DNA of 64,000 nt. It comes from Candidatus Nomurabacteria bacterium (GTDB taxonomy: Bacteria; Patescibacteriota; Minisyncoccia; Phycocordibacterales; UBA9973). Of this stretch, positions 1 to 64,000 are shown one piece after another. The first letter of the stretch is position 1. Each line of letters starts with the position of its first letter. Position numbers and translations under genes: made by a program. The notes beneath the pieces are model-generated. The model saw only the letters and a list, made by a program, of their open reading frames with translations. It ran no database searches and was not told the origin of the DNA. The stretch lies in the NCBI GenBank assembly GCA_026395995.1, contig JAPLXQ010000010.1, forward strand, positions 218,179 through 282,178. Reading direction: 5' to 3'.

Positions 1-1
1 T

Positions 2-139
2 GGAAAAGAAGACGGAATACTTGGCCCTATTACAGATGGAGCTATAAAAAGAATGCAGAAATATCTAGGTACTTATACTGACGGAATGATTGGTCCTATC
101 ACAAGAGAATTGATTAATAATTCTTGTGGAACTAATTAA
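2..139 (+). CDS. C-terminal fragment of a peptidoglycan-binding (PG_binding_1-like) domain protein, 5-prime partial
   Basis: Frame 2 translates ...GILGPITDGAIKRMQKYLGTYTDGMIGPITRELINNSCGTN*, the tandem G-x-IGP-x-T pattern of PG-binding domains. Runs off the window start. Confidence 0.4.
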   Translation, partial: GKEDGILGPITDGAIKRMQKYLGTYTDGMIGPITRELINNSCGTN

Positions 140-228
140 TTCCTAAAAATTAGGTTTTGTGCTATAATGTAACGGTGCAATTATAAAGTAATGCCTAGGC
201 TTCGGCAGGGCAAATTATGAATTAATAT

Positions 229-420
229 ATGGCTACAGTTTTAAAAGCATTGTGTATGAAGTGTAGAACAGAAAATAAACCAACTATGCGTGATATGGTG
301 AACCCAGTCGTTACAAAAAATGAAAAAGGACGTTATAGTGCAAAAGGTACTTGTACTGTCTGTGGAGGTAATATGTTCAAATTTATGTCTGCAGCTGATG
401 GCGAGGCAATGATGAAATAA
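229..420 (+). CDS. small zinc-ribbon protein (CxxC...CxxC)
   Basis: 63 aa with CMKC and CTVCGG motifs about 30 aa apart. Extended -10 TGCTATAAT upstream near 157-165; hairpin terminator downstream. Confidence 0.5.
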   Translation: MATVLKALCMKCRTENKPTMRDMVNPVVTKNEKGRYSAKGTCTVCGGNMFKFMSAADGEAMMK

Positions 421-437
421 ATTTTAAATAAGAACAA

Positions 438-466
438 AAAAAATCCCTATATGGGATTTTTTTTGT
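438..466 (+). terminator. rho-independent terminator
   Basis: aaatccctatatgggattt hairpin followed by a T-run. Confidence 0.6.
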
Positions 467-699
467 TGTAGTAAAGGTTTAAAATTAGGTAATGATTTTT
501 TTCTGTGTTAAGGTTATGCCATAGTCGCAGATTACTAGAATCTTAAATTTAAATTTTTATGACAGATGAAATAATAACACCAGAAGGTGAAGAAGCGGTA
601 GTGGCTCCAGAAATGGAAGCTCCAGCGACAGAAGAAATTCCAGCTGAAGCAGAAGATGCTATAGAAGAAACAACCCCAGAAGCTGTTGCATAGCAAATC

Positions 700-729
700 A
701 AAAAAAAGACCTTCGGGTCTTTTTTTTTG
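700..729 (+). terminator. rho-independent terminator after a 46-aa acidic small ORF (554..694)
   Basis: agaccttcgggtct stem-loop followed by T9. Confidence 0.55.
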
Positions 730-791
730 ATTATATTTTTTTAAAATAAAAAACCCGACAATAGCCGGATTTTCTTTTTTGTTTTATTTTC

Positions 792-1118
792 TTATCTGCT
801 AAACCACAAGGAAAGGAATTCTCCTAACCCCATGTGATTATGAATAGCTGCAGCTTTATAAAAGCTGAAAGCCATTATGAAAAATAATACTATTCCACCC
901 CATAGGCAGAATTGACCAATCCTTTGCTGCTGCAATTCCGTTTTTTTACCTACGATTAAATAAAAAACAAAAATTACTCCCAACAAAATCGGTATGCCAA
1001 TTAGTGTTGATATGAACGTTTTGTGGTCCATAAATTTAAAAAATAAAGAGTATACTATAATACTCATTATTGCTACAAATGTAATGTAGCCATTGCGAAA
1101 GGTGATTTTTTTTAACAT
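792..1118 (-). CDS. small integral membrane protein, unknown function
   Basis: 108 aa, three predicted hydrophobic helices; driven by the consensus promoter module at 1256-1284. Confidence 0.5.
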   Translation of the reverse strand: MLKKITFRNGYITFVAIMSIIVYSLFFKFMDHKTFISTLIGIPILLGVIFVFYLIVGKKTELQQQRIGQFCLWGGIVLFFIMAFSFYKAAAIHNHMGLGEFLSLWFSR

Positions 1119-1255
1119 TTTTTTTGTGTTTTACTTTTTTTGTCTACTCTTTAGATTTTCGACTTCCTCTTATTTACCGAACAAACTAATGTAATAATTA
1201 GCTCGGTAAATAAGGAGAATAGTAAAACAAATTTCAAGTAACATTAACTCTGTAA

Positions 1256-1284
1256 AGTATAGCATATTAAATTATAAAAGTCAA
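1256..1284 (-). promoter_or_regulatory. near-consensus sigma70-type promoter TTGACT-N17-TGCTATACT (module copy 1)
   Basis: Reverse complement reads cTTGACTtttataatttaatatgcTATACTt; -35 at 1279-1284, -10 at 1256-1261, 17-nt spacer, TGn extension. Confidence 0.6.
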
Positions 1285-1350
1285 GTTAAATAAAACTAAG
1301 CCATATTTTATGGCTCTTGTTAGATTTTTGGGTTATCCACAGGTATTTAC

Positions 1351-1379
1351 TTGCATGTGAACGTTCGTTCACTTATAAT
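1351..1379 (+). promoter_or_regulatory. lexA operon promoter with an embedded Cheo-type LexA box
   Basis: -35 TTGCAT (1351-1356), 17-nt spacer, -10 TATAAT (1374-1379). The spacer holds cGAACgttcGTTCac (1359-1370), matching GAAC-N4-GTTC. Confidence 0.6.
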
Positions 1380-1409
1380 GAATGTATTAGAAATAATATA
1401 TAAAAATTT

Positions 1410-1607
1410 ATGAGTAAAGAACAATATTTAAAAATCATCAATAAGGAATTGCAAAAGGTTAACAAGAAGATCGATGTAAAAATCGTAAAAGGTGAGCAAT
1501 ATTTTCGTGAAGCACGTGAGCATAAAATGCTTCTCAGAAAAGCTCGACAATTTAATGGACAAGGGTTTCTTGGTAGACTTTTTTCCTTTCAATTTTCCTT
1601 TCGTTAA
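1410..1607 (+). CDS. small hypothetical protein co-transcribed upstream of lexA
   Basis: 65-aa ORF between the SOS-box promoter and lexA; basic, no recognisable domain. Confidence 0.3.
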   Translation: MSKEQYLKIINKELQKVNKKIDVKIVKGEQYFREAREHKMLLRKARQFNGQGFLGRLFSFQFSFR

Positions 1608-1647
1608 GAGGAATAAAAGTAAAATAAAAACGTGATACAATAAATCT

Positions 1648-2217
1648 ATGCAAAACGATTACAAAGACAAACTAAATACTTTCTATTCAAAGAACAAAAG
1701 GATGCCGACATACACAGAAATGATGAAACTGTTTTCTTTTAAGTCCAAGAATGCCGTAGCCCGAGTCGTCGATAAAATGATCGAAGCCGGACTCGTAGCC
1801 AAAGACCACCTCGGTCGTTTAGTTCCCGATAAATTTTTAAATGAAGTAGTAATGCTCGGCTCTGTGAAGGCCGGATTTCCGAGTGATGTCGAGGAGCAAA
1901 CTTTTAATGATACAGTAAACCTAGATGATTTTTTAATAGAGAAAAAAGACTCCACATATATGCTCGAAGTGGATGGTGATTCTATGATCGACGCACATAT
2001 TAAAAATGGTGATATGGTTCTCGCTGAACGCACAAACAAAGCTAAAGATGGAGACATTGTGATAGCTGAAGTAGATGGCGAATTTACAATGAAATATTTT
2101 AAACAAAAAGGTGACAAGGTCTGGCTCGAACCAGCCAACAAAAATTTCAAACCAATCTATCCTAAATATGATTTAAAAGTCACAGCTATTGTAAAAGCTG
2201 TCATTAGAAAATACTAA
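1648..2217 (+). CDS. lexA: LexA repressor (S24 peptidase family)
   Basis: N-terminal winged HTH; C-terminal GDSM catalytic Ser motif and downstream Lys (MKYFKQKGDKVWLEP) typical of LexA autocleavage. Confidence 0.85.
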   Translation: MQNDYKDKLNTFYSKNKRMPTYTEMMKLFSFKSKNAVARVVDKMIEAGLVAKDHLGRLVPDKFLNEVVMLGSVKAGFPSDVEEQTFNDTVNLDDFLIEKKDSTYMLEVDGDSMIDAHIKNGDMVLAERTNKAKDGDIVIAEVDGEFTMKYFKQKGDKVWLEPANKNFKPIYPKYDLKVTAIVKAVIRKY

Positions 2218-2254
2218 ATTAGAAAATATTTGAATTTTCTGCTAGTATGACTAT

Positions 2255-2824
2255 ATGAAGATAACTTCTGCAAAATTCGTCAAAGGAGTCGTCGGTGACG
2301 ACGAAATCCTCGGCAATGGCATTCCACAGATTGCTTTTATTGGGCGTTCCAATGTCGGTAAATCAAGTGTGATAAACTCTCTTACTGGAGTAAAAGATTT
2401 AGCTCGCACGAGTTCTTTTCCAGGCCGTACCCAAGAAATAAATCTTTTTCTAATCAATACTAAATTTTACTTAGTAGACTTACCTGGGTATGGTTATGCA
2501 AAAATGTCTAATGCTGGACGAGATGCTATAGCAGAGCTTATCAGCTCATATTTTTTTCATTCGACGTATGTTCAAGAAAAAGTAGTATTGATTATCGATG
2601 CTGTCGTCGGTTTTACTGATAAAGATTTGGGCATGCTCCGAGCACTAGAAGAACATGATAAAAATATAATTATTGTTGCAAACAAAATAGATAAATTAAA
2701 AAAATCTGAATTAAATAAACAACTTAAAAAAATAGGGGATATGACAATGGGGCATATTATTATTCCTTATTCTGCTTTGAAAAAAATCGGAATCAAAGAA
2801 CTCTCCAAAGAAATGCTAAGCTAA
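2255..2824 (+). CDS. engB: ribosome biogenesis GTP-binding protein EngB/YsxC
   Basis: IAFIGRSNVGKSSVINSLTG P-loop and DLPGYGY motif. Confidence 0.85.
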   Translation: MKITSAKFVKGVVGDDEILGNGIPQIAFIGRSNVGKSSVINSLTGVKDLARTSSFPGRTQEINLFLINTKFYLVDLPGYGYAKMSNAGRDAIAELISSYFFHSTYVQEKVVLIIDAVVGFTDKDLGMLRALEEHDKNIIIVANKIDKLKKSELNKQLKKIGDMTMGHIIIPYSALKKIGIKELSKEMLS

Positions 2825-2921
2825 AAAGCCTTGCCCGGTCGCTTATAGCGACGGGGTTGACTTTTAAAGCCTAAACCTGTATAATGGGTTTAGAGTAATT
2901 TGTAAACAAAAACACAAAAAG

Positions 2922-3740
2922 ATGAAAAATATACTGATTTTATTACCGATTTTGGCTGTTACAGCCTTATTTTCATGTAAATCTAGCCAGCAAATAGTGG
3001 CTGAAAAAGAAAAAGTAGCCAAAGTGGACACCTTACTTATTCCTTTAAAGTTAGAGAGAATAAAGAAAGAATTTAATGTGGCAAATGAAGATCTTATAAA
3101 CAAACGCCACGTATTTAATGATGGAGAGATTCGTTTCTCTCGGCCGAATGAGAAAAAGTCTCAAGGAGTTGATGAGAATGATGATGCTTTGGTTCTGAGT
3201 ACTATAAATGAACCGGAGACAGTCATTGTCCCAAATCACACCAAGGGAGTAATTACTGGAATCAATGAAAAAACAAATACCATTTGGGTATGTTTTGATT
3301 CAATCAAAAAAATTACTTTACCTTTTGGCTTAGGGTCTGACGGAAGTTACTTTTTTAACATTAAGTCACCAGAATATGGTGATCGGACAATGTTTGTTTT
3401 TTATAATGATACAAAATATTCTGCAAGTGTATCATATAAAAAAGTATTATTACTTATTAGGGTTAAATACCCAAATAGAGTAAGTAAAAAAGAGATAACT
3501 GCGTCTGGCGTTGAAATATCTTCAGCTTCATCCTCTCCTGAACAGGATACGTACTATCCTGGTTTGAAAAAACAGGAGCCAAAAAAGGATGAACCAAAAA
3601 AGCCGGAAGCTAAATCCGACATTGATGAAATGTTAAAGGAGCTGCAAAAAAAGAAAGACGCAGAACCGGCAAAAAAAGCAGAAGAAAAAAAGCCAGAAGT
3701 TAAATCTGGCCCAAGAAGATCAAGACCGTCTCCTAAATAG
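2922..3740 (+). CDS. lipoprotein with Lys/Glu/Pro-rich low-complexity C-terminal tail
   Basis: Signal peptide with lipobox LFSC; C-terminus KKQEPKKDEPKKPEAKS... repeats. Confidence 0.6.
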   Translation: MKNILILLPILAVTALFSCKSSQQIVAEKEKVAKVDTLLIPLKLERIKKEFNVANEDLINKRHVFNDGEIRFSRPNEKKSQGVDENDDALVLSTINEPETVIVPNHTKGVITGINEKTNTIWVCFDSIKKITLPFGLGSDGSYFFNIKSPEYGDRTMFVFYNDTKYSASVSYKKVLLLIRVKYPNRVSKKEITASGVEISSASSSPEQDTYYPGLKKQEPKKDEPKKPEAKSDIDEMLKELQKKKDAEPAKKAEEKKPEVKSGPRRSRPSPK

Positions 3741-3798
3741 GGGGCGGTTTTTTTATATTTACTATCTATTTTTTAATGAATAGTTTATACTCTGATTA

Positions 3799-4578
3799 AT
3801 GAATCGAAATTACATAAAATTAAAGACTTTTTTATTGGGAATTATTTTAATAAGTCCTGCTGTTTTTCCTAATTTTAGTCTAGCAAAAGATAAAATAGAA
3901 ATTCTTCCAGCCAATGTCCCGATATTGGTATATCATAGTATTTCCATAGATAATAAAAATATAAGCTTAAAGAATCAGCAATTTTTTGTTGAACAAAAAA
4001 TGTTTGAAAAACAAATTCTTTATTTAAAAGAAAAGGGTTATGATATTATTTCCTTTGGTACCCTTGTAGATCATATTTCAAAATCTTTACCATTTGATAA
4101 AAAATCTGTTGTTTTTACTTTTGATGATGGAGATGAAAATCAGTATTTAAATGCTTTTCCAATTCTTAAAAAACATGGAGTCACAGCGACATTTTTTATC
4201 TACACAAATCCTATTGGACGTAATAAACATTTTATGACATGGGAGCAAGTAATAGAGCTCGATAAAGCAGGAATGACGATCGCCGATCATACCAAATATC
4301 ATCCTTTTTTGAGAAAAATTACAGACCCGAAGGTTTTAATTAATGAAATAGTAGATAGTAAAAATATTATAGAGAAAAAGCTAGGTAAAAAAGTTCTATT
4401 TTTTGCGTATCCATTTTATCAAACTAGCCCTGATTCTATTGCTTTATTGAAGAAATCTGGCTATACAGCTGCAAGAGGTGGTTATTATAAGAATTCAAAT
4501 ACCATAGACAGGCTTTTTGAAATGCGAGCAATGGAACCAAACAATAATTTTAAGCAATTTTCATCTATATTCAAATAA
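3799..4578 (+). CDS. polysaccharide deacetylase (NodB homology domain) family protein
   Basis: Signal peptide; VFTFDDGDENQY (TFDDG motif) and HTKYHP His motifs. Confidence 0.75.
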   Translation: MNRNYIKLKTFLLGIILISPAVFPNFSLAKDKIEILPANVPILVYHSISIDNKNISLKNQQFFVEQKMFEKQILYLKEKGYDIISFGTLVDHISKSLPFDKKSVVFTFDDGDENQYLNAFPILKKHGVTATFFIYTNPIGRNKHFMTWEQVIELDKAGMTIADHTKYHPFLRKITDPKVLINEIVDSKNIIEKKLGKKVLFFAYPFYQTSPDSIALLKKSGYTAARGGYYKNSNTIDRLFEMRAMEPNNNFKQFSSIFK

Positions 4579-4585
4579 TAAAAAG

Positions 4586-4594
4586 TGATATAAT
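4586..4594 (+). promoter_or_regulatory. extended -10 element (TGATATAAT) for hpf
   Basis: TGn-TATAAT about 70 nt upstream of the hpf ATG. Confidence 0.45.
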
Positions 4595-4604
4595 CAGTGT
4601 ATGA

Positions 4605-4665
4605 ATCCCGTTAGAAATCGCTAATGGGAAAGTAAAAGATTATTAACTTAAATTTCTAACGGGAT
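4605..4665 (+). promoter_or_regulatory. structured hpf leader: 14-bp perfect inverted repeat ending at the start codon
   Basis: atcccgttagaaat (4605-4618) pairs with atttctaacgggat (4652-4665); the 3-prime arm ends in the AT of the ATG (4664). Would sequester the RBS and start codon. Confidence 0.5.
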
Positions 4666-5047
4666 GAATATAAATATAAAAATAAAAAACATTGAGCCAG
4701 TAGAACCTTTAAATGAATATGTAAACAAGCGTCTTGTTGTTTTGGAAAAATTTATAAAAAATCCAGATACTATTATCTATGTTGAAGTCGGTAAAACTAC
4801 GAACCATCATAAAAATGGAGATGTCTTTAAAGCAGAAATAATGATTGGTTCTGGTGACAGTAAGTTCTTCGCTATTTGCGAGACAGATGATGTCTACAAA
4901 GCTGTTGATGAGGCTAAAGAAGAATTGGTTAGAAAATTCACTTCCAATAAAGATAAAAAACAAACACTTTTCAAACGTGGCGCAAGTAGTGTAAAAAAAA
5001 TGTTAAAAGGTATTTCAGACAGAAACCCTTTTACTTCAAAGTATTAA
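4664..5047 (+). CDS. hpf: ribosome hibernation promoting factor / RaiA family
   Basis: MNINIKIKNIEPVEPLNEYVNKRL... fits the sigma-54 modulation / YfiA fold; length about 127 aa. Confidence 0.8.
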   Translation: MNINIKIKNIEPVEPLNEYVNKRLVVLEKFIKNPDTIIYVEVGKTTNHHKNGDVFKAEIMIGSGDSKFFAICETDDVYKAVDEAKEELVRKFTSNKDKKQTLFKRGASSVKKMLKGISDRNPFTSKY

Positions 5048-5105
5048 TTTTAATAAACAAAGTTTTTAAATAACACTTTTTCGCGGTCACGAAAAAGTGT
5101 TATTT

Positions 5106-5933
5106 TTAATTTTTGTATTCTTGTTCTTTTCCACCTTCAGGAATCACTTTTTTGATTACAAATTTACCATCTTCGAGCTTGGCATCTGTGACGATAATTC
5201 TTTTACCTTCTTTGAAAAAGAAAGTTCTAGGCCATAGGGAATACGCTCGGAATTTATTGTATTTTTGTTCCTCGGAATCTCCTTCATTTAAAAGCCCATC
5301 TTCTTTTTTAATTTTTTTACAGTTTGTAGCTTGTGTTTCATCTTGAATTTGAAGCCCCTGATAAGGGGTTGGGGTTGTATTTAGCGTTTTTATTAAAAGT
5401 TCACCACCAATTTTGATTAATTTTTTACGTAATTCTGTAGCATGTTCATCTGGATTTATAGATACTTTTTCCATGGCGATTATTGGTCCTGTATCCATCT
5501 TATAAACCATTTTTTGAATGGCTATACCTGTCTCAGCGTCACCATTTAAAATAGCTGATTCGACAGGTGAAGCTCCACGGTATTTCGGAAGTAGAGAGTA
5601 ATGAATATTAATAGAACCATACTTAGGTATATTTATAATTTCTTCAGATAAAATTTTTCCGTAAGCGACGACTATAGCGAGTCGAAAGTTGAAAGTTGAA
5701 AGTTTTAAAGTAAATTCAGTATCTAACTTTTCAGGTTGTAAGTACGGAATGTTGTTTTCAATCGCCCATACTTTAGTTGGACTAGGAGTCATCAGCATCT
5801 TTCTTCCTTGAGGCCTATCTGGAGAAGTGATAATTAATGTAGGTGTATATCCATTTATTTTTAAAATAGATAAGGTCTCTGAAGCTACATCAGGTGTACC
5901 AAAAAAAACGAAATTGTAATTATTTGTATTCAC
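5106..5933 (-). CDS. fmt: methionyl-tRNA formyltransferase
   Basis: N-terminal FFGTPDVASETL, SLLPKYRGASPV motif; conserved synteny fmt-def. Confidence 0.9.
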   Translation of the reverse strand: MNTNNYNFVFFGTPDVASETLSILKINGYTPTLIITSPDRPQGRKMLMTPSPTKVWAIENNIPYLQPEKLDTEFTLKLSTFNFRLAIVVAYGKILSEEIINIPKYGSINIHYSLLPKYRGASPVESAILNGDAETGIAIQKMVYKMDTGPIIAMEKVSINPDEHATELRKKLIKIGGELLIKTLNTTPTPYQGLQIQDETQATNCKKIKKEDGLLNEGDSEEQKYNKFRAYSLWPRTFFFKEGKRIIVTDAKLEDGKFVIKKVIPEGGKEQEYKN

Positions 5934-5965
5934 TTTAGAACTTTAAAAACTTTTAACTTTATAAC

Positions 5966-6523
5966 TTATTGAGGTTCTTCTTCTTTTAAATCTTTCGCAT
6001 GATCATGAAAGAGAATACCATTTAAGTGGTCTGTTTCATGTTGAAAAATTTGAGCTAAAAGGCCACTAGCCCCACGAACAAACTTAGCACCATTTTCATC
6101 GTAAGCTTCTATTGTGGCCTTTGTAGAGCGGTATGTCTTGCCATAGAGCCATCGCACAGAAAGGCATCCTTCAGGTACCCATTTTTTTGTACGAGAAAGT
6201 TTTGTAATTTTAGGATTAATAAAAACTAAGTTTTTAGGAATTGATTTTTCTTCTTTCTCTACAGTTTCAGTATTAGATTCTTTTGAATTTATCGCTTTAT
6301 CATCCATGAAATTTTTATCAAAAACTTTACCAGCAACAGTAAAAATTCTAAATGAATAACCAATCTGGGGTGCGGCAATAGCTACACCATCATCTTGTTT
6401 TGTTAAAGCTATGTCCATTTCTTTTAATATTTTTTTTATCTTCAAAGAGCCAATATCTTTTATTGGAATTTCAGCGGCAATTTCTCTTAGAACTTTTTCA
6501 TCTCTTTGGAGAATATCTTTCAT
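5966..6523 (-). CDS. def: peptide deformylase
   Basis: IAAPQIGY, EGCLS and QHETDHLNG (HExxH) motifs. Confidence 0.85.
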   Translation of the reverse strand: MKDILQRDEKVLREIAAEIPIKDIGSLKIKKILKEMDIALTKQDDGVAIAAPQIGYSFRIFTVAGKVFDKNFMDDKAINSKESNTETVEKEEKSIPKNLVFINPKITKLSRTKKWVPEGCLSVRWLYGKTYRSTKATIEAYDENGAKFVRGASGLLAQIFQHETDHLNGILFHDHAKDLKEEEPQ

Positions 6524-6533
6524 TTGCTTAAAT

Positions 6534-7844
6534 TTATTTTTCTTTAATATCTTTTAAATATTCTAGAAGTTTTGTTAATTTCACTGTTTCTTGTGAACGA
6601 TTACTCATATCACGTACAATAACAGAATCTTCTAAAGCCTCTTTTAGTCCAAAAATTAGAGCATAAGGAATTTGTAATTTTTCTGCAATTGCTAGCTGGG
6701 CACCTAATGTATCTTTTGATAGTGATTGAGCCATTGGAATGTGTGCTTTACGTAGCATTTCGGTAACATTTAGACTTTTTAATTTTGCATCACTGCCAAG
6801 TTGAATAAAATATACTTTTGGTTTTTTGATAATACGAGGAGCAAGTTTTTTGTACCAAGGCATTAAAAGTACACGATCTGCAGAAATAGAAATACCTACA
6901 GCTGGAACATCTTTTTTACCACCTAATTGTTTTCCAAGATAATCATATCTACCACCTCCTGCAATAGCCATACCCTTTGTTTCACTTTCTGATTCATCAA
7001 TAATTTCAAAAACTGTACGAGTATAATATGAAAGTCCACGTACAAGACACTTGTTCAAATTGTATTGAATACCCATTTCTTCTAAATATTCTAGTACTTC
7101 TTTGAAGTGTTTTTTACAAGCAGGGCAAAGGAATGAAACAGCATCAGGTGCACCTTCGTTTATGACTTTAGTTTTTTCATCTTTTGAATCTAGGATGCGA
7201 AGTGGATTAGTTTTTAATCTTTCACGGTCAATAGCAGGTAAATCACCAATATGTTTTTTGTAATAATTTACTAATTCCTTTATATATCCATTTCGGCATT
7301 CTTTATCACCAATAGAGTTTATATCGATTGAAAGATTTGTAGCACCTGCTTCTTCTAGAATACTCATTCCGGCTTTAATAATGAGTGCATCCATGATACT
7401 CTTTTCACTGCCAAGTGAGTCTAAATCGAATTGATTAAATTGACGGTAACGTCCTTTTTGTGGATTATCATGTCTAAAGACTGGGCCATATTGATAGAAC
7501 ATCACAGGTTGAGGCATATTTTGCATTCCTTGCTCAATATAAGCACGCATGAGTGATCCTGTATGTTCAGGACGAAGAGCAAGATGATCACCACCTTTTG
7601 TTTTAAGTGTGTACATTTCTTTATCAATGATATCTGTCCCTTCTCCAATACCAGAAGTAAAAGTTTCTTCATGTTCCATGATTGGAGTCTCAATTGGCTT
7701 GAATCCATAATAGATAGCAACTTCTTGGGCTTTTTCAAAAAAACCTTGGAAGCTATAATATTCTTCATTCATTATGTCGCGCATACCTTTTGGAGAAGAT
7801 AAATTTTTTCCTGCCTTCTTTGCTGCTGTACTTGTTTTAGTCAT
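6534..7844 (-). CDS. hisS: histidine--tRNA ligase
   Basis: Class II aaRS motifs: LRPEHTGS, FRHDNPQKGRYRQFNQFDLD, AIAGGGRYD. Confidence 0.9.
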   Translation of the reverse strand: MTKTSTAAKKAGKNLSSPKGMRDIMNEEYYSFQGFFEKAQEVAIYYGFKPIETPIMEHEETFTSGIGEGTDIIDKEMYTLKTKGGDHLALRPEHTGSLMRAYIEQGMQNMPQPVMFYQYGPVFRHDNPQKGRYRQFNQFDLDSLGSEKSIMDALIIKAGMSILEEAGATNLSIDINSIGDKECRNGYIKELVNYYKKHIGDLPAIDRERLKTNPLRILDSKDEKTKVINEGAPDAVSFLCPACKKHFKEVLEYLEEMGIQYNLNKCLVRGLSYYTRTVFEIIDESESETKGMAIAGGGRYDYLGKQLGGKKDVPAVGISISADRVLLMPWYKKLAPRIIKKPKVYFIQLGSDAKLKSLNVTEMLRKAHIPMAQSLSKDTLGAQLAIAEKLQIPYALIFGLKEALEDSVIVRDMSNRSQETVKLTKLLEYLKDIKEK

Positions 7845-7848
7845 AAAT

Positions 7849-8457
7849 TTAATTTAATTGCTTATAATAACCTGGTAAAAAAGATATTTTATTTATTGGC
7901 AAAAGTCTAATGAGTGCTCTTCCAACTAATAATTTTTTAGGAACCGGACCCCAATATCGAGAGTCTGAACTTCCTGAACGATTGTCTCCCATAACAAAGT
8001 ATTCGTCATTATTTAAAACTTTTATAGAGCTGTCTTCAGAATGATTTTTAACATAACTTTGATCAAGATTAAATCCTTCTGGATGTTCTTTGTTTATTAT
8101 TATTGTTTGTTCAGCTTTTACTTTTACAGTTTCACCAGGTAAACCAATAATTCTTTTTATAAAAAATTTAGATGGATCATTTGGATATCTAAAGACTACG
8201 ACATCACCACGTTTTGGGTTTTGTAAATAATAAGTGATTTCATCAACAATTAAATATTGACCATTTTGAAAAGTTGGCACCATTGAAGTACCCGATACAA
8301 TAAAAGGCTGAGCGACAAAGATTCGAATAGGTATGACTATAACAATCGCTATAAAAGCAAAACGCACAAGTTCCCAGAAAGACTCTTTAAATGATTGCTT
8401 CTTTTCTTGGTTTTCAGGTAACATGTTTGCCACTGCTTCTTCATTTTCTTTTTGCAT
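7849..8457 (-). CDS. lepB: signal peptidase I
   Basis: SGTSMVPTF (Ser box), GDNRSGSSDSRYWG box E. Confidence 0.85.
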   Translation of the reverse strand: MQKENEEAVANMLPENQEKKQSFKESFWELVRFAFIAIVIVIPIRIFVAQPFIVSGTSMVPTFQNGQYLIVDEITYYLQNPKRGDVVVFRYPNDPSKFFIKRIIGLPGETVKVKAEQTIIINKEHPEGFNLDQSYVKNHSEDSSIKVLNNDEYFVMGDNRSGSSDSRYWGPVPKKLLVGRALIRLLPINKISFLPGYYKQLN

Positions 8458-8528
8458 TTGAGTATTTTACCATATAATGTCCTTGACACAATGGTTATTA
8501 TTGTTTTGTAATAAAAATTCACCTAACT

Positions 8529-8599
8529 CGCCCCACCCCGTCTGCTATGCATCCACCCCTCCTCATTTTTTACAAAAAAATGAGGAGGGGAATGGGGGT
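8529..8599. repeat. GC-rich palindromic mini-element (CT-arm/GA-arm family) in the lepB-pth divergent region
   Basis: ccccaccccg...cccctcctcattttttacaaaaaaatgaggaggggaatggggg: a 17-bp perfect inverted repeat flanked by CCCCACCCC/GGGGG, in a 30% GC background. Confidence 0.6.
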
Positions 8600-8629
8600 A
8601 AATTTTTTGAAATATGTTATCATAAATAT

Positions 8630-9154
8630 ATGAAATTAATTGTAGGCTTAGGAAATCCTGGTGAACAATATGAAAATACTCGTCACAATACGGGCCGTAT
8701 TATCATTGGAATGATAGAAGATAAAATAAATACAAAAGTAAAATTTTTAATGCCAGATAGTTTTATGAATAATTCTGGAAAAGTTGTAGCGCCACTTATT
8801 AAATCAAAAAAAGATTTGAGTGATTTGATAGTTATATATGATGATGTTGATTTGCCTCTTGGAAAAATTAAAATTTCTTTTAACAGATCTTCTGGTGGGC
8901 ACAATGGTGTCGGCTCAATAATTAAACATTTAAAGACTGAAGAATTTTTACGTATTCGTGTAGGAATTTGCCCTACGACTCCGACAGGGAAATTAAAGAA
9001 ACCAAAAGGGGAAGAAGCAGTATTAAAATTTCTACTTGGTGATTTTAAAAAAGAAGAATTAGTTATACTTAAAAAAGAAAGTAAAAAAATAGCTGAAGCA
9101 ATAGATATAATCTTTGCTGAAGGGAAAGATAAAGCTATGAGTTTATATAATTAA
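8630..9154 (+). CDS. pth: peptidyl-tRNA hydrolase
   Basis: MKLIVGLGNPGEQYENTRHNTG... canonical Pth N-terminus. Start moved to the internal ATG; the upstream part of the tracked ORF only translates the GC-rich element. Confidence 0.85.
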   Translation: MKLIVGLGNPGEQYENTRHNTGRIIIGMIEDKINTKVKFLMPDSFMNNSGKVVAPLIKSKKDLSDLIVIYDDVDLPLGKIKISFNRSSGGHNGVGSIIKHLKTEEFLRIRVGICPTTPTGKLKKPKGEEAVLKFLLGDFKKEELVILKKESKKIAEAIDIIFAEGKDKAMSLYN

Positions 9155-9171
9155 AAATACATAGGTCTCAC

Positions 9172-9618
9172 CTATGTATTTTTTTTAAATTTAATATTTA
9201 GTACACATCCATCTAATTTTTCTTCTACGTCATAGACATCGGCTGTTGTTTTTTTAGAAAAACGTCTTTTTGTTACAATTGTGCAATATGGTTGAAAAAT
9301 TATTTGAAATTTATAATCTTTTCCAGTAAAAATTATTTCTACCGGATCTTTACCCTGATCCCTTCCTTTAAATTCTATTTTGTAATGATTTTTTTGGCAA
9401 AAATAGACATCAGACGAAAGAATTAGTCCACTTAGAATTGCATTATATTTAGATTTTTTATTTTGAAAATCTAAGATAATAATTTTGTTTTTCTTTATGA
9501 TTTCATCTATTTGTATAGAATATTTTTCATAGCCTGTTTTAAATTCATCCTCTATATATATGAAATTTAATTCCTTTATTAAAGAAATGAAATTTTTTAT
9601 TAAATTACTTTTTTCCAT
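9172..9618 (-). CDS. hypothetical protein
   Basis: 148-aa ORF, no recognisable motif. Confidence 0.4.
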   Translation of the reverse strand: MEKSNLIKNFISLIKELNFIYIEDEFKTGYEKYSIQIDEIIKKNKIIILDFQNKKSKYNAILSGLILSSDVYFCQKNHYKIEFKGRDQGKDPVEIIFTGKDYKFQIIFQPYCTIVTKRRFSKKTTADVYDVEEKLDGCVLNIKFKKNT

Positions 9619-9663
9619 TTTTAAAGAAATTAAGTCTTTTCTTCATTCTAGTCTTTTGTTGTG

Positions 9664-9701
9664 TTATGTCAATCAAAAAAATCCCCTTACGGGGATTTTT
9701 T
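9664..9701 (-). terminator. rho-independent terminator of rpsA (17-bp stem)
   Basis: caatcaaaaaaatcccc ttac ggggatttttttgattg, a perfect long inverted repeat. Confidence 0.7.
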
Positions 9702-9711
9702 TGATTGAAGA

Positions 9712-10815
9712 TTATTTCTTATCTTCTAGGTGAGTCAAAGTCATCTTGTGTTCCTTTGGTTCGAATAGAGTTATTTGGAAACTGTAAGTTTTACCAAGTT
9801 CTAATGATTCACGAAGTTTAGCTTCAGAACCAAATGTAGAATTGTGGACGAGTCCAGCAACACCTTCTTTGATAGAAACCAATGCACCGTGCTTATTGTA
9901 CTTGATGACGACACCTTTGATAATGTCACCCTTTTTCAATTTACCTTCATATTCCTTCCAAGGGTTTTCTTTTAATGCCTTGATTGAAAGAGAAATTTTT
10001 CCATCTTTTATTTCAATAATTTTAGCTTTGATTTTGTCGCCAACTTTGAACATTGTACGAGGATCTTCTACGAGGCCCCAGTCTAGTTCAGAAATGTGCA
10101 CTAATCCTTCTAGACCTTCTTCTAATTTCAAGAAGACTCCGAAATCTACTAGTCCTGCGATAGTACAACTTACTTCTTCACCGACAGCATATTTACTAAC
10201 GATCTCTTGTTTTTCTTCTGGATTATTATCTTTTTCAGAGAAAATTAATTTACCTTCTTTTGGTAATGTAGAAATCATTGTGACAGAAAGTTTTGTACCA
10301 ACCAATTTCTTTAATTCTTTTAAGATTTTATCTTTATCAGAATCTTCAACCCTAGGATAGTGTTCAGCTTTTAGTTGTGAAGCTGGTAAGAATCCTTGAA
10401 TTCCTTGCCATTCTAAAATAAGTCCACCCTTGTTTGCATCTTTTACTTCTAGATCCATCAAGACTTTTGATTTGATTGCTTTTTCAGCATCACTCCAAAT
10501 TAGGGCTTGTTTAGCTTCTTTCAAAGACAATTCAATATAACCATCTTCATTTTCTACTTCTACGATTTTTGCTTTGATGATATCACCGAGAGCGATTTTC
10601 TTGATGATGTCTTTTGCATTCATAAACTCACGTCCATAAATGATACCTGTACCAAATGGTGCAAGGTCAATATATACTGATGACTTTTGAACGAGAATGA
10701 CTGGTCCTTCGACTAAAGCTTCAACTTCTGGACGAGTTAGACTTTTGTCTAACATGATCTTCAAAGGTGAATCTATAACTACAACTTCTTCTTCTGTTAC
10801 TGTTGTTTTTTTCAT
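9712..10815 (-). CDS. rpsA: 30S ribosomal protein S1 (four S1 domains)
   Basis: Repeated S1 OB-fold signatures (GDIIKAKIVEVENEDGYIELSLKEA, VGDKIKAKIIEIKDGKISLSIKAL). Confidence 0.8.
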   Translation of the reverse strand: MKKTTVTEEEVVVIDSPLKIMLDKSLTRPEVEALVEGPVILVQKSSVYIDLAPFGTGIIYGREFMNAKDIIKKIALGDIIKAKIVEVENEDGYIELSLKEAKQALIWSDAEKAIKSKVLMDLEVKDANKGGLILEWQGIQGFLPASQLKAEHYPRVEDSDKDKILKELKKLVGTKLSVTMISTLPKEGKLIFSEKDNNPEEKQEIVSKYAVGEEVSCTIAGLVDFGVFLKLEEGLEGLVHISELDWGLVEDPRTMFKVGDKIKAKIIEIKDGKISLSIKALKENPWKEYEGKLKKGDIIKGVVIKYNKHGALVSIKEGVAGLVHNSTFGSEAKLRESLELGKTYSFQITLFEPKEHKMTLTHLEDKK

Positions 10816-10977
10816 ACTTTTTTATAAATTAAAAATCCGCAGTTCATTCAATATGAAAAGCGGATATAAGGCCTAGGTGTCGGAGGGCTGCATGCCCCTT
10901 CGGTGTTACCCTAAATCCAAACTTTTAATATCTAGATACTACTATATAAGAGGGTAAAATGCAAGACTGTTAATTCA

Positions 10978-11030
10978 ACCCGCCCCACCCCTAACCCCTC
11001 CCCAAAATTTGAAGATTTTAGAGAGGGGAT
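10978..11030. repeat. GC-rich palindromic mini-element (same family)
   Basis: cgccccacccctaacccctcccc aaaatttgaagatttta gagagggg; shares the CGCCCCACCCC plus CCCCTCC/GGAGGGG architecture with 8529-8599. A further GC-rich patch lies at 10870-10915. Confidence 0.5.
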
Positions 11031-11105
11031 TAAGAAGCGATGTGAATTGCAAGAGTTATATTTTTATGGTAATGTAATGGAAAATAATCTTTAAAAAAAT
11101 AAGGT

Positions 11106-11546
11106 ATGAGAAAGAATATGTCCTACAAACAAGTTCCATCAGAAATTTTGGTTATTTTAGAAATCGTAAAAAAATTAGAAAAAACAAAAGCTGAAGAACT
11201 TATGATTATGCATCGTGAAATGGATCCTGAAATAGATGAACTAATAAAAAATACTATTTCAAAATTTTCCAAAGAAGAAAGGGAATTTTATGTTAAAACA
11301 GTTAAAGAATTTAATTTTCGTGATAAAAAATATTACAAAGATGCAAAAATAGAAAAAAGTGATTGGTATGATTATATGGACGAGAGATGTAGATTTGCCA
11401 GTCATCTGCTTGATATTATTGATGTAAGATTAAATCCAGATAGAAAATCATACTCTCTGGAAATTGACTTAGGGAATCCTGGTTATTTTAAACCTAAACC
11501 TGAGCCTAAATCATCTACAAGAAGTTTGGGATTAACTTTTGAATAA
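11106..11546 (+). CDS. hypothetical protein
   Basis: 146-aa ORF followed by a strong terminator. Confidence 0.45.
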   Translation: MRKNMSYKQVPSEILVILEIVKKLEKTKAEELMIMHREMDPEIDELIKNTISKFSKEEREFYVKTVKEFNFRDKKYYKDAKIEKSDWYDYMDERCRFASHLLDIIDVRLNPDRKSYSLEIDLGNPGYFKPKPEPKSSTRSLGLTFE

Positions 11547-11558
11547 TGTTGATTTTTA

Positions 11559-11594
11559 GCCCCGCTGACACATGTCAGCGGGGCATTTTATTTT
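11559..11594 (+). terminator. rho-independent terminator
   Basis: gccccgctgacacatgtcagcggggc perfect hairpin followed by ATTTTATTTT. Confidence 0.7.
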
Positions 11595-11629
11595 GTATTT
11601 GTTTATAAAATTTGCTATAATATAGTCCT

Positions 11630-12256
11630 ATGATAATCACATATTTCGGAAAAGAATTTTTTAAGATACAACAAGGAGATATGGTTGTAGCTTTTAATCC
11701 TATTAGTAAAGAGTCCAAAGCTTCAGGTGGGGGCAAATTTGGTGCAGATATTGCACTCGTTACTACTAATCATAAAGATTATAATGGCCTAGGTCAGCTT
11801 TCTCATGGAGAGCGTGAACCTTTTGCTGTTACAGGTCCTGGAGACTATGAAGTTCGAGAAGTTTTCATTAAAGGTTTAATGTCTGATGCAGAACTCGACA
11901 GTAAAAAATATGTTAATACAATTTATTTCTTAACGATTGATGGTATCAATATTGTCTTTTTGGGAGCATTATCAAATCCAGAAATTTCCAAAGAAGTTCG
12001 TGAAGTTATAAATGAACCAGATGTCCTTTTTATTCCAGTCGGCGGTAATGGAGTTTTAGACGCAAAAGTTTCAGCTAAATTAGCATCTTCTCTTGAACCA
12101 AAATTAGTAATTCCTATGGATTATGATAAAGATACATTAAAACATTTTCTAAAAGAAATGGGAGCAGAAAATGCTGAAGTCGTAGACAAATTAACCTTAA
12201 AGAGAAAAGATTTAGATGGAAAAGAAGCCGATGTAATAGTCTTACAATCAGAATAA
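11630..12256 (+). CDS. MBL-fold metal-dependent hydrolase (UPF0173-like)
   Basis: About 208 aa, MIITYFGKEFFKIQ...VTTNHKDYNG pattern of small beta-lactamase-fold hydrolases. Confidence 0.5.
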   Translation: MIITYFGKEFFKIQQGDMVVAFNPISKESKASGGGKFGADIALVTTNHKDYNGLGQLSHGEREPFAVTGPGDYEVREVFIKGLMSDAELDSKKYVNTIYFLTIDGINIVFLGALSNPEISKEVREVINEPDVLFIPVGGNGVLDAKVSAKLASSLEPKLVIPMDYDKDTLKHFLKEMGAENAEVVDKLTLKRKDLDGKEADVIVLQSE

Positions 12257-12273
12257 TAATTTTTTAAAATATT

Positions 12274-12522
12274 ATGATCAAACATATACATAAAACAATT
12301 CATCGATTGAAACAAGAACCAGAAGATGTTCGACAGCATATCGTTCATATTGTGACTTTTGCTTGTGCTGTTATTTTGATAATTCTTTATTTTTATAGTT
12401 TAGGTAAAAAATTAACAGATAAAGAAATACAGACATCTATTCAAAAAGATGCGAAACCTTTTACTGTTTTGAAAGACAATTTAGTAGATGGGTATAAAAG
12501 TATTTCTACATCCGGTAATTAA
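12274..12522 (+). CDS. small membrane protein, unknown
   Basis: 82 aa, one TM helix. Confidence 0.35.
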   Translation: MIKHIHKTIHRLKQEPEDVRQHIVHIVTFACAVILIILYFYSLGKKLTDKEIQTSIQKDAKPFTVLKDNLVDGYKSISTSGN

Positions 12523-12542
12523 TATGTTAATATAATATAGTT

Positions 12543-15014
12543 ATGGCAAAAAAAACTTCACCAACAACTGAAGAAGAACCTCTTATTAACCCAAGCCTAG
12601 GTATTGTGCCAGTTAATATTGTTTCTGAAATGAAAGAATCCTACCTCGCTTATGCGATGTCTGTCATTACTGCGCGCGCGCTTCCTGATGTTCGTGACGG
12701 ATTAAAACCAGTTCACCGTCGTATTTTGTTTGCGATGAATGAAATGGGTCTTACTTCTTCTTCACGTTTCCGTAAATCTGCAGCTGTAGTCGGAGATGTG
12801 CTTGGAAAATATCATCCACATGGTGATGCTTCTGTCTATGATGCTATGGTTAATATGGCGCAAGATTTTTCTTATCGTTACCCTTTGGTAATAGGACAAG
12901 GAAACTTCGGTTCCATCGATGGAGATAATGCTGCTGCTATGCGTTATACCGAAGCTAAGATGTCTAAAGTTTCAAATGAGCTTCTTCGTGATTTAGAAAA
13001 AGAAACTGTTGATTTCAGACCAAACTATGATCAGACTCGTAAAGAGCCTGTAGTTTTTCCTTCTGCTGTTCCAGCACTTTTGTTGAATGGTACTCTCGGT
13101 ATTGCTGTCGGTATGGCGACAAATATTCCTTCACACAATCTCGCAGAAGTCGTCGATGCGACTTTGCATTTGATTGAAAATGATGAAGCGACTACTGAAG
13201 ATTTGATGCAGTTTGTGAAAGGCCCTGATTTTCCTACTGGCGGACTCGTTTATGGCCAAAAAGATATGTTGCATGCTTATTCTACAGGGCGTGGAGGTGT
13301 CGTTTGTCGTGGTGAAGCTGAAATAATTGAGCAAAAAGGTGGAATGTTTCAAATCATTATTACTTCAATTCCTTTTCGTGTAAACAAATCAAATTTGATT
13401 ATGGCTATTGCTGAGCTTGTTCAAGAAAAAAAGATTGAAGGTATTAAAGGTTTGCGTGATGAATCTACAAAAGATATCCGTATTGCTATCGATTTGAAAG
13501 CTGGAGCTTATCCTGAAAAAGTTTTAAATTATATTTACAAAAATACTCAACTCGAACAAAATTTTAATTTCAATATGGTAGCTCTTGTTGACGGTGTTCC
13601 TCAGACTCTTTCATTGAAATCAATTTTATCTGAATTTATTGGTCACCGAAAAGAGGTTGTCAAAAGACGTTCTATTTATGAACTTCGAAGAGCCGAAGAG
13701 CGTGAGCATATTTTACTTGGCTTGAAAAAAGCATTGGATTTTATTGATAAAGTTATCAAGACAATTCGTGCTTCTAAAGATGGAGCAAGTGCTAAGATTG
13801 CTTTGATGAAAGAATTTAAATTCTCCGATTTACAAGCTCAAGCTATTTTGGATATGAAATTACAAAAGCTTGCTGGTCTTGAGAGAAAGCTGATTGAAGA
13901 AGAATTAAAAGAGCGTCAAGCTTTCATTAAAGAGATGAAAGATTTGATTGCTAGTGCAAAGAAAATGTTGAAAGTTGTCTCCGAAGAATTAACAGAAATT
14001 CGTGAAAAATATGCCGACGAAAGACGTACAAAAATAATCAAAGGAGGAGTGAAAGAAATTTCTGAAGATGATCTTGTTCCAGAAAAAGAAACAATGCTAG
14101 TCTTTACTGCTGGTGGCTATATTAAGCGCACTGATCCTGGTGAATACAAATCACAAAAGCGTGGAGGTGTCGGCGTTGTCGACCTTGAAACAAAAGAAGA
14201 AGATTTTGTGACAATGCTCGTGTCTGGTTCTACACATAGTGATTTATTGTTCTTCACAAACTTAGGTAAAGCATATCAAATAAAAATGTATGACATACCA
14301 GAAGGCCGTCGCGCGACAAAAGGAAAATCAATTATGAATTTCTTGTCTTTGGCTGGTGAAGAAAAAGTCACTTCTATTTTGCCAATGCCAAAAGAATTGA
14401 AAAAGAATCCTATTTCTCTAATGCTTGTAACTAAAAATGGAACTGCCAAGAAGATGGCCGGAGAAGCCTTTAAAGATGTTCGCCGAAGTGGACTTATTTC
14501 TATTAAGCTTGATAAAGGTGATGAGCTTGCTTCAGCACTTATTACAGAAAAAGGAGATGAAGTAATGCTCGCTACAAGTGAAGGACAGTCAATCCGATTC
14601 AAAGAATCCGACATTCGTGAAATGGGACGTACTGCAGGAGGTGTGCGTGGAATGAAGCTTGGTAAAGGTGATAGTATTATCGGAGTTGAAGTAATAAAGA
14701 AAGATAATAAAGATGGATCATTCCTTACAATGTCTGCAAATGGACTCGGAAAGAAAACATCACTTAAAGAATATAAAGTACAAAACCGTGGAGGTTCAGG
14801 TATCAAAACTGCAAAAGTCACTCCAAAAACTGGCAAGCTCATCGTAGCGAAAGTTATCACAGGCAATGAAGAAGAATTAATTGCTATGTCTAAAAAAGGA
14901 CAAGTTATCCGTACAGCCCTAAAAGATATTCCATCACTCGGAAGACAAACTCAAGGTGTCACAATCATGCGCCTCCGCGCTGGTGATGGTATTGCATCAC
15001 TCACGTGTGCATAG
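12543..15014 (+). CDS. gyrA: DNA gyrase subunit A
   Basis: [25 protein letters not shown], active-site Tyr region, C-terminal beta-pinwheel repeats. Confidence 0.95.
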
Positions 15015-15023
15015 AATCATTTT

Positions 15024-15557
15024 ATGATTTATTTTGTACGACACGGAGAAAGTGAAGCTAATGTTAGAAATGTCTTTGCTGGACAAAAAGATGATTCGCT
15101 TCTTACTGAAAAAGGTAAGGAACAGGCACTTGCCACTGCTAAAGAAATAAAGAAGGAAAATCTTACTTTCGATCGAATTATTTCTTCGCCACTTCAGAGA
15201 TCTTTAGAAACAGCTAGAATAATTGCAAAAGAAATTGGTTTTGATTTTTCAAACATTATTATAGATAATCGTATTAATGAATATGATATGGGCAGTATTA
15301 CTGGGAAACCTTATGGAGTTATTTCTTCTGAAATTTTAGTGGGTGCTGAAAATGCAGAAAATCCAGAATTATTTAAAGAACGTGTTTATTTTTGTATTAA
15401 AGAATTAAATCAACTACCAGAAAATATATTAGTTGTTAGTCATGCTGGAGTTGGGAGAATATTGGAAACTATAAAAGAAGGTAAAGAAGCAAAATATTTT
15501 TATGATTTACCACCTTTTCCTAATGCTTCTATAATTAAGATAGATTGGATTAAATAA
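15024..15557 (+). CDS. histidine phosphatase family protein (phosphoglycerate mutase-like)
   Basis: MIYFVRHGESEANV (RHGE motif). Confidence 0.75.
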   Translation: MIYFVRHGESEANVRNVFAGQKDDSLLTEKGKEQALATAKEIKKENLTFDRIISSPLQRSLETARIIAKEIGFDFSNIIIDNRINEYDMGSITGKPYGVISSEILVGAENAENPELFKERVYFCIKELNQLPENILVVSHAGVGRILETIKEGKEAKYFYDLPPFPNASIIKIDWIK

Positions 15558-15578
15558 GGTTTTATATTTATTTATAGT

Positions 15579-15599
15579 GTGCAAAGTCGAACTTTGCAC
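15579..15599. repeat. REP-like 21-bp palindrome, copy 1 (inverted relative to copies 2 and 3)
   Basis: gtgcaaagtcgaactttgcac. Confidence 0.7.
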
Positions 15600-15627
15600 A
15601 AATATAATTCTTTTGTATAATTTAATT

Positions 15628-16302
15628 ATGAAAAGTAAAAATATTGCTCCCGAAGAGTATTATCATATTTACAACAGGGGAATGCAAAAACAACCTATTT
15701 TTGAAAATGACTCAGACAGGCTACGTTTTTTATTTTTGATTTTAACCTTTCAAGGTAAAGAACTTATAAAAAATATTAGTCGTGAAGTAAAACAAAATGT
15801 GCAAAGTTCGACTTTGCACATTTCTAAAGAAACAACTAAAAATGTTGCGCAAAATCGACAAGTTGAATTAGTTAGTTTTTGTTTAATGCCAAACCATTTT
15901 CATTTGATTGTAAAAGAAAAAGAAGAAGGTGGAATAGCAAAATATATGCAAAGAATTTTAACTAGCTATACAAAGTATTTTAATAAAAAATATAATAAAA
16001 GCGGACATCTTTTTCAGGGGTCTTATAAGAGTATTTTAATTGAAGATGATCGGCAGTTAATGCATTTGTCTGCCTATATTCATAAAAATCCTTCCGAAAT
16101 TAAAGGTTGGAAAAATAAAGAAGATAAATATTATTGGTCAAGTTATAATGATTATATTTATGAAAATCGTTGGGATGAATTACTTTCACAAAATATTATC
16201 CTAGATAGATATAATATAGATAAAGAAAAGGGAACTTATAAGAAATTCGTCGAAACCAGTTTAGCTAAAGAAACTGTGCAAAGTTCGACTTTGCACAGTT
16301 AA
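15628..16302 (+). CDS. REP-associated tyrosine transposase (RAYT, IS200/IS605 TnpA-like HUH enzyme)
   Basis: YHIYNRG N-terminal motif, HUH motif LMPNHFHLIV, catalytic Tyr region GHLFQGSYKS...YIHKNP; flanked by REP palindromes. Start moved to ATG 15628; the tracked N-terminus translates REP copy 1. Confidence 0.7.
   Translation: MKSKNIAPEEYYHIYNRGMQKQPIFENDSDRLRFLFLILTFQGKELIKNISREVKQNVQSSTLHISKETTKNVAQNRQVELVSFCLMPNHFHLIVKEKEEGGIAKYMQRILTSYTKYFNKKYNKSGHLFQGSYKSILIEDDRQLMHLSAYIHKNPSEIKGWKNKEDKYYWSSYNDYIYENRWDELLSQNIILDRYNIDKEKGTYKKFVETSLAKETVQSSTLHS
15799..15819. repeat. REP-like palindrome, copy 2, inside the RAYT ORF
   Basis: gtgcaaagttcgactttgcac, encodes ..VQSSTLHIS.. in frame. Confidence 0.7.
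16276..16296. repeat. REP-like palindrome, copy 3, at the RAYT 3-prime end
   Basis: gtgcaaagttcgactttgcac, encodes the C-terminal ..VQSSTLHS*. Confidence 0.7.
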
Positions 16303-16309
16303 AAAAAAT

Positions 16310-17236
16310 ATGATTCCAAAACATAATATTTCTAGTTTAGAAGGTAAAGAATTAGAAAAGGCCATCAAAAATGACTTTGGTTTTGAGATTACAAATACAG
16401 AAAAAATAACAAAAGGATATTCTAATCAAGTTTATAAAGGAAATCTTGAAAATAAAAATGTTTTCATAAGGATGAATAAAGACCCTAGAGTGTTCGAAGC
16501 AGAAGTTCTTGGATATAAAAGATTTGAAGAACAAGGTATACCTGTACCAAAAATAATTGCCTATAAAGAAAATCCTTCATCAATTGGACTTCCTGCAATG
16601 ATCATGTCTTCAGCTGAAGGCAATATTATTCCCGAACTAAAGCTGTCTCCAGAAGAAAAGGATATTGTTTTTGAAAATGTAGGAAAATTGTTAAAAAAAA
16701 TTAATGAAACTAAGTTAAAAGGCTACGGTCCTTTAAAGGTAGAGAATGGAGAATTGGTTGGTAAATTTTCAACATATAAAGAGCAAGATGAATCACGCGG
16801 AGAATATAATAAAAAAGTTTTTGATTTTGCAGTAGAAAAGAATTATATAATTGGTGAAGATATTGAAAAAGTTAAAAAAGTATATGAAGAAATTAGTTTA
16901 TTAAATATAGGAAATCAGACATCACTATTGCATCATGATATGCACAGAGGACATTTTTTTGTTAAAGGGACTGAAATATCAGGAATTATTGACCTAGGAG
17001 CTTTGATGGCTGGTGATCCACGATATGATATAGCAATAAGTTTGGCTCATCAACATCCTAGAGAGCAAGAAGCTTTTAAAAAAGGTTATGGTGAATTAGC
17101 TAATGACCCAATGGTGAATAAATATTTAATTACTGTTTTAGTAAGAAAAATATTTTTTAGAAATAAAGACCATGTAAAAGGAAATGTCGAAGCGTTACTT
17201 CCAACCCTAAAGGATGCTTTGGAAAAATTATCTTAA
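16310..17236 (+). CDS. aminoglycoside/choline-kinase-like phosphotransferase (APH family)
   Basis: Catalytic HHDMHRGHFFV (Brenner motif) and IDLGALMAGDPRYDIA (DxG-like) motifs. Confidence 0.65.
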   Translation: MIPKHNISSLEGKELEKAIKNDFGFEITNTEKITKGYSNQVYKGNLENKNVFIRMNKDPRVFEAEVLGYKRFEEQGIPVPKIIAYKENPSSIGLPAMIMSSAEGNIIPELKLSPEEKDIVFENVGKLLKKINETKLKGYGPLKVENGELVGKFSTYKEQDESRGEYNKKVFDFAVEKNYIIGEDIEKVKKVYEEISLLNIGNQTSLLHHDMHRGHFFVKGTEISGIIDLGALMAGDPRYDIAISLAHQHPREQEAFKKGYGELANDPMVNKYLITVLVRKIFFRNKDHVKGNVEALLPTLKDALEKLS

Positions 17237-17240
17237 AATT

Positions 17241-17723
17241 ATGTCCGAAGATGAATTAAAAAAATTAATAAAAGAAGATAAATATCAGGTTTTTGTTTTT
17301 GAATCAAAAGCACATTTTCCATTTGTTTTTGCATCACACCCTTGGTTTGTCATAAACAAAAAAGGAGTTATTTCTCGCTATGAAGTTGTTTATAAAAAGG
17401 ATTGTTGTCCTGGAAAAAGTTTTGGACATATTCATTTGAATGCTTTGCCTCCACATAAAGGAATTAGAATTTTTAGTTTTTATGAAAATTTATTTTGGAA
17501 ATCAAAATTACTTGGATTTCTAGAAGGGGATATAAATTCTACTGCACAAAAAGCTGTTTATTTTATAGAAAATTCTAGACACAGTTATCCTCACTTAGAT
17601 AAATATGTGCTCACTGGTCCAAATAGTAATACTTATTTACAATGGGTTCTCAACGCTTTTCCAGAATTAAATATAAAACTCGGTTCTAGATTTATTGGAA
17701 AAGACTATAAGGCTATTGTTTAA
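17241..17723 (+). CDS. hypothetical protein
   Basis: ORF overlapping the end of the kinase gene; start probably MSEDELKK; no recognisable domain. Confidence 0.4.
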   Translation: MSEDELKKLIKEDKYQVFVFESKAHFPFVFASHPWFVINKKGVISRYEVVYKKDCCPGKSFGHIHLNALPPHKGIRIFSFYENLFWKSKLLGFLEGDINSTAQKAVYFIENSRHSYPHLDKYVLTGPNSNTYLQWVLNAFPELNIKLGSRFIGKDYKAIV

Positions 17724-17748
17724 TCAATATTCTTGGTATAATTAAACT

Positions 17749-18273
17749 ATGTTTGCTGATCCAGTAAAAATTTTACAAAGTTTTGGTTTAGGGGATAGTA
17801 TGATCGTAGCTGACCTCGGAGCAGGTTCAGGTTTTTATTCTATTGCGGCTGCAAAAATGGTTCCGAATGGTAAGGTTTATGTTGTAGAAGTTCAAAAAGA
17901 TTTTTTGACAACAGTCAAAACAAAAGCAGAAACAGAGCACCTTAGAAATTTGGAATATATTTGGGGAGATATTGAAAAAATAGGAGGCACAAAAATTGCT
18001 GATAGAGTAGCTGACGTTGTCATTATTTCCAATGTTTTATTTTTAGCTGAAAATAAAAAAAAGATTATTGAAGAAGCTAAAAGAATTTTAAAATATGAAG
18101 GACGTGTTTTACTCATTGAATGGTCAGATGCTTCTTCGGCTTTAGGGCCACGTGCTGGTTTTGTATTTAATCCAATAAAAGCAAAAGAAATGTTTTTAGC
18201 TGAAGGTTTTACTTTTGAGCGAGACATATCAGCAGGAGAACATCATTATGGTATAATGTTTAAAAAACAATGA
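17749..18273 (+). CDS. class I SAM-dependent methyltransferase
   Basis: Motif I VADLGAGSGFYS; motif II/post-I acidic residues. Confidence 0.65.
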   Translation: MFADPVKILQSFGLGDSMIVADLGAGSGFYSIAAAKMVPNGKVYVVEVQKDFLTTVKTKAETEHLRNLEYIWGDIEKIGGTKIADRVADVVIISNVLFLAENKKKIIEEAKRILKYEGRVLLIEWSDASSALGPRAGFVFNPIKAKEMFLAEGFTFERDISAGEHHYGIMFKKQ

Positions 18274-19562
18274 AAGGAAATAATTTTCAACTAATACTTT
18301 TAATAATATTTATTGTCGGAGCTGTTTTTGGTATTTTAGTTTTTGCTGGCCTTGTTCCATTTGGTCAACCAGCAAAGACAGGACCCGTCGGTACCGTCGT
18401 CCTTTGGGGTACTGTGAAGCAGTCTTCTTTAGGAAGAGCTTTAGCTGATTTTGGCCACATCAGTACCAATGTTAATTTAAAATATGTAGAAAAAAATCCC
18501 TTAACTTTTGATCATGATTTATTAGAAGCTTTAGCTTCTGGTGTTGGTCCAGACCTTTTTATACTACCTGACGATTTGATTTTGCATTATAAAGATAAGA
18601 TAGCACTTATACCGTATGCTTCTTATTCTGAAGCAACTTTTAAAAACACTTTTGCTGGAGCTGGAGAAATTTATCTTAGTTCAAAAGGTATTTTAGCTTT
18701 ACCATTATCTGTAGATCCTTTGATTATGTATTACAATCGTACTGTTTTAGATGCTAATAATATAACCAATCCACCAGCCTATTGGGATGATTTGCAAAAT
18801 ATTGTTCCCTTAGTTACAAAGAAAGATATATCTGGAAAAATAATAAATAGTGGAGTAGCATTAGGTCAATTTACAAATATTGAACATGCTAAAGATATTA
18901 TCTCGACACTTTTTATGCAGGCTGGTAGTACTATCGTTCAAGAAAAAGGTGGATTTTTAAATTCAACTTTAAGTGCTTTGAGTAACTCAGCTAATCCAGG
19001 AACTATTTTAAGTTTTTATACTCAATTTGCCGATCCTCTTAGTCCTTTTTATTCTTGGAACAGATCTCTTCCTAATTCCAAAGATTCATTTAGTGCCAAT
19101 AATTTAACTTTTTATTTTGGTTTTGCTAGTGAACTTCCATATTTAACTAATAAGAATCCTAATTTAAATTTTTATATTACTTCAATTCCACAAATTAAAA
19201 ACTCTAGCCTAAAAGTTACATTTGGTAAAACTCAAGGTATTGCTGTCTCAACTTTTTCAAAAAATAAAGCTTCAGCTTTTTCTGTTGCTGGGCTTTTGGC
19301 TTCTGGTGATTTTGCAAAACAATTTTCTGACTCTTTGTTAGTTGCACCAGCTAGGCGTGATTTATTGGCAGTAAAACCAACAGATGCATATTTTCCTATT
19401 TTTTATAGTTCTGCTTTGTATGCTAAAAGTTGGCTTGATCCTTCTGCTGTTGATACAGATTCTATTTTTAGTGGAATGGTAGATAATGTTTTATCAAATA
19501 CTTTACCAGCCAAAGAAGCTGTCTTAGATGCTTCTGCCAAATTAGATTTATTATTACACTAA
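18270..19562 (+). CDS. membrane-anchored extracellular solute-binding-like protein
   Basis: N-terminal TM anchor; GTVVLWG...PDLFILPDD...YYNRTVL resembles family-1 ABC substrate-binding proteins. Confidence 0.4.
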   Translation: MKGNNFQLILLIIFIVGAVFGILVFAGLVPFGQPAKTGPVGTVVLWGTVKQSSLGRALADFGHISTNVNLKYVEKNPLTFDHDLLEALASGVGPDLFILPDDLILHYKDKIALIPYASYSEATFKNTFAGAGEIYLSSKGILALPLSVDPLIMYYNRTVLDANNITNPPAYWDDLQNIVPLVTKKDISGKIINSGVALGQFTNIEHAKDIISTLFMQAGSTIVQEKGGFLNSTLSALSNSANPGTILSFYTQFADPLSPFYSWNRSLPNSKDSFSANNLTFYFGFASELPYLTNKNPNLNFYITSIPQIKNSSLKVTFGKTQGIAVSTFSKNKASAFSVAGLLASGDFAKQFSDSLLVAPARRDLLAVKPTDAYFPIFYSSALYAKSWLDPSAVDTDSIFSGMVDNVLSNTLPAKEAVLDASAKLDLLLH

Positions 19563-19568
19563 TCAATC

Positions 19569-21158
19569 ATGAAAATATTTATGAAAATTTTTTGCACACG
19601 TCTTATATTAGTAGTATTTTTAATTTTAATCTCTTTTGGATTGTCTAAAAAAGTTTTTGCTAGTGGAGTTCTTGCTACTATACCTACAGCTACAACTGTA
19701 TCTGTAGGTGGTAGTGGATTTACTAGTGGTGTTTCATACCAAATCACTTTGTACGATCATTTAACTTCATCAAACATTAATCATACATTTGCTACAGCAA
19801 CCGGTAACAATGGATCTTTCGGAGTTACTTTCTCTAATCTAACCCCTAGTCATAGCTATGATATTATGGCCACTTTACAATCAAACGGTACACCAGCTAG
19901 TGGTATTACCAATTTTTCAACCATAGCCGCTCCGACAGTTGTCACACTTACTGCGACTCCTTCGACTCTTATAACAGGACAATCAACAGTAACGACATTA
20001 GCTTGGAGTGCGACAAATGTTACAGGTAGTTGTATTGCTGCTAGTAATCCTAATATAATTGCTGTTTGGGATAACGCGCATAAAGCACTTTCTGGAACAC
20101 AGCAAGTTACTGTCGTAGCTTCTAATAATTTTACTCTTACTTGTACTAATTCATCAGGAAATGTCGTAGGACAGGCACAAGCACATATAACAGTCTCTGC
20201 TGGTGGAGGCTCAGTCTCTGCTCCTACTGCAAATCCTTTACCTGGTACTTTTACTGGAACTCAAAATGTAACACTTTCTAGTGCTACTAGTGGAGCGACT
20301 TTTAGATATGTTTTAGATTCATCTACACCTAATTGTTCTATGGGTCTTACGACAAATCCAGTAAATATTCAATCAACAACTACAATTCGAGCTATTGCTT
20401 GTGATTCCCATGGAGTAGCTTCTCCTGTTTCTTCTTTGACTTATACTATAAATACTTCAGGAGGAGGTAATCCACCTCCACCACCTTCTGGTGGTCCGAC
20501 AACTTCCGGACTTTTAGTGGCGAATGATCCTACTTCAGCTATGGTGACTTTGACTATAAGTGGAATTCCTAATAATTATTCTACTTTTGATTTAAGTGTT
20601 TATAATGAACCAGGCACAAATTCTTATTATCAAACACATTCTATTTCTCAAGATGGATTTGGTGGGGCAGAAGATTATTTTAATGGTTTAGCTCCAAGTG
20701 GTTCATATAAGGCCTATGTTTCAGATAGTAGTGGAACAAACTTAGTAACACCGGTCACTTTTTCAACCTTAGCTACAGACCCAATCGTTGTCGGTGGTAA
20801 TGGCAGTAATACTAGTGGGGGAAATGTAACTTCTGCTACTAGTCTTTCTAGCCCTGCTGGTGGCCTTGTGCCTGAGTGTACTAGTACAAAAGGTTGCCAA
20901 TGGAAAGAATTATTAAGTCTTGTGAATAAGGTAGTAAAATTTATTCTTTTTGCCTTAGGTATACCTATTGCTGCTATTATGTTTATGTATGCTGGTTTTA
21001 AATTAATAACTTCTGGTGGTAATCCTAGCGAATTGACTAAGGCTAAAGGTGTTTTCGGTTCTGTTTTTATGGGTATTGTTTTAGCTGCAGCTGCTTGGCT
21101 TATCATTAATGTCGTTTTGACTACTTTAGGCTATGATGGGTCTTGGATTGGATTCTAA
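19569..21158 (+). CDS. large Thr/Ser-rich surface protein with C-terminal VirB2/TrbC-like pilin hairpin
   Basis: Signal peptide, Ig-like T/S-rich repeats, PPPPPSGGPTT linker. C-terminus FILFALGIPIAAIMFMYAGFKLITSGGNPSELTKAKG...IVLAAAAWLIINV is a two-helix hairpin with a charged loop. Confidence 0.55.
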   Translation: MKIFMKIFCTRLILVVFLILISFGLSKKVFASGVLATIPTATTVSVGGSGFTSGVSYQITLYDHLTSSNINHTFATATGNNGSFGVTFSNLTPSHSYDIMATLQSNGTPASGITNFSTIAAPTVVTLTATPSTLITGQSTVTTLAWSATNVTGSCIAASNPNIIAVWDNAHKALSGTQQVTVVASNNFTLTCTNSSGNVVGQAQAHITVSAGGGSVSAPTANPLPGTFTGTQNVTLSSATSGATFRYVLDSSTPNCSMGLTTNPVNIQSTTTIRAIACDSHGVASPVSSLTYTINTSGGGNPPPPPSGGPTTSGLLVANDPTSAMVTLTISGIPNNYSTFDLSVYNEPGTNSYYQTHSISQDGFGGAEDYFNGLAPSGSYKAYVSDSSGTNLVTPVTFSTLATDPIVVGGNGSNTSGGNVTSATSLSSPAGGLVPECTSTKGCQWKELLSLVNKVVKFILFALGIPIAAIMFMYAGFKLITSGGNPSELTKAKGVFGSVFMGIVLAAAAWLIINVVLTTLGYDGSWIGF

Positions 21159-21177
21159 TTTAAGTTATAATATATCT

Positions 21178-21549
21178 ATGAAAAATATCATTCAAAAAAA
21201 TATCTCAAAAATTTCTTTAGCTACTTATATAGTATTATTTCCAGTTATTTCTTTTGCTACTGCGACGATTACTCCTTGTGAAGTTTCTGGTGCAGTCTGT
21301 AATCCTATAAGTGCAAATAATATTAATGATTTTATAAAAGCTATTCTTGAAGGTGCGATAAAGATCGGCATACCTATCATTGCTTTAGCTATTATTTATT
21401 CTGGTTTTCTTTTTGTAAAAGCTCAAGGTAAACCAGAAGATTTAAAAACCGCGAAAAATGCAATTATGTATACCTTGCTCGGTGCTGCTTTATTACTCGG
21501 AGCTTGGGCTTTAGCTCAGCTTATATCAGAGACTGTTTTAGCTTTATAA
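21178..21549 (+). CDS. pilin-like small membrane protein (VirB2/TrbC-like two-helix family), paralog 2
   Basis: IGIPIIALAIIYSGFLFVKAQGKPEDLKTAKNAIMYTLLGAALLLGAWAL parallels the C-terminus of the preceding large protein. Confidence 0.5.
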   Translation: MKNIIQKNISKISLATYIVLFPVISFATATITPCEVSGAVCNPISANNINDFIKAILEGAIKIGIPIIALAIIYSGFLFVKAQGKPEDLKTAKNAIMYTLLGAALLLGAWALAQLISETVLAL

Positions 21550-21556
21550 TAAAATT

Positions 21557-21886
21557 ATGAAAAATAATATTAAAAATCTTTTTGCTGCTTGTGTTTTGAC
21601 TCCTCCGAATACTTTTAAAAGTTTTGTAGAATATATTATTTGTAATATTAATAAATCTGTCATACCTCTGATTATTTCTCTAGCGGTTACTATGTTTGTC
21701 TGGGGTATTATTCAATATTTGGTTGGTGCCAACGAAGAAGTAAAAAGAGAAAAAGGTAAATACTTTATGTTATGGGGGATTATCGGCTTAATGGTAATGA
21801 TTTCTGTATGGGGCCTCGTACGGGTTTTTGGTAGCACTATTGGTGTTCAAAATGTCATTCCCCAGGTTCAAAATACTTCTATATAA
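21557..21886 (+). CDS. pilin-like small membrane protein, paralog 3
   Basis: IPLIISLAVTMFVWGIIQYLVGANEEVKREKGKYFMLWGIIGLMVMISVWGLV. Confidence 0.5.
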   Translation: MKNNIKNLFAACVLTPPNTFKSFVEYIICNINKSVIPLIISLAVTMFVWGIIQYLVGANEEVKREKGKYFMLWGIIGLMVMISVWGLVRVFGSTIGVQNVIPQVQNTSI

Positions 21887-21889
21887 AAT

Positions 21890-22231
21890 ATGAAAAATAA
21901 TGTAAAAATAAATGTTTATAAAAATATGTTTGCTATTTGCACAGTAGGTTCAAGTCCTAAAATTTCAAGTGTCCTAGATTATATTACTTGTATTATTGCT
22001 AAAGGTATTTGGCCTATTTTACTCTCATCCTCTATTGTAGTCTTCATATGGGGTGTCTTGCAGTATGCTTTAAACCCACAAGATGTAAAAAAAAAGGCAG
22101 AAGGTAGGAGTTTTATGCTTTGGGGTTTATTTGCTTTGACAGTGATTATCTCTATTTGGGGCTTTGTAAATATTGTCATTGGAACCTTTCAATTAAACAA
22201 TGCTAATCCCAGTATTCAGACTGTTGTCTAG
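21890..22231 (+). CDS. pilin-like small membrane protein, paralog 4
   Basis: WPILLSSSIVVFIWGVLQYAL...KKKAEGRSFMLWGLFALTVIISIWGFV. Confidence 0.5.
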   Translation: MKNNVKINVYKNMFAICTVGSSPKISSVLDYITCIIAKGIWPILLSSSIVVFIWGVLQYALNPQDVKKKAEGRSFMLWGLFALTVIISIWGFVNIVIGTFQLNNANPSIQTVV

Positions 22232-22355
22232 TAGCATTTGTTTTTGTCTTTATGGTATAATTAACCTAACCTAATCACTTAGGACATTATTATTAAGAGG
22301 TCGTTTCGTTTATTAATTATTAATAGTCTCGATAAAATCGAGAAAAAATATAAAT

Positions 22356-22736
22356 ATGAAGAAAAAAATTGTTGGTTTAGTTAGTCTTTCAGCATTGGCA
22401 CCTTTATTTGCCTTTGCCCAAGTAACAAACTGTGGTACTGGTGGAAATATTGAGTTTATTCTTTGTAAAGCAGGTCAACTTATTAACTCAATAATACCTG
22501 TTTTAATATCATTGGGTGTTGTTTACTTTATCTGGGGAGTTATTTCTTATGCTATTGGAAAGGATGAAGAAGCTAAAAAAGAAGGACGTGGAAGAATCAT
22601 TAATGGTCTTATCGCTCTTCTTGTTATCGTTTCAATCTGGGGATTAGTTGGTATTTTGCAAAATGCTACAGGAGTAGATCAAGCTACTTCATTCCAAGAT
22701 GTGCCTTGTATTGCTGGCCCAGGATCTACTTGTTAA
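22356..22736 (+). CDS. pilin-like small membrane protein, paralog 5
   Basis: Signal peptide; IPVLISLGVVYFIWGVISYAIGKDEEAKKEGRGRIINGLIALLVIVSIWGLV; C-terminal Cys pair. Confidence 0.5.
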   Translation: MKKKIVGLVSLSALAPLFAFAQVTNCGTGGNIEFILCKAGQLINSIIPVLISLGVVYFIWGVISYAIGKDEEAKKEGRGRIINGLIALLVIVSIWGLVGILQNATGVDQATSFQDVPCIAGPGSTC

Positions 22737-22751
22737 GTTTGAAATAAAATT

Positions 22752-23105
22752 ATGTCTTTAATTAATGTAGCTTATGCTGGTGAAAGTTTAGATCAATTCA
22801 TAAAGAATGTGGATAAACTTATCATTAATCCACTTATTATATTGATTTTTGCTTTAGCTATCGCGATTTTTCTTTGGGGAGTATTTCAATTTATTGCTAA
22901 TACTGAAAAAGAAGATGAACGTAGTAAGGGTAAAAAGCATATGTTATTTGGGATTATTGGTATCACTATTATGATGGCAGTGTGGACTCTTTTAAGTATT
23001 CTTTTGAATACTTTAAATATCAGTCCAAATGAAATAAATCCACAACAGGGGACAGTGCATTTAAATGATTACACTCCTTCTACACCGACTGGATTATTGC
23101 AATAA
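22752..23105 (+). CDS. pilin-like small membrane protein, paralog 6
   Basis: PLIILIFALAIAIFLWGVFQFIANTEKEDERSKGKKHMLFGIIGITIMMAVWTLL. Confidence 0.5.
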   Translation: MSLINVAYAGESLDQFIKNVDKLIINPLIILIFALAIAIFLWGVFQFIANTEKEDERSKGKKHMLFGIIGITIMMAVWTLLSILLNTLNISPNEINPQQGTVHLNDYTPSTPTGLLQ

Positions 23106-23126
23106 GTTATATTAAATAAAATATAA

Positions 23127-23165
23127 AAATAAAAAGTCCCCTCGCGATGTGCGAGGGGACTTTGT
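23127..23165. terminator. bidirectional rho-independent terminator
   Basis: aaaagtcccctcgcgatgtgcgaggggactttgttttt between convergent genes. Confidence 0.65.
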
Positions 23166-23193
23166 TTTTACTTGCCCAATATTGGGCTTTAAT

Positions 23194-23613
23194 TTAACAG
23201 TGCTTAAGTAGCCTTATTAGGGTTCCTGGAGGCCCTGTTACTCTCCAGGTACCAGTGTGAATATTTCCACCTATGATGTTGATATCTCCTTTTCCTATGT
23301 AGGGAATTGGAGTACGACTTCCAGGAGGATAAAAATTCACCGGCACACCTTCGGTATCAACATCGAACACGTAATTTATTTTTATAAATACTTCACCATT
23401 TGGACCAATAAATTGGTCCGGCATCCTTACAAGACAAGGTCCTGTTGTTGTCGTTGTTTGATTGCCACTGGAAACATTCGTGTCTCCAGTGGTTGGCGGA
23501 TTAGTATTGTTTGTATTTGTAGCTTTACTGGCATCAAAATCGTTTCCGAATATGAGCCAAAATATTACAAACGCAGCAACAATTCCAATTCCTGCTTTTT
23601 GATTCTGTTTCAT
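23194..23613 (-). CDS. secreted/membrane-anchored hypothetical protein
   Basis: N-terminal TM/signal, Thr/Asn-rich linker, Cys near both ends. Confidence 0.45.
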   Translation of the reverse strand: MKQNQKAGIGIVAAFVIFWLIFGNDFDASKATNTNNTNPPTTGDTNVSSGNQTTTTTGPCLVRMPDQFIGPNGEVFIKINYVFDVDTEGVPVNFYPPGSRTPIPYIGKGDINIIGGNIHTGTWRVTGPPGTLIRLLKHC

Positions 23614-23636
23614 TCTCTAGTTTTTTTAAGTTTCAC

Positions 23637-24656
23637 TTATTCTTTTTTCTTGCCTTTTTTTGTTGTGGGGGCAAAACCTCCACCCATACCGACACCTCCA
23701 ACCATGTAAACATCTGATCCTTTTGGAACATCAATTTTCATTTCTGTGTAGCCAGGTTTACCAAATTTCATAAAAGGAATAATTGCATTTTTTGGTACAC
23801 CAGCTTTCAGGTATTCTTTAAAAGCTAATCCGTCTTGTTCAGCTGTTACTACTGGAAGCATAATTCTTCTGGTTTCAGCATCGGGAGAGCTATTTTTTAA
23901 GATCATTTCCAGGACAACACCGTGCTGTCTTTGAAAGTCTATAAAAATTTGTTTATTCTTGTTTGCAATTCCTTCAGCTTGGTCAGCAAAAACTTGTTCT
24001 ACAACATCTGCTTCTTTGTTTAAAACATTGATTGTGTTTTTAGAGTAGTAAGTAGAAAAAATTGAACCTACTTTAAACTCAGCAGCTCTTCCAATCGCCC
24101 CATCTTCATAAGAAGAAAAGCGTTTGAATTTTTCAGAGGCTTCATGTGGTGTTCCGGAAGTGTCAGGATACATTATTAAGATGAACCTTGCGTCCATGTT
24201 TAATGTCTGAACAATAGTACCCCATTTTTCAGTAATATCCACAGAGATAGCCCTATGAAGCTCCCAAAATTTTTCTTCTTTGATTCCTTTAAGATTTTTC
24301 CTTTTTTCAATACTTTCAAAAAATGGAATTGTCCAATGTAAACCAGGAAAAAAAACTCTACGTTCTTTACCAATTGAATCAAAACCGAGAGCCCCTCGAA
24401 AATCATCTACACTTACAGAATTTATGCCTGCATAATATGACAATCCAAAAAGTACCCCAGCGATTACAAATGATAAATAGTGAAATATTTTGAATAGTTC
24501 AGGTGTTACATATTTATCACCGAGCTTCCAAATTATTATCCACAATAAAACAAAATAAACTATATTCCAGAGGTACACCTTAGGCGGTACCACTGTTGAG
24601 GGAATAGTTAAATCCCTTTCTGTTGTTTTGGCTGAATTGCCATTTACTTGTACCAT
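23637..24656 (-). CDS. SPFH/band-7-like membrane protein
   Basis: N-terminal TM helices, then VSVDDFRGALGFDSIGKERRVFFPGLHWTIPFFE, resembling the SPFH core; Gly-rich KK tail. Confidence 0.45.
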   Translation of the reverse strand: MVQVNGNSAKTTERDLTIPSTVVPPKVYLWNIVYFVLLWIIIWKLGDKYVTPELFKIFHYLSFVIAGVLFGLSYYAGINSVSVDDFRGALGFDSIGKERRVFFPGLHWTIPFFESIEKRKNLKGIKEEKFWELHRAISVDITEKWGTIVQTLNMDARFILIMYPDTSGTPHEASEKFKRFSSYEDGAIGRAAEFKVGSIFSTYYSKNTINVLNKEADVVEQVFADQAEGIANKNKQIFIDFQRQHGVVLEMILKNSSPDAETRRIMLPVVTAEQDGLAFKEYLKAGVPKNAIIPFMKFGKPGYTEMKIDVPKGSDVYMVGGVGMGGGFAPTTKKGKKKE

Positions 24657-24710
24657 TTCTTGTATGAATTAAATTAATTAATTATTTGTTTAAAAACTTT
24701 TCTTGTGTTA

Positions 24711-24739
24711 AGTATAGCATATACAAACTAAAAAGTCAA
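24711..24739 (-). promoter_or_regulatory. consensus promoter module copy 2 (TTGACT-N17-TGCTATACT)
   Basis: Reverse complement reads gcTTGACTttttagtttgtatatgcTATACTt. Overlaps hairpin gtcaagcttttggcttgac (24735-24753), the probable terminator of the upstream minus-strand gene. Confidence 0.6.
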
Positions 24740-24788
24740 GCTTTTGGCTTGACTTTTTAGGCTTATTTATAAGGGTATTTTTACCTAA

Positions 24789-24813
24789 AATCCCCCTGAT
24801 AAGGGGGACAAAG
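24789..24813. repeat. small GC-rich palindrome (tccccc tgataa ggggga)
   Basis: Member or relative of the CT/GA-arm GC-rich element family; intergenic. Confidence 0.4.
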
Positions 24814-24826
24814 GGGGTTGTATTAG

Positions 24827-25579
24827 TTAGGCTTTCTTTAAAGCTAAATTTTTATCTTTCTTAGCTATAAAGAGCATTCTCCAGAAGAAGACGAAGAATA
24901 AGATTAATATACCGAGTAAGATCCATTGAAGGAAAGTAGAAGGCATAAATCCTGATCCTAGGGCATTCGCTGTCAGATTACTGTTTGTATTTGAAACTGC
25001 AGTTTTGCTAGTAGTAGCTTTTTTTGCAGTCGTAGCAGTATTTGCTGGTGGATAATCTCCGACAGGGTTTCCAGATGAGGCTACTGTTCCTACGGCTGAA
25101 GTATTATTGGTTAGATTTAAATAAGCAGCGTTTGAGATATATCCATTGTTTGGGTTGTAAATAGAAACAATGTAAGTACCTACTGTGCCCATATCTGCTG
25201 GATAAATATTCATACGTAAGTGAGTAGAGTTTATATAAGTAGTAGGTCTGTCATAACTATTAAATCTAGCTACAGAATCTTGTGAGAAATTTACTCCTGT
25301 GATATCGATAGTCTTTACAGCAGTACTTCCATAAACCATTGAATCAGGACTTATAGAATAAATCGCTGGTACAGCATAAGAACTAGAATTATTATTGCTA
25401 TTACCGTTGTTATTATTATTTGAGTTTGAATTTCCTGAATTAGAACTACCTGGTCCAGACCAATAATAAACATAAGCACTAGCCTTTGCAGGTATAAATA
25501 CCACCGCCACGAAAACTAAAGTTATTATTAATGTTGAAAGTAAACTATATTTATTTGTGTTGTTTATTTTATTCATCAT
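24827..25579 (-). CDS. secreted Asn/Ser-rich protein with C-terminal TM anchor
   Basis: Signal peptide, NSNSNNNNNGNSNNNSSS low-complexity, C-terminal hydrophobic helix plus basic tail. Confidence 0.45.
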   Translation of the reverse strand: MMNKINNTNKYSLLSTLIITLVFVAVVFIPAKASAYVYYWSGPGSSNSGNSNSNNNNNGNSNNNSSSYAVPAIYSISPDSMVYGSTAVKTIDITGVNFSQDSVARFNSYDRPTTYINSTHLRMNIYPADMGTVGTYIVSIYNPNNGYISNAAYLNLTNNTSAVGTVASSGNPVGDYPPANTATTAKKATTSKTAVSNTNSNLTANALGSGFMPSTFLQWILLGILILFFVFFWRMLFIAKKDKNLALKKA

Positions 25580-25585
25580 ACTACA

Positions 25586-25614
25586 AGTATAGCATATATG
25601 AATTTAAAAGTCAA
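25586..25614 (-). promoter_or_regulatory. consensus promoter module copy 3
   Basis: Reverse complement reads gaCTTGACTtttaaattcatatatgcTATACTtg; the -10 abuts the start codon (leaderless or very short leader). Confidence 0.55.
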
Positions 25615-25641
25615 GTCCTATTAATAAATTATTAAAACCCT

Positions 25642-26778
25642 TTATTTATGGCTTATTTTTGTTATTTTTTCTATTTGATTTCCTAGTTTGTTGTTTATGC
25701 TCTTGTAGAGTTGTTTTAAATGGTCAAAAATTAAAAATAGATGATAACTGTCTACAAAGTATCTTTTTTCAAATTTTAAAAGTCTTTTTGTTATCCATAA
25801 AGCAAAAAAACCAATTATTATTCCAAATAATACATCGACACCATAATGTTCCAGTGTATACATTGTTCCTATTAATTCAGCAACTACCCAAGGTATTGCA
25901 ATAATAGCAACAGGTGGCCAAAGTTCTATAATACTAACAACTGAGATTATACCCCAAGCCGCATGCATGCTAGGGAAAGTACTTATTGCCAATGATCCAC
26001 CTGCTGGATCAATCCAGTGATTTCCAATTGCTGAAATATTTTTTTGCATTCTTGGTGATATTTGCGTAATGTTGATTACATTTTGTATCTCTACTGATAT
26101 CTTAGTATTTAAAATATTTTTTAAATACATTGAATCTGGTGAAATTGCTGGAAATTTTATCCAAATAGGTAAACTAATTAAAAATGCTAAAAAATAAGCA
26201 ATTAGAAATTTTCTATAAATTTCTTTGTTTGAAAATAAGCTAATAAAAATAATTACAAGAATAATAGGGAATAAGTATATATAAGAATTATAAAATATTT
26301 GACTTAAAATATTTGAATGTATTATATGGTAAAAGGAAAAAGGTAAATATGAGCCAAATAAAACCTTATCAGTGTGCATCAAAAACTCAGAGACTTGTGC
26401 TGTGTGTATAGGGTCTGCTGAAATAAAGATTGTTTTTATTTCAAACGCCATTGCTACTGCGCTAATATATAGTATTCCAAATATAAATAAAAAACTTCTA
26501 ATATTAAAGGATGTTTTATTTTGATGATTATCTTTCTTATAAATTATAAGTATTATAGAGAATAATAAATATATAAAAACAAAAATAAGTATTACTGAAA
26601 TAATGTTATTTTCCAAAAAGGCAGAAATAAAATCTTGAGCTGAAGAATGATTAATACATTGTATTGTTTGATATAAATAACAGTTAAAATATTTTATTCC
26701 AATCATTATAAAAAAAATAATTGAAGGTAAAAGAATCACATATACTTCTATCGGAAATATAGAAAGAAATTTTTTCAT
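25642..26778 (-). CDS. polytopic membrane protein with C-terminal PAP2-like phosphatase motifs
   Basis: Many TM helices; SFPSMHAAWG resembles the PAP2 SGH motif. Confidence 0.45.
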   Translation of the reverse strand: MKKFLSIFPIEVYVILLPSIIFFIMIGIKYFNCYLYQTIQCINHSSAQDFISAFLENNIISVILIFVFIYLLFSIILIIYKKDNHQNKTSFNIRSFLFIFGILYISAVAMAFEIKTIFISADPIHTAQVSEFLMHTDKVLFGSYLPFSFYHIIHSNILSQIFYNSYIYLFPIILVIIFISLFSNKEIYRKFLIAYFLAFLISLPIWIKFPAISPDSMYLKNILNTKISVEIQNVINITQISPRMQKNISAIGNHWIDPAGGSLAISTFPSMHAAWGIISVVSIIELWPPVAIIAIPWVVAELIGTMYTLEHYGVDVLFGIIIGFFALWITKRLLKFEKRYFVDSYHLFLIFDHLKQLYKSINNKLGNQIEKITKISHK

Positions 26779-26799
26779 TTATTTATTATAACAAATTTG

Positions 26800-26881
26800 T
26801 GCTGGAGGAGGGACTCGAACCCTCAAACCTTGCGGTACTAGTTCCTAAGACTAGCGCGTATACCAATTCCGCCACTCCAGC
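26800..26881 (-). tRNA. tRNA-Leu (anticodon TAG)
   Basis: Sense gctggagtggcggaattggtatacgcgctagtcttaggaactagtaccgcaaggtttgagggttcgagtccctcctccagca; long variable arm, loop cuUAGga. Confidence 0.8.
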
Positions 26882-26885
26882 AATG

Positions 26886-26958
26886 TGCACCCAGCAGGGA
26901 TCGAACCTGCGACATTCTCCTTAAGAGGGAGCTACTCTACCAGCTGAGTTATGGGTGC
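26886..26958 (-). tRNA. tRNA-Lys (anticodon CTT)
   Basis: Cloverleaf with acceptor gcaccca/tgggtgc, anticodon loop ctCTTaa. Confidence 0.7.
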
Positions 26959-27060
26959 ATATATTACTTCTATCTTTCTTTCAACTTACAAATTACTATT
27001 TTTCTCGTCCTACCAAAACAGTTATGGGTGCTTTTCAAAAAATCAAAAATTTGATTTCTG

Positions 27061-27079
27061 GTGCCCGGAGTGGGGGTCG
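27061..27079. repeat. 19-bp direct repeat of the tRNA-Leu(TAA) 3-prime end (second copy 27179-27197)
   Basis: gtgcccggagtgggggtcg occurs twice, about 100 bp apart, bracketing a short non-tRNA insert. Confidence 0.65.
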
Positions 27080-27179
27080 GCTATTACATAGCCAGGTGCT
27101 TTTCAATTTACTACGTAAATAATGAAAAGCCTTTCGACTCCCCACACGAAAGCAAAGCAGTTTGCTTTCTTCCGTGCTG

Positions 27180-27261
27180 TGCCCGGAGTGGGGGTCGAAC
27201 CCACATCCCTTGCGAGACACGATTTTAAGTCGTGCGCGTATACCAATTCCGCCATCCGGGC
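27180..27261 (-). tRNA. tRNA-Leu (anticodon TAA)
   Basis: Acceptor gcccgga/tccgggc, long variable arm, loop ctTAAaa. Confidence 0.8.
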
Positions 27262-27378
27262 AATGTATTTAATTATAAATTAAAAATATTAATTAACAAC
27301 CTATCGCTGGTTCAGCTTCGCTTCACATCAGCGATTTCATTCTGAACCGGCAAAAAATTAAAACTATTTAATTTTTTG

Positions 27379-27450
27379 AGGCCTGGGACGGAATTGAACC
27401 GTCGTATATTCCTTTTGCAGAGGAATGCCTTACCACTTGGCTACCAGGCC
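27379..27450 (-). tRNA. tRNA-Cys (anticodon GCA)
   Basis: Acceptor ggcctgg/ccaggcc, loop ctGCAaa. Confidence 0.8.
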
Positions 27451-27483
27451 CGAATACCGTAAACCTTGTTTTCCACCTATCCC

Positions 27484-27516
27484 TCTCCTTTACTAAGGCG
27501 GGTGAGGTGCTTATTT
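27484..27516. repeat. GC-rich CT/GA-arm mini-element (intergenic copy)
   Basis: cctatccctctcctttactaaggcgggtgaggtg; closely related to the copy inside infB. Confidence 0.5.
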
Positions 27517-27519
27517 ATC

Positions 27520-27843
27520 TTACTTTTCTCTAAGCAATTCGTCAATCTTTTGTCTATTCTTTTCTCCTTTATCTATCTCGACTTCTAAAAAAGGAATATG
27601 TTTGGTTTCCATATTCTTTTTCAAGAACTCACGCATTTCTGGTCTTTTTCTTTTTGCGAAGAGTAAAGCTGTCTTTTCTTGAGAGTCAGGAAGCACACTG
27701 ATAAAAATTGTAGCCTTTTTTAAATCAGGGGAGACACTGATGCTGGTCACAGATATCAAAGAAGCAGAAGTACTTTCTTTGTTTAAGAAATTAGCTGTCA
27801 GTTCTTTTATTAATTTTTCCACCTTTTCAGTTCTTTGTGACAT
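27520..27843 (-). CDS. rbfA: ribosome-binding factor A
   Basis: KH-like RbfA pattern; immediately downstream of infB (conserved synteny). Start moved to the internal Met to avoid a 47-nt overlap with infB. Confidence 0.7.
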   Translation of the reverse strand: MSQRTEKVEKLIKELTANFLNKESTSASLISVTSISVSPDLKKATIFISVLPDSQEKTALLFAKRKRPEMREFLKKNMETKHIPFLEVEIDKGEKNRQKIDELLREK

Positions 27844-27847
27844 AATT

Positions 27848-29347
27848 TTATTTTTGGACGACAGCGAAACACTCGATAATATCTCCGGCGACAATTTCTA
27901 TTTTTGATTCAATCATCATACCACACTCGTCACCTTCGAGAGCAGCACTCGTCTTTGTCTTGCCTTTTTCCAAGTTTACTATTTTTCCACGACCAATTTC
28001 AAAATCTCTTCTTATTATTTTGACTACTTGGTCTAAAATTATTTTACCTTCTGTTACTTTTCCTCCGACTATTTGTTTTTCTTTTGTACGAGAAAAAGCT
28101 TTTATTATTTTCAATTTACCAATAGTCTCTACTGTCTCTATTCTTGGGCGTCTCTTCTCCATCTCTTCTTTTAGCCAATCAGTCATTTTGTATATAATAT
28201 CAAAAGTAGAAAGTGTAATATTTAATTTGTCTGCTAGGTCGATGGCATTTTTATCAGCTTTCATATTAAAAGCGATAATGATAGCATTCTCTCCAGCAAT
28301 TGCATTTTTCACATCAGATTCAGAGATTGGTCCGATACCTCTTTGGACTATTCTAAATTCAGCACTTTCACTGTTTATTTTACTTATTTCTTTTTCAATA
28401 GCTTCGAGTGATCCACCAGCATCAGCTTTTAAGATAATAGGAATCATTTTTTTATCTGATTTTACCCCCTCTCCTTTATAAGGAGAGGGCTGGGGTGAGG
28501 TTCTTTCTGAATTTTTTTCTAAATCTTTTTTGTTCTCAAAAGCCATAAATTCACTACCGACTTTTGGTACTTTGTCGAAGCCTACGAGGCGGACAGGGGA
28601 TGAAAAGGTCGATTCACCTATTACTTTTCCTAAAAAGTTTTCCATAATACGTGTACCACAAGAAGCATCTTCTACTGCTACTATCATTCCTTTTTTCAGA
28701 CTTCCGTTTTTAATTATCAAAGTCGCTTGAATACCTCTTTTAGAATCCAAATTTGCTTCAAGTACAAAGCCACTAGCAGGTAGAGACGTGTCTCCGGTAA
28801 AGCTTTCCATTTCAGCTAAGACTAAAATCAAAGAAAGCAATTCATCGACACCAGTGCCGACTTTTGCAGATACCAATACAAATGGAGTTTGTCCTCCAAA
28901 GTTTTCAAGATATATTTCGTGTTCAGCTAAGTTTATTTTTGTACGTTCAATATCAGCTCCTGGTTTATCAATTTTATTGATAGCGACGATACAAGGTGTA
29001 TTACTTTCTACGATTGTTTTATAAGCTTCGATGGTTTGAGGTTTTACTCCGTCTTCAGCTGAAACCATAAGAATTGCAATGTCTGCGATTTTAGCCCCAC
29101 GTTCACGCATTTTAGAAAAAGCTTCATGTCCAGGAGTATCGAGAAAAGTTATTTTTTTATCTTTCCCATTTTCGTCTTTATGAATTACTTCATAAGCAGA
29201 AATGTGTTGAGTTATACCTCCAGCTTCACGGTCGACAATATTTGTCTTGCGAATATAATCTAGCAAGGTTGATTTACCGTGGTCGATATGACCCATCACT
29301 GCGACCACTGGAGGTCTCTCTATTAGATTGTTTTTTTTATTTTCCAT
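27848..29347 (-). CDS. infB: translation initiation factor IF-2 (short form)
   Basis: G domain [30 protein letters not shown], domain II, and C-terminal IF2 domains. Contains an in-frame GC-rich palindromic insertion (28458-28498). Confidence 0.9.
28458..28498. repeat. GC-rich palindromic mini-element inserted in-frame within infB
   Basis: accccctctcctttataaggagagggctggggtgagg; on the coding strand it translates to [13 protein letters not shown] in the inter-domain linker. Confidence 0.6.
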
Positions 29348-29354
29348 AATAAGG

Positions 29355-29813
29355 TTATTTTATTTCAGCTTTCATTAAAGCTTCTTTTTCTTCAGTACTC
29401 AATTCATATTCTGATTTTCCATTTTTAATTGGTTTTGCAAAGACACTCATTCTTTCACGTGAATATAAACTAGATATAACGACACCGTCATTTTCTTCAT
29501 TTAATAATCCAATAGCAAAACTTTGGTTTGAACCTTGGTCGGGGAATGGGTTAAAGCGAACTGTTTCAAGCCCACGGATACTTTGTTTTAGTTTTTTGTT
29601 TATTACTGCTATTTCTTCTTCTGTATTTACTTTAGCTTCTTTTAATTTTTTTATATCTTCTGATAAAAGATAGATAGTATCTTCTAAATCTTTAGCCTTT
29701 TTACCCATAAAAAAATGAGCTAAACGCTTTTCTGTTTTGACTATCCAAAAGAGCATCGCCAATAGGCCAAGTCCAGCTAAAACAAAAAAAGCGATTTCGA
29801 GCTTTATATTCAT
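29355..29813 (-). CDS. membrane-anchored hypothetical protein
   Basis: N-terminal TM helix, coiled-coil-like middle region. Confidence 0.45.
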   Translation of the reverse strand: MNIKLEIAFFVLAGLGLLAMLFWIVKTEKRLAHFFMGKKAKDLEDTIYLLSEDIKKLKEAKVNTEEEIAVINKKLKQSIRGLETVRFNPFPDQGSNQSFAIGLLNEENDGVVISSLYSRERMSVFAKPIKNGKSEYELSTEEKEALMKAEIK

Positions 29814-29836
29814 ATAATTTAATATATACTATATAA

Positions 29837-31006
29837 GTGTTAAAATCAACCAAAAAACTTAATAAAATATACTTAGATTACGCTTCAGCTACCCCTATGG
29901 ATATAAATGTTTTAAAAGTACTCACTAAAGCCTTGAAGGAAAATTTTGCTAATGCTAGTGCTATTCATGATATGGCTGTCGAAAATAAGAAAGTTCTTGA
30001 TAATGCCCGTAAGGATGTGGCACGTTTTTTTGATGCTCATAGTAATGAAATCTTTTTTACGAGTGGATCTACTGAAAGTAACAATATTGTAATTCAAAAT
30101 TTTAAAAATATAGTTACGACAAACATAGAGCATGCTTCAATACTGGAACCCGCTCATTTGGTGAATACAACTTTTGTTGGGGTTGAATCAAATGGACTAA
30201 TAAATCCGAAGAAAATAAAAAAGGCGCTGACTTTGGAAACAGAATTAGTTTCTGTAATGTATGCAAACAATGAAATCGGCACAATACAGCCAATAAAAGA
30301 AATAGTGAAAGAAATTCGTCATTTTAATAAAACAAATAATACAAAAATTTTATTCCATACTGATGCGACACAAGCTGTGAATTATTTAGATATGAATGTT
30401 GAAAGACTCGGTGTAGACCTTATGTCTTTCAATGCTGGGAAAATTTATGGACCGAAGGGGATAGGGGCTTTGTATATTCGTCGCCGTACTCCGATTAAAA
30501 AAATAATTTTTGGTGGAGATCAAGAAAATGGAATGCGTGCCGGGACAGAAAATCTACCAGCTATTTTAGCTTTTGCTGAAGCCTTGAAAATTACAGAAAA
30601 AATAAAAGATAAAGAGGTCAAAAGATTAAAGAAATTACAAGAATATTTTATAAAGAAATTAAAAACTTTAGATAAAAATATTATTTTAAACGGTGATATA
30701 GAAAATAGGTTACCAAATAACATAAATATCACTATTCCTAAGATACCGAGTGATTTGCTCGTAATAGAGCTTTCAGCTAGAGGTGTGATGGTATCTGCGA
30801 AAAGTACCTGTAAATCAGGGGATGAAAAAGCTTCACATGTTATTCAAGCCATTCGTGAGTCTGAGCAAGGGGAGTCCTTACTCAATAAAGAAGTTGACGG
30901 ATCAATACGTTTTTCTATGGGACGTGAGACTACAAAACAAGACATTGATTATACTTTAAAGTCTCTTTCTCAAATTTTGTCTAAATTAAAAAAGTGGTAT
31001 ACTTAG
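29837..31006 (+). CDS. cysteine desulfurase (class V aminotransferase, IscS/NifS-like)
   Basis: YLDYASATP N-terminus, PLP-Lys region SFNAGKIYGPKGIGALYIRR, catalytic Cys loop SAKSTCKSG. Confidence 0.8.
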   Translation: MLKSTKKLNKIYLDYASATPMDINVLKVLTKALKENFANASAIHDMAVENKKVLDNARKDVARFFDAHSNEIFFTSGSTESNNIVIQNFKNIVTTNIEHASILEPAHLVNTTFVGVESNGLINPKKIKKALTLETELVSVMYANNEIGTIQPIKEIVKEIRHFNKTNNTKILFHTDATQAVNYLDMNVERLGVDLMSFNAGKIYGPKGIGALYIRRRTPIKKIIFGGDQENGMRAGTENLPAILAFAEALKITEKIKDKEVKRLKKLQEYFIKKLKTLDKNIILNGDIENRLPNNINITIPKIPSDLLVIELSARGVMVSAKSTCKSGDEKASHVIQAIRESEQGESLLNKEVDGSIRFSMGRETTKQDIDYTLKSLSQILSKLKKWYT

Positions 31007-31009
31007 GTT

Positions 31010-31543
31010 ATGGAAATGAAAGAATTAAACAAATCGCAACTTATATTATTAGCTCTGCTAATTTCTTTTGTGACGTCTATCGCCACAGGTATTTCGACTG
31101 TGACTTTGATGCAACAAGCACCACCATCTATCACTACTCCAATACAAAAAATAATCAGACAAACTGTTGAAAAAATTGTTCCATCTGATACAAAAGGTGA
31201 TGCGCTTACAGCTGATCAACAAAAATTACTTGAAAACTTAAAAGCCATCCAACCTCTTACTGTCTCTTTATTCTTAAAGGGAGATGCCATAAAGAAGATT
31301 GATGACAAGATTTTGGGCACAGGATTATTTTTAGGTAATGATAAGGTTGTTATTTCTTCTGTTATATCTCAACCAAAAGACGGGGAAGTATACATCGTAA
31401 AAAGTGTTTTAGGGGAACAAAAAATTTCAAAGATTATAGCTGATAAAGATTTCACCGTCGTCGAGCTTGCCCCAGTCGTCGCTACACCTACACCAGATAC
31501 TACAACTACTGGCACTACTCCAGCCATTCCTACAGTTCAGTAA
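31010..31543 (+). CDS. membrane-anchored hypothetical protein with Thr/Pro-rich tail
   Basis: N-terminal TM; C-terminal ATPTPDTTTTGTTPAIPTVQ. Confidence 0.4.
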   Translation: MEMKELNKSQLILLALLISFVTSIATGISTVTLMQQAPPSITTPIQKIIRQTVEKIVPSDTKGDALTADQQKLLENLKAIQPLTVSLFLKGDAIKKIDDKILGTGLFLGNDKVVISSVISQPKDGEVYIVKSVLGEQKISKIIADKDFTVVELAPVVATPTPDTTTTGTTPAIPTVQ

Positions 31544-31578
31544 TTTGACTTATTAATTTTTAATGTTATTGTATAAAT

Positions 31579-34242
31579 ATGCCACCACTAAATAGATTTA
31601 CAACTAAAGCTAAAGAAGCTATTAAAAAAGCGCACGAACTCGCTATTGAACGTGGGCAAAATCATGTATCTGCTATGCATTTACTTTCAGCACTTCTTTT
31701 ACAAGAAGAAAGTATTGTTCTTTCCATTTTAGATAAAATGGAAATTGATACAATGCTTTTGACCGACTCTGTTTTAGAAGCGATTGAAATTCCTGAAACT
31801 CGCTCGACTCTTTCGCCTGCATATCAAATATATTTGACTCCTGATATGGCGACAGCACTTGAGCAATCTGCAAAAACTGCGGAAACAATGAAAGATGAAT
31901 TTGTATCTACAGAACATCTTTTTATTTCTTTACTTGAAATACAAAGTGATACACATGAAATGCTGACTCGTTTTAAAATCTTCAAAGAAAATGTCGTAAA
32001 AATATTAGAAGATCTTCGTTCACAAGGACATGACAATGCTTCCACTCCAAAGAAAAATAAATTAATTACAAAATATACTCGCAACCTTACAAAGCTCGCT
32101 CGCGAAGATAAGCTTGATCCTGTCATTGGTCGTGATACAGAAATAATGCGTATAATGCAAATACTTTCTCGTCGTACAAAAAATAATCCTATTTTAATAG
32201 GTGAAGCTGGTACAGGAAAAACAGCTGTCGTCGAAGGTTTAGCAAATAGAATTGCCAAGGGTGATGTCTCTGAATCACTTCGTGATAAAGAAATTGTCTC
32301 TCTAGATCTCGGCTCTATGATTGCGGGCACAAAATACCGTGGAGAATTTGAAGAACGTTTGAATGGTTTGATGAAAGAAATAGAAAGAGCTGAAGGAAAA
32401 ATAATTCTTTTTATTGATGAAATACATACTATTGTCGGAGCAGGTGGAGCCGAAGGGACTCTTGATGCTTCCAATATGCTAAAGCCTGCACTTTCTCGTG
32501 GAGAACTTCGGGCTATCGGTGCGACAACTTTGAAAGAATATCAAAAACATATTGAAAAAGATCCTGCATTGGCTCGTCGTTTTCAGCCTGTCTATGTCGA
32601 TGAACCAAATATCGAAGATGCAATTACAATTCTTCGTGGACTTAAAGAGCGTTATGAGCTTTTTCATGGTGTCCGAATTACCGATGATGCAATTTTGTCT
32701 GCTGTGAATTTAAGTGCACGATATATCACAAATAGATTTCTACCAGACAAGGCTATCGATCTTATAGACGAAGCTTCTTCGTCCTTAAAAATTGCTATTG
32801 AAAACAAACCAAAAGAACTCGAAGATGCACATAGAAAAATAATGCGTTTGGAAATTGAAAAAGAAGCTTTGAAAAAAGAGACTGATGCCAAAAGTCGTGT
32901 AAAAGAAATTGATAATGCTATTGGTAATTTACAAGAGAAAACAAAAGAACTCGAACTTAAATGGAAAAATGAGAAGTCTACAGTCTTAGAGATTCGTTCG
33001 ATTAAAAAAGAATTGGAAACTCTTCGTGTGGAAGCTGAAAATGCAGAAATGCGTGCCGATCTTGCCTTGGCTGCAGAAATTCGTTATGGAAAAATTCCTG
33101 AATTGAAAAAGGAATTGGAAAGTAAATTACTTCGTTTAAAGAAATTACAAAAGTCTCGCCGAATCTTGAAAGAAGAAATTACAGCGGAAGACATTGCCGA
33201 AGTTGTAGCTCGCTGGACTGGAATTCCACTTACAAAAATGATGGAAGAAGAACGTGCAAAACTCGCCCGAATGGAGGAAGAATTGGCTAAACGCGTTATT
33301 GGTCAAAAGGAGGCTATTACTCGTGTGGCAGACGTTATACGCCGTTCTCGTGCTGGTATTTCAGACCCAAATAGACCAATCGGTTCATTTATATTCCTCG
33401 GTCCTACGGGTGTCGGAAAGACAGAGCTTACGAAGTCTTTAGCTCAATTTATGTTCAATGATGATCGCGCACTTATTCGTGTCGATATGTCTGAGTTTAT
33501 GGAACGTCACAGTGTCTCAAAACTTATTGGTTCACCACCAGGATATGTCGGTTATGAAGAAGCCGGACAGCTGACAGAATCAGTCCGTCATCGCCCTTAT
33601 GCTGTGATTCTTTTTGATGAAATTGAAAAAGCTCATCCAGAAGTTTTCAATATGCTTTTACAAGTTCTCGATGAAGGACGCCTGACAGATGGAAAAGGAA
33701 GAATTGTAAATTTCAAAAATACAATTATTATTTTGACTTCAAACATTGGCTCACAATTTGTAGAGAAAATGGAATCAATTGGTTTCTCAAATAATTCTGC
33801 TATTGAAAATTATTCTCAAACAAAAGATAAGGTCATGGAAAGTTTGAAAGATCATTTTTCTCCAGAATTTTTGAATCGTCTAGACGAGACTATTGTCTTT
33901 GATGTTCTTTCTCCAGAAGCTATACGTGAAATTGTAAACTTGAGAATCCAGGTTGTCGTCGAAAGATTAAAAGTAAAGGAAATTGGTTTTGAAATTTCTG
34001 AACAAGCTTTGGATTACTTGGCAAAAGAAGGTTACGATCCACATTTCGGTGCTCGCCCTATAAATAGACTGATTCAAACTAAAATCCTTAATCCCGTAGC
34101 TTCATATATTATTTCCAAGGGTACAAAGAAAGGGGATAAAGTATATGTCACAATGAAAAACAATGAGCTTAATATTGAAACTAAAAAATCCAAAATCAAA
34201 AGTCCTTTTGTCTCAAAAGCTAAAGTAGAAAAAAGTAAGTAA
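31579..34242 (+). CDS. clpB: ATP-dependent chaperone ClpB
   Basis: Two AAA+ modules (GEAGTGKTA / GPTGVGKTE Walker A), middle coiled-coil domain, Clp N domain. Confidence 0.9.
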
Positions 34243-34296
34243 AATAAAATCTAAAAAAGATGCAAAAAATTTGATTTTATGTTATTTTATATGAAT

Positions 34297-34379
34297 GCGT
34301 CGGTGGTAGAGTGGTCAATTACAACAGACTGTAAATCTGTCGCCTTCGGGCTACGAAGGTTCAAATCCTTCCCGACGCA
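34297..34379 (+). tRNA. tRNA-Tyr (anticodon GTA)
   Basis: Acceptor gcgtcgg/ccgacgc, loop ctGTAaa, long variable arm typical of bacterial tRNA-Tyr. Confidence 0.8.
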
Positions 34380-34383
34380 CAAA

Positions 34384-34420
34384 AAAATTCCTTAATTAGT
34401 TAAGGAATTTTGCATTTTAT
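34384..34420 (+). terminator. hairpin terminator
   Basis: aaattccttaattagttaaggaatttt. Confidence 0.5.
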
Positions 34421-34506
34421 CTTCATATAGACTTCATTGTCGTTAAGGTATTATTAATTTATGAAAATTACAAAACAATTTTTATTATTAATAACTTTAA
34501 ATAAAT

Positions 34507-35730
34507 ATGAATAATCCATTTCAAAACGCAATGCATCAGCTCGAAAGAGCTACAAAGGTACAAAAATTTAGCTCAGAATTTATGTCACGTCTCGCTCAAC
34601 CAGAGAGAGAAATTAGAATAGCTATTCCAATAGTTATGGACGATGGCTTATTAAAAGTTTTTGAAGGCTATAGGGTTCAATATAATAGTGCCCGTGGTCC
34701 TTATAAGGGTGGTATTAGATATCATCAAGATACTGAAATTAACGAAGTAAAAGCTTTGGCTTTTTGGATGGCGCTGAAATGTGCTGTCGCAAATATTCCA
34801 ATGGGTGGAGGTAAAGGTGGTGTCACTGTCGACCCAAGAGAATTATCAAAAAATGAAATTGAAAAACTTTCACGTGGATGGGTTCGATTGATGGCTCAAA
34901 ATATTGGTCCAAAAGTCGATGTACCGGCACCTGATATGAATACTACTCCAGAAATTATGTCTTGGATGTCTGATGAATATTCAAAAATAACAGGAGATAA
35001 AACAAATGCCACATTTACAGGTAAGCCAATAGAAAATGGTGGATCAGAAGGCCGAGGTCCAGCTACAGGGCTCGGTGGATTTTATGTATTTGATATTCTT
35101 CGTCAAAAAATGAATTTACCAGAATCATGCAATATAGTTATTCAAGGATTTGGAAATGTCGGTGGTAATGCTGCAAATATTTTTTATAAAAATGGACATA
35201 AAATAATTGCCTTGTCAGATGTCGAAGGTGGAATTCTTAAAGAAGATGGAATCGATATAACAGCTTTAAATGAATATCGAAAAGTAAATGGAAAAATTAT
35301 AGATTTTCCTGGGTCTAGAAAAATATCTAATGATGAATTATTAACTCTAGAATGTGATGTACTTATTCCAGCTGCACTAGAAAGCCAGATTACAGAAAAA
35401 AATGCTAAAGATATAAAAGCAAAACTTGTCATGGAGCTAGCAAACGGTCCCACTACTCCAGAAGCAGATGATATTTTATTTGGACGTAATATTCCTGTCA
35501 TACCAGATATTTTAGCAAATGCTGGTGGGGTGACTGTTTCGACTTTTGAATGGGAACAAAATCTAAAAGGGGAACATTGGGGCGAAGATGAAGTATTTTC
35601 AAAGCTTAAGGTAATCATGGAAACTGAAGCCTTGGGGATTTATGAAAAAGCAAAAATACTCAATACTGACATGCGTCGATCTGCGTTTATTATAGCCTTA
35701 GAAAGGATAGAAAAGGCAACAAAGATATAA
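34507..35730 (+). CDS. gdhA: Glu/Leu/Phe/Val dehydrogenase family protein (short form, probable glutamate dehydrogenase)
   Basis: Substrate-binding K-rich glycine motif IPMGGGKGGV, dinucleotide-binding GFGNVGG. Confidence 0.8.
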   Translation: MNNPFQNAMHQLERATKVQKFSSEFMSRLAQPEREIRIAIPIVMDDGLLKVFEGYRVQYNSARGPYKGGIRYHQDTEINEVKALAFWMALKCAVANIPMGGGKGGVTVDPRELSKNEIEKLSRGWVRLMAQNIGPKVDVPAPDMNTTPEIMSWMSDEYSKITGDKTNATFTGKPIENGGSEGRGPATGLGGFYVFDILRQKMNLPESCNIVIQGFGNVGGNAANIFYKNGHKIIALSDVEGGILKEDGIDITALNEYRKVNGKIIDFPGSRKISNDELLTLECDVLIPAALESQITEKNAKDIKAKLVMELANGPTTPEADDILFGRNIPVIPDILANAGGVTVSTFEWEQNLKGEHWGEDEVFSKLKVIMETEALGIYEKAKILNTDMRRSAFIIALERIEKATKI

Positions 35731-35777
35731 AGTGATATTTAGTTGCATTTTTTGGGCTTTTGTATTAAGATAGTCAT

Positions 35778-35942
35778 ATGTCAAACGATAGACTTTTTAG
35801 ATTAAAATGCAGTACTTGCAAGAACGCCAATTATTACAGTACTAAAAATAAGAAACTCGTCACTAAAAAGATTGAGCTTTTGAAGTTTTGTAAAACTTGC
35901 CGAAAGAAAACTAAACACAAAGAAGCCAAAATTACTGGCTAA
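35778..35942 (+). CDS. rpmG: 50S ribosomal protein L33 (missed by the 60-aa ORF cutoff)
   Basis: MSNDRLFRLKCSTCKNANYYSTKNKKLVTKKIELLKFCKTCRKKTKHKEAKITG: two CxxC pairs and the KHKE tail typical of L33; terminator follows at 35959-35984. Confidence 0.7.
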   Translation: MSNDRLFRLKCSTCKNANYYSTKNKKLVTKKIELLKFCKTCRKKTKHKEAKITG

Positions 35943-35958
35943 TACTGTTATAAATATT

Positions 35959-35984
35959 ACCGCCTTCAGGCGGTTTATTTATTT
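35959..35984 (+). terminator. rho-independent terminator of rpmG
   Basis: accgccttcaggcggt followed by TTATTTATTT. Confidence 0.65.
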
Positions 35985-36130
35985 AATATAGAAATAATTT
36001 TAAATTTTTAATTCTTGTGATATAATAAGGTCGGCAGTAAATGTTTGCTGCTTGCTCTTTATTTTTTAGGGATCAATTCGTAATGATTTGGTCCTAGGGG
36101 GTACGTAATTTATTAATTTTGCGCTATCCC

Positions 36131-36160
36131 TGCTCCTCCGATTTTATCGGAGGACGTGGG
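36131..36160. repeat. GC-rich CT/GA-arm palindrome (tcctccgat ttt atcggagga) within a structured 300-bp intergenic region
   Basis: 9-bp perfect inverted repeat flanked by ccc/ggg; the 35985-36281 region also carries an extended -10 (tgatataat at 36018-36026) and several further hairpins. Confidence 0.45.
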
Positions 36161-36281
36161 CGATTTATAGTCGGTATAATTTTGGAGTTCAACTCTCCAG
36201 TCGTCCTCAATTTTAGTTCGTAAAATAGTTTAGTATTTCATTTTTTGTTTGTTGTAGTATAATAGTTATGTAACCCTATGA

Positions 36282-36950
36282 GTGGGTTTTATTATGAAAA
36301 AAGATTTACAACAAAAAGCAAAGAAATTAAGAGCTGAGGGTTATTCAATTAAAGAACTTCAGAATATTTTAAATGTATCAAAGAGTACAATTTCTTTATG
36401 GGTAAGAGATATTGAACTTTCTAAAGATGCTCAAATACGCATTCAAAATAATTACACAAAAGGTCAATTGGCTTCTCAAAAAACTATACAAAAACAAACT
36501 CAAGAAAAAAATATTTTAGCTGATAGTTTCGCAGAAAATATTATCAAACAAATAGATATTTCTTTTGAAAATTCATTAGTATTGTGTTCGATGATATATC
36601 AGTGTGAGGGTAGTAAAAACATAAAAGATTCTGTTACTTTTACAAATTCTGATCCAGCTCTAATAAAGAATTTCTTGTTCTTTTTTAGAAAAAGTTTTCA
36701 TTTAGATGAAAGTAAATTCAGAGTTTTAATGCACTTACATAGTTATCATAATGAAAATACGCAAAAGAAATTTTGGTCTAATATTACAAATATTCCCACA
36801 AAAAATTTTTTAAAAACTTTCAATAAAGAAAGTACTGGTTCTTATAAAAAAGAAGGGTATCAAGGATGTATTCAAGTTCGTTATCGTGATGTTGTAATGG
36901 GTAGAAAAATTCAAGCGGTTGCAAAAAAGTTTATGGAAAGGTATAAATAG
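36282..36950 (+). CDS. HTH-domain protein with putative single-motif LAGLIDADG-like endonuclease domain (paralog A)
   Basis: N-terminal HTH (KKLRAEGYSIKELQNILNVSKSTISLWV); core LVLCSMIYQCEGSK...NSDP...FLFFFRKSF is homologous to 61541-62167 and resembles LAGLIDADG helix plus beta-sheet. Ends 8 nt before tRNA-Trp. Confidence 0.4.
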   Translation: MGFIMKKDLQQKAKKLRAEGYSIKELQNILNVSKSTISLWVRDIELSKDAQIRIQNNYTKGQLASQKTIQKQTQEKNILADSFAENIIKQIDISFENSLVLCSMIYQCEGSKNIKDSVTFTNSDPALIKNFLFFFRKSFHLDESKFRVLMHLHSYHNENTQKKFWSNITNIPTKNFLKTFNKESTGSYKKEGYQGCIQVRYRDVVMGRKIQAVAKKFMERYK

Positions 36951-36957
36951 TATGCAC

Positions 36958-37028
36958 GGGCCTATAGTTCAGTGGTAGAATAAACGTCTCCAACACGTTT
37001 GACCGGGGTTCGAATCCTCGTGGGCCCG
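36958..37028 (+). tRNA. tRNA-Trp (anticodon CCA)
   Basis: Acceptor gggccta/tgggccc, loop ctCCAac. Confidence 0.75.
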
Positions 37029-37051
37029 CAAAAATTTGATATACTAGTTAC

Positions 37052-37465
37052 ATGGAAAAAGAACATCTAAAAGTGAATGTGGCTGTAGGTGTCGTCATTA
37101 AACAAAACGACAAATATCTTTTAGTGCAAGAAAAAAAGCCTAGTGCTTATGGTCTTTGGTGTTTACCAGCAGGTAGAGTCGATATTGGTGAATCAATCGA
37201 ACAAGCAGCAATAAGAGAAGTAAAAGAAGAAACAGGGTATGATATAGAGCTGATAAAAGAGCTAGCTGTTTTCCATCCTATGACAAATCCTACTGAGGCT
37301 GTAAAACATGCTTTTGAAGCAAAAATAATAGGTGGAGAATTAAATTTTCCAAAAGATGAAATGCTTGATGCTAGATGGTTTACATTTGAGGAAATAAAAC
37401 AAATGGAAGACAAACTTAGAAATGAATGGATATTCAAATCTATAACTATATTAGAAGGTAAATAG
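37052..37465 (+). CDS. NUDIX hydrolase
   Basis: Nudix box GRVDIGESIEQAAIREVKEETGY. Confidence 0.75.
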   Translation: MEKEHLKVNVAVGVVIKQNDKYLLVQEKKPSAYGLWCLPAGRVDIGESIEQAAIREVKEETGYDIELIKELAVFHPMTNPTEAVKHAFEAKIIGGELNFPKDEMLDARWFTFEEIKQMEDKLRNEWIFKSITILEGK

Positions 37466-37482
37466 ACTTTCCCAACAAGAGT

Positions 37483-37510
37483 GGTTCCAACAGCCAATAC
37501 ACTGCCCGCA
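37483..37510. repeat. 28-bp direct repeat, copy 1 (second copy 38133-38161)
   Basis: ggttccaacagccaa(t/c)(c)acactgcccgca found just after the stop of two consecutive genes. Confidence 0.6.
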
Positions 37511-37538
37511 TCTTTTTTTTTGATGTATAATTACAGCT

Positions 37539-38111
37539 ATGAAGAAAAATTTAGCTTTTGATTTTGATGATGTTCTTTGCGATACAACCAAAGCATTTTT
37601 ACTATTTCACAAGAAAAAATATGGAAGTACGATTCCTTATACCACTGCTAAAGTTGTATTATATAAAAACTTACACATTAGTGAAAAAGAAGAAGATAAA
37701 AGATGGAACGAATTCTTTCAAGATACAACATTTTGCTATCCTGCTCCATCAAAAAATCTTATAGAAATACTGCAAATACTCAAGAAGGATTACCGTCTAA
37801 TAGTAATATCAGCTCGAGATAAAAAATGGCAATATAATGTCTTTTCTTGGATAGAAAAATACGTGCCTAATGTTTTTGAAGAAATTATATTTCTTGATAG
37901 TAGGGGAGTTAAAAAGAGTAAAGGGATGATTTGCAGAAAAAATAAAACAATAGCCTTAATTGAAGACGACCCAGAGCACATAAAATCATGTGTTGATTTT
38001 GAAATGCCAGTTATTGTTTTTGACAGACCTTGGAACAAAAAACTTAAGAAAAGTATACCGAGGATTAAAAGTCTATCTCAAATAAAAAAGATACTATCTA
38101 CAAAATTTTAA
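37539..38111 (+). CDS. HAD-superfamily 5-prime(3-prime)-deoxyribonucleotidase-like hydrolase
   Basis: HAD motif I FDFDDVLCDT. Confidence 0.55.
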   Translation: MKKNLAFDFDDVLCDTTKAFLLFHKKKYGSTIPYTTAKVVLYKNLHISEKEEDKRWNEFFQDTTFCYPAPSKNLIEILQILKKDYRLIVISARDKKWQYNVFSWIEKYVPNVFEEIIFLDSRGVKKSKGMICRKNKTIALIEDDPEHIKSCVDFEMPVIVFDRPWNKKLKKSIPRIKSLSQIKKILSTKF

Positions 38112-38132
38112 CCCTTATTTATCAATAAACCC

Positions 38133-38161
38133 GGTTCCAACAGCCAACCACACTGCCCGCA
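38133..38161. repeat. 28/29-bp direct repeat, copy 2
   Basis: ggttccaacagccaaccacactgcccgca, followed by terminator hairpin aaaagagcttaaatggctctttttt. Confidence 0.6.
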
Positions 38162-38265
38162 ATGATACAAAAAAGAGCTTAAATGGCTCTTTTTTGTATT
38201 TATATTTTAGTTGATTATTTTAGGTAAAAGTATTAAGGTTAAAGAAAACAGTAAATTTAAAAAAA

Positions 38266-38877
38266 ATGAAATATATTTTTGATTTAAAATACTCTGAGCT
38301 TGCGCCAGATGTTATAAAAAGTTTATCAGAATTACCTAGGACTGGCTGGGTAGATAGAAAAGTTACAAACCCTGAAACAGTCCAAGAGCATATTATTGCT
38401 GTAAGAGAATTAGTTATTTCAGAGATACAAAATCTAGATGATTTTTCTCCTCAAGAAATAAATGAAACATTAGATATGTTAGAGGTTCATGACTGGCCAG
38501 AATCAGATAAAAAAGTTGGTGATATTGTAATTGTTACATACGATCTAGAAGAGAAGAAAAGATTGAAAGAATTAAAATTCAAACTCGAACTTGAAGCGAT
38601 GACTAAAATTTGTACTCCGCTTGGAGAGAGGGGCAGAAGAATTTTTGATTTATGGATGAGGTTCGAAAAGAAAGAGGATCGTATTTCAATTTTTGCTAAT
38701 CAAGTAGATAAATATCAACCTTTTGAAAAGGCATTTGAATATGAAGAAAGAGGTGAAAAGAAAGTATCAACTCAGGAATTTATTGATTATTCAGAAAAAG
38801 TCATAGTATATCCTGCTTTATTGAGAAGACTAGAAAATCTTAAGCTAAAATTAGCTAATTTAAAAAAGAGCCACTAG
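38266..38877 (+). CDS. HD-domain phosphohydrolase (YfbR-like 5-prime-deoxynucleotidase family)
   Basis: H...HD pattern (ETVQEHIIAV ... EVHDWPESD). Confidence 0.55.
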   Translation: MKYIFDLKYSELAPDVIKSLSELPRTGWVDRKVTNPETVQEHIIAVRELVISEIQNLDDFSPQEINETLDMLEVHDWPESDKKVGDIVIVTYDLEEKKRLKELKFKLELEAMTKICTPLGERGRRIFDLWMRFEKKEDRISIFANQVDKYQPFEKAFEYEERGEKKVSTQEFIDYSEKVIVYPALLRRLENLKLKLANLKKSH

Positions 38878-38892
38878 AGGCTCTTTTTATTG
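38866..38892 (+). terminator. hairpin terminator
   Basis: aagagccactagaggctctt followed by a T-run. Confidence 0.5.
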
Positions 38893-39022
38893 TTAATAGT
38901 CTTGAAAAATCATTACATTTATGATAATCTTTGTTTATTGGTGTGTTTGTCGGCGTAGTTGTTTTGGTATATAACATTAAATACTAAACATACGTTGCTT
39001 AAAAATATAAATAGGTTTTCAT

Positions 39023-39095
39023 GTCGGCGTAGCTCAGTTGGTAGAGCATAGCACTCATAAAGCTAAGGTCACAGGTTCAATCCCTGTCGCCGACA
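39023..39095 (+). tRNA. tRNA-Met or Ile2 (anticodon CAT; elongator-type)
   Basis: Acceptor gtcggcg/cgccgac, loop ctCATaa; lacks initiator features. Confidence 0.7.
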
Positions 39096-39154
39096 CAAAT
39101 TATAAGAAGTATATAGGGTAGTATATATTACTGTCACCATGATATAATATATAG

Positions 39155-39826
39155 GTGCCAGTCTATAAAAAGGTAAATAAAGATTTTTTTAAAAAATGGT
39201 CACCTGAAATGGCTTATGTTTTAGGTTTTTTATTTGCTGATGGAAATATTGTTCATACAAAAAGAAATACTTGGTTTTGGTCTTTACAAATTACCGATAA
39301 GGATATTTTAATAAAGATAAAAAAAGAAATTAATTCATCACATAAGGTTTCGTTTAAAAAGAAGGTTTTAAATAATAAACAGTTGTATCGTTTACAGATT
39401 GGAAGCAAAGAAATGTGTGAAGATTTAATTAAATTAGGTTTAACTCCACAAAAAAGTAAAACAATGATATTTCCACAAGTTCCAGAAAAATATTTTTCTG
39501 ATTTTTTGCGTGGTTATTTTGATGGAGATGGTGGAGTTTGGTTTGGTTTAAAAAATAAAAAAAATATTAATCAATCTTATGTAATTAATGTTTGCTTTAC
39601 TTCAGGTAGTAAAGATTTTTTAATCTTCCTGAGAGGTATTTTGAATAAAAAATCTATTTTAGGTGGTTCTTTGGTAGAAAAAGAAAGAGGGTTTGATTTA
39701 AAATATAGTATCAAAAATTCTTTGATTTTATATAAAATAATGTATAATAGTAATGTTCTCAAAAATAACCTGTTTTTAGAAAGAAAAAGAGCTATTTTTG
39801 AGAAGTTTATATGTTTGCGATCGTAG
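39155..39826 (+). CDS. LAGLIDADG homing endonuclease (double-motif, single-chain type)
   Basis: Two motifs: LGFLFADGNI and LRGYFDGDGGVWF. The stop codon overlaps the first 10 nt of the intron-containing tRNA. Confidence 0.7.
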   Translation: MPVYKKVNKDFFKKWSPEMAYVLGFLFADGNIVHTKRNTWFWSLQITDKDILIKIKKEINSSHKVSFKKKVLNNKQLYRLQIGSKEMCEDLIKLGLTPQKSKTMIFPQVPEKYFSDFLRGYFDGDGGVWFGLKNKKNINQSYVINVCFTSGSKDFLIFLRGILNKKSILGGSLVEKERGFDLKYSIKNSLILYKIMYNSNVLKNNLFLERKRAIFEKFICLRS

Positions 39827-40130
39827 CTCAACTGGTTAGAGCACCCGCCTGTAGATTCGTGCAGCTTTCTGTCGAAATGGCAGATTGAAACTCTTTGGGA
39901 TATCGGTGAAGGCTAAGTTTGCCGTTTTGGTGAATATGCGAATACCGAGGGAACCCTTCCACATTTTTACTTTATAATAAATAAGTAAAGAGAAGGGGCG
40001 CCGTAGAGACTAGATACCGAAGCACCTAAATTCATTTTAATGAACACGGTGAAGATATAGTCCACGCCTTTATGAAAATATTGGATTTAGTGCACGTGGG
40101 AGGTTGCCGGTTCAAGCCCGGTCGATCGCG
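39817..40130 (+). tRNA. tRNA-Asp (anticodon GTC) interrupted by a group I-like intron; exons 39817-39852 and 40093-40130
   Basis: The exons assemble into a cloverleaf with acceptor gcgatcg/cgatcgc, D-arm gctcaactggttagagc, anticodon stem cccgc/gtggg, loop ctGT|Cac, discriminator G; the intron sits between anticodon positions 35 and 36. Confidence 0.6.
39853..40092 (+). other. group I-like intron (about 240 nt) within the tRNA-Asp anticodon loop
   Basis: The 5-prime splice site follows U and the intron ends in G; gtgcagc can pair with exon ccugu (P1); P7 halves AGACTAg... and AAGATATAGTCc match the conserved R/S elements; size matches known bacterial tRNA group I introns. Confidence 0.6.
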
Positions 40131-40206
40131 CAAATGAAAAACACCTATTTAAGTATAGGTGTTTTTCTGTATAGTGATTGGATAGGAGAACTGGTATAAT
40201 CATTTT

Positions 40207-40722
40207 ATGAAACTACTACTTGTTATTAAAGATAAAGATATTTTCCCCAATGAAGTGTCTAAAGAAGATGTAGTTTATAAAATTCGTTCCGCTGTGAAAG
40301 CTATTGTTAAAGATTCACATGGAAAGATTGCATTGGTTGGTACAAAATATAGATTATTGCCTGGTGGTGGAGTTGAAGAAGGAGAGACTTTTGTAAATGC
40401 AGTTAAGAGGGAATGTCGTGAAGAAGTCGGTTGTAATATAGAGATTGATAAAGAAATTGGTTTCACGGAAGAATATAGAGCACAAATTGAAAGACATCAA
40501 CAAACACATTTTTTTCTTGCGCATGTTGTCGGAGAAAAAGGTAAACCAGAAACAACTCAAAATGATGAACAGGGGATAGAAGTTGATTGGTATGAGTTAG
40601 ATTCTGCTATTGCTCTACTCGAGAAAGAAGTAATAGAAATACCATTTTTAAGTTACCATTCATGTTTTAATGTTAGAACTCATTTAGTAATTTTAAGGGA
40701 ATTAAAGAAATTAGCAGAATAA
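40207..40722 (+). CDS. NUDIX hydrolase
   Basis: Nudix box GGGVEEGETFVNAVKRECREEVG. Confidence 0.75.
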   Translation: MKLLLVIKDKDIFPNEVSKEDVVYKIRSAVKAIVKDSHGKIALVGTKYRLLPGGGVEEGETFVNAVKRECREEVGCNIEIDKEIGFTEEYRAQIERHQQTHFFLAHVVGEKGKPETTQNDEQGIEVDWYELDSAIALLEKEVIEIPFLSYHSCFNVRTHLVILRELKKLAE

Positions 40723-40764
40723 ATAAATAAAATCGGCCAGCTATTTAGCTGGCCGATTAAGTAT

Positions 40765-41475
40765 TTATTTTTTTAATTTTTTTTCGTTGAAAAATTCTAT
40801 GAATTTTTCAACGACAGGAATATTACCATTAAGGATTTCATAAATATCTGAACCTCTCAATAACTCATAAGTAATTGTTGGTATATCTCTTTCATAGCCT
40901 GCATATGTGCCAAGGCATCCTGGAGTAGGGTAGCCCATTTCATCACCCCTAGTTATTTTTTTATAAGGTGATACTTCAAACAAGGCATTTGCTAAATCTA
41001 TGACTCCTGTCTCATCTTTACCATTTGCATTGATCTGTGGTTCTTTAAATGAATGTAGGGTCAAGATTGCTTTTGGTTTGTAATTATTAATTAAATAAAT
41101 TAATCCCTGGTTTTCAGGTTCACTACCAGCGAAAGGTCCCGGAGGATAACGCTTGTTGAATGCTTCAGCATTCCAGTCCAGTGTCGGGAGATTCCGATTA
41201 AGGTCAACCCCTTTTCCGTTTGTACGTTGCCCTAAAGCTAGTCCATCAGGATTTGTTCTTGGTACCAATAGTACATTTATATTTGCATATGGAAACCTTA
41301 TTCTCCAAGGTGTTTCAAAATGTTCTGCCAACCAAAGCCCTTCTATTTCGTCACCGTGAACAGTGGCTAAAATTAGAACTAATGGTAAGTTTTGCTTTTT
41401 TCTGTTTTTAAAGTATAATTGTGCAATTAAATTATTATTTAATGCCGACTTTCCGTAAATAATATTTCGTTTCAT
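40765..41475 (-). CDS. M14-family zinc carboxypeptidase-like protein (MpaA / gamma-D-Glu-DAP peptidase-like)
   Basis: HGDE zinc motif, NPDG, DLNRN, LHSF motifs. Confidence 0.6.
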   Translation of the reverse strand: MKRNIIYGKSALNNNLIAQLYFKNRKKQNLPLVLILATVHGDEIEGLWLAEHFETPWRIRFPYANINVLLVPRTNPDGLALGQRTNGKGVDLNRNLPTLDWNAEAFNKRYPPGPFAGSEPENQGLIYLINNYKPKAILTLHSFKEPQINANGKDETGVIDLANALFEVSPYKKITRGDEMGYPTPGCLGTYAGYERDIPTITYELLRGSDIYEILNGNIPVVEKFIEFFNEKKLKK

Positions 41476-41571
41476 TCTCAGTATTTTTAATTGTTTTTCT
41501 TAAAAGTAACATGTTTGTGTATTTGAGTCAAATCGTTTTGTTTTTAAAAATAAAAATGATATAGTTTTGTT

Positions 41572-43341
41572 ATGAAAAAAGAAAAAACATCATGGAATTT
41601 TGGTTTATTATATAAAAATGAAAAAGACCCACAAATCGAAAAAGACATGCAAGAAATAGAAAATCTTTGCGGTAATTTTGAAAAAAAATATAAAAAATTA
41701 GTTTTTATAAAAAATCCATTAATACTTTCTAAGGCTATGGATGATTACGAAAAGCTTTGCGGATCTTTAAATAAAAGTAAACCATGGTGGTATTTTACAT
41801 TACGTAAAGATATAAATGCTATGGATGAAATAGCACAATCAGCAAGTACAAAATTTCAACAAAGAATTACTGTGGCTACAAATAAAATAACTTTTTTTAC
41901 TCTTGAAATAGGAAAAATTCCAGCACAAAAACAAAAATCTTTTCTTGCAAATAAATCTCTTTTAAAATATTCTTATTTTTTGGGGCGTATTTTTGAAACA
42001 GCAAAATATAGTTTATCTGAAAAAGAAGAACAATTAAAAGATTTACTTTCACAGTCTAGTTATGAAATGTGGGTTGATGGACAAGAAAAAGTTTTAAACC
42101 AGCAAACAGTAGAACATAAAGGTAAACAAATTCCTATTTCACAGGCTATGAATATATTGGCAGATTTACCTAAAAAAGATAGAAGGGATCTACATCAATT
42201 GATTTTGAAATCTTTAAAATCAATTAGCTATTTTGCTGAAGCAGAAATGAATGCCATCTGTAATTATAAAAAAGTTAATAGTGATCTTCGTGGTTTTAAA
42301 AAACCATATAGTTCTACTATTCTTGCTTATGAAAATGATGAAAAAACAATTGAGACTCTTGTGAGTACTGTCACAAAAGGTTTTAAAGTTAGTCGTCGTT
42401 TTTACAAACTTCATTCAGAACTTTTAGGTGAAAAACAAATTACACTGGCTGACCGTGGTGTGAAGATAGGAGAAATAAAAAAGAAATTTGATTTTAATAC
42501 TTCTGTTGAAATTGTTTCAAGGGCATTTACTAGTGTTGATAAAAAATATGCAGATATGTTGCATAGTTTTATTTCAAACGAACAGTTTGATGTTTACCCT
42601 AAAAAGGGTAAAAGAGGGGGAGCATATTGTTGGGGTATGGGTTCATTGCCAATATTTGTTTTATTGAATCATTCAGACAATATTAGGTCAGTAGAAACAT
42701 TAGCTCATGAAATGGGTCATGCTATTCATGGTGAGCTCAGTAGAACGCAACCGGTTTTGTATCGTGGGCATCCTATCTCTACCGCTGAAGTTGCTAGTAC
42801 CTTTTTTGAACAAGTTGCTATCAATAGTATGGAATCATTACTTTCAGATGAAGAGAAAATAATTTTTCTTCATAATAAAATAATGGGTGATATCACTACT
42901 ATTTTTAGGCAAATAGCGTTATTTAATTTTGAATGTGAATTACATCAAAAAATTGCTACTGAGGGTCAAGTATCAAAAGAAGAAATATCACGTCTTATGG
43001 CAAAAAATTTAAGATCATATCTCGGTGATTCTGTAAAAGTAGAAGATGAAGATGGGTATTGTTTTGTGAGCTGGTCACATATACGTCGCTTTTTTTATGT
43101 TTATTCATATGCTTATGGACAGCTAATTAGTCGCGCATTATTTGAGAATTGGAAAAAAGACCCAGCATATGCTAAAAAAGTAGAACAATTTTTATCTGCT
43201 GGACGATCAATGAGCCCTAAAGATATTTTTAAATCTATCGGTATAGATACTTCTGATCCAAAGTTTTTTGAAACAGGAATTAAAAGTATTGAAAATGATA
43301 TTAAAAAGCTTGAGCTTCTTGCAAAAAAGTTTAAAAAATAA
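41572..43341 (+). CDS. pepF: oligoendopeptidase F (M3B family)
   Basis: HEMGHAIH zinc motif; length and overall pattern of M3B. Confidence 0.8.
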   Translation: MKKEKTSWNFGLLYKNEKDPQIEKDMQEIENLCGNFEKKYKKLVFIKNPLILSKAMDDYEKLCGSLNKSKPWWYFTLRKDINAMDEIAQSASTKFQQRITVATNKITFFTLEIGKIPAQKQKSFLANKSLLKYSYFLGRIFETAKYSLSEKEEQLKDLLSQSSYEMWVDGQEKVLNQQTVEHKGKQIPISQAMNILADLPKKDRRDLHQLILKSLKSISYFAEAEMNAICNYKKVNSDLRGFKKPYSSTILAYENDEKTIETLVSTVTKGFKVSRRFYKLHSELLGEKQITLADRGVKIGEIKKKFDFNTSVEIVSRAFTSVDKKYADMLHSFISNEQFDVYPKKGKRGGAYCWGMGSLPIFVLLNHSDNIRSVETLAHEMGHAIHGELSRTQPVLYRGHPISTAEVASTFFEQVAINSMESLLSDEEKIIFLHNKIMGDITTIFRQIALFNFECELHQKIATEGQVSKEEISRLMAKNLRSYLGDSVKVEDEDGYCFVSWSHIRRFFYVYSYAYGQLISRALFENWKKDPAYAKKVEQFLSAGRSMSPKDIFKSIGIDTSDPKFFETGIKSIENDIKKLELLAKKFKK

Positions 43342-43358
43342 TACTTATTTACTAAAGC

Positions 43359-43399
43359 AAAAACATAAAAACCTATATTATATAGGTTTTTATGTTTTT
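43359..43399 (+). terminator. rho-independent terminator of pepF
   Basis: aaaacctatattatataggtttttatgttttt. Confidence 0.6.
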
Positions 43400-43463
43400 G
43401 CTTGACTTTATATTTATATTGTATTAGACTATAATTCTCGTTCATTGAAATATAAATAACTTG

Positions 43464-43505
43464 CCACCAGAAGAAAGCTTTTTTGGAAGGTTTTCTTCTG
43501 GTGGT
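43464..43505 (+). promoter_or_regulatory. 13-bp perfect inverted repeat in the leader of the downstream gene
   Basis: ccaccagaagaaa gcttttttggaaggt tttcttctggtgg; overlaps the spurious N-terminus of the tracked ORF. Confidence 0.4.
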
Positions 43506-43575
43506 GAAATTGACATGGCGTCTTTATTTACTACATCAGAGTAAAAATAAAAACATTAAATTTTTTAAAAAAATT

Positions 43576-44196
43576 ATGGAAGAAGTAGTAGGAGTAGTAG
43601 AACAAAAAAAACCAAGTATTTTAAAAACAATTGGGGTTACAATTAAAAACCCACAATTAGCTTTAAGGGCAATTTCGCTCAGTAAAGTAAAAAGAAAAAA
43701 AGTTTTGGACTTGATCGAACCAAAAGCACGACTAAGAAGCGGTCTGCGTGTTTGTGATCAAAACGATGTCAGGTACAAAACAAGTTTGTCTTGTAATTTC
43801 AGCAATAGTTTAAAAAGAAACTTTGTGATTTATGGAGAAAAAAATGTTGTATATAACATTGTACCAGAAAAACTAACCACATATTGCTTCAAAAAAACAA
43901 AAAATAGGACGGTAATCGATGGTTCTGATTTTGCTTCAGAATTGAAAGGCAAAAAAAATACTGGAATAAAAATCCGGAAATTACTTGTGAAAAATCCTGA
44001 ATTGGTTGATTCAAGATTTAAAACTACTGGTAATGAAGCACTTATCTATTTAATGTTTTTTGATTCAAAAATGCAATCAAAAAAAGATAAATGGATACCT
44101 TCAATGTATATTCATGATGGCGTAGCATATAGCTACGACATAAATATTGAAACATCATTGAATAGCAATTGTATTGCTGTGATCATGAAATCTTAA
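43576..44196 (+). CDS. hypothetical protein
   Basis: ORF; start placed at MEEVVG downstream of the leader hairpin; no recognisable domain. Confidence 0.4.
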   Translation: MEEVVGVVEQKKPSILKTIGVTIKNPQLALRAISLSKVKRKKVLDLIEPKARLRSGLRVCDQNDVRYKTSLSCNFSNSLKRNFVIYGEKNVVYNIVPEKLTTYCFKKTKNRTVIDGSDFASELKGKKNTGIKIRKLLVKNPELVDSRFKTTGNEALIYLMFFDSKMQSKKDKWIPSMYIHDGVAYSYDINIETSLNSNCIAVIMKS

Positions 44197-44221
44197 GTGT
44201 AAGTTATATTGGCTACACTTA

Positions 44222-44251
44222 AAAGCCTCGCAAATTGCGGGGCTTTTTTAT
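44222..44251 (+). terminator. hairpin terminator
   Basis: agcctcgcaaattgcggggct followed by TTTTTAT. Confidence 0.55.
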
Positions 44252-44292
44252 TGTCAAAATTTATTTGACTTGTCTGTCTCTATTTAGTATAA

Positions 44293-45654
<1,362 letters not shown>

Positions 45655-45657
45655 GTT

Positions 45658-45698
45658 ATTGCCCGGCGATTATATAATCGCCGGGCAATTTTATTTTG
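45658..45698 (+). terminator. rho-independent terminator of purA
   Basis: attgcccggcgattatataatcgccgggcaat followed by TTTATTTT. Confidence 0.7.
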
Positions 45699-45740
45699 AA
45701 TTTTTTTTAAAATAGAGTAGTATTTTACTGTAGTTGATAT

Positions 45741-45812
45741 GCCATCGTAGCTTAGTGGTAAAGCACTCCCTTGGTAAAGGAGAGAGCGTGAGTCCGATTC
45801 TCACCGATGGCT
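45741..45812 (+). tRNA. tRNA-Thr (anticodon GGT)
   Basis: Acceptor gccatcg/cgatggc, loop ttGGTaa. Confidence 0.7.
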
Positions 45813-45852
45813 CATTTAAAGTTTTTTAAATATTATCTGTTATAATAAAAAG

Positions 45853-46377
45853 ATGATATATAATATACACCCAATTTTTGTGCATTTTCCAATCGCTTTA
45901 TTATTCATTTATTCAGTTATTAAAATTCTACCATTTAAAAAATGGCTACCATTAATATCTTGGATACAAATAGAAAGAGCTTTATTATTTTTTGGTGTCT
46001 TGGGAGCTTTTGCTGCTTTGGGTACAGGTGAACTAGGTGAAAAATTATATCGTTCAAAACGTCAGTTGATTGAAATACATTCTGTCTTTGCTGGTATCGC
46101 TACTTGGGTGTACGTAGCACTTTTAGTAGGAGAAATTCTTTTTATTTTAAATAATTCGTATCCAGATTTAGTTCAAAAGATAAAGTCAGAAAAAATAAAA
46201 ACTATTTTAGTTAAATTAGAAAAATTTCTATGTGCTGAGACTTTTTCTAAAATTCTAGCTCTTTTAGGGTTTGTAGCTATTTTTGTAACAGGAATTTTGG
46301 GTGGAGCAATAGTCTATGGCTCTACAGCTGACCCTGTAGCTGGTCTTCTTTTAAAATTGTTTGGTATTAATTTATAA
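45853..46377 (+). CDS. polytopic membrane protein, unknown (DUF2231-like)
   Basis: Four or five hydrophobic helices. Confidence 0.4.
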   Translation: MIYNIHPIFVHFPIALLFIYSVIKILPFKKWLPLISWIQIERALLFFGVLGAFAALGTGELGEKLYRSKRQLIEIHSVFAGIATWVYVALLVGEILFILNNSYPDLVQKIKSEKIKTILVKLEKFLCAETFSKILALLGFVAIFVTGILGGAIVYGSTADPVAGLLLKLFGINL

Positions 46378-47031
46378 TTAATACGTTACTCCTGGAATTA
46401 CAAAAAATCCATAAAGGACGACAGCAAAATTTATTATTGAATGACTGATAATAATCAGTGGTAAACTCGGATATCTCATATACATAATAGCGAAGCCAAG
46501 ACCGCCGACAAAAGCGAGAGGTAGGCCTATTAGTGGATTTGGAAAAATAGAATGTAAGAACATAAAAATCAAAGCGTTCACAATGACTACAATCCAAGGC
46601 TTGGAAATTAATTTTCCAAGAGCGGGGATTAGGTATCCACGATAGCCGACTTCTTGAAAAAGAGAAACAATAAAAAATCCATAAAGAAAATGGCTATGAC
46701 GCCACCAATTGGCGACTTCTTCATTACCAATTTTTTCACCAAAGAATGATATAAATACCACTGTGGCTAATGTAAATATTGTGTAAGGTATAATAAATTT
46801 TTTAATACGATAATTACTAATACCGAGCATTATAAAAGTCCATTTTTCAGCTATAAGTACTATAAATAAAAGACTGACTAAAATTACTAAAATATAGATT
46901 CTTTGATTAAGTGAAATTATTCCTATATCAATAAATAAAACTGGTAAAATAAAAACAATAAAAATTTGAGCAATGAGCTCTCTTTTGCTTGTTTTGATAT
47001 TTTCTATCATATATTGGATTTGATCGTTCAT
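46378..47031 (-). CDS. CPBP-family intramembrane glutamic endopeptidase (CAAX protease-like)
   Basis: EEVGYRGYL (EExxxR), FMFLHSIFPN (FxxxH), C-terminal HSIINF motifs. Confidence 0.6.
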   Translation of the reverse strand: MNDQIQYMIENIKTSKRELIAQIFIVFILPVLFIDIGIISLNQRIYILVILVSLLFIVLIAEKWTFIMLGISNYRIKKFIIPYTIFTLATVVFISFFGEKIGNEEVANWWRHSHFLYGFFIVSLFQEVGYRGYLIPALGKLISKPWIVVIVNALIFMFLHSIFPNPLIGLPLAFVGGLGFAIMYMRYPSLPLIIISHSIINFAVVLYGFFVIPGVTY

Positions 47032-47047
47032 AGTGATATAGTACCAT

Positions 47048-47118
47048 AATATCGTTAGCCGATATAGTTCAGTGGTAGAACATTGCTTTCGTAAAGCAGT
47101 AACGTGGGTCCGATTCCC
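47048..47118 (+). tRNA. tRNA-Thr (anticodon CGT)
   Basis: Acceptor gccgata/tttcggc (one mismatch), loop ttCGTaa. Confidence 0.65.
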
Positions 47119-47149
47119 ACTTTCGGCTCTAAAATGTTAGAATTCTTTT

Positions 47150-48037
47150 ATGCTAGAAGACACAAATCAAATTGAGCAAAAAATAAAAGAATTGGAGGAA
47201 AAAATGATCCTTCCAGATTTTTGGTCTGACAAGGTACAAGCTCAGTCTATAATAAAACACCTGGCGGAACTTAAAGATAAAAAAGAAGGTCTTGGTAAGT
47301 ACGACAAAGGTTCAGCAATTATTTCTATTTTCTCTGGAGCAGGAGGGGATGATGCTGAAGATTTTTCCAATATTCTTTTTGAAATGTATATGAAGTATGC
47401 CAAGCGTATTGGTTTTGGAATTACCTTTATTGATGAACATAAAAACGATCATGGGGGATACAGAAATGTTTCTTTTGAAATTTCTGGTAAGGGGGCATAT
47501 GGTAAATTGAAAAATGAATCGGGTGTACATCGGCTCGTGCGCATTTCACCATTCAATGCAAAAAAAATGCGTCACACTTCTTTTTCATTGGTAGAAGTTT
47601 TGCCAAAGTTTTCAAAAATGGATGAAAAAGATTTTGTCATACCGGAAGCTGATTTAAAAATAGAATTTGCTCGTGCGGGTGGTCCAGGAGGACAAAATGT
47701 GAACAAGCGTGAGACAGCAGTGCGCATAGTCCATACTCCGACAGGTCTCGCGGTGCATGCCTCTGGAGAGCGAAGCCAAGAACAAAATCGTGAACAAGCT
47801 ATGAGTATTCTTTGTGCCAAGATTTTCAAGAAAGCTCAAGAAGAAAAAAAGACTTTTGAAGAAAGTATGAAAATTTCTAAAGGGACAGAAATAGAATGGG
47901 GAAGTCAGATTCGTTCTTATGTCCTTCATCCATACAAAATGGTCAAAGACCATCGCACTGACGCTGAGACCTCAAATGTAGATGCTGTCCTCGAAGGTGA
48001 TTTAGATATTTTCATTGAAGCGGAAAAGAATCTGTAA
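47150..48037 (+). CDS. prfB: peptide chain release factor 2 (N-terminally short form)
   Basis: SPF tripeptide (RISPFN) and GGQ motif; no upstream frame-0 ORF with a CUU-UGA shift site (the tRNA ends 31 nt upstream). Confidence 0.85.
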
Positions 48038-48056
48038 AATAGACTCATTTTAAATC

Positions 48057-48085
48057 TTGACTTTTTACTAGTATAGTGCTATACT
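48057..48085 (+). promoter_or_regulatory. consensus promoter module copy 4 (TTGACT-N17-TGCTATACT), plus strand
   Basis: -35 at 48057-48062, -10 at 48080-48085; followed by a 130-nt leader containing an imperfect 18-bp inverted repeat (gtttagttttaggaattc ... gaattcttggaactaaac). Confidence 0.6.
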
Positions 48086-48221
48086 ATATGAGAGGTAAGG
48101 TTCTTTGAAAATATGGTCGTTTTGGGCTTGTTGTTTAGTTTTAGGAATTCTGATTTTTCTTGAATTCTTGGAACTAAACAATAAAAACAAAATAATCAAA
48201 AATAAATAAACAAACTTTAAA

Positions 48222-48878
48222 ATGGGAAAAACAATCAACATAGCAGATTTCAAAAAATTTCTGACTATCAACGGTATCACCGATCTCTCTGAAAATCAAA
48301 TGGAAAAATTGGCTAAAGATTCTTTTGAATCAGCTGATGATTTACAATTTTTTAAAAAATTCGGAAGACCAAGAATACGAATCAAACAGACACAATTTTC
48401 TTCTATTGAAGAAATAATAGAGGTAGGAGGACTCAACGATGGCTACTATTTACATGTGGTCGAGAACGAATTTAGCCGCAAAAAAATTTTTGCCCCAGTA
48501 ACAAATACCAATGAAGAAGAGTTGGTATTATATTGGGAAGGCGAAGGTAAGGTAATTCCTCCAGGTGGTGCTGATATTTATAAATATTTCAAATCGAAAG
48601 GTTTTGAAGTTATTGAAAAAGCTCATCCGTCACTTTTGATTAATGCAATATGGGTTCTTACCGAAGCAAAGTTAAGAGAAATAGGAATTCCAAGTAACGT
48701 GAGGATTGTTCTTCCAATAGAAGAAGATTCTTTGCTTTCTATCAAGGATCGTGGCTTGAATTACGTGAGTGTTGACCGTTATGATGGTAAACGCAGATTT
48801 GAATTTAACTGTTGTGGTGTCTACTGGAGTGGTCGCTCAGCCTTTCTTCTCCGTAAGATTAAACCTTTAGAAGTTTAA
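48222..48878 (+). CDS. hypothetical protein
   Basis: 218-aa ORF, no recognisable domain; first gene of a hypothetical-protein island. Confidence 0.45.
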   Translation: MGKTINIADFKKFLTINGITDLSENQMEKLAKDSFESADDLQFFKKFGRPRIRIKQTQFSSIEEIIEVGGLNDGYYLHVVENEFSRKKIFAPVTNTNEEELVLYWEGEGKVIPPGGADIYKYFKSKGFEVIEKAHPSLLINAIWVLTEAKLREIGIPSNVRIVLPIEEDSLLSIKDRGLNYVSVDRYDGKRRFEFNCCGVYWSGRSAFLLRKIKPLEV

Positions 48879-49011
48879 TGTTTGTTTAATTAATTATTAT
48901 TTAATCCCTTAAGCTCTAAAGAGTTTAAGGGATTTTATTTTGCGCGCATTGACTTAACCAGTTTTTAGCAGTAAAGTAAAGAAAATATACATACATTAAA
49001 AACTAAAGGAA

Positions 49012-49260
49012 ATGGAACCAAAGTATGGTGATAATTCAATTATCATATCTGGAAAATACAAGTTTACTCTTGTTAAAAATCTTCCAGTAAAATATTTATT
49101 GGATGTTTACGATGGAAGAATTAGTCATGATAAACGATTAACAGCTTATGTAAAAGAAAATATTGAAAAAATTAAAGCCAGATTAAATGGCAAAAAAGTT
49201 GTTGAAAAAAATGTGACAAGATTGCTTATATATCGAGAGAAGAAGCCAGATTTAATTTAA
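49012..49260 (+). CDS. hypothetical small protein (cassette unit 1)
   Basis: 82-aa ORF, followed by a 41-aa CxxC-containing ORF (49275-49400). Confidence 0.35.
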   Translation: MEPKYGDNSIIISGKYKFTLVKNLPVKYLLDVYDGRISHDKRLTAYVKENIEKIKARLNGKKVVEKNVTRLLIYREKKPDLI

Positions 49261-49393
49261 AAAGAATAAGAGAAATGGAAGAGCAGGTTCACAAAAAACC
49301 AATACGTTCATATGAGTGTGAAAAATGCAGTGCTTGGCATTTAACCTCAATGCCATATGAAGTCTGGAAAGAATTAGAAAAAAATCAAAAAAA

Positions 49394-49440
49394 TAAATAA
49401 TATATTAACCCCCTTGTTCGCTGTTATGGCGACTTGGGGG
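49394..49440 (+). repeat. conserved 3-prime flank element / terminator-like repeat, copy 1
   Basis: attaacccccttgttcgctgttatggcgacttgggggttttaattt; near-identical copy at 50411-50458. Confidence 0.55.
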
Positions 49441-49464
49441 TTTTAATTTATTTAATTTTTCAAA

Positions 49465-49487
49465 CCCCACAGGATAATCCTGTGGGG
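49465..49487 (+). terminator. perfect hairpin ccccacaggataatcctgtgggg
   Basis: 9-bp GC-rich stem; lacks a clear T-tail. Confidence 0.35.
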
Positions 49488-49633
49488 TAAGTTCAATCTA
49501 CGCTATAGCTGAGATGTAAAATATCTCACTTTCTGCTATCGCTAGGACTGGTGAGTGTTTTAATTATAATCTTTACTTATATATTTTTTGGTGGTAAGGT
49601 AAAGAAAATAAATCTTACATTAAAAACTAAAAA

Positions 49634-50413
49634 ATGACACAAGAAAATATAAGTATTTTGAAAAATACCACCTCAGAACAGTGGCACAGCTGGATCTCTG
49701 ATAAGTTAAATGGAAATTTTGTTTATCCTGCTTTTGATACTGATATTGCTGATGGGCTTGGATATATATTTACCCAATTTAAATCAGCAGAAATTTCTTC
49801 TGAGCAATATCAAAAAGCCTTGTTTAAAAAATTGCTTGAGATATTAAAAGATAAAAAAGAAATATCAGAGAAGAAGATGGAATACATAAAAAGATTAATG
49901 ACGGCCACTGGTTGTATTAATGAAGTTCTGGTAGTGGATGAGCTGATTGAAATATTTCTAACAAAAGAATACGAAGATATAATCTTGCCTCCATATGATG
50001 ACTTTAGCGATGATTTAAAATCATTAGTTTTAAATAGATTGGCGCGTAGCAATATAAACAATGAACAAATATTAAACAATATAGACAATTATTGTTTGAA
50101 GTCCCTTGTTAAATATTTATATAAAAATTCACAGTTCTGTGGTGAATATTTAAGATTCACTCGTTTGAAATATGGTATAGATAAGTTTTTTGATAGATTT
50201 CTTCTTGTTGTAGATGATGAGAACTTTTCAAAATCTATGAAGTCTATGTTAATAGACCAAATGGAAGAATGTAAATTTTGGAATAAAGATACTTTTCAGC
50301 AAACTTTTGATGATCATTTGCCAAATTTAAAATTAAATTGTTATTTTGAGTCACCTAAATTTGTTGATGAGTTAATATTTAGAATGAATAATTATAATTC
50401 ATTTGCTAAATAA
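49634..50413 (+). CDS. hypothetical protein (cassette unit 2)
   Basis: 259-aa ORF, no recognisable domain; its 5-prime flank resembles that of the 49012 unit. Confidence 0.45.
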   Translation: MTQENISILKNTTSEQWHSWISDKLNGNFVYPAFDTDIADGLGYIFTQFKSAEISSEQYQKALFKKLLEILKDKKEISEKKMEYIKRLMTATGCINEVLVVDELIEIFLTKEYEDIILPPYDDFSDDLKSLVLNRLARSNINNEQILNNIDNYCLKSLVKYLYKNSQFCGEYLRFTRLKYGIDKFFDRFLLVVDDENFSKSMKSMLIDQMEECKFWNKDTFQQTFDDHLPNLKLNCYFESPKFVDELIFRMNNYNSFAK

Positions 50414-50458
50414 TAATATTAACCTCCTTGTTCGCTTTTATAGCGGGCTCGGGGGTTT
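50411..50458 (+). repeat. conserved 3-prime flank element, copy 2
   Basis: attaacctccttgttcgcttttatagcgggctcgggggttttatttt. Confidence 0.55.
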
Positions 50459-50516
50459 TATTTTGTCTTCTTGTCTTAAATTTTTGTTTTCTGATATAAT
50501 AGATGGATATTCTATT

Positions 50517-51197
50517 ATGATTAATTTCAATAATGTTTCAAAAGTGTATAGTCAAGATTCTGTGGCATTACGAGATGTGAATTTTTCAGTCTCCGCAGGT
50601 GAATTCATATCTGTCGTTGGACATTCTGGTGCTGGAAAGAGTACTTTAATTAAAATGGTATTAGCCGATGAAAAACCAACAGAAGGTACAGTCTTTTTTG
50701 AATCTGTTGATATCCACAAACTAGGAAATAAAGAACTCACAAAGCTTCGCCGAAGAATTGGAGCTGTTTTTCAGGATTTTCGTCTTTTGCCAAACAAAAC
50801 TGCTTATGAAAACATAGCTTTTGCTATGGAAGCCTCTGGAAAAACTGATGAAGAAATAGCTAGTGATGTGCCTCATGTGCTAGAACTTGTCGATTTGACC
50901 AATAGATTGAGCCATTTTCCACACCAAATGTCTGGTGGAGAAAAACAACGCCTTGCTATTGCTCGCGCTATTATCAACCAGCCTGAATTAATCATTGCCG
51001 ATGAACCGACAGGTAATCTGGATCCTGTGAATGCTTTTGAAGTGATACAAATTTTGAAAAAGATAAATGATCTGGGTACAACGGTTATTTTGACTACTCA
51101 CAATAGGGGCGTAGTCGAATCCATCGGCAAACGTGTCATTACAATGGAAAAAGGTAAAATAATTAGAGATGATAAAGATGGTAAGTATGTGATATAA
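50517..51197 (+). CDS. ftsE: cell-division ABC transporter ATP-binding protein FtsE
   Basis: Walker [10 protein letters not shown], signature LSGGEKQR, Walker [12 protein letters not shown]; extended -10 TGATATAAT at 50491-50500. Start moved to MINFNNV. Confidence 0.85.
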
Positions 51198-51209
51198 TAA
51201 AAATAAATT

Positions 51210-52127
51210 ATGACAGAATTAAAACGAATAATTAAAGCCGGATTTGTAAATTTTTCCAGAAATGGAATTATTTCATGGTCTGCAGTTTTAATCATTACGA
51301 TCACTCTTTCAGTAATCGGTTCACTTATTTTCCTGCAAGCAGTATTACATTCTTCTTTAGATCAAATGAAAGAGAAAGTAGATATAACTATTTATTTTAA
51401 TACAGGAGCACAAGATTCTGAAATGATGGCCCTAAAAGCCAATATTGAAAAATTACCAGAAGTAGCAAGTACAGAATTTGTCTCTTCAGCTGAAGCATTG
51501 CAGACTTTCCGTGATCGTCACAAAGATGATTATCCTACTATCCAAGCTCTCGATGAAATAGGAATAAATCCACTCGGTGCCTTTTTGAATATCAAAGCAA
51601 AAGAAATAAATCAATATGAAAGTATTTCCAATTTCTTGAAGAGTGATAATGTCTTAGTTTCTGGTTCAAATTCTATTATTGATAAAGTAAACTATAATCA
51701 AAATAAATTAGTCATTGATCGTTTGAGTTCAATAATAAACGGAGCAGAAAAACTTGGCTTTATTGTGACTCTAATCTTCATCTTAATATCTTTAATTATT
51801 GCTTATAACACTATTCGTTTGGCTATCTTTATGTCTCGTGAAGAGATTTCCGTTATGCGTTTAGTCGGAGCAAGTAAATTGCGTATTCGAGGTCCATTTA
51901 TGGTAGAAGGCGCTATTTATGGTTTAATAGCCACCGTGATAACAATGCTTATTTTTTGGCCATCGACAGTCTGGTTTGGTAGTCATATGACCTTATTCTT
52001 AGGAATGAATATTTATGATTATTTTACTTCAAATTTCTTTCAAATTTTCTTTATTGTGCTATTATCAGGGATTCTGCTTGGGATGATATCTTCCTCTTTT
52101 GCAGTACGTAGGTATTTAAATAAGTAA
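51210..52127 (+). CDS. ftsX: cell-division permease FtsX
   Basis: Follows ftsE; four TM helices with a large extracellular loop; FtsX-like C-terminal TM block. Confidence 0.8.
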   Translation: MTELKRIIKAGFVNFSRNGIISWSAVLIITITLSVIGSLIFLQAVLHSSLDQMKEKVDITIYFNTGAQDSEMMALKANIEKLPEVASTEFVSSAEALQTFRDRHKDDYPTIQALDEIGINPLGAFLNIKAKEINQYESISNFLKSDNVLVSGSNSIIDKVNYNQNKLVIDRLSSIINGAEKLGFIVTLIFILISLIIAYNTIRLAIFMSREEISVMRLVGASKLRIRGPFMVEGAIYGLIATVITMLIFWPSTVWFGSHMTLFLGMNIYDYFTSNFFQIFFIVLLSGILLGMISSSFAVRRYLNK

Positions 52128-52138
52128 TTAAAAATAAA

Positions 52139-53791
52139 ATGGCTAAAGAAAATACAAAATATATTTTTGTGGTGGGTGGTGTTATTTCTGGAGTAGGAAA
52201 AGGTATTACTTCCTCCTCAATTGGTCTTATCTTAAAAAATCGTGGACTCAATGTCACAGCGATAAAAATAGATCCATATATCAATGTGGACGCAGGAACA
52301 ATGAATCCGACAGAGCATGGAGAAGTTTTTGTGTTGGGAGATGGAGATGAGACAGATCAAGATATGGGTAATTATGAAAGATTTTTAGATGTGAATCTGA
52401 CTCGTACAAACTATATGACGACTGGCCGTGTATATCAGGCTGTTATTGAAAAAGAACGCAATTTGGAATACAAGGGTAAGTGTGTCCAAGTCGTTCCTCA
52501 TATTCCAATGGAAATAGTCGGACGTATTAAAAAAGCAGCTACTGATGCTAAGGCTGATGTAGTAATGATTGAAATCGGTGGTACTGTCGGAGAATATGAA
52601 AATATTTTATATTTAGAAGCTGCTAGAATGCTAAAAATTGAAAATCCTCATGATGTTATTTTTGTAATGGTTTCTTATTTGCCGACTCCTTCAAAAGTGG
52701 GTGAGATGAAAACCAAGCCGACACAGCATGCATCAAGATTACTTAATGGTTCAGGAATTCAAGCTGATATTTTAATTGCTCGTGCTGATACACCACTAGA
52801 CGAAAAGAGAAAAGAAAAACTAGCAATGTTTTGTAATATTCCTATGGACCGAATAATCTCTGCACCAGATGTAGACAGTATTTACGATATACCTTTAAAT
52901 TTTGAAAAAGAAAAATTGTCTGAAAAACTTTGTGAAATAATGGGTGTAGCTTGTAAAAAACCAGATGAGAAAAATTGGCTTGCTTGGAAAAATTTCACCA
53001 AGAAGGTTCATAAAAATAAGGACACTTTGAAAATTGCGATGATTGGAAAATATTTTGAGACAGGGGACTTTGTCCTTTCTGATTCATATCTTTCTGTTAT
53101 TGAGGCTGTGAAATATTCAGCTTATGCTCAAAATAAAAAGCCAGTTATTTCTTGGCTTATTTCTACTGATTTTGAAAAATCACCAGTAAAATTGAAAGAA
53201 TTAAAAAACTACGATGGAATCATTGTACCAGGAGGATTCGGTTCGCGTGGAATAGAAGGAATAATAAGTGTTATTAAATTTGCTCGTGAAAATAAAATTC
53301 CATATTTTGGACTTTGTTATGGTATGCAACTTCTCGTGATTGAATATTCTAGAAATATTTTAGGTTTGAAGGATGCCAATACTGCTGAAGTAAATCCAAG
53401 CTCAAAAAATTTGGTTGTCGATGTAATGGAAGATCAAAAAGAGTTATTGAAAAAGAATGTTTACGGAGGTTCAATGCGTCTTGGTAGTTACAATGCTGTA
53501 TTGTCCAAGGGAAGTATTGCAGAAAATTCTTATGGAAAGAAAGAAATAATTGAGCGCCATAGGCATCGTTATGAAGTGAATAATTTTTATGTAGAAGAGT
53601 TAGAGAAGAAAGGTTTAGTGTTTTCTGGTAAATCTCCAAATGGAAAACTTATGGAAATAGCCGAATTACCTAAAAAGGTACATCCATTTTTCTTAGCTGT
53701 TCAATTTCATCCAGAATTTCTAGCTCGTCCACTCACACCCCATCCACTTTTTACAGCTTTTATAAAAGCTTGTGTTAATAAAAAGAAGTAA
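52139..53791 (+). CDS. pyrG: CTP synthase
   Basis: N-terminal IFVVGGVISGVGKGI, C-terminal glutamine amidotransferase with GLCYGMQ and HRHRYEVN. Confidence 0.9.
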   Translation: MAKENTKYIFVVGGVISGVGKGITSSSIGLILKNRGLNVTAIKIDPYINVDAGTMNPTEHGEVFVLGDGDETDQDMGNYERFLDVNLTRTNYMTTGRVYQAVIEKERNLEYKGKCVQVVPHIPMEIVGRIKKAATDAKADVVMIEIGGTVGEYENILYLEAARMLKIENPHDVIFVMVSYLPTPSKVGEMKTKPTQHASRLLNGSGIQADILIARADTPLDEKRKEKLAMFCNIPMDRIISAPDVDSIYDIPLNFEKEKLSEKLCEIMGVACKKPDEKNWLAWKNFTKKVHKNKDTLKIAMIGKYFETGDFVLSDSYLSVIEAVKYSAYAQNKKPVISWLISTDFEKSPVKLKELKNYDGIIVPGGFGSRGIEGIISVIKFARENKIPYFGLCYGMQLLVIEYSRNILGLKDANTAEVNPSSKNLVVDVMEDQKELLKKNVYGGSMRLGSYNAVLSKGSIAENSYGKKEIIERHRHRYEVNNFYVEELEKKGLVFSGKSPNGKLMEIAELPKKVHPFFLAVQFHPEFLARPLTPHPLFTAFIKACVNKKK

Positions 53792-53803
53792 TATAATTTA
53801 AGT

Positions 53804-54232
53804 ATGGAACAAACTAATCAAGAAAATAAAATAAATTACCAAGGTCATTATTATGGAAAAATAATTCGTTCGATTTTTATTGTCGGTGGTCTCGTAATGC
53901 TTCTTTCTTTTCCGTTTTTTAGTAGTTTGATAAATTTACCAATATATATACCAATTATTACTATTATTCTTTTTGTTGTTATTGGTGGACTTATCAATCC
54001 TTTATCAAAATGGATTTTTATTGCCGGATCTATTATCCCAGTACTTGCTCTGACAATGTTTGAATATTATGCTTTCAATACTTATCAAAATATTTCAAAT
54101 TTAAACTCGATGAGTGTAGCATTTTTCTGGATCAACCAAGCTTTAGCCTTGATGTTTTTCTTTGCTACATATCTATCAGTCAAAACCCTCCGCGCAATGA
54201 TGCAAGGAAAAATGGTTGACGATACTGAATAA
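53804..54232 (+). CDS. membrane protein, unknown
   Basis: 142 aa, three or four TM helices. Confidence 0.4.
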   Translation: MEQTNQENKINYQGHYYGKIIRSIFIVGGLVMLLSFPFFSSLINLPIYIPIITIILFVVIGGLINPLSKWIFIAGSIIPVLALTMFEYYAFNTYQNISNLNSMSVAFFWINQALALMFFFATYLSVKTLRAMMQGKMVDDTE

Positions 54233-54237
54233 TATTG

Positions 54238-54308
54238 CTGCCAGACCTGGACTCGAACCAAGATAGTCTCCTTCAGAGGGAGATGTCCTACCATTAGACG
54301 ATCTGGCA
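54238..54308 (-). tRNA. tRNA-Gln (anticodon CTG)
   Basis: Sense tgccagatcgtctaatggtaggacatctccctctgaaggagactatcttggttcgagtccaggtctggcag; U1-A72, loop ctCTGaa. Confidence 0.65.
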
Positions 54309-54430
54309 ATGTTTATATTCTGTCTTTTAAAAACCTTCTTCCAAATCGATTCTTTAAATCTTCTGTATACCCTATATAAAGATTTTCATCTTTTGAACTT
54401 TTTAAAACATAAGTGTAATACATCTTGTTT

Positions 54431-54495
54431 ATGTCCTACCATTACCCGCCCGCAACGCCTGAGCTTGCGATGGCGGGCGGGGACGATCTGGCAAT
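54431..54495. repeat. partial duplicate of the tRNA-Gln 5-prime region, itself split by a 38-bp GC-rich palindrome
   Basis: atgtcctaccatta + cccgcccgcaacgcctgagcttgcgatggcgggcgggg + acgatctggcaat reproduces 54283-54310 of the tRNA, with the palindrome replacing a single G. Confidence 0.6.
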
Positions 54496-54566
54496 ACTTT
54501 AACAGTAGCTTAAAAAAGCTAATTATTCAACTTTATTTTATTATTGTGCTATTATAGTACAATAAA

Positions 54567-55154
54567 ATGATTCCAAAAATAACGAACATTATCCGTTTTA
54601 TCAGGGAAACGATTAAACATCCACAACAAAATGGTGCTATTGCTCCGAGCTCTAAAAAACTCGCAATTTTAATTACACAAAAAGCTGAACTAGATAATGC
54701 AAAAGTAATTGTGGAAATAGGTTCTGGTGACGGTGTTTTTACTAAAGAAATTTTTAAAAAAATTAATAATAAAGTTCCTTATTTTGCCATTGAAATTAAT
54801 AAATTTTTTGTTGATCAATTTAAAAAAACTTATCCAAATTTAACAATCTATCATGATAGTGCTCAAAATATTGATAAGTGTTTAGTAAAGTCTGGACATA
54901 CAAAATGCGACCGAGTTATTTCTGGTCTTCCTTGGACAGCCTTTGACGAAAAAATGCAAAAAGATATTATTACAAAAATTTATAATTCATTAGAAGAAGG
55001 TGGTCTTTTTGTAACCTTCTCTTATTATCCTTTGAATAATTTACCAGATGGAAAGGCTTTTCATAAAACATTGAATAGTTTATTTAAAAGTGTAAATAAA
55101 TCTGAAGTTGTCTTAAATTTCCCTCCAGCTTTTGTATATATTTGTAGAAAATAA
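54567..55154 (+). CDS. class I SAM-dependent methyltransferase-like protein
   Basis: Motif I IVEIGSGDGVFT. Confidence 0.5.
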   Translation: MIPKITNIIRFIRETIKHPQQNGAIAPSSKKLAILITQKAELDNAKVIVEIGSGDGVFTKEIFKKINNKVPYFAIEINKFFVDQFKKTYPNLTIYHDSAQNIDKCLVKSGHTKCDRVISGLPWTAFDEKMQKDIITKIYNSLEEGGLFVTFSYYPLNNLPDGKAFHKTLNSLFKSVNKSEVVLNFPPAFVYICRK

Positions 55155-55199
55155 TTAATTCACACAGACTTCATTATTCTGTGGTACAATAAGCTTAAT

Positions 55200-56852
55200 A
55201 TGAAAAATTTCTTAAATACAATAAAATTGTACGTGTTTGGGCATAAAATTTTGAGTGTTATTTTATTAATAGTACTTATTTTTATTGGACGTTATGTTTA
55301 TCAAAAAGTTACTAGTACTGCCGGTGATACTAGATATATCACTACTAAGGTTGAAAAAGGCACTATTATTGCTTCTGTTACTGGTACAGGTCAAGTGAGT
55401 ACTTCCGATCAAATTGATATCAAGTCAAAAGTTTCTGGCGAAATAACTTGGGTTGGTGTTTCTGCTGGTCAAACAGTTAGCCAAGGCCAATCTCTTCTTA
55501 ATATTGATTCCAAAAATGCACAAAAAGCTGTACGTGATGCACAAGTAAATCTCGAAGGTGCAAAGATTTCTTTAGAAAAATTAAAAATACAAAATTCAAA
55601 TCAAAATTTAAGTGCTGATTTATTAAAAGCTTATGACGATGCTATTAGTTCTGTCGCTGTGACATTTTCTGATTTAACATCTCAGCTAAACGGATTGGAT
55701 ACTATTTTAGCACAACAAAATCTTTCCGATAATGTCGCACGAGTCAGTGGTACTACAGCTTTAAATTATAGAAATAAAGCAGAGTCTTCATACTATGAAG
55801 CCAAGAATTCATTTGAAAAAAGTAGAATAAATTTTGTTGATATTAATCATAACTCACCAAAAACTGATATTGAAAACATTTTAAATAAAACATACGATAC
55901 GACTTCTGTTTTAATTGATGCTATAAAAAATACTAAAAATTTTGTAGATTATATTGCTGAAGATACTAATACTGTCACTACGTTTATTTCTAATCAATCT
56001 ACGCTCGCGTCTTATCTTGATGCAATGAATAGTCATTTTTCTAGTCTTAGTTTGATTAAAAAGACTATTCAAGATAGTAAAGATTCTTTTTCAAATAGTG
56101 ATTTAGATATTCAGTCAGCAGAATTAAGTATCAAACAAAAAGAAAATGCATTGCAAGATGCAAAAGATAATTTAGCAGATTACACTGTCCGAGCACCTTT
56201 TTCTGGTGTAATTACTGTTTTAAATGCAAAACTTGGCGATACTGTACCGTCTACAGTGGCAACTATTATTACAAATCATCAGCTAGCTGAAATATCTTTA
56301 AATGAAGTAGATGTTGCTAAAATAAAAATTGGTGAAAAATCTATTCTCACTTTTGATGCAATTCCTGATTTGAGTATTTCTGGAAAAGTGGAAGAGGTTG
56401 ATTCTGTCGGAGCTATTGCTTCTGGAGTCGTTACTTATAATATTAAAGTGAGTTTCGATACTCAAGATTCTAGAGTGAAACCTAGTATGAGTGTGTCAGC
56501 AGCGATTATTACTGATATTAAAAAAGATGTATTGCTTGTGCCAAATAGCGCAGTAAAATCAAATAATAATGGTAGTTATGTAGAAATGTTTAATATACCA
56601 TTACCAAAAGCTACTGATGGATTACAGGGAAGGATTTCAACAATTACTCCAAATAAAATTCAAGTTCAAGCAGGTTTATCAAATGATTCACAAACAGAAA
56701 TTATTTCAGGAATTAAAGAAGGAGATGAAGTGGTTTCTCGTACTATTTTACCTTCAGCAGTCAAATCAGCTACTACGACCCCTAGTCTTTTTGGTTCTTC
56801 ATCTGGAAGTGGAAATAGGGCTCCTGCAGGTGCCACTCCTCGTGGTAATTAA
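55200..56852 (+). CDS. efflux transporter periplasmic adaptor subunit (MacA/HlyD family)
   Basis: N-terminal TM, long coiled-coil, lipoyl/beta-barrel motifs (VRAPFSGVITVLNAKLGDTV). Confidence 0.7.
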   Translation: MKNFLNTIKLYVFGHKILSVILLIVLIFIGRYVYQKVTSTAGDTRYITTKVEKGTIIASVTGTGQVSTSDQIDIKSKVSGEITWVGVSAGQTVSQGQSLLNIDSKNAQKAVRDAQVNLEGAKISLEKLKIQNSNQNLSADLLKAYDDAISSVAVTFSDLTSQLNGLDTILAQQNLSDNVARVSGTTALNYRNKAESSYYEAKNSFEKSRINFVDINHNSPKTDIENILNKTYDTTSVLIDAIKNTKNFVDYIAEDTNTVTTFISNQSTLASYLDAMNSHFSSLSLIKKTIQDSKDSFSNSDLDIQSAELSIKQKENALQDAKDNLADYTVRAPFSGVITVLNAKLGDTVPSTVATIITNHQLAEISLNEVDVAKIKIGEKSILTFDAIPDLSISGKVEEVDSVGAIASGVVTYNIKVSFDTQDSRVKPSMSVSAAIITDIKKDVLLVPNSAVKSNNNGSYVEMFNIPLPKATDGLQGRISTITPNKIQVQAGLSNDSQTEIISGIKEGDEVVSRTILPSAVKSATTTPSLFGSSSGSGNRAPAGATPRGN

Positions 56853-56858
56853 AATAAG

Positions 56859-57560
56859 ATGATTGAAGTAAAAGATTTAACAAAAACATACAAGACAGGT
56901 GATGTAGAATTTCAAGCCTTGAAAGGCGTGAGTTTTACAATTGCTGATGGAGAATTTGTGGCTATTATGGGTCCATCTGGATCTGGTAAATCAACACTGA
57001 TGCATATTTTAGGAGCACTGGATAATCCTAGCAGTGGAACTTATTTTTTAGACGGAAAAAATATTGCGTCTTTTTCTGACGACGAGTTGGCAGATATTCG
57101 CAAAGACAAAATAGGTTTCGTTTTCCAATCTTTTAATTTACTTCCTAGAACGACAGTCTTACGAAATGTAATGTTACCAATGGTTTATAATGGTATTTCA
57201 GTCGAAGAAAGAGAAAATCGAGCGAAACATGCACTCGTAGCTGCTGGTCTTGATGAAGAACATTTCCTTCATCTTTCAAATCAAATTTCTGGTGGACAAA
57301 TTCAACGTGTGGCTATTGCTCGGGCTCTTGTAAATGATCCATCACTTATTTTAGCTGATGAACCGACAGGGAATTTGGATTCTAAAACAGGAGAAATCGT
57401 TCTGGGGACTTTTGAAAAATTAAATAAAGAACTTGGACGCACAATTATTTTAATTACACATGAGCAAGATGTGGCTGAACATGCAGATAGAATTATTTTT
57501 ATTAAAGATGGTCAAATTTTGTATGATAAACCAACACAAAAGAGATTGGCTAAAAAATAA
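56859..57560 (+). CDS. ABC transporter ATP-binding protein (MacB/LolD-type)
   Basis: GPSGSGKST, LSGGQIQR (variant), [11 protein letters not shown]. Confidence 0.85.
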   Translation: MIEVKDLTKTYKTGDVEFQALKGVSFTIADGEFVAIMGPSGSGKSTLMHILGALDNPSSGTYFLDGKNIASFSDDELADIRKDKIGFVFQSFNLLPRTTVLRNVMLPMVYNGISVEERENRAKHALVAAGLDEEHFLHLSNQISGGQIQRVAIARALVNDPSLILADEPTGNLDSKTGEIVLGTFEKLNKELGRTIILITHEQDVAEHADRIIFIKDGQILYDKPTQKRLAKK

Positions 57561-57561
57561 T

Positions 57562-58770
57562 ATGAAAACTACAGATATATTACATGAAACATATTCTTCA
57601 CTTCTTGCGAACAAGGCTCGGTCTGGTTTGACGATGCTAGGTATTATTATTGGTATTGCTTCTGTAATAGCGATGATTTCGATTGGTAATGGGGCAAAGG
57701 CTTCCATTCAATCAAGTATTGAAGGTCTTGGTTCTAATCTTTTAACAATTCTTCCGGGGATTGTGCAACCAGGCAGAGGAATTGTTTCCTCTGGAAGAGG
57801 TACAGCACAAACTTTAAAAAATACAGACATTGCTGTAATTCAATCACTCGACGGTATAGGTGCTATTTCTCCAGAGGTCTCAAGACGTTTTCAAATTGTT
57901 GCTACAGGGAATAATACCAATACGACTGTGACTGGAGCAACTCCTGAATATATGACTGTACATAATCTTGTGATTGGTGATGGATCATTTATTTCTGATT
58001 CTAACCAAAGAAGTATTGGTCGGCAAGCAGTCCTAGGTGCTACTGTTGCTACAGACCTTTTCCCTGATCAAAGTCCTATTGGTAAATCAATTCGTATTAA
58101 TAAAGTAAATTTTACTGTTATTGGAGTCGTTGCGGCTAAAGGTGGCGCAGGATTTTCTGGACCAGATGATATGGTTTTTGTACCACTTTCGACAATGCAA
58201 AAAATTCTTTCTGGTGCAGATTATCTTTCTACAATGTCAGTTAGTGTTACTAATAAAGATGATATGAGTGCTGTAAAAGATGCTGCTACAATTGCGCTTC
58301 TCAATAAACATAATGTGGCTGAAGCAGATTTTTCAATTATTTCTCAAGAAGATATTTTAGGGACACTTTCACAAGTGATAAATACTTTTACGATTTTTCT
58401 CGCAGCGATTGCCTCAATCTCTTTGCTTGTCGGAGGAATTGGAATTATGAATATGATGCTGACGACTGTGACTGAACGTACAAAAGAAATTGGTTTACGA
58501 AAAGCTATCGGGGCGAAAAGACGAGATATAAATATGCAATTTTTAGCTGAAGCTGTGGCTCTGACATTTACCGGAGGAGTAATAGGAGTAATTCTTGGGT
58601 GGCTGATATCATTTGGAGTGAGTGCGACAGGGCTCGTGCAAACGCAAGTCTCACTTTCTTCTGTTCTGTTGGCTTTCGGCGTGTCGGCCTTGATTGGAAT
58701 AATTTTTGGATATTATCCTGCTCGTCGTGCTGGAATGCTAAACCCAATAGATGCTTTGAGGTACGAATAA
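57562..58770 (+). CDS. ABC transporter permease (MacB/FtsX-like fold)
   Basis: N-terminal TM, large periplasmic domain, C-terminal three-TM FtsX block. Start moved to MKTTDIL. Confidence 0.8.
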   Translation: MKTTDILHETYSSLLANKARSGLTMLGIIIGIASVIAMISIGNGAKASIQSSIEGLGSNLLTILPGIVQPGRGIVSSGRGTAQTLKNTDIAVIQSLDGIGAISPEVSRRFQIVATGNNTNTTVTGATPEYMTVHNLVIGDGSFISDSNQRSIGRQAVLGATVATDLFPDQSPIGKSIRINKVNFTVIGVVAAKGGAGFSGPDDMVFVPLSTMQKILSGADYLSTMSVSVTNKDDMSAVKDAATIALLNKHNVAEADFSIISQEDILGTLSQVINTFTIFLAAIASISLLVGGIGIMNMMLTTVTERTKEIGLRKAIGAKRRDINMQFLAEAVALTFTGGVIGVILGWLISFGVSATGLVQTQVSLSSVLLAFGVSALIGIIFGYYPARRAGMLNPIDALRYE

Positions 58771-58826
58771 AAAGCTCCTAATCTATGGAGCTTTTTTTGT
58801 TTTTCTGCTAAGATAGAGTTTATATT

Positions 58827-60665
58827 ATGGATTTAAAGAAAATTAGAAATTTTAGTATCATAGCACACATTGACCACGGGAAATCTACCTTGGCTGATAG
58901 AATGCTCGAAATAACTCATACGATTGAGACACGTAAAATGCGTGACCAGGTTCTTGATTCTATGGAGCTTGAACGAGAAAGAGGTATTACTATCAAAATG
59001 CAACCAGTGCGTATGGAATATAAGATGCACCCCCTCCCAACCTCCCCCTTAGCGAAGGGGGAGGAGAACACCACATACACTTTAAACCTTATAGATACTC
59101 CAGGACATATAGACTTTTCCTATGAAGTTTCTCGTGCTTTAAAGGCCGTAGAAGGGTCTATTTTGCTCGTTGACTCAACTCAGGGGGTCCAGGCTCAAAC
59201 ACTTACTACACTCGCTATGGCTCGTGAGGGAGGGCTTAAAATCATCCCTGTACTCTCAAAAATAGACTCACCACTTTCTCGTGTAGATGATGTCAAAGAT
59301 GAAGTTATAAAGCTTTTAGATTGTGATCCAGATGAGATACTTCTCGTTTCTGGACGTACAGGCGAAGGTGTAGAAAATCTTTTAAATGAAGTCATAAAAA
59401 GAGTGCCACCTCCAGTCGAAACTTTTATAGACACCACTAGTTGCCGTGCACTTATTTTTGATTTTAAATATTCAAATCACAAGGGTGTGATTGTTTATGT
59501 GCGAGTTCTTGATGGAAAAATTTCCAAAAATGAAAATTTACTTTTTTCTGTTTCTAAAGAAAAATTTACCTCACTCGAAGTTGGAACATTTTCTCCAGAA
59601 GAAACTCCTTGTGAATTTTTAAAAGCAGGTGAGACAGGATATATTGTGACTGGTATTAAAAAGCCTGGTATTGCGAGCGTCGGAGATACTATTACATTAT
59701 TGAAAAATCCATTGCCAGAACTTCCTGGATATATGCAACCTCGCCCTGTCGTCTGGGCTTCAGTTTTCCCTGAAGATGCAGATCAATTTAACGATTTGAA
59801 AGCAGCCCTCGGCAAACTTCGTCTTTCTGATTCATCTTTTTCTTACGAAGAAGAGTCTAGTGGATCACTCGGACGTGGTTTTCGTTGTGGTTTTCTTGGT
59901 ATGCTTCATTTGGAAATTGTTATTGAAAGATTGAAAAGAGAATTTAATTTGGCCTTAGTGGTGACTACTCCATCTATTACTTATGAAGTGACTTTAAATA
60001 ATGGTAAAAAAGAAAAAATATATTCACCATATTTTTTCCCTGAAGAGGGAAACATAAAAGAAGTTTTTGAGCCTTGGGTTTTTGTAAAAATTATTACCCC
60101 ATCTATTTATCTTGGTCCAATAATGCAATTGCTTTTTGTGCATGAAGCAGAAGTGGGTGAGACAGAAAGTTTTGGAGACAATCGCTCATCAATATCACTC
60201 AAAATGCCACTACGTGAATTGATGCGAAACTTTTTTGATGAATTGAAATCTGTCTCTTCTGGTTATGCTTCTATTTCCTATGAAATTGCTGAAATGCGTG
60301 AAGCCAATGTGACTCGTTTAGACTTGCTTGTGGCTGAAGAAATTATCCCAGCTTTCTCTCGAGTTGTATCTAGAAAAAGAGTTCAAGAAGATGCTGAAGA
60401 AGCCGTAGAAAAATTACATAAACTTTTACCAAGGCAAATGTTTGCGACAAAAATCCAAGGTAAAGCCTTGGGTAAAATTATCTCCTCAAAAACCACTCAA
60501 GCTTTTATGAAAGATGTGACACAGCATATGTATGGAGGAGATATTACTCGTAAAATGAAGCTTCGAGAAAAACAAAAGAAAGGTAAAAAGAAGATGAAAG
60601 AGCGTGGACGCGTAAATATACCTCAAGAGGTTTTTCTTAAGATGATGAGAAGTGGGGAAAATTAA
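58827..60665 (+). CDS. lepA: elongation factor 4 (LepA)
   Basis: [21 protein letters not shown], LepA-specific C-terminal domain. Carries an in-frame GC-rich palindromic insertion (59028-59072) in the G domain. Confidence 0.9.
   Translation: [612 protein letters not shown]
59028..59072. repeat. GC-rich palindromic mini-element inserted in-frame within lepA
   Basis: gcaccccctcccaacctcccccttagcgaagggggaggagaac; stem ctccccctt/aagggggag; encodes [14 protein letters not shown] where LepA orthologs have only a few residues. Confidence 0.6.
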
Positions 60666-60813
60666 GATAGAGCTTTAAGCTCTATCTTAACGGAATATTG
60701 GTGTATAAAGTAAGATCATACTAACGATTATAAAGACGCATAAAACTGTCCAGATAACTTGTATTTTCTTTTTGTGTTTCTTGTGTAAAAGCATATACTT
60801 ATATTAGCAAATT

Positions 60814-61191
60814 ATGAAGAATTTTCAAGAGCAAAATATTTTTAGTAGAATTATACATTCCAAACTTGGTCTGATTTTTTTGGCTATTTTTATTATATTT
60901 TTCAGTTGGAATGTCATAAGATTTGCTGGAAAAGATAAAGAAATTATTAAAAATAAAAATATATCAGCAGACAAAATAACACAATTACAACAAGAAAAAG
61001 ATAGGCTGACAAAAGATATAAACAATCTAAATACACAGAGCGGTGTAGAAGAAACGATTCGTGACAAATTCGGTTTGGCGAAAGAAGGTGAGGGGATGAT
61101 CGTGGTAGTAGATACTCAAGATCAAACAACTGATCCAAATATTCAAGCAAATACTACTATTTTGTCTAAAATAAAAGGGTGGTTTAAATAA
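60814..61191 (+). CDS. septum formation initiator family protein (FtsB/DivIC-like)
   Basis: Single TM plus coiled coil (ITQLQQEKDRLTKDINNL) and the conserved C-terminal DKFGLAKEGE motif. Confidence 0.55.
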   Translation: MKNFQEQNIFSRIIHSKLGLIFLAIFIIFFSWNVIRFAGKDKEIIKNKNISADKITQLQQEKDRLTKDINNLNTQSGVEETIRDKFGLAKEGEGMIVVVDTQDQTTDPNIQANTTILSKIKGWFK

Positions 61192-61240
61192 AATACTTTA
61201 TGATATAATGTAAGTCTTAATAATTAATTTTAAATAATTT

Positions 61241-61480
61241 ATGAAAAATGTAACAATATATTCAACACCGACATGTCATTTTTGTCACTTAGCAAAGGAC
61301 TTTTTTAAGGCAAATAACGTGGCTTATACAGAATACGATGTAGCTGCAGATATGGAAAAGAGGAAAGAAGTCGTTGAAAAAAGTGGTCAAATGGGCGTGC
61401 CAGTTATAATTATTGGAGAAGATTTAATTGTCGGTTTCAATAAACCAAAAGTAGCTGAATTGCTCGGAATAGCCATATAA
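61241..61480 (+). CDS. glutaredoxin-like protein (NrdH/Grx family)
   Basis: CHFC redox motif after IYSTPT; thioredoxin-fold length. Confidence 0.65.
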   Translation: MKNVTIYSTPTCHFCHLAKDFFKANNVAYTEYDVAADMEKRKEVVEKSGQMGVPVIIIGEDLIVGFNKPKVAELLGIAI

Positions 61481-61540
61481 CATATAAGAACTTACTTAAT
61501 GTCCCTAGATTTGTTTAAGGTTCTATGTTAATATTAAATT

Positions 61541-62167
61541 ATGAGAGGTATACAAACTTCTAATAAAATAGTTCAAGAAATTAAAAAACTTAGATCTGAA
61601 GGGGATAGTATTCTTGAGATATCAAAAATAGTTGGTAAAAGTAAGTCTATTGTTTCAAAATACGTTAAAGATATAAAAATTCTTCCACAGTATGAATATC
61701 TTCTAAAAGAAAAACAAGGAGGTAGTAAGTCGCGTTCTTTAAAAGAGTGGAAGGATTCAGAGATAAAATCAAAAAAAATAATTAATACTCTTTCTAGTAA
61801 AGAAAAATTATTAATTCTAGCATGTTTATATTGGGGAGAAGGAACTAAAACTGAACTTAATATTATAAATAGTGATCCAGAAATGCTTCGGGTTTTTATA
61901 ATTTCTTTAAAAGAATTAGGAATAGATAATTCTAAAATAAAAGCAACAATAAGAATTTATGAAGATTTAAAAGATAACGATATTATTAATTTTTGGTCAA
62001 AGGCTATTGATCTTCCAAAAGAATGTTTTAAAGGTATTAATTTATTAAAAGGTAAAAAAGTTGGTAAATTAAAACATGGTATGTGTAGAATAAGGGTTGA
62101 AAAAAGTAAAGATTACTTTAAACTAATTATGTCTATAATAGAAAGAATTAAAGACTTGTCCTTATAG
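61541..62167 (+). CDS. HTH-domain protein with putative single-motif LAGLIDADG-like endonuclease domain (paralog B)
   Basis: HTH (KKLRSEGDSILEISKIVGKSKSIVSKYV); LILACLYWGEGTKTELNIINSDPEMLRVFIISLKELGI resembles the LAGLIDADG helix plus following beta-sheet. The stop overlaps tRNA-Arg by 10 nt. Confidence 0.4.
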   Translation: MRGIQTSNKIVQEIKKLRSEGDSILEISKIVGKSKSIVSKYVKDIKILPQYEYLLKEKQGGSKSRSLKEWKDSEIKSKKIINTLSSKEKLLILACLYWGEGTKTELNIINSDPEMLRVFIISLKELGIDNSKIKATIRIYEDLKDNDIINFWSKAIDLPKECFKGINLLKGKKVGKLKHGMCRIRVEKSKDYFKLIMSIIERIKDLSL

Positions 62168-62229
62168 TTCAATGGATAGAATAGCTCACTCCTAACGAGC
62201 TGATTCAGGTTCGACTCCTGATAAGGACA
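62158..62229 (+). tRNA. tRNA-Arg (anticodon CCT)
   Basis: Acceptor gtcctta/taaggac, loop ctCCTaa. Confidence 0.65.
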
Positions 62230-62278
62230 CCTTAAACGAACTATTTGAAATTTAAAATTTTTATGATAGTATATTCTT

Positions 62279-62536
62279 ATGAATCCAGAAGAGAAACAAA
62301 TGTTGCAAGAAGCCTTAACCCTTTCTAGGGATAATAATTCTATTCTTCGTACAATGAGAAGAAATCAACGTTGGGCATCTGTGATGCGTGTTATTTACTG
62401 GGTCATAATCATAGGTATTTCTTATGGTGCATATGTTTACACACAGCCGTATTTAGACAAAGCTGCTACTCTTTTCAAATCTTCCCAAGCTCAGCTTGAT
62501 AGTTTGAAAGGTTTGAGCGATAAATTTAAATATTAG
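62279..62536 (+). CDS. small membrane protein, unknown
   Basis: 85 aa, one TM helix. Confidence 0.35.
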   Translation: MNPEEKQMLQEALTLSRDNNSILRTMRRNQRWASVMRVIYWVIIIGISYGAYVYTQPYLDKAATLFKSSQAQLDSLKGLSDKFKY

Positions 62537-62541
62537 TTTTT

Positions 62542-62556
62542 AAGCCAAGATAGCTG
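62542..62556. repeat. 15-bp direct repeat of the tRNA-Phe 5-prime end (second copy 62593-62607)
   Basis: taagccaagatagct is duplicated 51 bp upstream of the tRNA. Confidence 0.55.
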
Positions 62557-62595
62557 TTTTAGTAAATAACGCAGAATTTTAAAATTAAATAATAA

Positions 62596-62668
62596 GCCAA
62601 GATAGCTCAGTTGGTAGAGCGCTCCCCTGAAGAGGGAGATGTCCCCAGTTCAAATCTGGGTCTTGGCA
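62596..62668 (+). tRNA. tRNA-Phe (anticodon GAA)
   Basis: Acceptor gccaaga/tcttggc, loop ctGAAga. Confidence 0.8.
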
Positions 62669-62678
62669 CACTAAAATA

Positions 62679-62702
62679 AAAAACCGCTTAGAGCGGTTTT
62701 TT
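62679..62702. terminator. bidirectional rho-independent terminator
   Basis: aaaaaccgcttagagcggtttttt. Confidence 0.65.
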
Positions 62703-62707
62703 ATTTT

Positions 62708-63199
62708 TTATATAGATTTTACTTTTACGTTCTTTTTCTTTTCTTTATCTATTTTGGGAAGTTTGAGAGTGAGGAGTCCGTGGCGTTCTGTGGCTTCGGC
62801 ATCATCTGGTTCTACTTCAGCGGGCAGGGAAAGAGTTCTAGAAAAAGTACCCCAGTAGAGTTCTTTAGCAAAATAATTTTCTTCGTTGATAGTACGAGAT
62901 TCTTCTCTTTTACCACGAATAGTGATCATATCACGAGCAATTGTGATTTCTAGATCTTCAGGGCGCACACCAGCCACCATTGTCTGCACAATGATATCTG
63001 AAGGAGTTTGGTACACGTCGACAGTGAGCTCAGCCTCTTCGACTTCTTCTTCCATCCAAGCAGGAGCTTGGCCTGTTTTACCACCTTTACTTTGCACAGA
63101 GATTTTTTTTACATCTCGAGGACTTTCTTCTTCGACATATTCTTCTTCTACACCTCTACCTGTTAACCTTTCGAAAAATGATCTTTTTTTATTAAACAT
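62708..63199 (-). CDS. Hsp20/alpha-crystallin family small heat-shock protein
   Basis: Alpha-crystallin domain (VDVYQTPSDIIVQTMVAGVRPEDLEITIARDMITIRGKRE ... GLLTLKLPK). Confidence 0.8.
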   Translation of the reverse strand: MFNKKRSFFERLTGRGVEEEYVEEESPRDVKKISVQSKGGKTGQAPAWMEEEVEEAELTVDVYQTPSDIIVQTMVAGVRPEDLEITIARDMITIRGKREESRTINEENYFAKELYWGTFSRTLSLPAEVEPDDAEATERHGLLTLKLPKIDKEKKKNVKVKSI

Positions 63200-63202
63200 A
63201 AA

Positions 63203-63916
63203 TTAATTTATTTTTTTAAGACGAAATTTATATTCGTCGCTCATTCTTCTTAGTTTTTCAATAAGAAGAATATTTATAATAGTTACGACCCATAGAAAAC
63301 CAAAAACTTTTAAAAAATTATTACTACTATCCATTATAAAAAAATTAAAGGCACTATGCAAGGTGATAGCCATTAATATTCCAAAAATGAAATAAATTTT
63401 CTTTGCAAAATAGTTCATGTAGAAACATAGACCTAAAGAAATACCTATCAAGCCACTCGAAACAGCATGTAATAAAGTCGATCCTAGAAATCGTAATTGA
63501 GTAGTGAGTAGGTTTACAGTAGCATGATCTAGGGATAATGGTTTTACAAGGAAAAGAACATTTTCAAGGGCAGCAAATCCTAAAGCCCCTGTGATGAGAT
63601 AAATAGCCCAGTCTTTAGGTTCTTTGATTAAAGAGGTTCTACCTATAATTAGTAAAACAGCTATATATTTTATAATTTCTTCTGCTCCAGCCCAAGAAAT
63701 TATTTGATAAGTAGAATTAGAGACATGAGACTGAATAAATTGTTCTATTGGTAATACAAAAACAACTGAAATCATTCCTATAACAAAGCACATAAACAGA
63801 ACTCCTCGTGGCTCTGTTTTTTTCTCATCTTCACGTAACCAAAACCATAGCCAAACTAAAGCAGGTAAAATACCTGCTAAAATGGCGATTCCAAATGTTT
63901 TTGGGTTATTAATCAT
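63203..63916 (-). CDS. PrsW-family intramembrane metalloprotease
   Basis: AGAEEIIKY (EExxK), GFAALENVLF, STLLHAVSSG motifs in polytopic membrane topology. Confidence 0.55.
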   Translation of the reverse strand: MINNPKTFGIAILAGILPALVWLWFWLREDEKKTEPRGVLFMCFVIGMISVVFVLPIEQFIQSHVSNSTYQIISWAGAEEIIKYIAVLLIIGRTSLIKEPKDWAIYLITGALGFAALENVLFLVKPLSLDHATVNLLTTQLRFLGSTLLHAVSSGLIGISLGLCFYMNYFAKKIYFIFGILMAITLHSAFNFFIMDSSNNFLKVFGFLWVVTIINILLIEKLRRMSDEYKFRLKKIN

Positions 63917-64000
63917 TATTTGGGTTTACCCTGAGCGTAGTCGAAGGGCCAGTTTTCAACTATTAAAAGATTTTTGTTTGGTATAGGTAGCATAGACCAA
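63916..64000 (-). CDS. 3-prime end of an unidentified minus-strand gene (partial)
   Basis: Open frame ending ...ENWPFDYAQGKPK*, with a TAATG stop/start overlap to the PrsW-like gene. Confidence 0.3.
   Translation of the reverse strand, partial: WSMLPIPNKNLLIVENWPFDYAQGKPK

Follow-up and report, generated by a model that had tools for sequence, protein, structure and literature searches.

The GC-rich palindromic elements dispersed through the analysed window, a 64-kb stretch of Candidatus Nomurabacteria DNA (Patescibacteria/CPR) with a GC content of 32.8 %, are probably intrastrand triplex motifs of the class to which the E. coli BoxC element, also known as PIT or TMECO, belongs. Each unit consists of three blocks: a C/T arm (Y), its G/A complement (R) and a second G-rich block (RH) that mirrors the purine arm. 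In the example unit CCCCTCTCC / GGAGAGGGG / tta / GGGGTGAGG, the purine arm GGAGAGGGG read in reverse is GGGGAGAGG, and G·G, T·A and A·A triads result when the tail GGGGTGAGG is set against it. The initial annotation had described these loci as a family of two-arm palindromes with a possible structural role; the structural reading is the best one, but the view of two arms misses the third block, and the CCCCACCCC-type block listed there as a variant arm is really the complement of the third block that mirrors the purine arm.

To locate the units we used two independent approaches. The first, a triad-rule scan with the Y-R-RH rule as its sole input, searched for a purine arm (minimum length 7 nt, minimum G content 50 %) with a Watson-Crick pyrimidine arm upstream and a mirror block downstream (G versus G, A or T versus A), allowing for one mismatch at most in each pairing. 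The second was a covariance model, R1, built from 14 units of related genomes with the structure of the alignment given by hand, since a plain MAFFT alignment of the units was poor because the loops vary. Across the window, the triad-rule scan yielded exactly five loci, each with 7-10 triads and 0-1 mismatch, compared with 0.3 +/- 0.6 on average, and never more than 3, in 200 dinucleotide shuffles. Together the approaches gave the following features, each triad-rule locus lying on the strand given for the feature.

8529-8599, minus strand: long-form triplex motif between lepB (7849-8457, minus strand) and pth (8630-9154, plus strand); triad-rule locus 8531-8589; R1 match 8551-8600, 31 bits.
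10981-11029, minus strand: short-form triplex motif between rpsA (9712-10815, minus strand) and an unannotated ORF (11106-11546, plus strand); triad-rule locus 10984-11028; R1 match 10981-11029, 60 bits.
24791-24818, plus strand: short variant, TCCCCCT gata AGGGGGA caa AGGGGGT, 7 triads; triad-rule locus 24791-24818.
27486-27509, plus strand: decayed copy between rbfA and tRNA-Cys; weak R1 match 27486-27509, 7.8 bits, E 3.
28467-28501, plus strand: triplex motif in frame in the IF2 gene (27848-29347, minus strand); triad-rule locus 28467-28501; R1 match 28465-28502, 32 bits, E 4e-7.
59028-59064, minus strand: triplex motif in frame in lepA (58827-60665, plus strand), 9/10 triads; triad-rule locus 59028-59064; R1 match 59028-59065, E 0.06.

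Within the window R1 did not match 24789-24813, 36131-36160 or 54445-54482; the first of these satisfies the triad rule and is therefore a member of the structural class despite its lack of an R1 match. Thus the grouping of six loci into one family, as originally proposed, stands for 8529, 10978, 24789 and, as a decayed copy, 27484, and fails for 36131 and 54445, while the two copies inside ORFs, 28467-28501 (IF2) and 59028-59064 (LepA), had been overlooked. That the family is dispersed and over-represented was borne out by the five triad-rule loci against 0.3 expected in the window. The heptamer CCCCTCC was observed 5 times in the window (1.5 expected), and the 11-mer CGCCCCACCCC occurs there only at 8529 and 10981 (0.08 expected). 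Copies lie on both strands, in mixed orientation to the genes. Loop 1 of the five loci is AT-rich and measures 4, 9, 10, 19 or 20 nt; loop 2 is 3 nt long in four of the five and 16-18 nt in the copy at 8529-8599. In DNA folds calculated with ViennaRNA, where Watson-Crick pairs alone are modelled, the Y/R hairpin forms and the RH block is left unpaired.

For comparison we used 80 related rpsA loci (L001-L080); the rpsA of the window (9712-10815, minus strand) is 99 % identical to that of the MAG RE-4nov15-362. Pattern scans of the relatives retrieved a hairpin part of the form CCCCTCTC(C/T), AT-rich loop, (G/A)GAGAGGGG, followed after 2-6 nt by the G-rich tail GGGGTGAGG; upstream of rpsA in L058, for example, the unit reads CCCCTCTCC aaataaaaattt GGAGAGGGG tta GGGGTGAGG and is followed by the -35 box. 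In the 1.24 Mb of related-locus sequence searched with R1 we found about 21 distinct copies, confined to 10 of the 80 loci. In some copies the complementary block ACCTCACCCC is present as well, at the opposite side of the unit; the window copy at 8529-8599 and its homolog in L034 (9042-9111) share a conserved linker of 16 nt, TGGATGCGAAGCAGAC; and tail-out inverted doublets are found in L028 (1035-1138), L033 (9757-9860) and L055 (2609-2717).

Two of the loci originally listed and one GC patch fell outside the family. At 36131-36160 the purine arm contains C, and neither R1 nor the triad-rule scan matches. The hairpin found there lies in L081 directly 5' of an intact tRNA-Trp; in the window it is followed by the first 10 nt of tRNA-Trp, by about 790 nt that include an ORF (36282-36950), and then by the complete tRNA-Trp. 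The palindrome at 54445-54482, likewise matched by neither R1 nor the triad-rule scan, belongs to a different family of GC palindromes, CCGCCCGC...GCGGGCGG, and sits within a duplicated 5' half of tRNA-Gln; palindromes related to it occur in L008, L064 and L066, and the rpsA ORF of L067 contains a similar one. The GC patch at 10870-10915, previously taken for a relative, is instead part of the conserved structured 5' leader of rpsA. The description of the elements as by far the most GC-rich spots could not be upheld, as tRNAs, coding stretches and ordinary terminator hairpins (2832, 11558, 23134) are equally GC-rich and the copies at 24791 and 28467 fall below the 0.68 GC cut.

The copy between lepB and pth has the sequence and the location that had been described for it, with a perfect stem of 16 bp rather than 17. 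It reads CGCCCCACCCC, 16 nt, CCCCTCCTCATTTTTT aca AAAAAATGAGGAGGGG, aat, GGGGG. On the minus strand the Y arm (8590-8582, CCCCTCCTC) is followed after loop 1 by the R arm (8564-8556, GAGGAGGGG), then by a 16-nt loop 2 (TGGATGCATAGCAGAC) that holds a GCATAGC mini-hairpin, and finally by the RH block (8539-8531, GGGGTGGGG), which forms 8/9 triads; a weaker third block, GGGGGT, lies on the plus strand at 8594-8599. Its hairpin has a calculated energy of -20.8 kcal/mol (z -5.5), and it represents the single-hairpin palindromic form within the window. The copy upstream of rpsA, CCCCTCTCT aaaatcttcaaatttt GGGGAGGGG tta GGGGTGGGG(CGGG), precedes the -35 box of the rpsA promoter by 14 nt. In eight related genomes this position is likewise occupied by a unit in the same orientation, a CCCCCT variant is found there in L076, and the loop is identical to that of the copy at 6084 in L012, though that copy is at a different locus.

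These elements could instead act at the level of RNA, as intrinsic terminators or mRNA-stabilising hairpins whose GC-rich stems are conspicuous merely by virtue of the AT-rich genome, an explanation that we regard as very unlikely. One locus that speaks for it is the copy at 24791, which lies 9 nt past the stop codon of the gene at 24827-25579 (minus strand) and presents on the transcribed strand a terminator-like hairpin followed by TTTT. Near-identical copies occur in L076 (9309) and L065 (2430). In L081 the orthologous spacer holds a canonical CCCCTCTCC/GGAGAGGGG/GGGGGTGAGG unit in the same orientation, likewise 8-10 nt past the stop codon and with a T-run on the transcribed strand, and in both the window and L081 a TTGACT-N17-TATACT promoter follows shortly after. 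Thus the 24791 copy probably also serves as a terminator. In addition, the element begins 2-7 nt past a stop codon in the AT-rich viral contigs L117, L147 and L158, and ordinary GC-rich terminator hairpins are indeed present in the window at 2832, 11558 and 23134. Against this, 24791 is the only copy with the features of a terminator, and the T-run is missing at most copies. The lepB/pth and rpsA copies lie between divergently transcribed genes; the gene upstream of the latter is divergent and the element is therefore no terminator there. Two further copies are within ORFs. Both the divergent settings and the ORF copies support the initial view that the elements are not ordinary terminators. 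A terminator also has no need of a third block that is conserved and changes in step with the purine arm, and PIT elements showed neither promoter nor terminator activity in E. coli (cited in PMC4666352). Searches of Rfam with the whole window (gathering threshold) and with 8400-11150 (E up to 10) returned only tRNAs as relevant matches. The alternative proposal that the loci are sRNA hairpins is disfavoured by this absence of an Rfam match, by the mixed orientation to genes and by the report that purine-motif triplexes do not form in RNA (PMC4666352).

The triplex reading draws comparative support from the third block. The core pattern was found in more than 120 viral contigs of IMG/VR, those examined spanning 37-73 % GC; therefore the element is not specific to CPR. 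The pattern used for viral sequences allowed R at one position of the arm and, independently, R at the mirrored position of the tail, so that all four combinations could be retrieved. Among the 164 listed IMG/VR copies, arm and third block carried A and A in 91, G and G in 68, G and A in 5 and A and G in none. Concordance was thus 159/164 (97 %) versus 51 % expected (Fisher 1e-40), counts that relatedness inflates, and both states were found in dozens of viral contigs of very different composition. The Watson-Crick partner was concordant in 139/164 of the listed viral copies, so that the agreement of R with RH is the tighter of the two, with counts inflated by relatedness here as well. Also within this clade the third block tracks the purine arm, across five arm sequences, given here as arm and third block.

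GGAGAGGGG with GGGGTGAGG
GGGGAGGGG with GGGGTGGGG
AGGGGGA with AGGGGGT
AAGGGGGAGG with GGAGGGGGTG
AGGGAGGGG with GGGGTGGGT

As judged from these sequences, the covariation of R with RH is comparative evidence for upkeep of the mirror or triplex geometry itself, although the mirror repeat could be a trace of how the copies are generated and not of selection on the fold.

The two G-rich blocks might alternatively form a G-quadruplex, or their C-rich strand an i-motif, as the relevant structure. The rpsA copy reads GGGGAGGGGTTAGGGGTGGGG, a canonical four-tract G4 motif (10983-11003) and the sole one in the window, and a measured G4 with a Tm of about 59 C has been catalogued for the G-rich half of a Klebsiella BoxC-like repeat, GGGAGAGGGCCGGGGTGAGGG (PMC11170735). 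Four G-tracts of at least 3 nt with loops of 1-7 nt are, however, present in only one of the five copies. A quadruplex moreover leaves unexplained the conserved complementary C/T arm, as well as the covariation of R and RH at A positions, which would be loop residues in such a structure. We consider it highly improbable that this is what defines the family.

Copies inside genes lie in frame in two translation factors. The IF2 copy reads CCCTCTCC tttataa GGAGAGGG ctg GGGTGAGG; its C-rich strand is the sense strand and encodes a 12-residue peptide that falls within the hypervariable linker between the domains. The copy is shared by P0001-P0003/L083, whereas the 90 %-identical IF2 orthologs P0004/P0005 (L081, L082) have no copy and an unrelated linker of similar length. 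The LepA copy, CCTCCCCCTT cgct AAGGGGGAGG ttg GGAGGGGGTG, encodes HPLPTSPLAKGEE and lengthens a surface loop of the GTPase domain by 12 aa (36 nt); opposite this insertion, solved EF4 structures show an 11-residue gap. The closest LepA ortholog, P0121/L204, is 95 % identical at the amino acid level and 87 % at the nucleotide level and has 600 versus 612 aa, the 36 nt being missing exactly at the site of the copy. The IF2 and LepA orthologs were collected separately from the rpsA loci, as tblastn searches of the latter with both proteins gave almost no matches because the synteny was too short to reach these genes. In other Paceibacteria, palindrome-like peptides, one of them of 17 residues, are found at the same LepA loop and in the IF2 linker. 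Thus both look like recurrent landing sites, the peptides of other lineages having been compared as protein.

Empty sites are not limited to coding copies. The lepB/pth copy, for which a possible regulatory role at the pth promoter had initially been suggested, is missing in L003 and L004, whose orthologous spacer is about 60 nt shorter and has conserved flanking promoters. In the same-species MAG L001 homology stops 20 nt from the rpsA copy, and 621 nt comprising this copy and the ORF 11106-11546 are replaced by 1141 nt with a gene for a 324-aa protein; since the whole segment is replaced there, no clean presence/absence of this copy against L001 was obtained, and its position at the edge of a strain-specific replacement is counted toward the picture of gain and loss. 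The sequence at 27486-27509, CCCTCTCC tttactaa GG[purine arm lost] cGGGTGAGGTG, might be a copy without its purine arm, as weakly suggested by its low R1 score and a by-eye alignment to 28465-28502; it is absent from L081, whose tRNA-Cys is inverted and directly adjoins rbfA. The comparison of sites between relatives, which had been recommended at the outset, thereby revealed empty orthologs at lepB-pth, IF2 and LepA. Together with the patchy occurrence in 10/80 rpsA loci, these provide indirect support for the suggestion that the elements may be mobile.

REPs are short extragenic palindromes defined by their association with a RAYT gene and by a conserved 5' tetranucleotide. The elements could be REP/REPIN- or MITE-like, in which case a transposase such as Y1/RAYT would move them as non-autonomous transposable elements and the third block would serve as recognition sequence rather than as a triplex strand. 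Dispersal, patchiness and the empty sites of orthologs agree with this, as does a resemblance to REPs, BIMEs and REPINs, which are likewise short palindromes, single or in inverted doublets, whose presence varies among strains. Some forms are flanked by inverted blocks of 9-10 nt, ACCTCACCCC ... GGGGTGAGGT, their doublets resembling REPINs, and the window itself encodes an IS200-like Y1 transposase (15629-16302; PF01797, E 4e-14). This gene, however, is flanked by and even contains another palindrome, TGTGCAAAGT(T)CGA(A)CTTTGCACA, in three copies, so that in the 64-kb window the flanks of the Y1_Tnp gene are TGTGCAAAGT..ACTTTGCACA and not triplex motifs. Target-site duplications and clean insertion boundaries are lacking; in particular, the empty sites of LepA and IF2 show no target-site duplication, and bases adjacent to their boundaries differ too. 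The asymmetric block obeys the mirror rule, and an architecture with arm-specific mirror blocks in contigs of 37-73 % GC is better accounted for by a structural rule than by an enzyme site. For TMECO, furthermore, Holder et al. saw no link to mobile elements (PMC4666352). We therefore regard movement by a transposase as distinctly unlikely to be the basis of the family. Terminator or RNA hairpin, REP/MITE and G-quadruplex may each still be a secondary property of the elements.

The closest known system is TMECO of E. coli, with the pattern CCCTCNCCC N3-6 GGGNGAGGG N3 GGGNGAGGG, that is pyrimidine arm, purine arm and reverse-Hoogsteen block in this order, which is the same element as BoxC and Maher's PIT (Holder et al. 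2015, NAR 43:10126, PMC4666352). It occurs in 23 copies in MG1655, five of which are in inverted pairs, and in 3610 copies in 262 proteobacterial genomes, with TTA or CCG as loop 2 (PMC4666352). In vitro, CD and NMR show a stable triplex for the isolated strand, while DMS footprinting in vivo detected no stable triplex in duplex DNA; TMECO loci are more rearranged between strains, and the element is described as 'always intergenic' and not linked to mobile elements or phages (PMC4666352). Our elements share with BoxC/TMECO the order Y-R-RH on one strand with a T·A triad at the centre, the G/C-rich arms of 8-10 nt with nearly the same sequence (CCCTCTCCC / GGGAGAGGG / GGGTGAGGG in E. coli versus CCCCTCTCC / GGAGAGGGG / GGGGTGAGG here), a 3-nt loop 2 that is TTA in the copy at 10981-11029, the inverted doublets (here in the relatives L028, L033 and L055), and tens of dispersed copies with strong differences between strains and a location near variable loci. 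They also differ from it in several respects: the strict TMECO consensus has no match in the window, as the arms are one base (C/G) out of register and the loops are longer; loop 1 is AT-rich with 4-20 nt as opposed to 3-6 nt; a long form with a 16-nt loop 2 exists; the host is a 33 % GC member of the Patescibacteria and not of the Proteobacteria; two of about six copies are in frame within ORFs (IF2 and LepA) rather than always intergenic; and a related pattern is frequent in viral contigs of IMG/VR, whereas TMECO is not phage-associated.

With regard to the ITxF class II definition, which sets both loops at 1-6 nt and the stem at 6-15 nt (PMC4666352), the block order Y-loop-R-loop-RH is found at the five loci and in all related and viral copies, the five loci have the antiparallel third block and a stem of 6-15 nt with one mismatch at most, and they are over-represented relative to shuffles of the window; loop 1 of most copies and loop 2 of the lepB/pth copy exceed the range of 1-6 nt. 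We conclude that the finding is real and that the elements are intrastrand triplex repeats, a known kind of element, but not TMECO itself. Triplex formation by the window sequences is predicted from their architecture, the triad rule and the covariation, and the long loops (4-20 nt for loop 1, and 16-18 nt for loop 2 of the lepB/pth copy) should weaken the fold.

According to this model, the Y and R arms would pair as a Watson-Crick hairpin on one strand, and where the DNA becomes single-stranded in replication, repair or transcription the RH block, which mirrors R in that each G faces a G and each A faces an A or a T, would lie antiparallel in the major groove of the hairpin, giving rise to G·G.C, A·A.T and T·A.T triads. 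By analogy with the E. coli relatives, the fold would form only transiently, could interfere with the polymerase or with replication and cause local instability, and would have no dedicated promoter or terminator role. The same analogy suggests mainly a self-propagating or recurrently generated, instability-prone repeat, which might persist where it does little harm, namely in spacers and in surface loops or linkers of proteins, and of which single copies might be co-opted as terminator hairpins if a T-run follows, as at 24791. The observed gain and loss patterns fit the reported link to variable loci, although they are anecdotal here.

In their behaviour the elements recall the Rickettsia palindromic elements (RPEs), which occur in spacers and in frame in genes, where they add surface-exposed peptide segments. 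In both cases small palindromic repeats of a reduced genome are found in spacers and as in-frame genic copies, with orthologs that are devoid of the segment; the likeness is one of behaviour only, as RPEs are 100-150 bp long, AT-richer and a sequence family without a triplex mirror block, and no kinship in sequence is expected. Our literature search for palindromic repeats or MITEs in Patescibacteria/CPR gave none.

Triplex motifs of the BoxC/TMECO type have been known for decades, the BoxC/PIT element literature reportedly including work by Bachellier in the 1990s and by Hoyne and Maher in 2000. The kind of system is thus already known; what is new is its occurrence in a CPR host, loops that are long and AT-rich, and a long form whose loop 2 measures 16 nt, together with in-frame copies in coding sequence for which dated empty sites exist and comparative evidence for maintenance of the third block. 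As the architecture thrives in a Patescibacteria genome of 33 % GC, it is no by-product of base composition. The copies can occupy essential translation genes (IF2, LepA) in frame, and the 95 %-identical LepA without the insert provides gain events that are dated, along with natural 'empty sites', as material for work on the origin of the repeat. Annotators of CPR genomes should expect short Pro/Ser...Gly/Glu insertions from these repeats in conserved proteins. A more far-reaching interpretation, which we put forward only tentatively and consider rather unlikely, is that triplex-forming repeats are selfish DNA defined by structure and not by sequence, spreading across very distant hosts. Support for it comes from the range of hosts, since such repeats are reported in the literature from Proteobacteria and Cyanobacteria and are found here in CPR and in more than 120 viral contigs (37-73 % GC in those sampled), from the better retention of the RH register than of the Watson-Crick partner, which would imply that the triplex, or an enzyme reading it, acts in vivo, and from the repeated occurrence of Pro/Ser...Gly/Glu peptides in the same IF2 linker and LepA G-domain loop. 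If selfish DNA were indeed the explanation, these repeats would be a general generator of genome rearrangement and of protein-loop variation in reduced genomes.

The core of the triplex motif (a pyrimidine arm, a purine arm and a mirror G-rich block, of the kind of E. coli BoxC/TMECO) was found in at least 120 IMG/VR viral contigs (L084-L203) among the matches listed, with as many as 5 copies in 3-7 kb, whereas an association of TMECO with phages was reported to be absent (Holder et al., PMC4666352). In the multi-copy viral contigs examined (L086, L088, L089, L098, L140, L156) the copies all lie on one strand. Some viral copies are located within ORFs and others directly after stop codons.

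Three sites that the initial annotation had grouped with the GC-rich palindromes of the window fall in features of other kinds:

10816-10926, minus strand: conserved structured 5' leader of rpsA
36020-36160, plus strand: conserved, apparently structured region between rpmG (35778-35942) and the tRNA-Trp gene
54430-54497: second copy of the 5' half of tRNA-Gln, whose gene is at 54237-54308, minus strand

The GC patch at 10870-10915 belongs to the rpsA leader, which was found in about 75 of the 80 related loci and consists, in order, of GGAUUUAGGGUAAC, a variable stem-loop, ACCUAAGCC, UUAUAUCCGC, a loop, GCGGAUUUUU and the start codon. Its inner stem carries compensatory changes among the related loci, and no match to it was obtained in Rfam. 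The 5' GGAU of the leader could compete with a terminator-like AUCCGC/GCGGAU hairpin, and we regard the leader as a candidate S1 autoregulatory leader. Small hairpin inserts, e.g. CAGCCAGAGGCTGATCCGCCTCAGGCGGAAA and CCCCGACGTAAAAGTCGGGGTCCCGAC, occur in rpsA leaders of several relatives.

The hairpin CTCCTCCGAT/ATCGGAGGA, listed at 36131-36160, is part of the conserved region 36020-36160, for which Rfam likewise gave no match. The region shows compensatory differences between the window and the relative L081 (GCAGTAaatgtTTGCTGC versus GCAGTACatgtGTACTGC) and may represent either an unknown ncRNA or the leader of a tRNA. An insertion of about 790 nt with an ORF (36282-36950, 222 aa, weak matches to HTH_7/HTH_23) is present at the 5' end of the tRNA-Trp gene (window 36156-37029). 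An extra copy of the initial 10 nt of this tRNA (GTGGGCGATT) occupies 36156-36165, and the full tRNA lies at 36958-37029; the arrangement in L081 is uninterrupted. Another ORF of similar size, LAGLIDADG-like (39155-39826), lies 3' of tRNA-Met. The tRNA-Asp gene is interrupted by an intron:

39817-40141, plus strand: tRNA-Asp(GUC) with a group I intron at 39851-40084 in the anticodon loop

The intron scored 49.8 bits against Rfam RF00028 (gathering score 50; E 7e-12), and the split tRNA-Asp was detected neither by ARAGORN nor by a scan at the gathering threshold. L081 has an intact tRNA-Asp, free of the intron.

The tRNA-Gln copy contains in its D-arm a 37-nt GC palindrome (CCGCCCGC...GCGGGCGG), which represents a second GC-rich palindrome family, devoid of the triplex block. 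Related palindromes are present in the rpsA loci L008, L064 and L066; in L067 the rpsA ORF itself contains a similar palindrome, in frame. Further partial tRNA copies (window 27055-27087 and 62544-62564; L081 12040-12075) comprise the 3' part of a tRNA-Leu and the 5' part of a tRNA-Phe. Compared with L081, in which tRNA-Cys is inverted, the tRNA cluster at 26799-27450 is rearranged.

A transposase gene of the window has a palindrome of its own:

about 15629-16302, within 15564-16311: IS200-like Y1 transposase gene (PF01797, E 4e-14)

This 23-nt palindrome, TGTGCAAAGT(T)CGA(A)CTTTGCACA, occurs at 15578, 15798 and 16275, the latter two in frame within the gene and encoding ..VQSSTLH... The same-species MAG (L001) lacks the surrounding stretch, 15018-17233. 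Comparison of the IF2 linker (window 28440-28530) and the LepA loop (59015-59075) with Paceibacteria orthologs (P0001-P0240) revealed both as hot spots of short insertions in many lineages; at the protein level, several inserted peptides, e.g. PPSPDRRGAGGE, look like translated GC palindromes.

Another repeated motif of the window, AAGTATAGCATAT...AAAAGTCAAG, is promoter-like:

1255-1286: first copy
24710-24741: second copy
25585-25616: third copy

Read on the minus strand, it corresponds to TTGACT-N17-TATACT upstream of minus-strand genes. The sequence cTTGCAttttt...TAtAGTAgTAT is used by rpsA and many other genes in relatives.

Four related rpsA loci carry a further dispersed doublet of palindromes, TTCCCCTATGTCAGACATAGGGGAA or similar:

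L020, 14354-14405
L054, 14519-14570
L033, 15513-15562
L080, 15003-15053

Families of small palindromic inserts seem to be abundant in the spacers of Paceibacteria.

Follow-up and report, generated by a model that had tools for sequence, protein, structure and literature searches.

A conserved REP-like hairpin within the coding sequence of a RAYT-like gene of Patescibacteria

Introduction

The classic example of a domesticated transposase coexisting with its own short repeats is the REP/RAYT system, which raises the question of how enzyme and repeats stay matched over the long term. RAYTs are single-copy domesticated genes (PMC5581495), and the characterised enzymes, from E. coli, S. maltophilia and Marinomonas, bind REPs in their folded single-stranded form and carry out cleavage and joining beside them (PMC8266576). 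For E. coli RayT (YafM, TnpA-REP; structure 4ER8), Y115F is the catalytic mutant (PMC8266576); the gene is of the single-copy, domesticated type and lies beside REPs that are imperfect and bulged, carry an essential GTAG, are extragenic and number in the hundreds, with none inside rayT itself. The REP of S. maltophilia is 23 nt long, with an 8-bp perfect palindrome and a 3-nt loop (PMC8266576), and in the group 3 REPtron of this species a single Y1 HUH gene is flanked by cognate short perfect hairpins whose 3-nt loop defines orientation (PMC8266576). Intragenic REPs and REPs that overlap the ends of RAYT ORFs have also been described (PMC3733652); together with the Rickettsia palindromic elements (RPE), intragenic REPs exemplify in-frame palindromes that sit in housekeeping and repair genes and are tolerated as an extra peptide (Di Nocera et al. 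2013, PMC3733652). Finally, insertion sequences of the IS200/IS605 type (IS608, ISDra2) share the Y1 HUH fold and rely on recognition of subterminal DNA hairpins on either side of the gene.

Here, we describe a locus in a 64-kb stretch of Patescibacteria DNA (the whole stretch analysed, hereafter the window) in which a single Y1 HUH gene is bracketed by short perfect hairpins and a third copy of the same hairpin lies in frame within the gene. The arrangement of gene and cognate hairpins, including the 3-nt loop that defines orientation, is that of the S. maltophilia group 3 REPtron, which belongs to the closest known kind of system. It differs from that system in lacking GTAG, in having a stem of 9-10 bp, in the third copy in the coding sequence, in a protein that is ~60 residues longer with an N-terminal insertion, in having a handful of copies where S. 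maltophilia has tens to hundreds, and in its host phylum. E. coli RayT is the best structural match of the protein, and the HUH motif and tyrosine of the two can be aligned. Unlike RPE and other intragenic REPs, the Patescibacteria unit spans 7 codons that are open in six frames, occupies orthologous sites in several genomes, comes in lineage-specific hairpin types and has one copy in the RAYT gene itself. In IS200/IS605 elements, by contrast, the ends are imperfect and unlike each other, the unit is mobile and multi-copy, and there is no internal end-like hairpin. Our literature searches yielded neither a report of a RAYT coding sequence with a conserved, co-evolving REP in it nor one of REP/RAYT in Patescibacteria, including in PMC3733652, PMC5581495 and the 2018 phylogenomic survey of HUH proteins (PMC6006769), an absence that is no proof of novelty.

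Results

Sequence reading and pattern search placed the 21-nt palindrome GTGCAAAGT-NNN-ACTTTGCAC at exactly three sites in the window, where the chance expectation is 0, and no further match was found in the 64 kb when up to three mismatches were tolerated (Table 1). Each arm is 9 nt long, or 10 nt with the conserved T before and A after it, and encloses a 3-nt loop; the 5' copy, separated from the ATG by 28 nt, exactly matches the internal and 3' copies when reverse-complemented, the loop reading CGA in the former and TCG in the latter two. As single-stranded DNA, the three sites fold into stems of 10-13 bp with dG of -11 to -13.7 kcal/mol (z ~ -7). All six frames of the 21-mer are free of stop codons. 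These placements are those given by the first-pass annotation of the locus, namely an inverted copy 5' of the gene, a copy overlapping the stop codon and an internal copy read in frame as VQSSTLH. Its notation of the palindrome's centre as (TCGA/CGAA) needs amending, since the palindrome is real and the centre in fact consists of the end of an arm plus the 3-nt loop. The annotation had also held that a palindrome confined to three copies at this locus would count against its REP reading; within the 64 kb there are indeed three sites, none away from the gene.

Table 1 Features of the RAYT-like locus in the 64-kb window.
Feature	Position	Strand	Remarks
5' REP hairpin, GTGCAAAGT-CGA-ACTTTGCAC	15579..15599	.	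10-bp stem if T15578 and A15600 are counted
Promoter-like site	15593..15621	+	-35-like TTTGCA/TTGCAC, 17-nt spacer, TATAAT at 15616-15621; consensus match only
RAYT-like Y1 HUH gene	15628..16302	+	ATG 15628 to stop 16302, stop included; 224 aa
Internal REP hairpin, GTGCAAAGT-TCG-ACTTTGCAC	15799..15819	+	in frame, codons 58-64 = VQSSTLH
HUH motif H90-F91-H92	15895..15903	+	invariant in family; counterpart of HMH in E. coli RayT
Predicted catalytic tyrosine Y150 (AYIHKNP)	16075..16077	+	invariant; aligns to Y115 of E. coli RayT
3' REP hairpin, GTGCAAAGT-TCG-ACTTTGCAC	16276..16296	+	overlaps last codons (VQSSTLH-S-stop); 13-bp stem with flanks

The 224-aa ORF contains all four of the motifs by which it had been called a RAYT (YHIYNRG, LMPNHFHLIV, GHLFQGSYKS and YIHKNP), and this identity holds up at the level of profile and fold. 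The protein matches Pfam Y1_Tnp (PF01797) with 53.6 bits against a cutoff of 23 (3e-14), residues 64-154 aligning to profile positions 26-121, with the match confined to this part because of the N-terminal insertion. The top NCBIfam match is REP_Tyr_transpos (NF047646), at 51.1 bits and thus below its cutoff of 80, followed by IS200 at 16.8 bits. The annotation of a Candidatus Nomurabacteria MAG includes an identical protein, and among ~2,400 homologs the best 120 share 56-73% identity with the query, are all about 215-225 aa long and come from Patescibacteria. In a fold search with the AlphaFold model (pLDDT 89, 79 homologs in the input), the best PDB match was 4ER8_A, the E. coli TnpA-REP with a bound REP hairpin (E 1.6e-6, TM 0.70 on target, rmsd 3.2 A), ahead of IS608 and ISDra2 (TM 0.5-0.66, larger rmsd) and IS200 TnpA. 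Sequence searches of the PDB, whether started from the protein alone or from the profile of its family, gave only marginal matches to IS200 and ISDra2, and the hhalign probability of 28% to E. coli RayT marks a weak sequence relationship; in this profile alignment H90-F-H92 falls on HMH and Y150 on the Y115 of DYIYINP, and H90, H92 and Y150 are invariant across the family. The tyrosine, whose loss on alignment to TnpA-REP proteins was to have counted against the RAYT assignment, is therefore retained. Compared with E. coli RayT, the query has ~31 extra residues ahead of the aligned block, which in the model form a helix (50-57) and a small beta-hairpin (58-63) that are followed by a second helix (67-75), and the modelled beta-hairpin is precisely the peptide encoded by the DNA hairpin. 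Judged from its sequence, the gene product is RAYT-like, a member of the Y1 HUH superfamily that retains both the HUH motif and, on the helix following it, a single catalytic tyrosine.

The first-pass annotation had described the internal copy as a self-inserted REP. We read the DNA of codons 58-64 in 82 homolog loci (80 loci were fetched from metagenomes and 7 from genomes) and found at least 7/9 Watson-Crick pairs in 55 of them, a level reached by 0.4% of the remaining in-frame 21-mers of these genes; the stems are frequently perfect across 8-17 bp. In a gap-free alignment of 54 internal sites, both sides change in 8 of 10 pairs and pairing extends to 94.8% of cells, a percentage that is inflated by the preselection of rows with at least 7/9 pairs, which leaves compensatory counts unaffected. 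Compensatory cells number 121 compared with 46 in shuffles, none of 500 shuffles being as high, and the covariation score is 0.575 at the true register compared with at most 0.10 for slid registers. Non-Watson-Crick pairs show no wobble bias (A.C 20, G.T 15), and A.C being about as frequent as G.T favours DNA rather than RNA as the molecule under constraint.

At the protein level, most close homologs read VQSSTLH at this site, and others read VKHSVFN, EQHRMLL, VQSRALD, VQPSGLN, GQSSALT or TKYSVFS, peptides whose residues at i and 8-i allow reverse-complementary codons. The peptide thus varies radically while the palindrome is kept, which indicates that the constraint acts on the nucleic acid, and selection on the protein was rejected as the cause of the conservation. 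A test that used protein sequences only found the site fully palindrome-compatible in 92 of 110 close homologs (null 0.6%) but, in the wider family, in only 7 of the 61 representatives that could be aligned; the internal hairpin therefore marks a subclade at roughly 50% identity or more to the query. That the hairpin might be private to the query gene was ruled out by the homolog alignments. In more distant homologs the internal site is decayed, yet 5' and 3' hairpins of other types often still match each other, suggesting that flanking REPs are general and the internal copy was added in one clade; its loss in distant lineages also means that it is not universally required. Because the hairpin occupies the same codons across the whole clade above ~50% identity, the internal copy is to be seen as an old and long-fixed component of the REP population and no new insertion, so that the term self-inserted does not fit this gene. 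Its perfect upkeep across the clade argues against pure neutrality.

The flanking copies change along with the internal one. Upstream of the internal copy, at a distance of 204-231 nt, 44 of the 55 loci carry a further hairpin with the stem of that locus; 43 carry one 462-544 nt downstream, and in 38 the lineage-specific hairpin matches at both gene ends; loci without both flank copies mostly reflect contig ends or the limit of 2 mismatches in the search. For instance, GTTAAACAC-TCG-GTGTTTAAC is present three times in locus L039, GTGCAAAGC-CAG-GCTTTGCAC three times in L037 and GGTCAAAGC three times in L058. Flanks are often perfect where the internal copy has 1-2 mismatches (L019, L044), and the internal copy of L036 is likewise more imperfect. 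In L082, a compensatory double change is common to both flanks and absent from the internal copy. Moreover, the same imperfect pair occurs in both flanks of L043, L080, L093 and L075/L061, which points to copying between sites. Hairpin type also tracks protein clusters, with an identity of 0.63 for pairs with the same arm and 0.54 for pairs with different arms (hairpin residues masked). Some relatives carry extra copies upstream of the gene (three in L020, two in each of L019, L024 and L030), and hairpin pairs near RAYT genes lie 55-190 nt apart in either orientation. Thus, across the clade the three copies hold their position and evolve in concert through compensatory changes. One RAYT gene is present in the window and in every locus, and gene order around the RAYT loci is not conserved.

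The 5' copy lies close to a candidate promoter. In 39 of 42 loci, a match to TATAAT of at least 5/6 separates the 5' hairpin from the start codon, and in 33 of 42 a TATAAT-like match ends 4-10 nt (mode 6) before the ATG, compared with 28% of control ORFs, such matches being common in this AT-rich DNA. In the window the TATAAT ends 6 nt before the ATG, and the right arm of the 5' hairpin supplies the TTTGCA at 15593-15598. Among the loci, the gap from hairpin end to -10 box is bimodal: with gaps of 15-20 nt the hairpin's terminal six bases (TTGCAC, TTTGAC or TTTAAC) make up a -35-like box, and with gaps of -1 to 6 nt the hairpin occupies the spacer. A TATAAT so close to the ATG (6 nt here, 4-10 nt in relatives) suggests a leaderless transcript, and the arrangement implies that the 5' copy overlaps a putative promoter of the leaderless type. 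The 3' hairpin usually starts 4-30 nt past the stop codon; overlap with the last codons, as seen in the window, occurs in a few other loci. On the minus strand, the internal copy together with a T-run resembles an intrinsic terminator. No T-tract follows the plus-strand hairpins in the window, and an intrinsic terminator was rejected on this ground, the sole look-alike being that on the minus strand at the internal copy; a conserved RNA structure was likewise rejected given the lack of wobble bias and of a matching Rfam family.

The exact 21-mer is also found in 32 stretches from ~16 Patescibacteria MAGs. Seven of these stretches hold a RAYT homolog with the hairpin trio, and the other 25 have a single copy and no RAYT gene in the stretch; several related genomes carry 3-5 exact single copies on separate contigs, often at contig ends. 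The palindrome is therefore a low-copy, dispersed, REP-like repeat in related genomes, in line with the dispersal that the REP reading had anticipated. All dispersed copies are single, with no REPIN doublets among them. In-frame copies inside long ORFs predominate, as in MnmA (four genomes, same site), KsgA (three genomes) and a PyrD-like gene (two genomes), and further in-frame hosts are TsaD, TruB, UvrC, TrmD, a methyltransferase and a reverse transcriptase; the window itself contains no REP-hosting housekeeping gene. The repeat departs from described REPs. Its copy number falls far short of that of classical REPs, the single copies lie mostly in frame in housekeeping ORFs, whereas REPs are predominantly extragenic, and the tetranucleotides GTAG and CGTC, a tag by which REPs are recognized (PMC3733652, PMC8266576), are absent beside the hairpin, where the only features are the conserved bases enclosing the stem, a T in front and an A behind, and a GT at its base.

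The MnmA site illustrates the age of these copies. The 23-nt block there is invariant in four genomes save one flipped loop, compared with ~56% of aligned columns overall, and 120 MnmA orthologs of equal length have at this 8-residue site CAKSNFAQ, CATSDVAQ, CSTPSVAQ, CGSKASAQ, CQSQALAK or a non-palindromic, IINKTKAE-like peptide. At the DNA level, the site is a perfect TGTGCAACAT-CCG-ATGTTGCACA in L115, is of the GTTCAACAC type with 9/10 pairs in L116 and is decayed in L114 (7/9 pairs), indicating that different hairpin types occupy the orthologous site. Outside the GTGCAAAGT group, L114 is the sole locus with both MnmA and RAYT, and its decayed MnmA relic does not match the hairpin of the resident RAYT, which is of a distant type. 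MnmA orthologs with and without the hairpin are of equal length, unlike what a simple insertion gives. In TrmD, the hairpin-bearing segment has 45 residues compared with 35-37 in most orthologs (70-83% identity), which is the pattern of an empty site. The first-pass annotation had proposed that the REPs are actively proliferating; the low copy number and the sites common to several genomes give no sign that they are proliferating at present, for beyond the gene the window is free of copies and each related genome holds few exact ones, several of them at orthologous positions in housekeeping genes.

Discussion

Taken together, our results favour a reading in which this gene forms a REP/RAYT unit, or REPtron, of a Patescibacteria-specific Y1 HUH clade, with a conserved, co-evolving intragenic REP that is bound by its own product; we consider this reading probable. 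By analogy to the TnpA-REP proteins of E. coli and S. maltophilia, the protein would recognise the folded single-stranded hairpin, and cleavage and strand transfer, or templated repair that it provokes, may homogenise all copies including the one in its own gene. Binding at the 5' copy would most likely result in autoregulation, because this copy overlaps the core promoter of the predicted leaderless transcript, and the effect might be reinforced at the internal copy ~220 nt downstream. We tentatively suggest, while thinking it rather unlikely as a specific proposal, that the intragenic hairpin is a functional cis-element, in that the RAYT either binds the copies in its own gene and promoter to set expression or uses the internal copy as a protected master from which flanking and dispersed REPs are re-templated.

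A different account of the internal hairpin is that it is a functionless passenger, an ancestral in-frame REP whose identity is kept solely by gene conversion among three copies within 700 bp. The identical imperfections in the flanks, the internal copies that are more often imperfect than their flanks (L019, L044, L036), the decayed internal site of distant lineages whose flanks persist and the tolerance of the same element by other genes would all follow from it. The perfect stem of 8-17 bp, however, is kept across lineages whose proteins have diverged to 50-55% identity, and the internal copy of L082, which lacks the compensatory double change of the flanks, suggests that conversion is not constant and that pairing is preserved independently; a mere passenger is thus possible but on balance unlikely. 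This account overlaps with that of a REPtron, the sole difference being whether the internal copy does anything. By comparison, it is very improbable that a REP family in active proliferation has recently placed a copy within the gene for its own transposase. The three identical copies at the locus, the extra upstream copies in L020, L019, L024 and L030, and TrmD as a true insertion relative to most orthologs are what one would expect of such an event, but 92 of 110 close homologs, and 55 of 82 loci reaching down to ~50% identity, have the hairpin in these very codons, with lineage-specific compensatory variants, the homologs are of uniform length (about 215-225 aa), the 64 kb contain no additional copy, and the dispersed copies sit at orthologous positions in different genomes and hence are old.

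Two further explanations place the hairpins in another context altogether. Hairpin, gene and hairpin could make up an autonomous element of the IS200/IS605 type that moves as a whole, with the outer hairpins as its ends, as might be surmised from the shared fold superfamily, the subterminal hairpins that bracket the gene, the lack of a conserved neighbourhood among loci and the presence or absence of the RAYT gene between the same syntenic genes (L114 compared with L115 and L116). Against this, two copies of the unit were never found in any locus or in the window, both supposed ends consist of one perfect palindrome whose two copies vary in their orientation to each other, the hairpin is dispersed alone without the gene, an internal end-like hairpin would split the element, the best fold is that of the domesticated RayT ahead of the TnpAs of insertion sequences, and hairpin type tracks protein clusters as expected under vertical descent, so that we regard such an element as distinctly improbable. 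The hairpins might instead be RNA or transcriptional elements (terminators, mRNA stabilisers or attenuators) or the operators of another factor, their association with the HUH gene being incidental. We judge this improbable as well: while the 3' copy abuts the stop codon like many REPs (PMC3733652), the 5' copy overlaps the promoter-like site and the minus-strand internal copy with its T-run is terminator-like, there is no excess of G.U over A.C among non-Watson-Crick pairs, the plus-strand hairpins have no T-tract and no Rfam match, the same hairpin occurs inside unrelated housekeeping genes, where a terminator would be harmful, and hairpin type strictly co-varies with RAYT lineage.

The clade offers dozens of lineage-specific hairpin variants, each present three times per locus together with a presumed reader protein, and thus material for identifying the determinants of specificity. 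The conserved hairpin would at once be coding sequence and a probable binding site, a case of overlapping codes. In the gene-dense, reduced genomes of Patescibacteria, the repeats survive mainly as modules of 7 codons, open in six frames, in essential genes, and short segments of the VQSSTLH type in these proteins should be annotated with the caveat that they are derived from repeats. The codons of the hairpin also encode a predicted surface beta-hairpin, such that any change in the REP automatically alters the protein; were the intragenic hairpin a self-referential cis-element, the evolution of a nuclease and that of its target would be coupled in one stretch of DNA.

RAYT genes and their neighbourhoods

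A distant RAYT gene, at locus L114 (JAQULK010000001.1), is also flanked by hairpins, and the loop of its 3' hairpin is the gene's own TAA stop codon. At the syntenic loci L115 and L116, no RAYT gene separates the sigma-70 and DUF8128 genes that enclose it in L114. Among the window and the 87 homolog RAYT loci, we found no common neighbour except gyrA, which adjoins the RAYT gene or lies at most 6 kb away in the window and in three of these 87 loci (L044, L057 and L068). REPs of E. coli are reported gyrase-binding sites; the proximity of gyrA to RAYT may be residual synteny or chance.

Read on the opposite strand, the internal hairpin of the window RAYT gene and, behind it, the complement of the conserved K-Q-N codons together resemble an intrinsic terminator. 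This site could block antisense transcription into the RAYT gene, or the likeness could be coincidental, owing to the codons being AAA-CAA-AAT.

Features of the window and of related loci
Feature	Location	Description
Distant RAYT gene	L114, 6548-7228	
Flanking hairpins of L114 RAYT	L114, 6508-6532 and 7214-7240	CAGACAGCGCC-TTA/TAA-GGCGCTGTCTG
Intrinsic-terminator-like site	window 15824-15794, minus strand	14-bp stem then T-run
gyrA	window 12543-15014	
Arm-duplication sites	L020 (RAYT CDS, about 852-890), L041, L001 2270-2320, L044 3' flank	also proteins P0187, P0196
Dispersed hairpin copy, in frame	L029 2238-2258	in reverse-transcriptase ORF (group II intron or retron-like), Nomurabacteria MAG
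Three hairpins unrelated to REP	window 8556-8590, 9669-9708, 62673-62707	A-run/GC-stem/T-run, bidirectional terminator-like
Perfect 32-nt palindrome unrelated to REP	window 45658-45689	ATTGCCCGGCGATTATAT/ATATAATCGCCGGGCAAT
Imperfect 103-nt palindrome unrelated to REP	window 43328-43430	

Variation at hairpin sites in coding sequence

In TrmD orthologs (P0391-P0510), the loop after GGGPGM...KLK is a hot spot for differing in-frame extras: VQSRTLH, PHVRHVG and NPPAGGG, the latter two of which look like translated palindromes from other repeat families.

Beside REP hairpins, one 9-nt hairpin arm (three codons, in frame) is repeatedly found duplicated in tandem: RAYT genes have QSSTLHTLHI and VLNMLNI, MnmA has CSTPSVAQSVAQ and a PyrD-like gene has SVQSVQS[VQSSTLH], and several intergenic hairpin copies also carry the duplication. 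We regard this duplication as a recurring mutational signature, which may arise either from hairpin slippage or as a by-product of nuclease action.

Orthologous sites also differ by inversion of the 3-nt loop (TCG versus CGA) between identical stems. At the MnmA site this inversion gives CAKFDFAQ in L027 (6971-6991) versus CAKSNFAQ in L009, L017 and L021, and at the internal site of RAYT homologs it gives VQSSTLH versus VQSRTLH. Because the loop is inverted while the stem is unchanged, comparison of these sites implies that the hairpin would have flipped recurrently, or would have been replaced by an oppositely oriented copy.

Follow-up and report, generated by a model that had tools for sequence, protein, structure and literature searches.

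The locus described here lies in a MAG of Candidatus Nomurabacteria (CPR), within a 64,000-nt stretch of DNA that we will refer to as "the window", and comprises six consecutive plus-strand genes (positions 19569 to 23105), each encoding a protein with a C-terminal two-helix membrane hairpin. Their products are named P1 to P6, and the solute-binding protein encoded upstream is named SBP (Table 1). The SBP stop codon is situated 6 nt upstream of the P1 start, the intergenic gaps in the array measure 3-19 nt, and the sole sizeable one (124 nt) precedes P5. The terminator-like hairpin beyond P6 is the end of the pilin operon and also of a convergent minus-strand unit; the six pilin genes form one tightly packed plus-strand unit closed by a strong terminator. 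An alternative start of P1 at a second Met (position 19581), used by gene callers and by NCBI, yields 525 aa; for P2, the mechanical ORF begins at 21133, and independent gene calls agree with the start at 21178.

Table 1. Genes and other features of the pilin locus, in window coordinates.
Feature	Length and locus tag	Coordinates	Strand	Profile matches and remarks
SBP, membrane-anchored, sugar-type	430 aa	18270..19562	+	PF13416 SBP_bac_8, 35 bits
P1, modular pilin	529 aa	19569..21158	+	PF18895, 31.9 bits; PF13290; PF13287
P2, TrbC-like short pilin	123 aa	21178..21549	+	PF18895, 31.9 bits; TrbC, 21.0 bits; NF045849, 29.4 bits
P3, second-subtype pilin	109 aa	21557..21886	+	PF18895, 33.4 bits
P4, second-subtype pilin	113 aa, NT068_03060	21890..22231	+	PF18895, 19.9 bits, under cut-off
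P5, second-subtype pilin	126 aa, NT068_03065	22356..22736	+	PF18895, 34.4 bits
P6, last pilin	117 aa	22752..23105	+	PF18895, 35.4 bits; NF045849, 30.8 bits
Intrinsic-terminator-like hairpin, bidirectional		23133..23163	.	14-bp stem, 8 G-C pairs, T runs on both strands

All six ORFs of the original prediction, which had proposed six tandem paralogs ending in a module of TM helix, loop and TM helix, were found on the plus strand. When whole proteins were compared with the T4SS_pilin profile (PF18895, gathering cut-off 26.6 bits), five of the six scored above the cut-off, and the P1 module alone reached 36.6 bits. P4, the sub-threshold member, is in register with 34 family members when aligned, and its ortholog at the related locus L002 bears a precomputed PF18895 match. 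The form of this family, two helices and a short charged loop within ~70 residues in total, is recognized in hydropathy, alignments and AF2 hairpins alike: two hydrophobic segments of ~19-22 residues enclose a short loop rich in K, R and E. Hairpins were modeled by AF2 in both P1 and P5, and the profile searches place the small proteins in the T4SS_pilin family and not in an unrelated one. A profile built from the six modules retrieved 37,128 representative clusters at E<=1e-3; retrieved proteins such as P0136 score above threshold for PF18895 and for TrbC alike. The six genes are paralogs within the VirB2-like T4SS_pilin family whose divergence is old, with pairwise identities of 16-42% among their modules.

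The proposed division into two subtypes (P1 and P2 versus P3-P6) was likewise recovered. P1 and P2 share with their orthologs invariant P, I, A, Y, G, G, A, G, and W positions, and PF18895 is matched by 11 of 11 P1/P2-type and 35 of 35 P3-P6-type relatives. The TrbC profile (PF04956, cut-off 27.9 bits) separates them: at E<=0.01 it matches 10 of the 11 P1/P2-type sequences (best E-value 1.5e-6), whose modules align in the correct register at profile positions 39-93, whereas none of the 35 P3-P6-type relatives and none of P3-P6 of the window match. Homology of the first subtype to VirB2/TrbC is thus likely, with scores that stay below strict PF04956 membership (20.4 bits for P1, 24.4 bits for its module alone, and the value of Table 1 for P2). 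Five of the six proteins match the NCBIfam model NF045849 at 19.6-30.8 bits, all below its curated cut-off of 40 bits. A sequence search of the PDB matched no VirB2, TraA or TrbC chain, and Foldseek returned no significant match, a Pyrobaculum conjugative pilin appearing at rank 21 (E=4.7).

Beyond the shared hairpin, the short pilins differ in their termini and cysteines. P2, which groups with the P1 module by subtype, has a C-x6-C loop and the hairpin behind its apparent signal peptide; P3 has a Cys pair ahead of helix 1; P5 has an N-terminal Cys pair, a C-terminal VPC...C pair, and an AF2 hairpin of helices 32-67 and 71-105 (pLDDT 70); P6 contains no Cys and has a long conserved C-terminal tail. 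Judged from the sequence, P1, P2, and P5 begin with what looks like a typical signal peptide, including an AxA-like site, and P3, P4, and P6 with short, non-hydrophobic N-termini lacking a canonical one.

In P1, a large secreted region of ~400 residues, made up of four beta-sandwich domains, is inserted between the signal peptide and the pilin module. After a signal peptide (aa 1-32, pattern MKIF...KVFA/SG) come the Thr/Ser-rich beta domains (~aa 41-117, 119-214, 215-294, and 312-402), a poly-Pro linker GGGNPPPPPSGG whose Pro run spans aa 302-306 (nt 20472-20486), a Gly/Ser/Thr linker, an AGGLVPEC-x5-C motif from nt 20856, and the two-helix pilin module (~nt 20901-21125). The third domain is of CHB_HEX_C_1/Fn3_assoc type, aa 223-292 scoring 49.8 bits with PF13290 (cut-off 22 bits) and 37.8 bits with PF13287 (cut-off 23 bits). 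The AF2 model contains the four beta domains and a hairpin of helices 441-477 and 482-515, with a pLDDT of 82-91 in the CHB_HEX domain and of 57.7 overall, which denotes low confidence. The original prediction of a 529-aa pilin fused to an adhesin-like domain therefore stood as regards Thr/Ser-rich beta domains, Pro linker, and C-terminal module, and was corrected as regards the size of the ectodomain, ~400 aa instead of 450. Beta-sandwiches of the CHB_HEX_C_1 and Fn3 types are generic, and any glycan ligand of P1 is putative.

Within the array only the first pilin carries an ectodomain, and this is also its most changeable part. Orthologs of P1 are P0003 (63% identity) and P0002, and over 80 loci of related species the ORF of the first pilin has a median of 142 aa and a maximum of 1095 aa, with 52 below 170 aa and 23 of at least 250 aa; in other words, the ectodomain is missing from most species and attains ~1000 residues in some. 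A short form (L008) is reduced to signal peptide, GLVTC...C motif, and hairpin. In all ten long forms scanned the pilin module sits at the extreme C-terminus, behind variable N-terminal regions of fn3, Ig, DUF5018, InlB-repeat or Big_7 type. Compared with its counterpart at locus L009, P1 is diverged in domains 1 and 3 (54% and 63% identical, dS 0.65 and 0.39) and carries a 60-aa indel, while identity rises to 95-100% (dS 0.05-0.09) in domains 2 and 4 and in the module. Between close relatives of this lineage, the ectodomain is a mosaic produced domain by domain through recombination. A large variable ectodomain on the first pilin is not mentioned in PMC10633639, PMC12102498 or PMC12857230.

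The paralogs themselves are far more stable. A core-genome cassette (gyrA, methyltransferase, SBP, and P1-, P2-, P3-P5-, and P6-type pilins) is kept in ~73 of the 80 related species, with an upstream flank (gyrA, methyltransferase, SBP) and a downstream flank (CoaZ-repeat protein, rbfA, infB) fixed across dozens of them, and 68 of the 80 loci encode five to seven modules. All six pilins have 1:1 orthologs in relatives; against L002 these are 53-80% identical (P3 73%, P6 79.5%), compared with 72-85% for the flanking genes. With dN/dS of 0.04-0.19 over P2-P6 (0.09 for P2, P3, and P4; 0.04 for P6) and a dN of 0 for the P1 module, the pilin paralogs are individually conserved under purifying selection. 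Two adjacent modules are fused into one ORF in 42 of the 80 loci, which fits co-assembly of different paralogs. It has been proposed for the VirB2 arrays of Bartonella and Anaplasma that such genes are a reservoir for antigenic or host-range variation, one pilin being used at a time, and the idea has been raised for Patescibacterial arrays (PMC12102498); P4 and P5 do show raised divergence and raised dS between close relatives (dS 1.2 for P4). For the present array we nonetheless find this very improbable, since paralogs that are old, keep their order and their 1:1 orthology throughout the 80 species, are under purifying selection, are structurally distinct by subtype, and are sometimes fused pairwise argue for distinct simultaneous roles. 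It is the P1 ectodomain that varies, and not the choice of paralog.

The gene preceding the array had been described as encoding a membrane-anchored, solute-binding-like protein, in agreement with its SBP_bac_8 match and its one N-terminal TM helix (aa 8-26); its weak PDB relatives are the sugar binders 1elj and 7nbz. Its constancy immediately upstream of the first pilin (73 of 80 loci), its membrane anchor, the purifying selection acting on it (dN/dS 0.07 vs L009), the lack of an ABC permease partner in the window, and the absence of VirB4 beside the locus among the ORFs checked in the 80 relatives could together indicate an uptake or sensing system apart from type IV secretion, with the hairpins as channel and SBP as receptor. 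This has, in our opinion, little chance of being correct: the hairpins fall in a pilin family, no importer made of VirB2-like subunits is known, and the entire gyrA-infB block is syntenic in the clade, so that the adjacency of SBP may reflect a gene order passed down in a compact genome and not functional coupling.

As for the secretion machinery, the remark that no T4SS ATPase or VirB4 lies near the array agrees with a Pfam scan of window ORFs of at least ~125 aa, which detected neither VirB4, VirB6 nor VirD4, nor any PilB-like protein (the scan stopped short of roughly twelve ORFs of 100-150 aa, part of which overlap known genes in antisense, and of everything shorter). In the 10-kb flanks of the 80 related loci, a check of the ten largest unassigned ORFs, out of a larger number of at least 400 aa, likewise yielded no VirB4. 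The link between array and T4SS is thus made only through family membership and the literature. VirB4 is present in 2,417 of 3,035 Patescibacteria assemblies, and all six related Nomurabacteria assemblies that have the locus are listed under "Presence of VirB4: Yes" (Table S1, PMC12102498). In one of these six (GCA_000999465.1), VirB2 matches at genes 126 and 129 are flagged as not near virB4, while VirB3 and TrsD, at genes 634 and 635, are flagged as near it, ~500 genes from the pilin array.

This separation bears on whether the hairpin proteins ever leave the membrane. They could remain there as integral subunits, whether of the channel or stalk of the T4SS or of some different envelope complex, with P1 being a hairpin-anchored surface adhesin or glycan-binding protein, and no pilus being formed. 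Besides the lack of linkage to VirB4 among the checked ORFs, this would accord with several facts: no pilus of any Patescibacterial T4SS has yet been observed (PMC12857230) and monoderm T4SSs normally lack pili; proteins of 2 to 17 concatenated pilin modules exist, which resemble polytopic membrane proteins more than subunits of a fibre; no cleavable signal peptide is apparent in P3, P4, and P6; and VirB2 is reportedly related to the N-terminus of VirB6 (PMC9905601). We consider it somewhat unlikely, however, as the family probably shares its ancestry with pilins that do form fibres, and the prevalence of short, ectodomain-free first pilins implies that anchoring a surface protein is not the main task of the module. 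Five to seven distinct conserved paralogs are what a fibre built of several major and minor subunits would require, and are compatible with a membrane complex too.

The explanation that we favor, and hold to be reasonably probable, is that the array, a chromosomal operon, encodes the pilins of the Patescibacterial type IV secretion system in Candidatus Nomurabacteria. With similar, moderate confidence, its products may be read as subunits of a heteromeric T4SS pilus, or of a surface structure resembling one, to which a modular adhesin-pilin would belong. In such a mechanism, the hairpins would be inserted in the membrane with N- and C-termini outside and the basic loop inside; a machine of VirB4/VirB3/TrsD/VirB6 type, encoded elsewhere in the genome, would pull them out and polymerise them into a heteromeric pilus-like fibre. 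In the VirB2-family pili that Costa et al. solved in 2016, both termini are reportedly on the outside, and the P1 ectodomain would consequently be displayed outside the fibre. Because a fibre could hardly accommodate, for steric reasons, an ectodomain of 400 aa on each of its subunits, low stoichiometry must be assumed, and P1 would probably occupy the tip or be present in few copies. Its ectodomain could then act as a host-surface adhesin, probably for a glycan, and help to set host range; pilus, tip, and adhesin functions are all proposed here by inference.

Among known systems, VirB2, TrbC, and TraA share with the window proteins the small two-helix hairpin and basic inter-helix loop, and P1, P2, and P5 have an apparent signal peptide. 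Unlike them, the array reaches at best a sub-threshold TrbC score (24.4 vs 27.9 bits), matches no solved pilin in sequence, lacks an adjacent VirB3-VirB11 operon, and contains six paralogs instead of one. No classical conjugative pilin is known to bear a large fused domain. Such joining of a receptor-binding module to a pilin module is found in FimH and PapG of chaperone-usher pili and in the type IV pilins PilB and PilC of Streptococcus sanguinis; in these two-domain adhesin-pilins a minor subunit decorates or caps a fibre of short pilins, and the binding module differs between strains. Their pilin folds and assembly machines are unrelated to those of P1, and the likeness is one of analogy. 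Mbov_0395 and MMCAP2_0565 of Mycoplasma ICEs (NF045849) are, like the window proteins, small two-helix pilin-like proteins of monoderm conjugation, but their equivalog model describes another lineage, under whose cut-off all window matches fall.

Target-cell adhesion, the role proposed for the P1 ectodomain, is shared with VirB5 of Gram-negative T4SSs, which sits at the pilus tip and nucleates pilus growth (PMC12857230), and with PrgB-type adhesins of Gram-positive ones, although P1 is homologous to neither: VirB5 is a separate tip protein and PrgB-type adhesins are LPXTG-anchored wall proteins, whereas the P1 adhesin would be a covalent part of the pilin subunit. PrgB-like adhesins were missing from Patescibacteria in a published survey, which leaves an adhesin role vacant that P1 might occupy.

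The closest counterparts are the VirB2-like arrays of Patescibacteria, of which 441, with 2-11 pilins and a mean identity of 25%, have been reported in 383 assemblies (PMC12102498); in Ca. Southlakia epibionticum the pilin series is essential (PMC10633639). By the published definition (at least two pilin-HMM genes, in tandem or with one non-pilin gene between them; PMC12102498), the six consecutive genes of the window, with gaps of 3-124 nt, constitute such an array. The published arrays are defined by the same Pfams, PF18895 and PF04956, and in the Southlakia ML1 cluster (SEML1_0006-0019) six divergent tandem paralogs are reported as here; both kinds of array are chromosomal, occur in monoderm hosts, and have a mean identity of ~25%. 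On the other hand, the window array lies outside a T4SS cluster, in a fixed housekeeping locus that in the relative GCA_000999465.1 is far from virB4, is preceded by a membrane-anchored SBP, and has a large variable ectodomain on its first member. As arrays of 2-11 pilins have been published (PMC12102498, PMC10633639), tandem VirB2-like arrays in Patescibacteria are already known, and what is added here is a first pilin with a ~400-residue recombining surface domain.

An array of six consecutive pilin genes (P1 to P6, in order), each encoding a C-terminal two-helix hairpin, had been proposed for the plus strand, and both the ORFs and their hydrophobic helices confirm it. In every pilin the two helices are separated by a K/R/E-rich loop of 10-14 residues, and the ORFs follow one another at distances of 19, 7, 3, 124 and 15 nt. 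The gene of a membrane-anchored solute-binding protein (SBP) precedes the block and a terminator closes it, while a promoter scan was uninformative (30 sites vs. 30.1 expected). The window (G+C ~33%) is dense in housekeeping genes (gyrA, ClpB, IF2, RbfA, CTP synthase, LepA, HisRS, FtsEX), and also includes a MacAB-like exporter, signal peptidase I and 12 tRNAs. Array proteins are deposited at NCBI under the Candidatus Nomurabacteria MAG (locus tags NT068_03060 and NT068_03065, i.e., P4 and P5), P1 being named just as a chitobiase/beta-hexosaminidase C-terminal domain-containing protein.

Features of the pilin array and of its surroundings in the window
Feature	Position	Strand	Length and remarks
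Putative insert, ~2.2 kb	15018-17233		between gyrA and DUF3750 gene
Histidine phosphatase	15024-15557		in insert
IS200-like Y1 transposase	15577-16302		in insert; PF01797, 53 bits
APH-family kinase	16310-17236		in insert
Class-I SAM methyltransferase	17749-18273		174 aa; 4-nt overlap with SBP start
SBP	18270-19562	+	gene before P1; stop 6 nt ahead of P1
P1	19569 (start), first of six ORFs to 23105	+	529 aa (525 from second Met)
P2	within 19569-23105	+	123 aa
P3	within 19569-23105	+	109 aa
P4	within 19569-23105	+	113 aa
P5	within 19569-23105	+	126 aa
P6	within 19569-23105	+	117 aa
Bidirectional terminator hairpin	23133-23163		14-bp, G+C-rich; after P6
Three convergent genes	23194-25579	-	139 aa; 339 aa, SPFH/Band-7-like; 250 aa, choice-of-anchor-Z (CoaZ) repeat (NF058597, 72.8 bits)
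tRNA-Met	39023-39096
LAGLIDADG-type ORF	39155-39826		free-standing; PF14528, 33 bits

Some neighbours of the array are of separate interest. In almost every related locus the methyltransferase gene stands ahead of the SBP and the pilins, with pilin modification or mere syntenic neighbourhood as candidate roles. The ~2.2 kb between gyrA and the DUF3750 gene are absent from the near-identical related locus L009 (gyrA 96% nt identity), and look like a small strain-specific insertion. The three convergent genes encode predicted surface/membrane proteins; most related loci have the CoaZ-repeat gene in synteny, and the other two are too diverged for recognition in most, with Band_7-like genes occupying the same position in some. 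Identities to L009 of 43% (SPFH-like) and 68% (139-aa protein) vs. 99.6% for gyrA indicate their very fast evolution. The LAGLIDADG-type ORF starts ~60 nt past the tRNA-Met gene.

The proposed membership of these proteins in the VirB2/TrbC-like family is supported by Pfam profile searches, where P1 to P6 scored 31.9, 31.9, 33.4, 19.9, 34.4 and 35.4 bits against PF18895 (T4SS_pilin), five of the six passing the cut-off (26.6). P4, the sole gene under it, is in register with 34 aligned relatives that all match PF18895, and its ortholog in the related locus L002 has a precomputed PF18895 match. Two subtypes had been suggested, and they are real: P1, P2 and their orthologs have invariant P, I, A, Y, G, G, A, G and W positions in common, and TrbC/VirB2 (PF04956) was matched at E<=0.01, under the PF04956 cut-off, by 10/11 P1/P2-type sequences (best 1.5e-6) and never by the P3-P6 type. 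Pairwise identity between the six modules is 16-42%, and NCBIfam matches to NF045849 (a Mycoplasma ICE pilin-like family) were all sub-threshold. A six-module profile retrieved 37,128 representative clusters (E<=1e-3) among 1.84 billion proteins; some of them, such as the homologous protein P0136, exceed the thresholds of PF18895 and TrbC alike, thus bridging both families. The family scores, together with the existence of orthologs, led us to reject chance hydrophobic ORFs. A lipoprotein signal in P3 and P4 (FAAC and FAIC motifs) was also rejected, since the Cys lacks a hydrophobic h-region ahead of it. A profile of 12 pilin modules found no pilin chain in the PDB, with only GPCR transmembrane noise at E>=0.1, and Foldseek with a model of the P5 hairpin (pLDDT 70) returned nothing at E<=0.001 (a Pyrobaculum conjugative pilin ranked 21, E=4.7), helical hairpins being too simple for this test.

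Multi-module homologs also exist. P0136 is one 1147-aa ORF (L089:950-4393) with 11 VirB2/TrbC-like modules, each comprising a Cys pair and a hairpin (TrbC 144.6 bits), and P0135 (1775 aa) contains 14-17 pilin modules in a single ORF; such proteins might be processed as poly-pilin precursors or sit in the membrane as polytopic proteins.

P1 was described in the original prediction as joining Ig-like Thr/Ser repeats to a C-terminal pilin module, which Pfam matches and AF2 boundaries bear out. A signal peptide (MKIF...KVFA/SG) is followed by four beta-sandwich domains, of which the third is CHB_HEX_C_1/Fn3_assoc (49.8 and 37.8 bits; AF2 pLDDT 82-91), then by a GGGNPPPPPSGG linker, a Gly/Ser/Thr-rich linker, an AGGLVPEC-x5-C motif and the pilin hairpin. 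The AF2 model of full-length P1 (12-row alignment) has low confidence (mean pLDDT 57.7), and therefore served for domain boundaries only.

The locus survey covered one genome per GTDB species, scanned with the P1-type module; its pattern, PI[AS]AI[MA]F[AM]Y, confines the resulting 80 loci, nearly all from Nomurabacteria or Paceibacterota, to the clade keeping that motif. Fusion frequency was taken from ORF lengths in these loci, counted from the most upstream start codon, and not from a word-indexed search with the P1-type module, which seems to under-sample long fusions (104-198 aa only, the 525-aa parent being missed). The first-pilin ORF has a median of 142 aa and a maximum of 1095 aa; it is shorter than 170 aa in 52/80 loci, and reaches at least 250 aa in 23 and at least 400 aa in 12. 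The short form (e.g., in locus L008) consists of signal peptide, GLVTC...C motif and hairpin, so the ectodomain is inserted between signal peptide and module. PF18895 lies at the extreme C-terminus of all ten long first pilins scanned (nine above cut-off), and their N-terminal regions vary, including fn3, purple-acid-phosphatase-N-like, DUF5018, InlB B-repeat and Big_7 domains. On the SBP tree, long forms (264-766 aa) are grouped in one part of the clade, with short forms among them.

Compared with L009, whose gyrA protein is nearly unchanged, P1 is a mosaic: domain 1 is 54% identical (dS 0.65) and domain 3 63% (dS 0.39, with a 60-aa indel), vs. 95-100% (dS 0.05-0.09) for domains 2 and 4 and the pilin module. 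The raised dS of domains 1 and 3 points to recombinational import of divergent segments beyond the effect of selection alone. P1-type modules are also found outside the conserved cassette (L084:2384-5668, L084:13564-15306, L019:3020-10300). One ends a 1095-aa protein with Big_7 and fn3 regions, and ~8 kb downstream of it a PilB-like T2SSE ATPase is encoded; another makes up a 206-aa ORF starting 4 nt past a 2218-aa TIG/CARDB ORF, and both ORFs may represent a split giant pilin-anchored protein.

Ortholog lookups and the survey give a fixed cassette order: gyrA, class-I methyltransferase, SBP, then P1-type, P2-type, P3-P5-type and P6-type pilins, followed by two or three rapidly evolving surface proteins on the minus strand and then by rbfA, infB and clpB. 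ORF and HMM analysis placed the SBP directly upstream of the first pilin in 73/80 loci. Six modules were counted in 36 loci, five in 21 and seven in 11; in 42/80 two neighbouring modules are fused into a single ORF, compatible with neighbouring positions in one assembly. Fused pairs of 190-350 aa with four TM helices (e.g., P0013, P0024) occur at the P3/P4 position in L011, L014, L016, L020 and other loci; P3 and P4 are separate genes, just 3 nt apart, in the window and its closest relatives. All six paralogs have 1:1 orthologs in L002 at 53-80% identity (flanking genes 72-85%), and dN/dS vs. L009 is 0.04-0.19 for P2-P6, the P1 module having dN = 0. An array serving as an antigenic-variation reservoir, expressed one member at a time, is thus most unlikely given the fixed cassette, the 1:1 orthologs and the low dN/dS, which argue for six paralogs with distinct, simultaneous roles. 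An SBP-linked uptake system, which the constant SBP neighbour might bring to mind, is improbable in the light of the comparative genomics of the cassette and the selection data. Within the array, P4 and P5 (21890-22736) show dS of 1.2 and 0.6 vs. L009, with 0.2-0.3 for neighbouring pilins, which suggests that recombinational replacement has affected them as well as the P1 ectodomain.

The lack of a nearby T4SS ATPase or VirB4 that had been proposed is supported: no T4SS component was found among the scanned ORFs of the 64-kb window. Around the 80 loci (within 10 kb) the scan took in the ten largest unassigned ORFs, none of which was a VirB4. They comprised an MFS/spermine-synthase-like protein, RecG, a subtilase, a P-type ATPase, an SPFH protein and a TIG/CARDB giant, among others; one PilB-like T2SSE ATPase came up at an atypical locus. 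VirB4 is present in 2,417/3,035 Patescibacteria assemblies (PMC12102498), including all six surveyed Nomurabacteria assemblies where the same locus was found (L021, L026, L032, L036, L045, L053). For GCA_000999465.1, Table S3 of that survey lists VirB2 matches at genes 126 and 129, flagged as not near virB4, and places VirB3 and TrsD, flagged as near it, at genes 634 and 635, so that some 500 genes separate the motor from the pilin array. Pilins away from virB4 are common, a pilin gene lying near it in only 1,135/1,948 assemblies (PMC12102498).

Regarding mechanism, both termini of VirB2-family fibre subunits are said to lie on the outer surface in the structures of Costa and colleagues from 2016 and in later ones, so a pilin module with an ectodomain at its N-terminus would display the latter outside the fibre. 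The hairpins would have N and C termini outside, fitting the positive-inside rule and the lumen-lining basic loop of solved conjugative pili. P1 would be a minor subunit, possibly the initiating or tip one, because a 400-aa domain on each subunit is sterically implausible and the P1-type gene is single-copy and always first; P2-P6 would form the shaft or base. The F-pilus lumen is reported to be strongly positive without lipid (PMC5018250). The original reading of the array as a pilus or surface-appendage locus is supported on the whole. We tentatively propose, at rather low confidence for the whole, a heteromeric VirB2-type pilus built from about six core-genome pilins encoded away from the motor, where an adhesin-bearing P1 replaces VirB5/PrgB, its recombined ectodomain sets host range, and the SBP possibly ties the fibre to host-sugar capture. 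No pilus of a Patescibacterial T4SS has yet been seen (PMC12857230), and a serious alternative, which we also hold as possible at low confidence, is that the hairpins stay in the membrane as a complex and P1 is a surface protein anchored by its hairpin.

For the missing adhesin of Patescibacterial T4SSs, one survey having found none (PMC12102498), the large, soluble and variable P1 ectodomain is a specific candidate. It also offers a practical handle, through antibodies or tags for immuno-EM of a possible fibre, or expression for glycan or host-binding screens. Furthermore, P1 mosaic variation is a genomic marker whose correlation with host identity could be examined in metagenomes, and assembly models of heteromeric VirB2 fibres are constrained by the invariant order of the six paralogs and by the pairwise fusions in relatives.

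Among known systems, T-type pili are capped and nucleated by VirB5 (PMC12857230), to which the role proposed for P1 would be functionally comparable; no PrgB-like adhesin was detected in the Patescibacteria survey (PMC12102498). If the pilus proposal is true, P1 would be the first VirB2-family pilin known with its own adhesin, standing in for the missing VirB5 or PrgB, and the full-text literature searched yielded no VirB2-like pilin described as carrying a fused adhesin domain. The Patescibacterial T4SS is essential for epibiotic growth in the sole system tested. The T4SS cluster of Ca. Southlakia epibionticum includes an essential series of predicted pilins (PMC10633639), later reviewed as six sequence-divergent VirB2-like pilins (PMC12857230). 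VirB2-like pilin arrays in Patescibacteria number 441, of 2-11 genes, in 383 assemblies, with a mean identity of 25% (PMC12102498). The pilin array itself is thus not new and belongs to a published kind; its novelty lies in the combination of a modular first pilin whose ectodomain recombines, a fixed core-genome cassette located away from the T4SS motor, and an SBP gene as constant neighbour.

Follow-up and report, generated by a model that had tools for sequence, protein, structure and literature searches.

Displaced ends of tRNA genes in a Candidatus Nomurabacteria contig: small inserts on the 5′ side and a tRNA-end-matched structured element on the 3′ side

Known elements at gene ends and the loci of the window

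Genes for tRNAs are classic landing sites of mobile DNA, and the usual signature of such an event is an integrase together with a repeat of the tRNA 3′ end. Gene ends also harbour non-coding hairpin elements of 100–150 nt, as is the case of REP/BIME/REPIN elements, MITEs and integron attC sites, which occur in tandem arrays, are patchily distributed among relatives and conserve structure above sequence. An acceptor-type helix with its discriminator, and sometimes with CCA, is in turn found in the tRNA-like domain of tmRNA, in viral tRNA-like structures and in YrlA.

Nuclease genes with a displaced piece of their host gene have been described in fungal mitochondria, where free-standing homing-endonuclease genes at cob and atp6 are accompanied by a duplicated part of the end of the host gene (PMC6279837), and in phage T4 a GIY-YIG enzyme, SegB, is encoded in a cluster of tRNA genes (PMC2330249). 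Partial duplication of tRNA genes by integrating elements is common (PMC9897764), and the loci analysed here resemble these att duplications in that a direct repeat of a tRNA end brackets foreign DNA while the tRNA is intact; they differ in that mostly 5′ ends are repeated, that no integrase lies between the repeats and that a conserved structured insert is present.

The window, i.e. the whole stretch of 64,000 nucleotides under study, has a G+C content of 33% and comprises 12 tRNA genes recognised by ARAGORN plus 1 further gene that is interrupted by an intron. The genes neighbouring the tRNA loci are ordinary bacterial housekeeping genes, and two marker proteins have their nearest relatives in MAGs named Candidatus Nomurabacteria or Paceibacterota. 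Five tRNA genes, those for Leu(TAA), Gln, Phe, Lys and Met, have a displaced copy of one end nearby; the first-pass annotation had listed the first three, all of which exist, and had missed tRNA-Lys and tRNA-Met. When tRNAs are aligned locally to 296-nt segments drawn at random from the window, the 99th percentile of the scores is 22, in comparison to a score of 38 for the end copy of Leu, 30 for Phe, 28 for Gln and 24 for both Lys and Met. We have further analysed 160 related loci with, in total, 373 tRNA genes whose flanks are complete, considering exact copies of at least 11 nt: the 5′ end is copied upstream in 24 cases, the 3′ end is copied downstream 29 times in the same sense and 26 times as the reverse complement, and each of nine control classes (wrong side, tRNA middle, other orientations) holds 0–1 copies. 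The alignment-score null and these polarity counts rule out a chance origin of the repeats. The pairs of intact and partial ends that had been proposed are real and non-random, they recur in relatives and are strictly polar in the 373 tRNAs, and the end duplications are a lineage-wide phenomenon. Simple tandem duplication was also rejected, because the insert is not repeated in the sequence past the second copy, and so were the repeats of diversity-generating retroelements, because the differences between copies extend beyond A positions. The five loci are two different things, namely 5′-side loci (Gln, Phe, Lys and Met) and a 3′-side locus, that of tRNA-Leu(TAA).

Displaced 5′ ends and GIY-YIG cassettes

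At tRNA-Gln(CTG), located at 54237–54308 of the minus strand (ARAGORN), 28 nt of the gene (54283–54310) are found again upstream. This 5′ segment of 28 bp, correctly described in the first-pass annotation, recurs as two exact 14-nt blocks corresponding to tRNA positions −2 to 12 (54482–54495, minus strand) and 13 to 26 (54431–54444, minus strand), which are split by a GC-rich palindrome of 37 nt (54445–54481, minus strand). The insert contains an ORF of 36 amino acids, MYYTYVLKSSKDENLYIGYTEDLKNRFGRRFLKDRI followed by a stop codon (54313–54423, minus strand), which matches the GIY-YIG family PF01541 of Pfam (E 3e-7, 31.1 bits against a cut-off of 22.6) and stops 4 nt short of tRNA-Gln. As only the N-terminus and the extreme C-terminus of intact relatives align to it, this ORF is an internally deleted nuclease gene.

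The intact GIY-YIG ORFs, with 80–86 amino acids, match PF01541 at E values of 1e-15 to 1e-16 and are part of cassettes in which the original upstream flank is followed by tRNA positions 1–10 to 1–15, one or more GC-rich hairpins, a pseudo D-loop stretch, the ORF and then the intact tRNA. Such cassettes are present at tRNA-Gln(ttg) in locus L130, at tRNA-Tyr in L022 and at tRNA-Phe in L157, L180 and L187, and in 2.3 Mb of DNA 9 of 11 GIY-YIG homologs lie 5–110 nt upstream of a tRNA on the same strand. One pair of loci, both about 90% related to the window as judged from a marker protein, was found in which tRNA-Gln(ttg) is empty (L129) and filled (L130), and in this pair the upstream flanks are identical up to tRNA position 10. 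Because of this identity the upstream copy corresponds to the original start of the gene with its promoter, and the 5′ insert, judging from the sequences compared, brought a new 5′ end. Within the 80–86 aa proteins PF01541 covers residues 1–70 and no second or DNA-binding domain was recognised; the label of homing endonuclease may be given to them on the basis of position and polymorphism.

These cassettes share with the fungal mitochondrial homing genes a layout in which a small nuclease gene separates the host gene from a displaced, partial copy of its end, as well as the fact that degenerate nuclease ORFs are common and that presence varies among relatives. The setting is shared with SegB of phage T4, since tRNA genes are a known context of GIY-YIG homing enzymes. 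Unlike in the fungal and T4 systems, the hosts are here bacterial tRNA genes, it is the 5′ end with the promoter that is duplicated, the nucleases of 80–86 aa consist of a bare predicted catalytic domain, the old end is disabled by GC hairpins, and ORF-less versions of 37–63 nt persist. Relative to the known systems that combine a nuclease with a partial duplicate, the 5′ cassettes are new in residing in bacterial tRNA genes and on their 5′ side.

The three remaining 5′-side loci of the window have inserts of 37–63 nt, which hold no GIY-YIG ORF and are too short for one. At tRNA-Phe(GAA), encoded at 62596–62669 of the plus strand (ARAGORN), the reported 15-bp repeat TAAGCCAAGATAGCT is indeed present twice, with coordinates that had to be shifted by one base to 62541–62555 and 62593–62607. 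The displaced end, tRNA positions −3 to 12 (62541–62555, plus strand), directly follows the stop of an upstream ORF of 85 aa, and the ORF-less insert of 37 nt (62556–62592, plus strand), which starts with GTTTTAGTA, has a homologous counterpart in L129; its final 3 nt (TAA) count as part of the repeat. At tRNA-Lys(CTT), encoded at 26885–26958 of the minus strand (ARAGORN), the displaced 5′ end (27010–27031, minus strand) consists of 12 exact nt (27020–27031, against 26947–26958 in the gene) followed by GTTTTGGTAG, and an ORF-less insert of 61 nt (26959–27019, minus strand) leads from the displaced end to the intact gene. At tRNA-Met(CAT), encoded at 39023–39096 of the plus strand (ARAGORN), the displaced end (38948–38969, plus strand) reads TGTCGGCGTAG and then TTGTTTTGGTA; 11 nt are exact (38948–38958 against 39022–39032), or 22 nt if mismatches are allowed, and the insert of 63 nt reaches the gene.

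Comparison of nine examples of this type with the respective genes shows that mismatches are found at 7% of positions 1–12, 100% of positions 13–15, 13% of positions 16–21 and 75% after position 22, a sharp junction. At positions 13–15 the displaced ends always have GTT in place of CAG (27 of 27). Within the window the GTTTTGGTA insert is found at all three tRNAs with the D-arm CTCAG(C/T)TGGTAGAG and at none of the nine others. No relative was found with a nuclease gene in an insert of the GTTTTGGTA type. The cassette of L157 occupies the same tRNA-Phe as in the window, directly after the same upstream gene, and it is this likeness in architecture and site which ties the ORF-less inserts to the nuclease cassettes: the Phe, Lys and Met inserts would be ORF-less relatives of these, with entry at position 12/13 of one type of D-arm. 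The L129 tRNA-Phe gene has the same insert as the window, but with its own, different acceptor sequence, and the upstream 5′ copies in general follow the acceptor sequence of each species, which requires recurrent re-invasion or gene conversion. A promoter created by the GTTTTGGTA motif was discarded as an explanation, because Lys, Met, Phe and L004 do not agree in the spacing of the hexamers.

The suggestion that the duplications are footprints of tRNA-targeting genes resembling homing endonucleases is thus borne out for Gln, with its truncated GIY-YIG ORF, and is plausible for Phe, Lys and Met. Between the repeats, where the first-pass annotation had proposed to look for larger integrated elements, relatives carry intact GIY-YIG genes at 5′ repeats and no integrase.

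The structured element downstream of tRNA-Leu(TAA)

The tRNA-Leu(TAA) gene is encoded at 27179–27261 of the minus strand (ARAGORN; Rfam tRNA, 59.5 bits). The exact 19-mer GTGCCCGGAGTGGGGGTCG is present at 27061–27079 and 27179–27197, as had been stated; the proximal repeat corresponds to the last 19 nt of the gene, in which CCA is not encoded (...GGGCACAG), and the distal one (27061–27079, minus strand) spans from the T-loop to one base past the discriminator and is followed by CCA (27059–27061). The 99 nt between them (27080–27178, minus strand) contain no ORF and are the core of a tRNA-end-matched structured element of type 1, as established by fold, covariance model and covariation. Along the minus strand the element comprises an anti-acceptor segment (27171–27177), hairpin P1 (27148–27169), an anti-T segment (27133–27145) which is the reverse complement of the T-loop and of the 3′ strand of the T-stem with one extra A, hairpins P2 (27098–27131) and P3 (27079–27093), and the distal tRNA-Leu 3′-end copy as its 3′ arm. 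The covariance model matches 27055–27180 with 91.5 bits (E 2e-21), and the minimum free energy of 27055–27182 on the minus strand is −48.5 kcal/mol (z −4.68), with a predicted fold that is that of the family model.

The element is followed by a terminator-like hairpin and T-run (27037–27057, minus strand), recognised in the sequence, which separates the displaced Leu 3′ end (with CCA) from the displaced Lys 5′ end, 29 nt apart. As Leu-Lys spacers in relatives measure 25–64 nt, the hairpin with both displaced ends looks like a fossil of the ancestral Leu-Lys spacer.

In relatives, the 3′ copies downstream of tRNA-Tyr are the final arm of a conserved module of about 120 nt, which is composed, in this order, of the complement of the acceptor 3′ strand, P1, the exact reverse complement of the T-loop and T-stem 3′ strand, P2, P3 and the tRNA 3′-end copy. 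The 16 aligned units have a mean identity of 63%, and RNAalifold recovers P1–P3, with compensatory change in 17 of 21 predicted pairs. Taking the five helices together (P1–P3 and two long-range ones), 84% of the positions are paired, in comparison to 32–55% in controls with slid partners; compensatory change on both sides is found in 24 of 39 pairs, and the observed covariation score is reached by 0 of 500 shuffles. The ratio of G·U to A·C is 16:4 in hairpins P1–P3 and 8:15 in the long-range helices, so that the tRNA-sense strand is modestly favoured as the folding strand, from the P1–P3 hairpins alone. The acceptor-like helix is paired at 65% in the alignment, and unpaired junction nucleotides are invariant (GAAAG, (GU)AYCUG and the UGUAA loop).

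The covariance model retrieves 47 copies at E ≤ 0.01, 44 in the first set of loci plus the window and 3 in a second set. Whenever the tRNA is included in the fetched DNA, the copies lie 0–45 nt, or one array length, downstream of a tRNA on the same strand; the exception is L034, where an island intervenes. Eleven isoacceptors are represented (Tyr, Leu-taa/tag/caa/cag, Cys, Lys-ctt/ttt, Trp, Gly-ccc and Arg-cct), and in most copies the antisense arm of 10–13 nt matches the adjacent tRNA. Of 60 tRNA-Tyr loci, 16 are filled by the element and 35 are empty; within the window it is found at 1 of 12 tRNAs, being present at Leu-taa and absent at Tyr. Neighbouring units of tandem arrays display compensatory differences, a truncated remnant is found in L019, and a second core type, plus a third one in L075, follow the same arm logic. 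The Leu insert is thus a conserved, covarying structured element rather than the decayed remnant of an excised element, which had been suggested as one possibility.

A scan of the window with Rfam 15 yields tRNAs only above the gathering score, and permissive Rfam scans of two units (L010 and L079) give noise only, with no match to a ribozyme or an intron. No nuclease, recombinase or reverse transcriptase is found in or beside any of the 3′ elements. Within Rfam and the literature searched, absence being limited to those libraries, the 3′ element has no described counterpart, and the interval examined holds a member of an undescribed family of tRNA-end-matched structured elements. Its size, hairpins, gene-end position, arrays and patchiness are those of REP/BIME/REPIN elements, MITEs and attC sites; whereas in these the stem ends are conserved genome-wide, in the 3′ element conservation resides in the loop and core, with a stem that corresponds to the adjacent tRNA. 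For this reason, i.e. arms that are locus-specific and equal to the adjacent tRNA, and also because repeat lengths vary from 11 to 28 nt, the MITE-like character initially proposed for the inserts does not hold. In respect to tRNA-like RNAs, the 3′ element shares the acceptor-type helix, one arm replacing the D and anticodon arms, and differs in having a fully paired T-loop, a P2 + P3 junction instead, and an acceptor sequence that is the one of the neighbouring tRNA.

Several other origins were considered. Known ribozymes were excluded, as the CUGA...GAAA stretch seen in some units does not, by eye, conform to the hammerhead core and its A is not conserved. Two scans against viral contigs gave chance matches in coding DNA, or nothing, which disfavours an origin in phages, and strictly vertical inheritance was rejected given that the similarity between units only weakly tracks that of the hosts (Spearman 0.24). 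A derivation of the copy from a mature tRNA was also set aside, on observations that are suggestive at most: CCA follows about 4 of about 20 intact distal arms, and in L079 CCA is present in the gene and missing from the copy.

The Leu repeat spans from the T-loop to the 3′ end, which is the textbook identity block of tRNA-targeting integrases, and large islands with a serine recombinase do occur at tRNA 3′ ends in L034, L033 and L012. The repeats could accordingly be att-site scars of integrase islands or phages which entered tRNA genes and later lost nearly all of their DNA, in line with the classic att duplication put forward in the first-pass annotation. We consider this improbable, and indeed already largely refuted. 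Integrases duplicate the 3′ part of a tRNA gene, whereas at four of the five loci of the window it is the 5′ end that is repeated; the Leu insert belongs to a conserved covarying family present across 11 isoacceptors; and neither the window nor any relative has an integrase between the repeats. Furthermore, the recombinase islands of relatives sit elsewhere. In L034 the right junction of the island (...caatagagaca, then CAC) is followed by the terminator of the tRNA and then by the structured element, from which it results that the island entered between the tRNA and a terminator and element that were already there, and the island of L075 has the same placement, between tRNA and element. Identity at the junctions of recombinase islands in relatives amounts to 3–6 bp, and the internal attP-like junction of L034 limits the identity at the crossover to CAC(CA).

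The antisense arm repeats the 3′ end exactly in inverted orientation, the T-arm itself is quasi-palindromic and, in L079 and L018, tRNA end, terminator and antisense arm form one long palindrome. These features would suit an origin without any mobile element, in which replication slippage at the palindromic T-arm and D-arm produced local duplications, in tandem or by fold-back, and gene conversion kept the copies similar, a scenario that we nevertheless regard as hardly credible: the P1–P3 cores are homologous beside different tRNAs and between genomes (the window Leu unit is 80% identical to the Tyr unit of L010), the second copy is not succeeded by a repeat of the insert, and the 5′ duplications contain GIY-YIG genes.

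Selfish inserts or host RNA

On balance, we lean towards a reading in which the ends of tRNA genes were repeatedly entered by small selfish inserts that carry a replacement end, the old end remaining as a fragment. As each insert supplies the replacement for the end that it displaces, the direct repeats would be the old and the new end, and the tRNA would be kept intact, with its original end left adjacent as a fragment. On the 5′ side, the insert would enter the D-arm region, with the original promoter and the first 10–26 nt remaining upstream and the old end being disabled either by a GC hairpin or by the change of CAG to GTT at positions 13–15; a small GIY-YIG nuclease gene, which probably rides the tRNA promoter, and the complete tRNA would then follow. 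The Gln insert of the window would be a cassette of this kind with an internally deleted nuclease gene, and the Phe, Lys and Met inserts would be ORF-less versions of 37–63 nt.

On the 3′ side, the insert of about 120 nt would be non-coding, its tRNA-sense strand being predicted to fold into three hairpins closed by a long helix between the antisense arm and the displaced tRNA 3′ end. The element would be co-transcribed with the tRNA, the antisense arm would mask the spare 3′ end, which would then not compete for the tRNA body, and the tRNA-like acceptor helix may allow tRNA-processing enzymes to trim the element off. Both kinds of insert would spread by DNA repair or by recombination between alleles, with nucleases acting in cis or in trans, and, being presumably selfish, would persist through rebuilding the gene end.

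In the case of the 3′ element we consider it most likely that a non-coding, selfish insert masks the tRNA end that it displaced. The invariant junction nucleotides, and the covariation kept over a host protein divergence of about 20–25%, could equally mean that the RNA is useful to the host. Duplication of the target accounts for the sense arm only, and not for the antisense arm that is matched to 11 tRNAs. Among the loci obtained, no filled and empty pair of this element is close enough for its insertion boundaries to be read. We tentatively put forward that the 3′ element might represent a new class of programmable elements, with a conserved three-hairpin core and two arms, sense and antisense, templated from the neighbouring tRNA gene end, acting either as a non-coding mobile element that copies its target into the stem or as a cis-encoded RNA that, through pairing with the neighbouring 3′ end or mimicry of it, controls maturation of the tRNA.

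A structured RNA that serves the host, as a tRNA-like partner beside its tRNA, is in our view rather doubtful. Such an RNA might act in the formation of the pre-tRNA 3′ end, a cut by RNase P or RNase Z at the tRNA-like helix freeing the upstream tRNA, or it might serve as a decoy for, or regulate, an enzyme by which the acceptor arm is recognised. An acceptor helix and discriminator identical to those of the neighbouring tRNA argue in its favour, as do the stable fold of the Leu unit (z −4.68), the conservation of structure through compensatory change across many genomes and the invariance of the unpaired junction nucleotides. In the window and in L040, L077 and L207 the distal arm is succeeded by an encoded CCA, which is missing from the gene itself and from most other units. 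Also, several units are placed within tRNA clusters, fused 0–2 nt past the discriminator, and these must be transcribed with the tRNAs. However, the element is patchy (16 of 60 tRNA-Tyr loci, 1 of 12 window tRNAs), forms tandem arrays, combines interchangeable core types with the same arms and leaves truncated remnants (L019); moreover, its antisense arm pairs the whole T-loop, unlike in tRNA mimicry, and no Rfam family or known analogue was found.

Taken with the preferred selfish reading, these loci suggest two further ways of occupying tRNA genes without killing them in a streamlined uncultured lineage: tiny nuclease cassettes that would appropriate the promoter of the tRNA and restore its 5′ end, and a folded non-coding element that would keep the displaced 3′ end paired. 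Should the 3′ element prove mobile, it would be an element that takes the sequence of its stem from its target; should it be a functional RNA, it would represent an unrecognised tRNA-linked RNA family. In practical terms, the end fragments may mislead tRNA annotation as well as island-finding tools that rely on repeats of tRNA fragments, and they are markers of strain-level variation in Patescibacteria. As a separate observation on the neighbourhood of the Leu locus, the PAP2 protein encoded beside it has its only close homolog in the source genome itself.

Modules at tRNA 3′ ends and their mirror image

In the structured non-coding module found downstream of tRNA genes (the 3′ element), the distal arm copies the tRNA 3′ end, and in several cases this copy is followed by CCA while the tRNA gene itself has no encoded CCA. 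We have observed this in the window (27059-27061) and in the related loci L040 (~4427), L077 and L207 (~12432), roughly 4 of some 20 intact arms, where base composition would, by a rough estimate, predict about 1. The 3′ elements also occur in tandem arrays of two or three units, sometimes of mixed core types, as in L054 (~15930-16340), L026 (14141-14330), L027, L014 (209-412), L073 (3106-3685) and L079 (13404-13780), and the differences between adjacent units in hairpin P2 are compensatory changes.

A mirror-image arrangement is found upstream of Leu and Tyr tRNAs in relatives (L026, ~5215-5330; L034, 13848-13960; L055, ~4390-4495), in which the tRNA 5′ end is followed by a hairpin and then by an arm antisense to that 5′ end. 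The hairpin tip, AAACTGCTTT, is common to these 5′ elements and to P1 of the 3′ element.

Larger islands at tRNA 3′ ends

Genes for large serine recombinases, with Resolvase, Recombinase and Zn_ribbon_recom domains, run antisense into the 3′ ends of tRNA-Tyr in L034 (14046-18232), tRNA-Leu-tag in L033 (4134-5650) and tRNA-Leu-taa in L012 (2-610), and in L034 the joined element ends are also retained as an internal copy in inverted orientation (15788-16100). In L075 a 5.7-kb island (10976-16440) separates tRNA-Tyr from its terminator and element; this island has no recombinase but encodes a class I lysyl-tRNA synthetase, an aldo-keto reductase and an S51 peptidase, the latter being common to the L034 island.

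Sequences near tRNA 5′ ends

Conserved pseudo 5′ halves without an ORF lie upstream of tRNA-Cys (L002, L010, L013, L042, L050, L060, L078 and L207) and of tRNA-Gly(ccc) (L143, L205 and L207). The Cys copies comprise positions 1-18, an insertion of ~27 nt and positions 24-35, their anticodon-stem sequence tracking each species' own, and the Gly copies range in extent from positions 1-23 to positions 1-28.

In the window, two paralogous plus-strand genes (36282-36950 and 61541-62167; 26% identity, E 3e-15) encode proteins that have a helix-turn-helix at the N terminus as well as a YxxEG(S/T)K motif, and the end of each meets or enters a tRNA gene start (Trp at 36958 and Arg-CCT at 62158, respectively); the upstream sequence of neither gene yielded a displaced tRNA fragment. 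The window also holds a plus-strand tRNA-Asp(GTC) gene missed by ARAGORN (39817-40130), whose anticodon loop is split by a group I intron of ~235 nt, matching Rfam RF00028 at 39851-40084 (49.8 bits, just under the gathering score of 50; E 6.5e-12). Between tRNA-Met and this gene, overlapping its first 10 nt, sits a plus-strand LAGLIDADG-domain ORF (39155-39826; PF14528, E 6.5e-8), a candidate free-standing homing endonuclease, possibly associated with the intron.

GC-rich hairpins with the pattern CCGAC-N4-8-GTCGG occur in pairs 5′ of the GIY-YIG ORFs in L157 (18000-18072), L163, L180 (12500-12596 and 14560-14660) and L187 (21380-21458), and are reminiscent of fungal mitochondrial GC hairpin elements. 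They are conspicuous against the AT-rich DNA.
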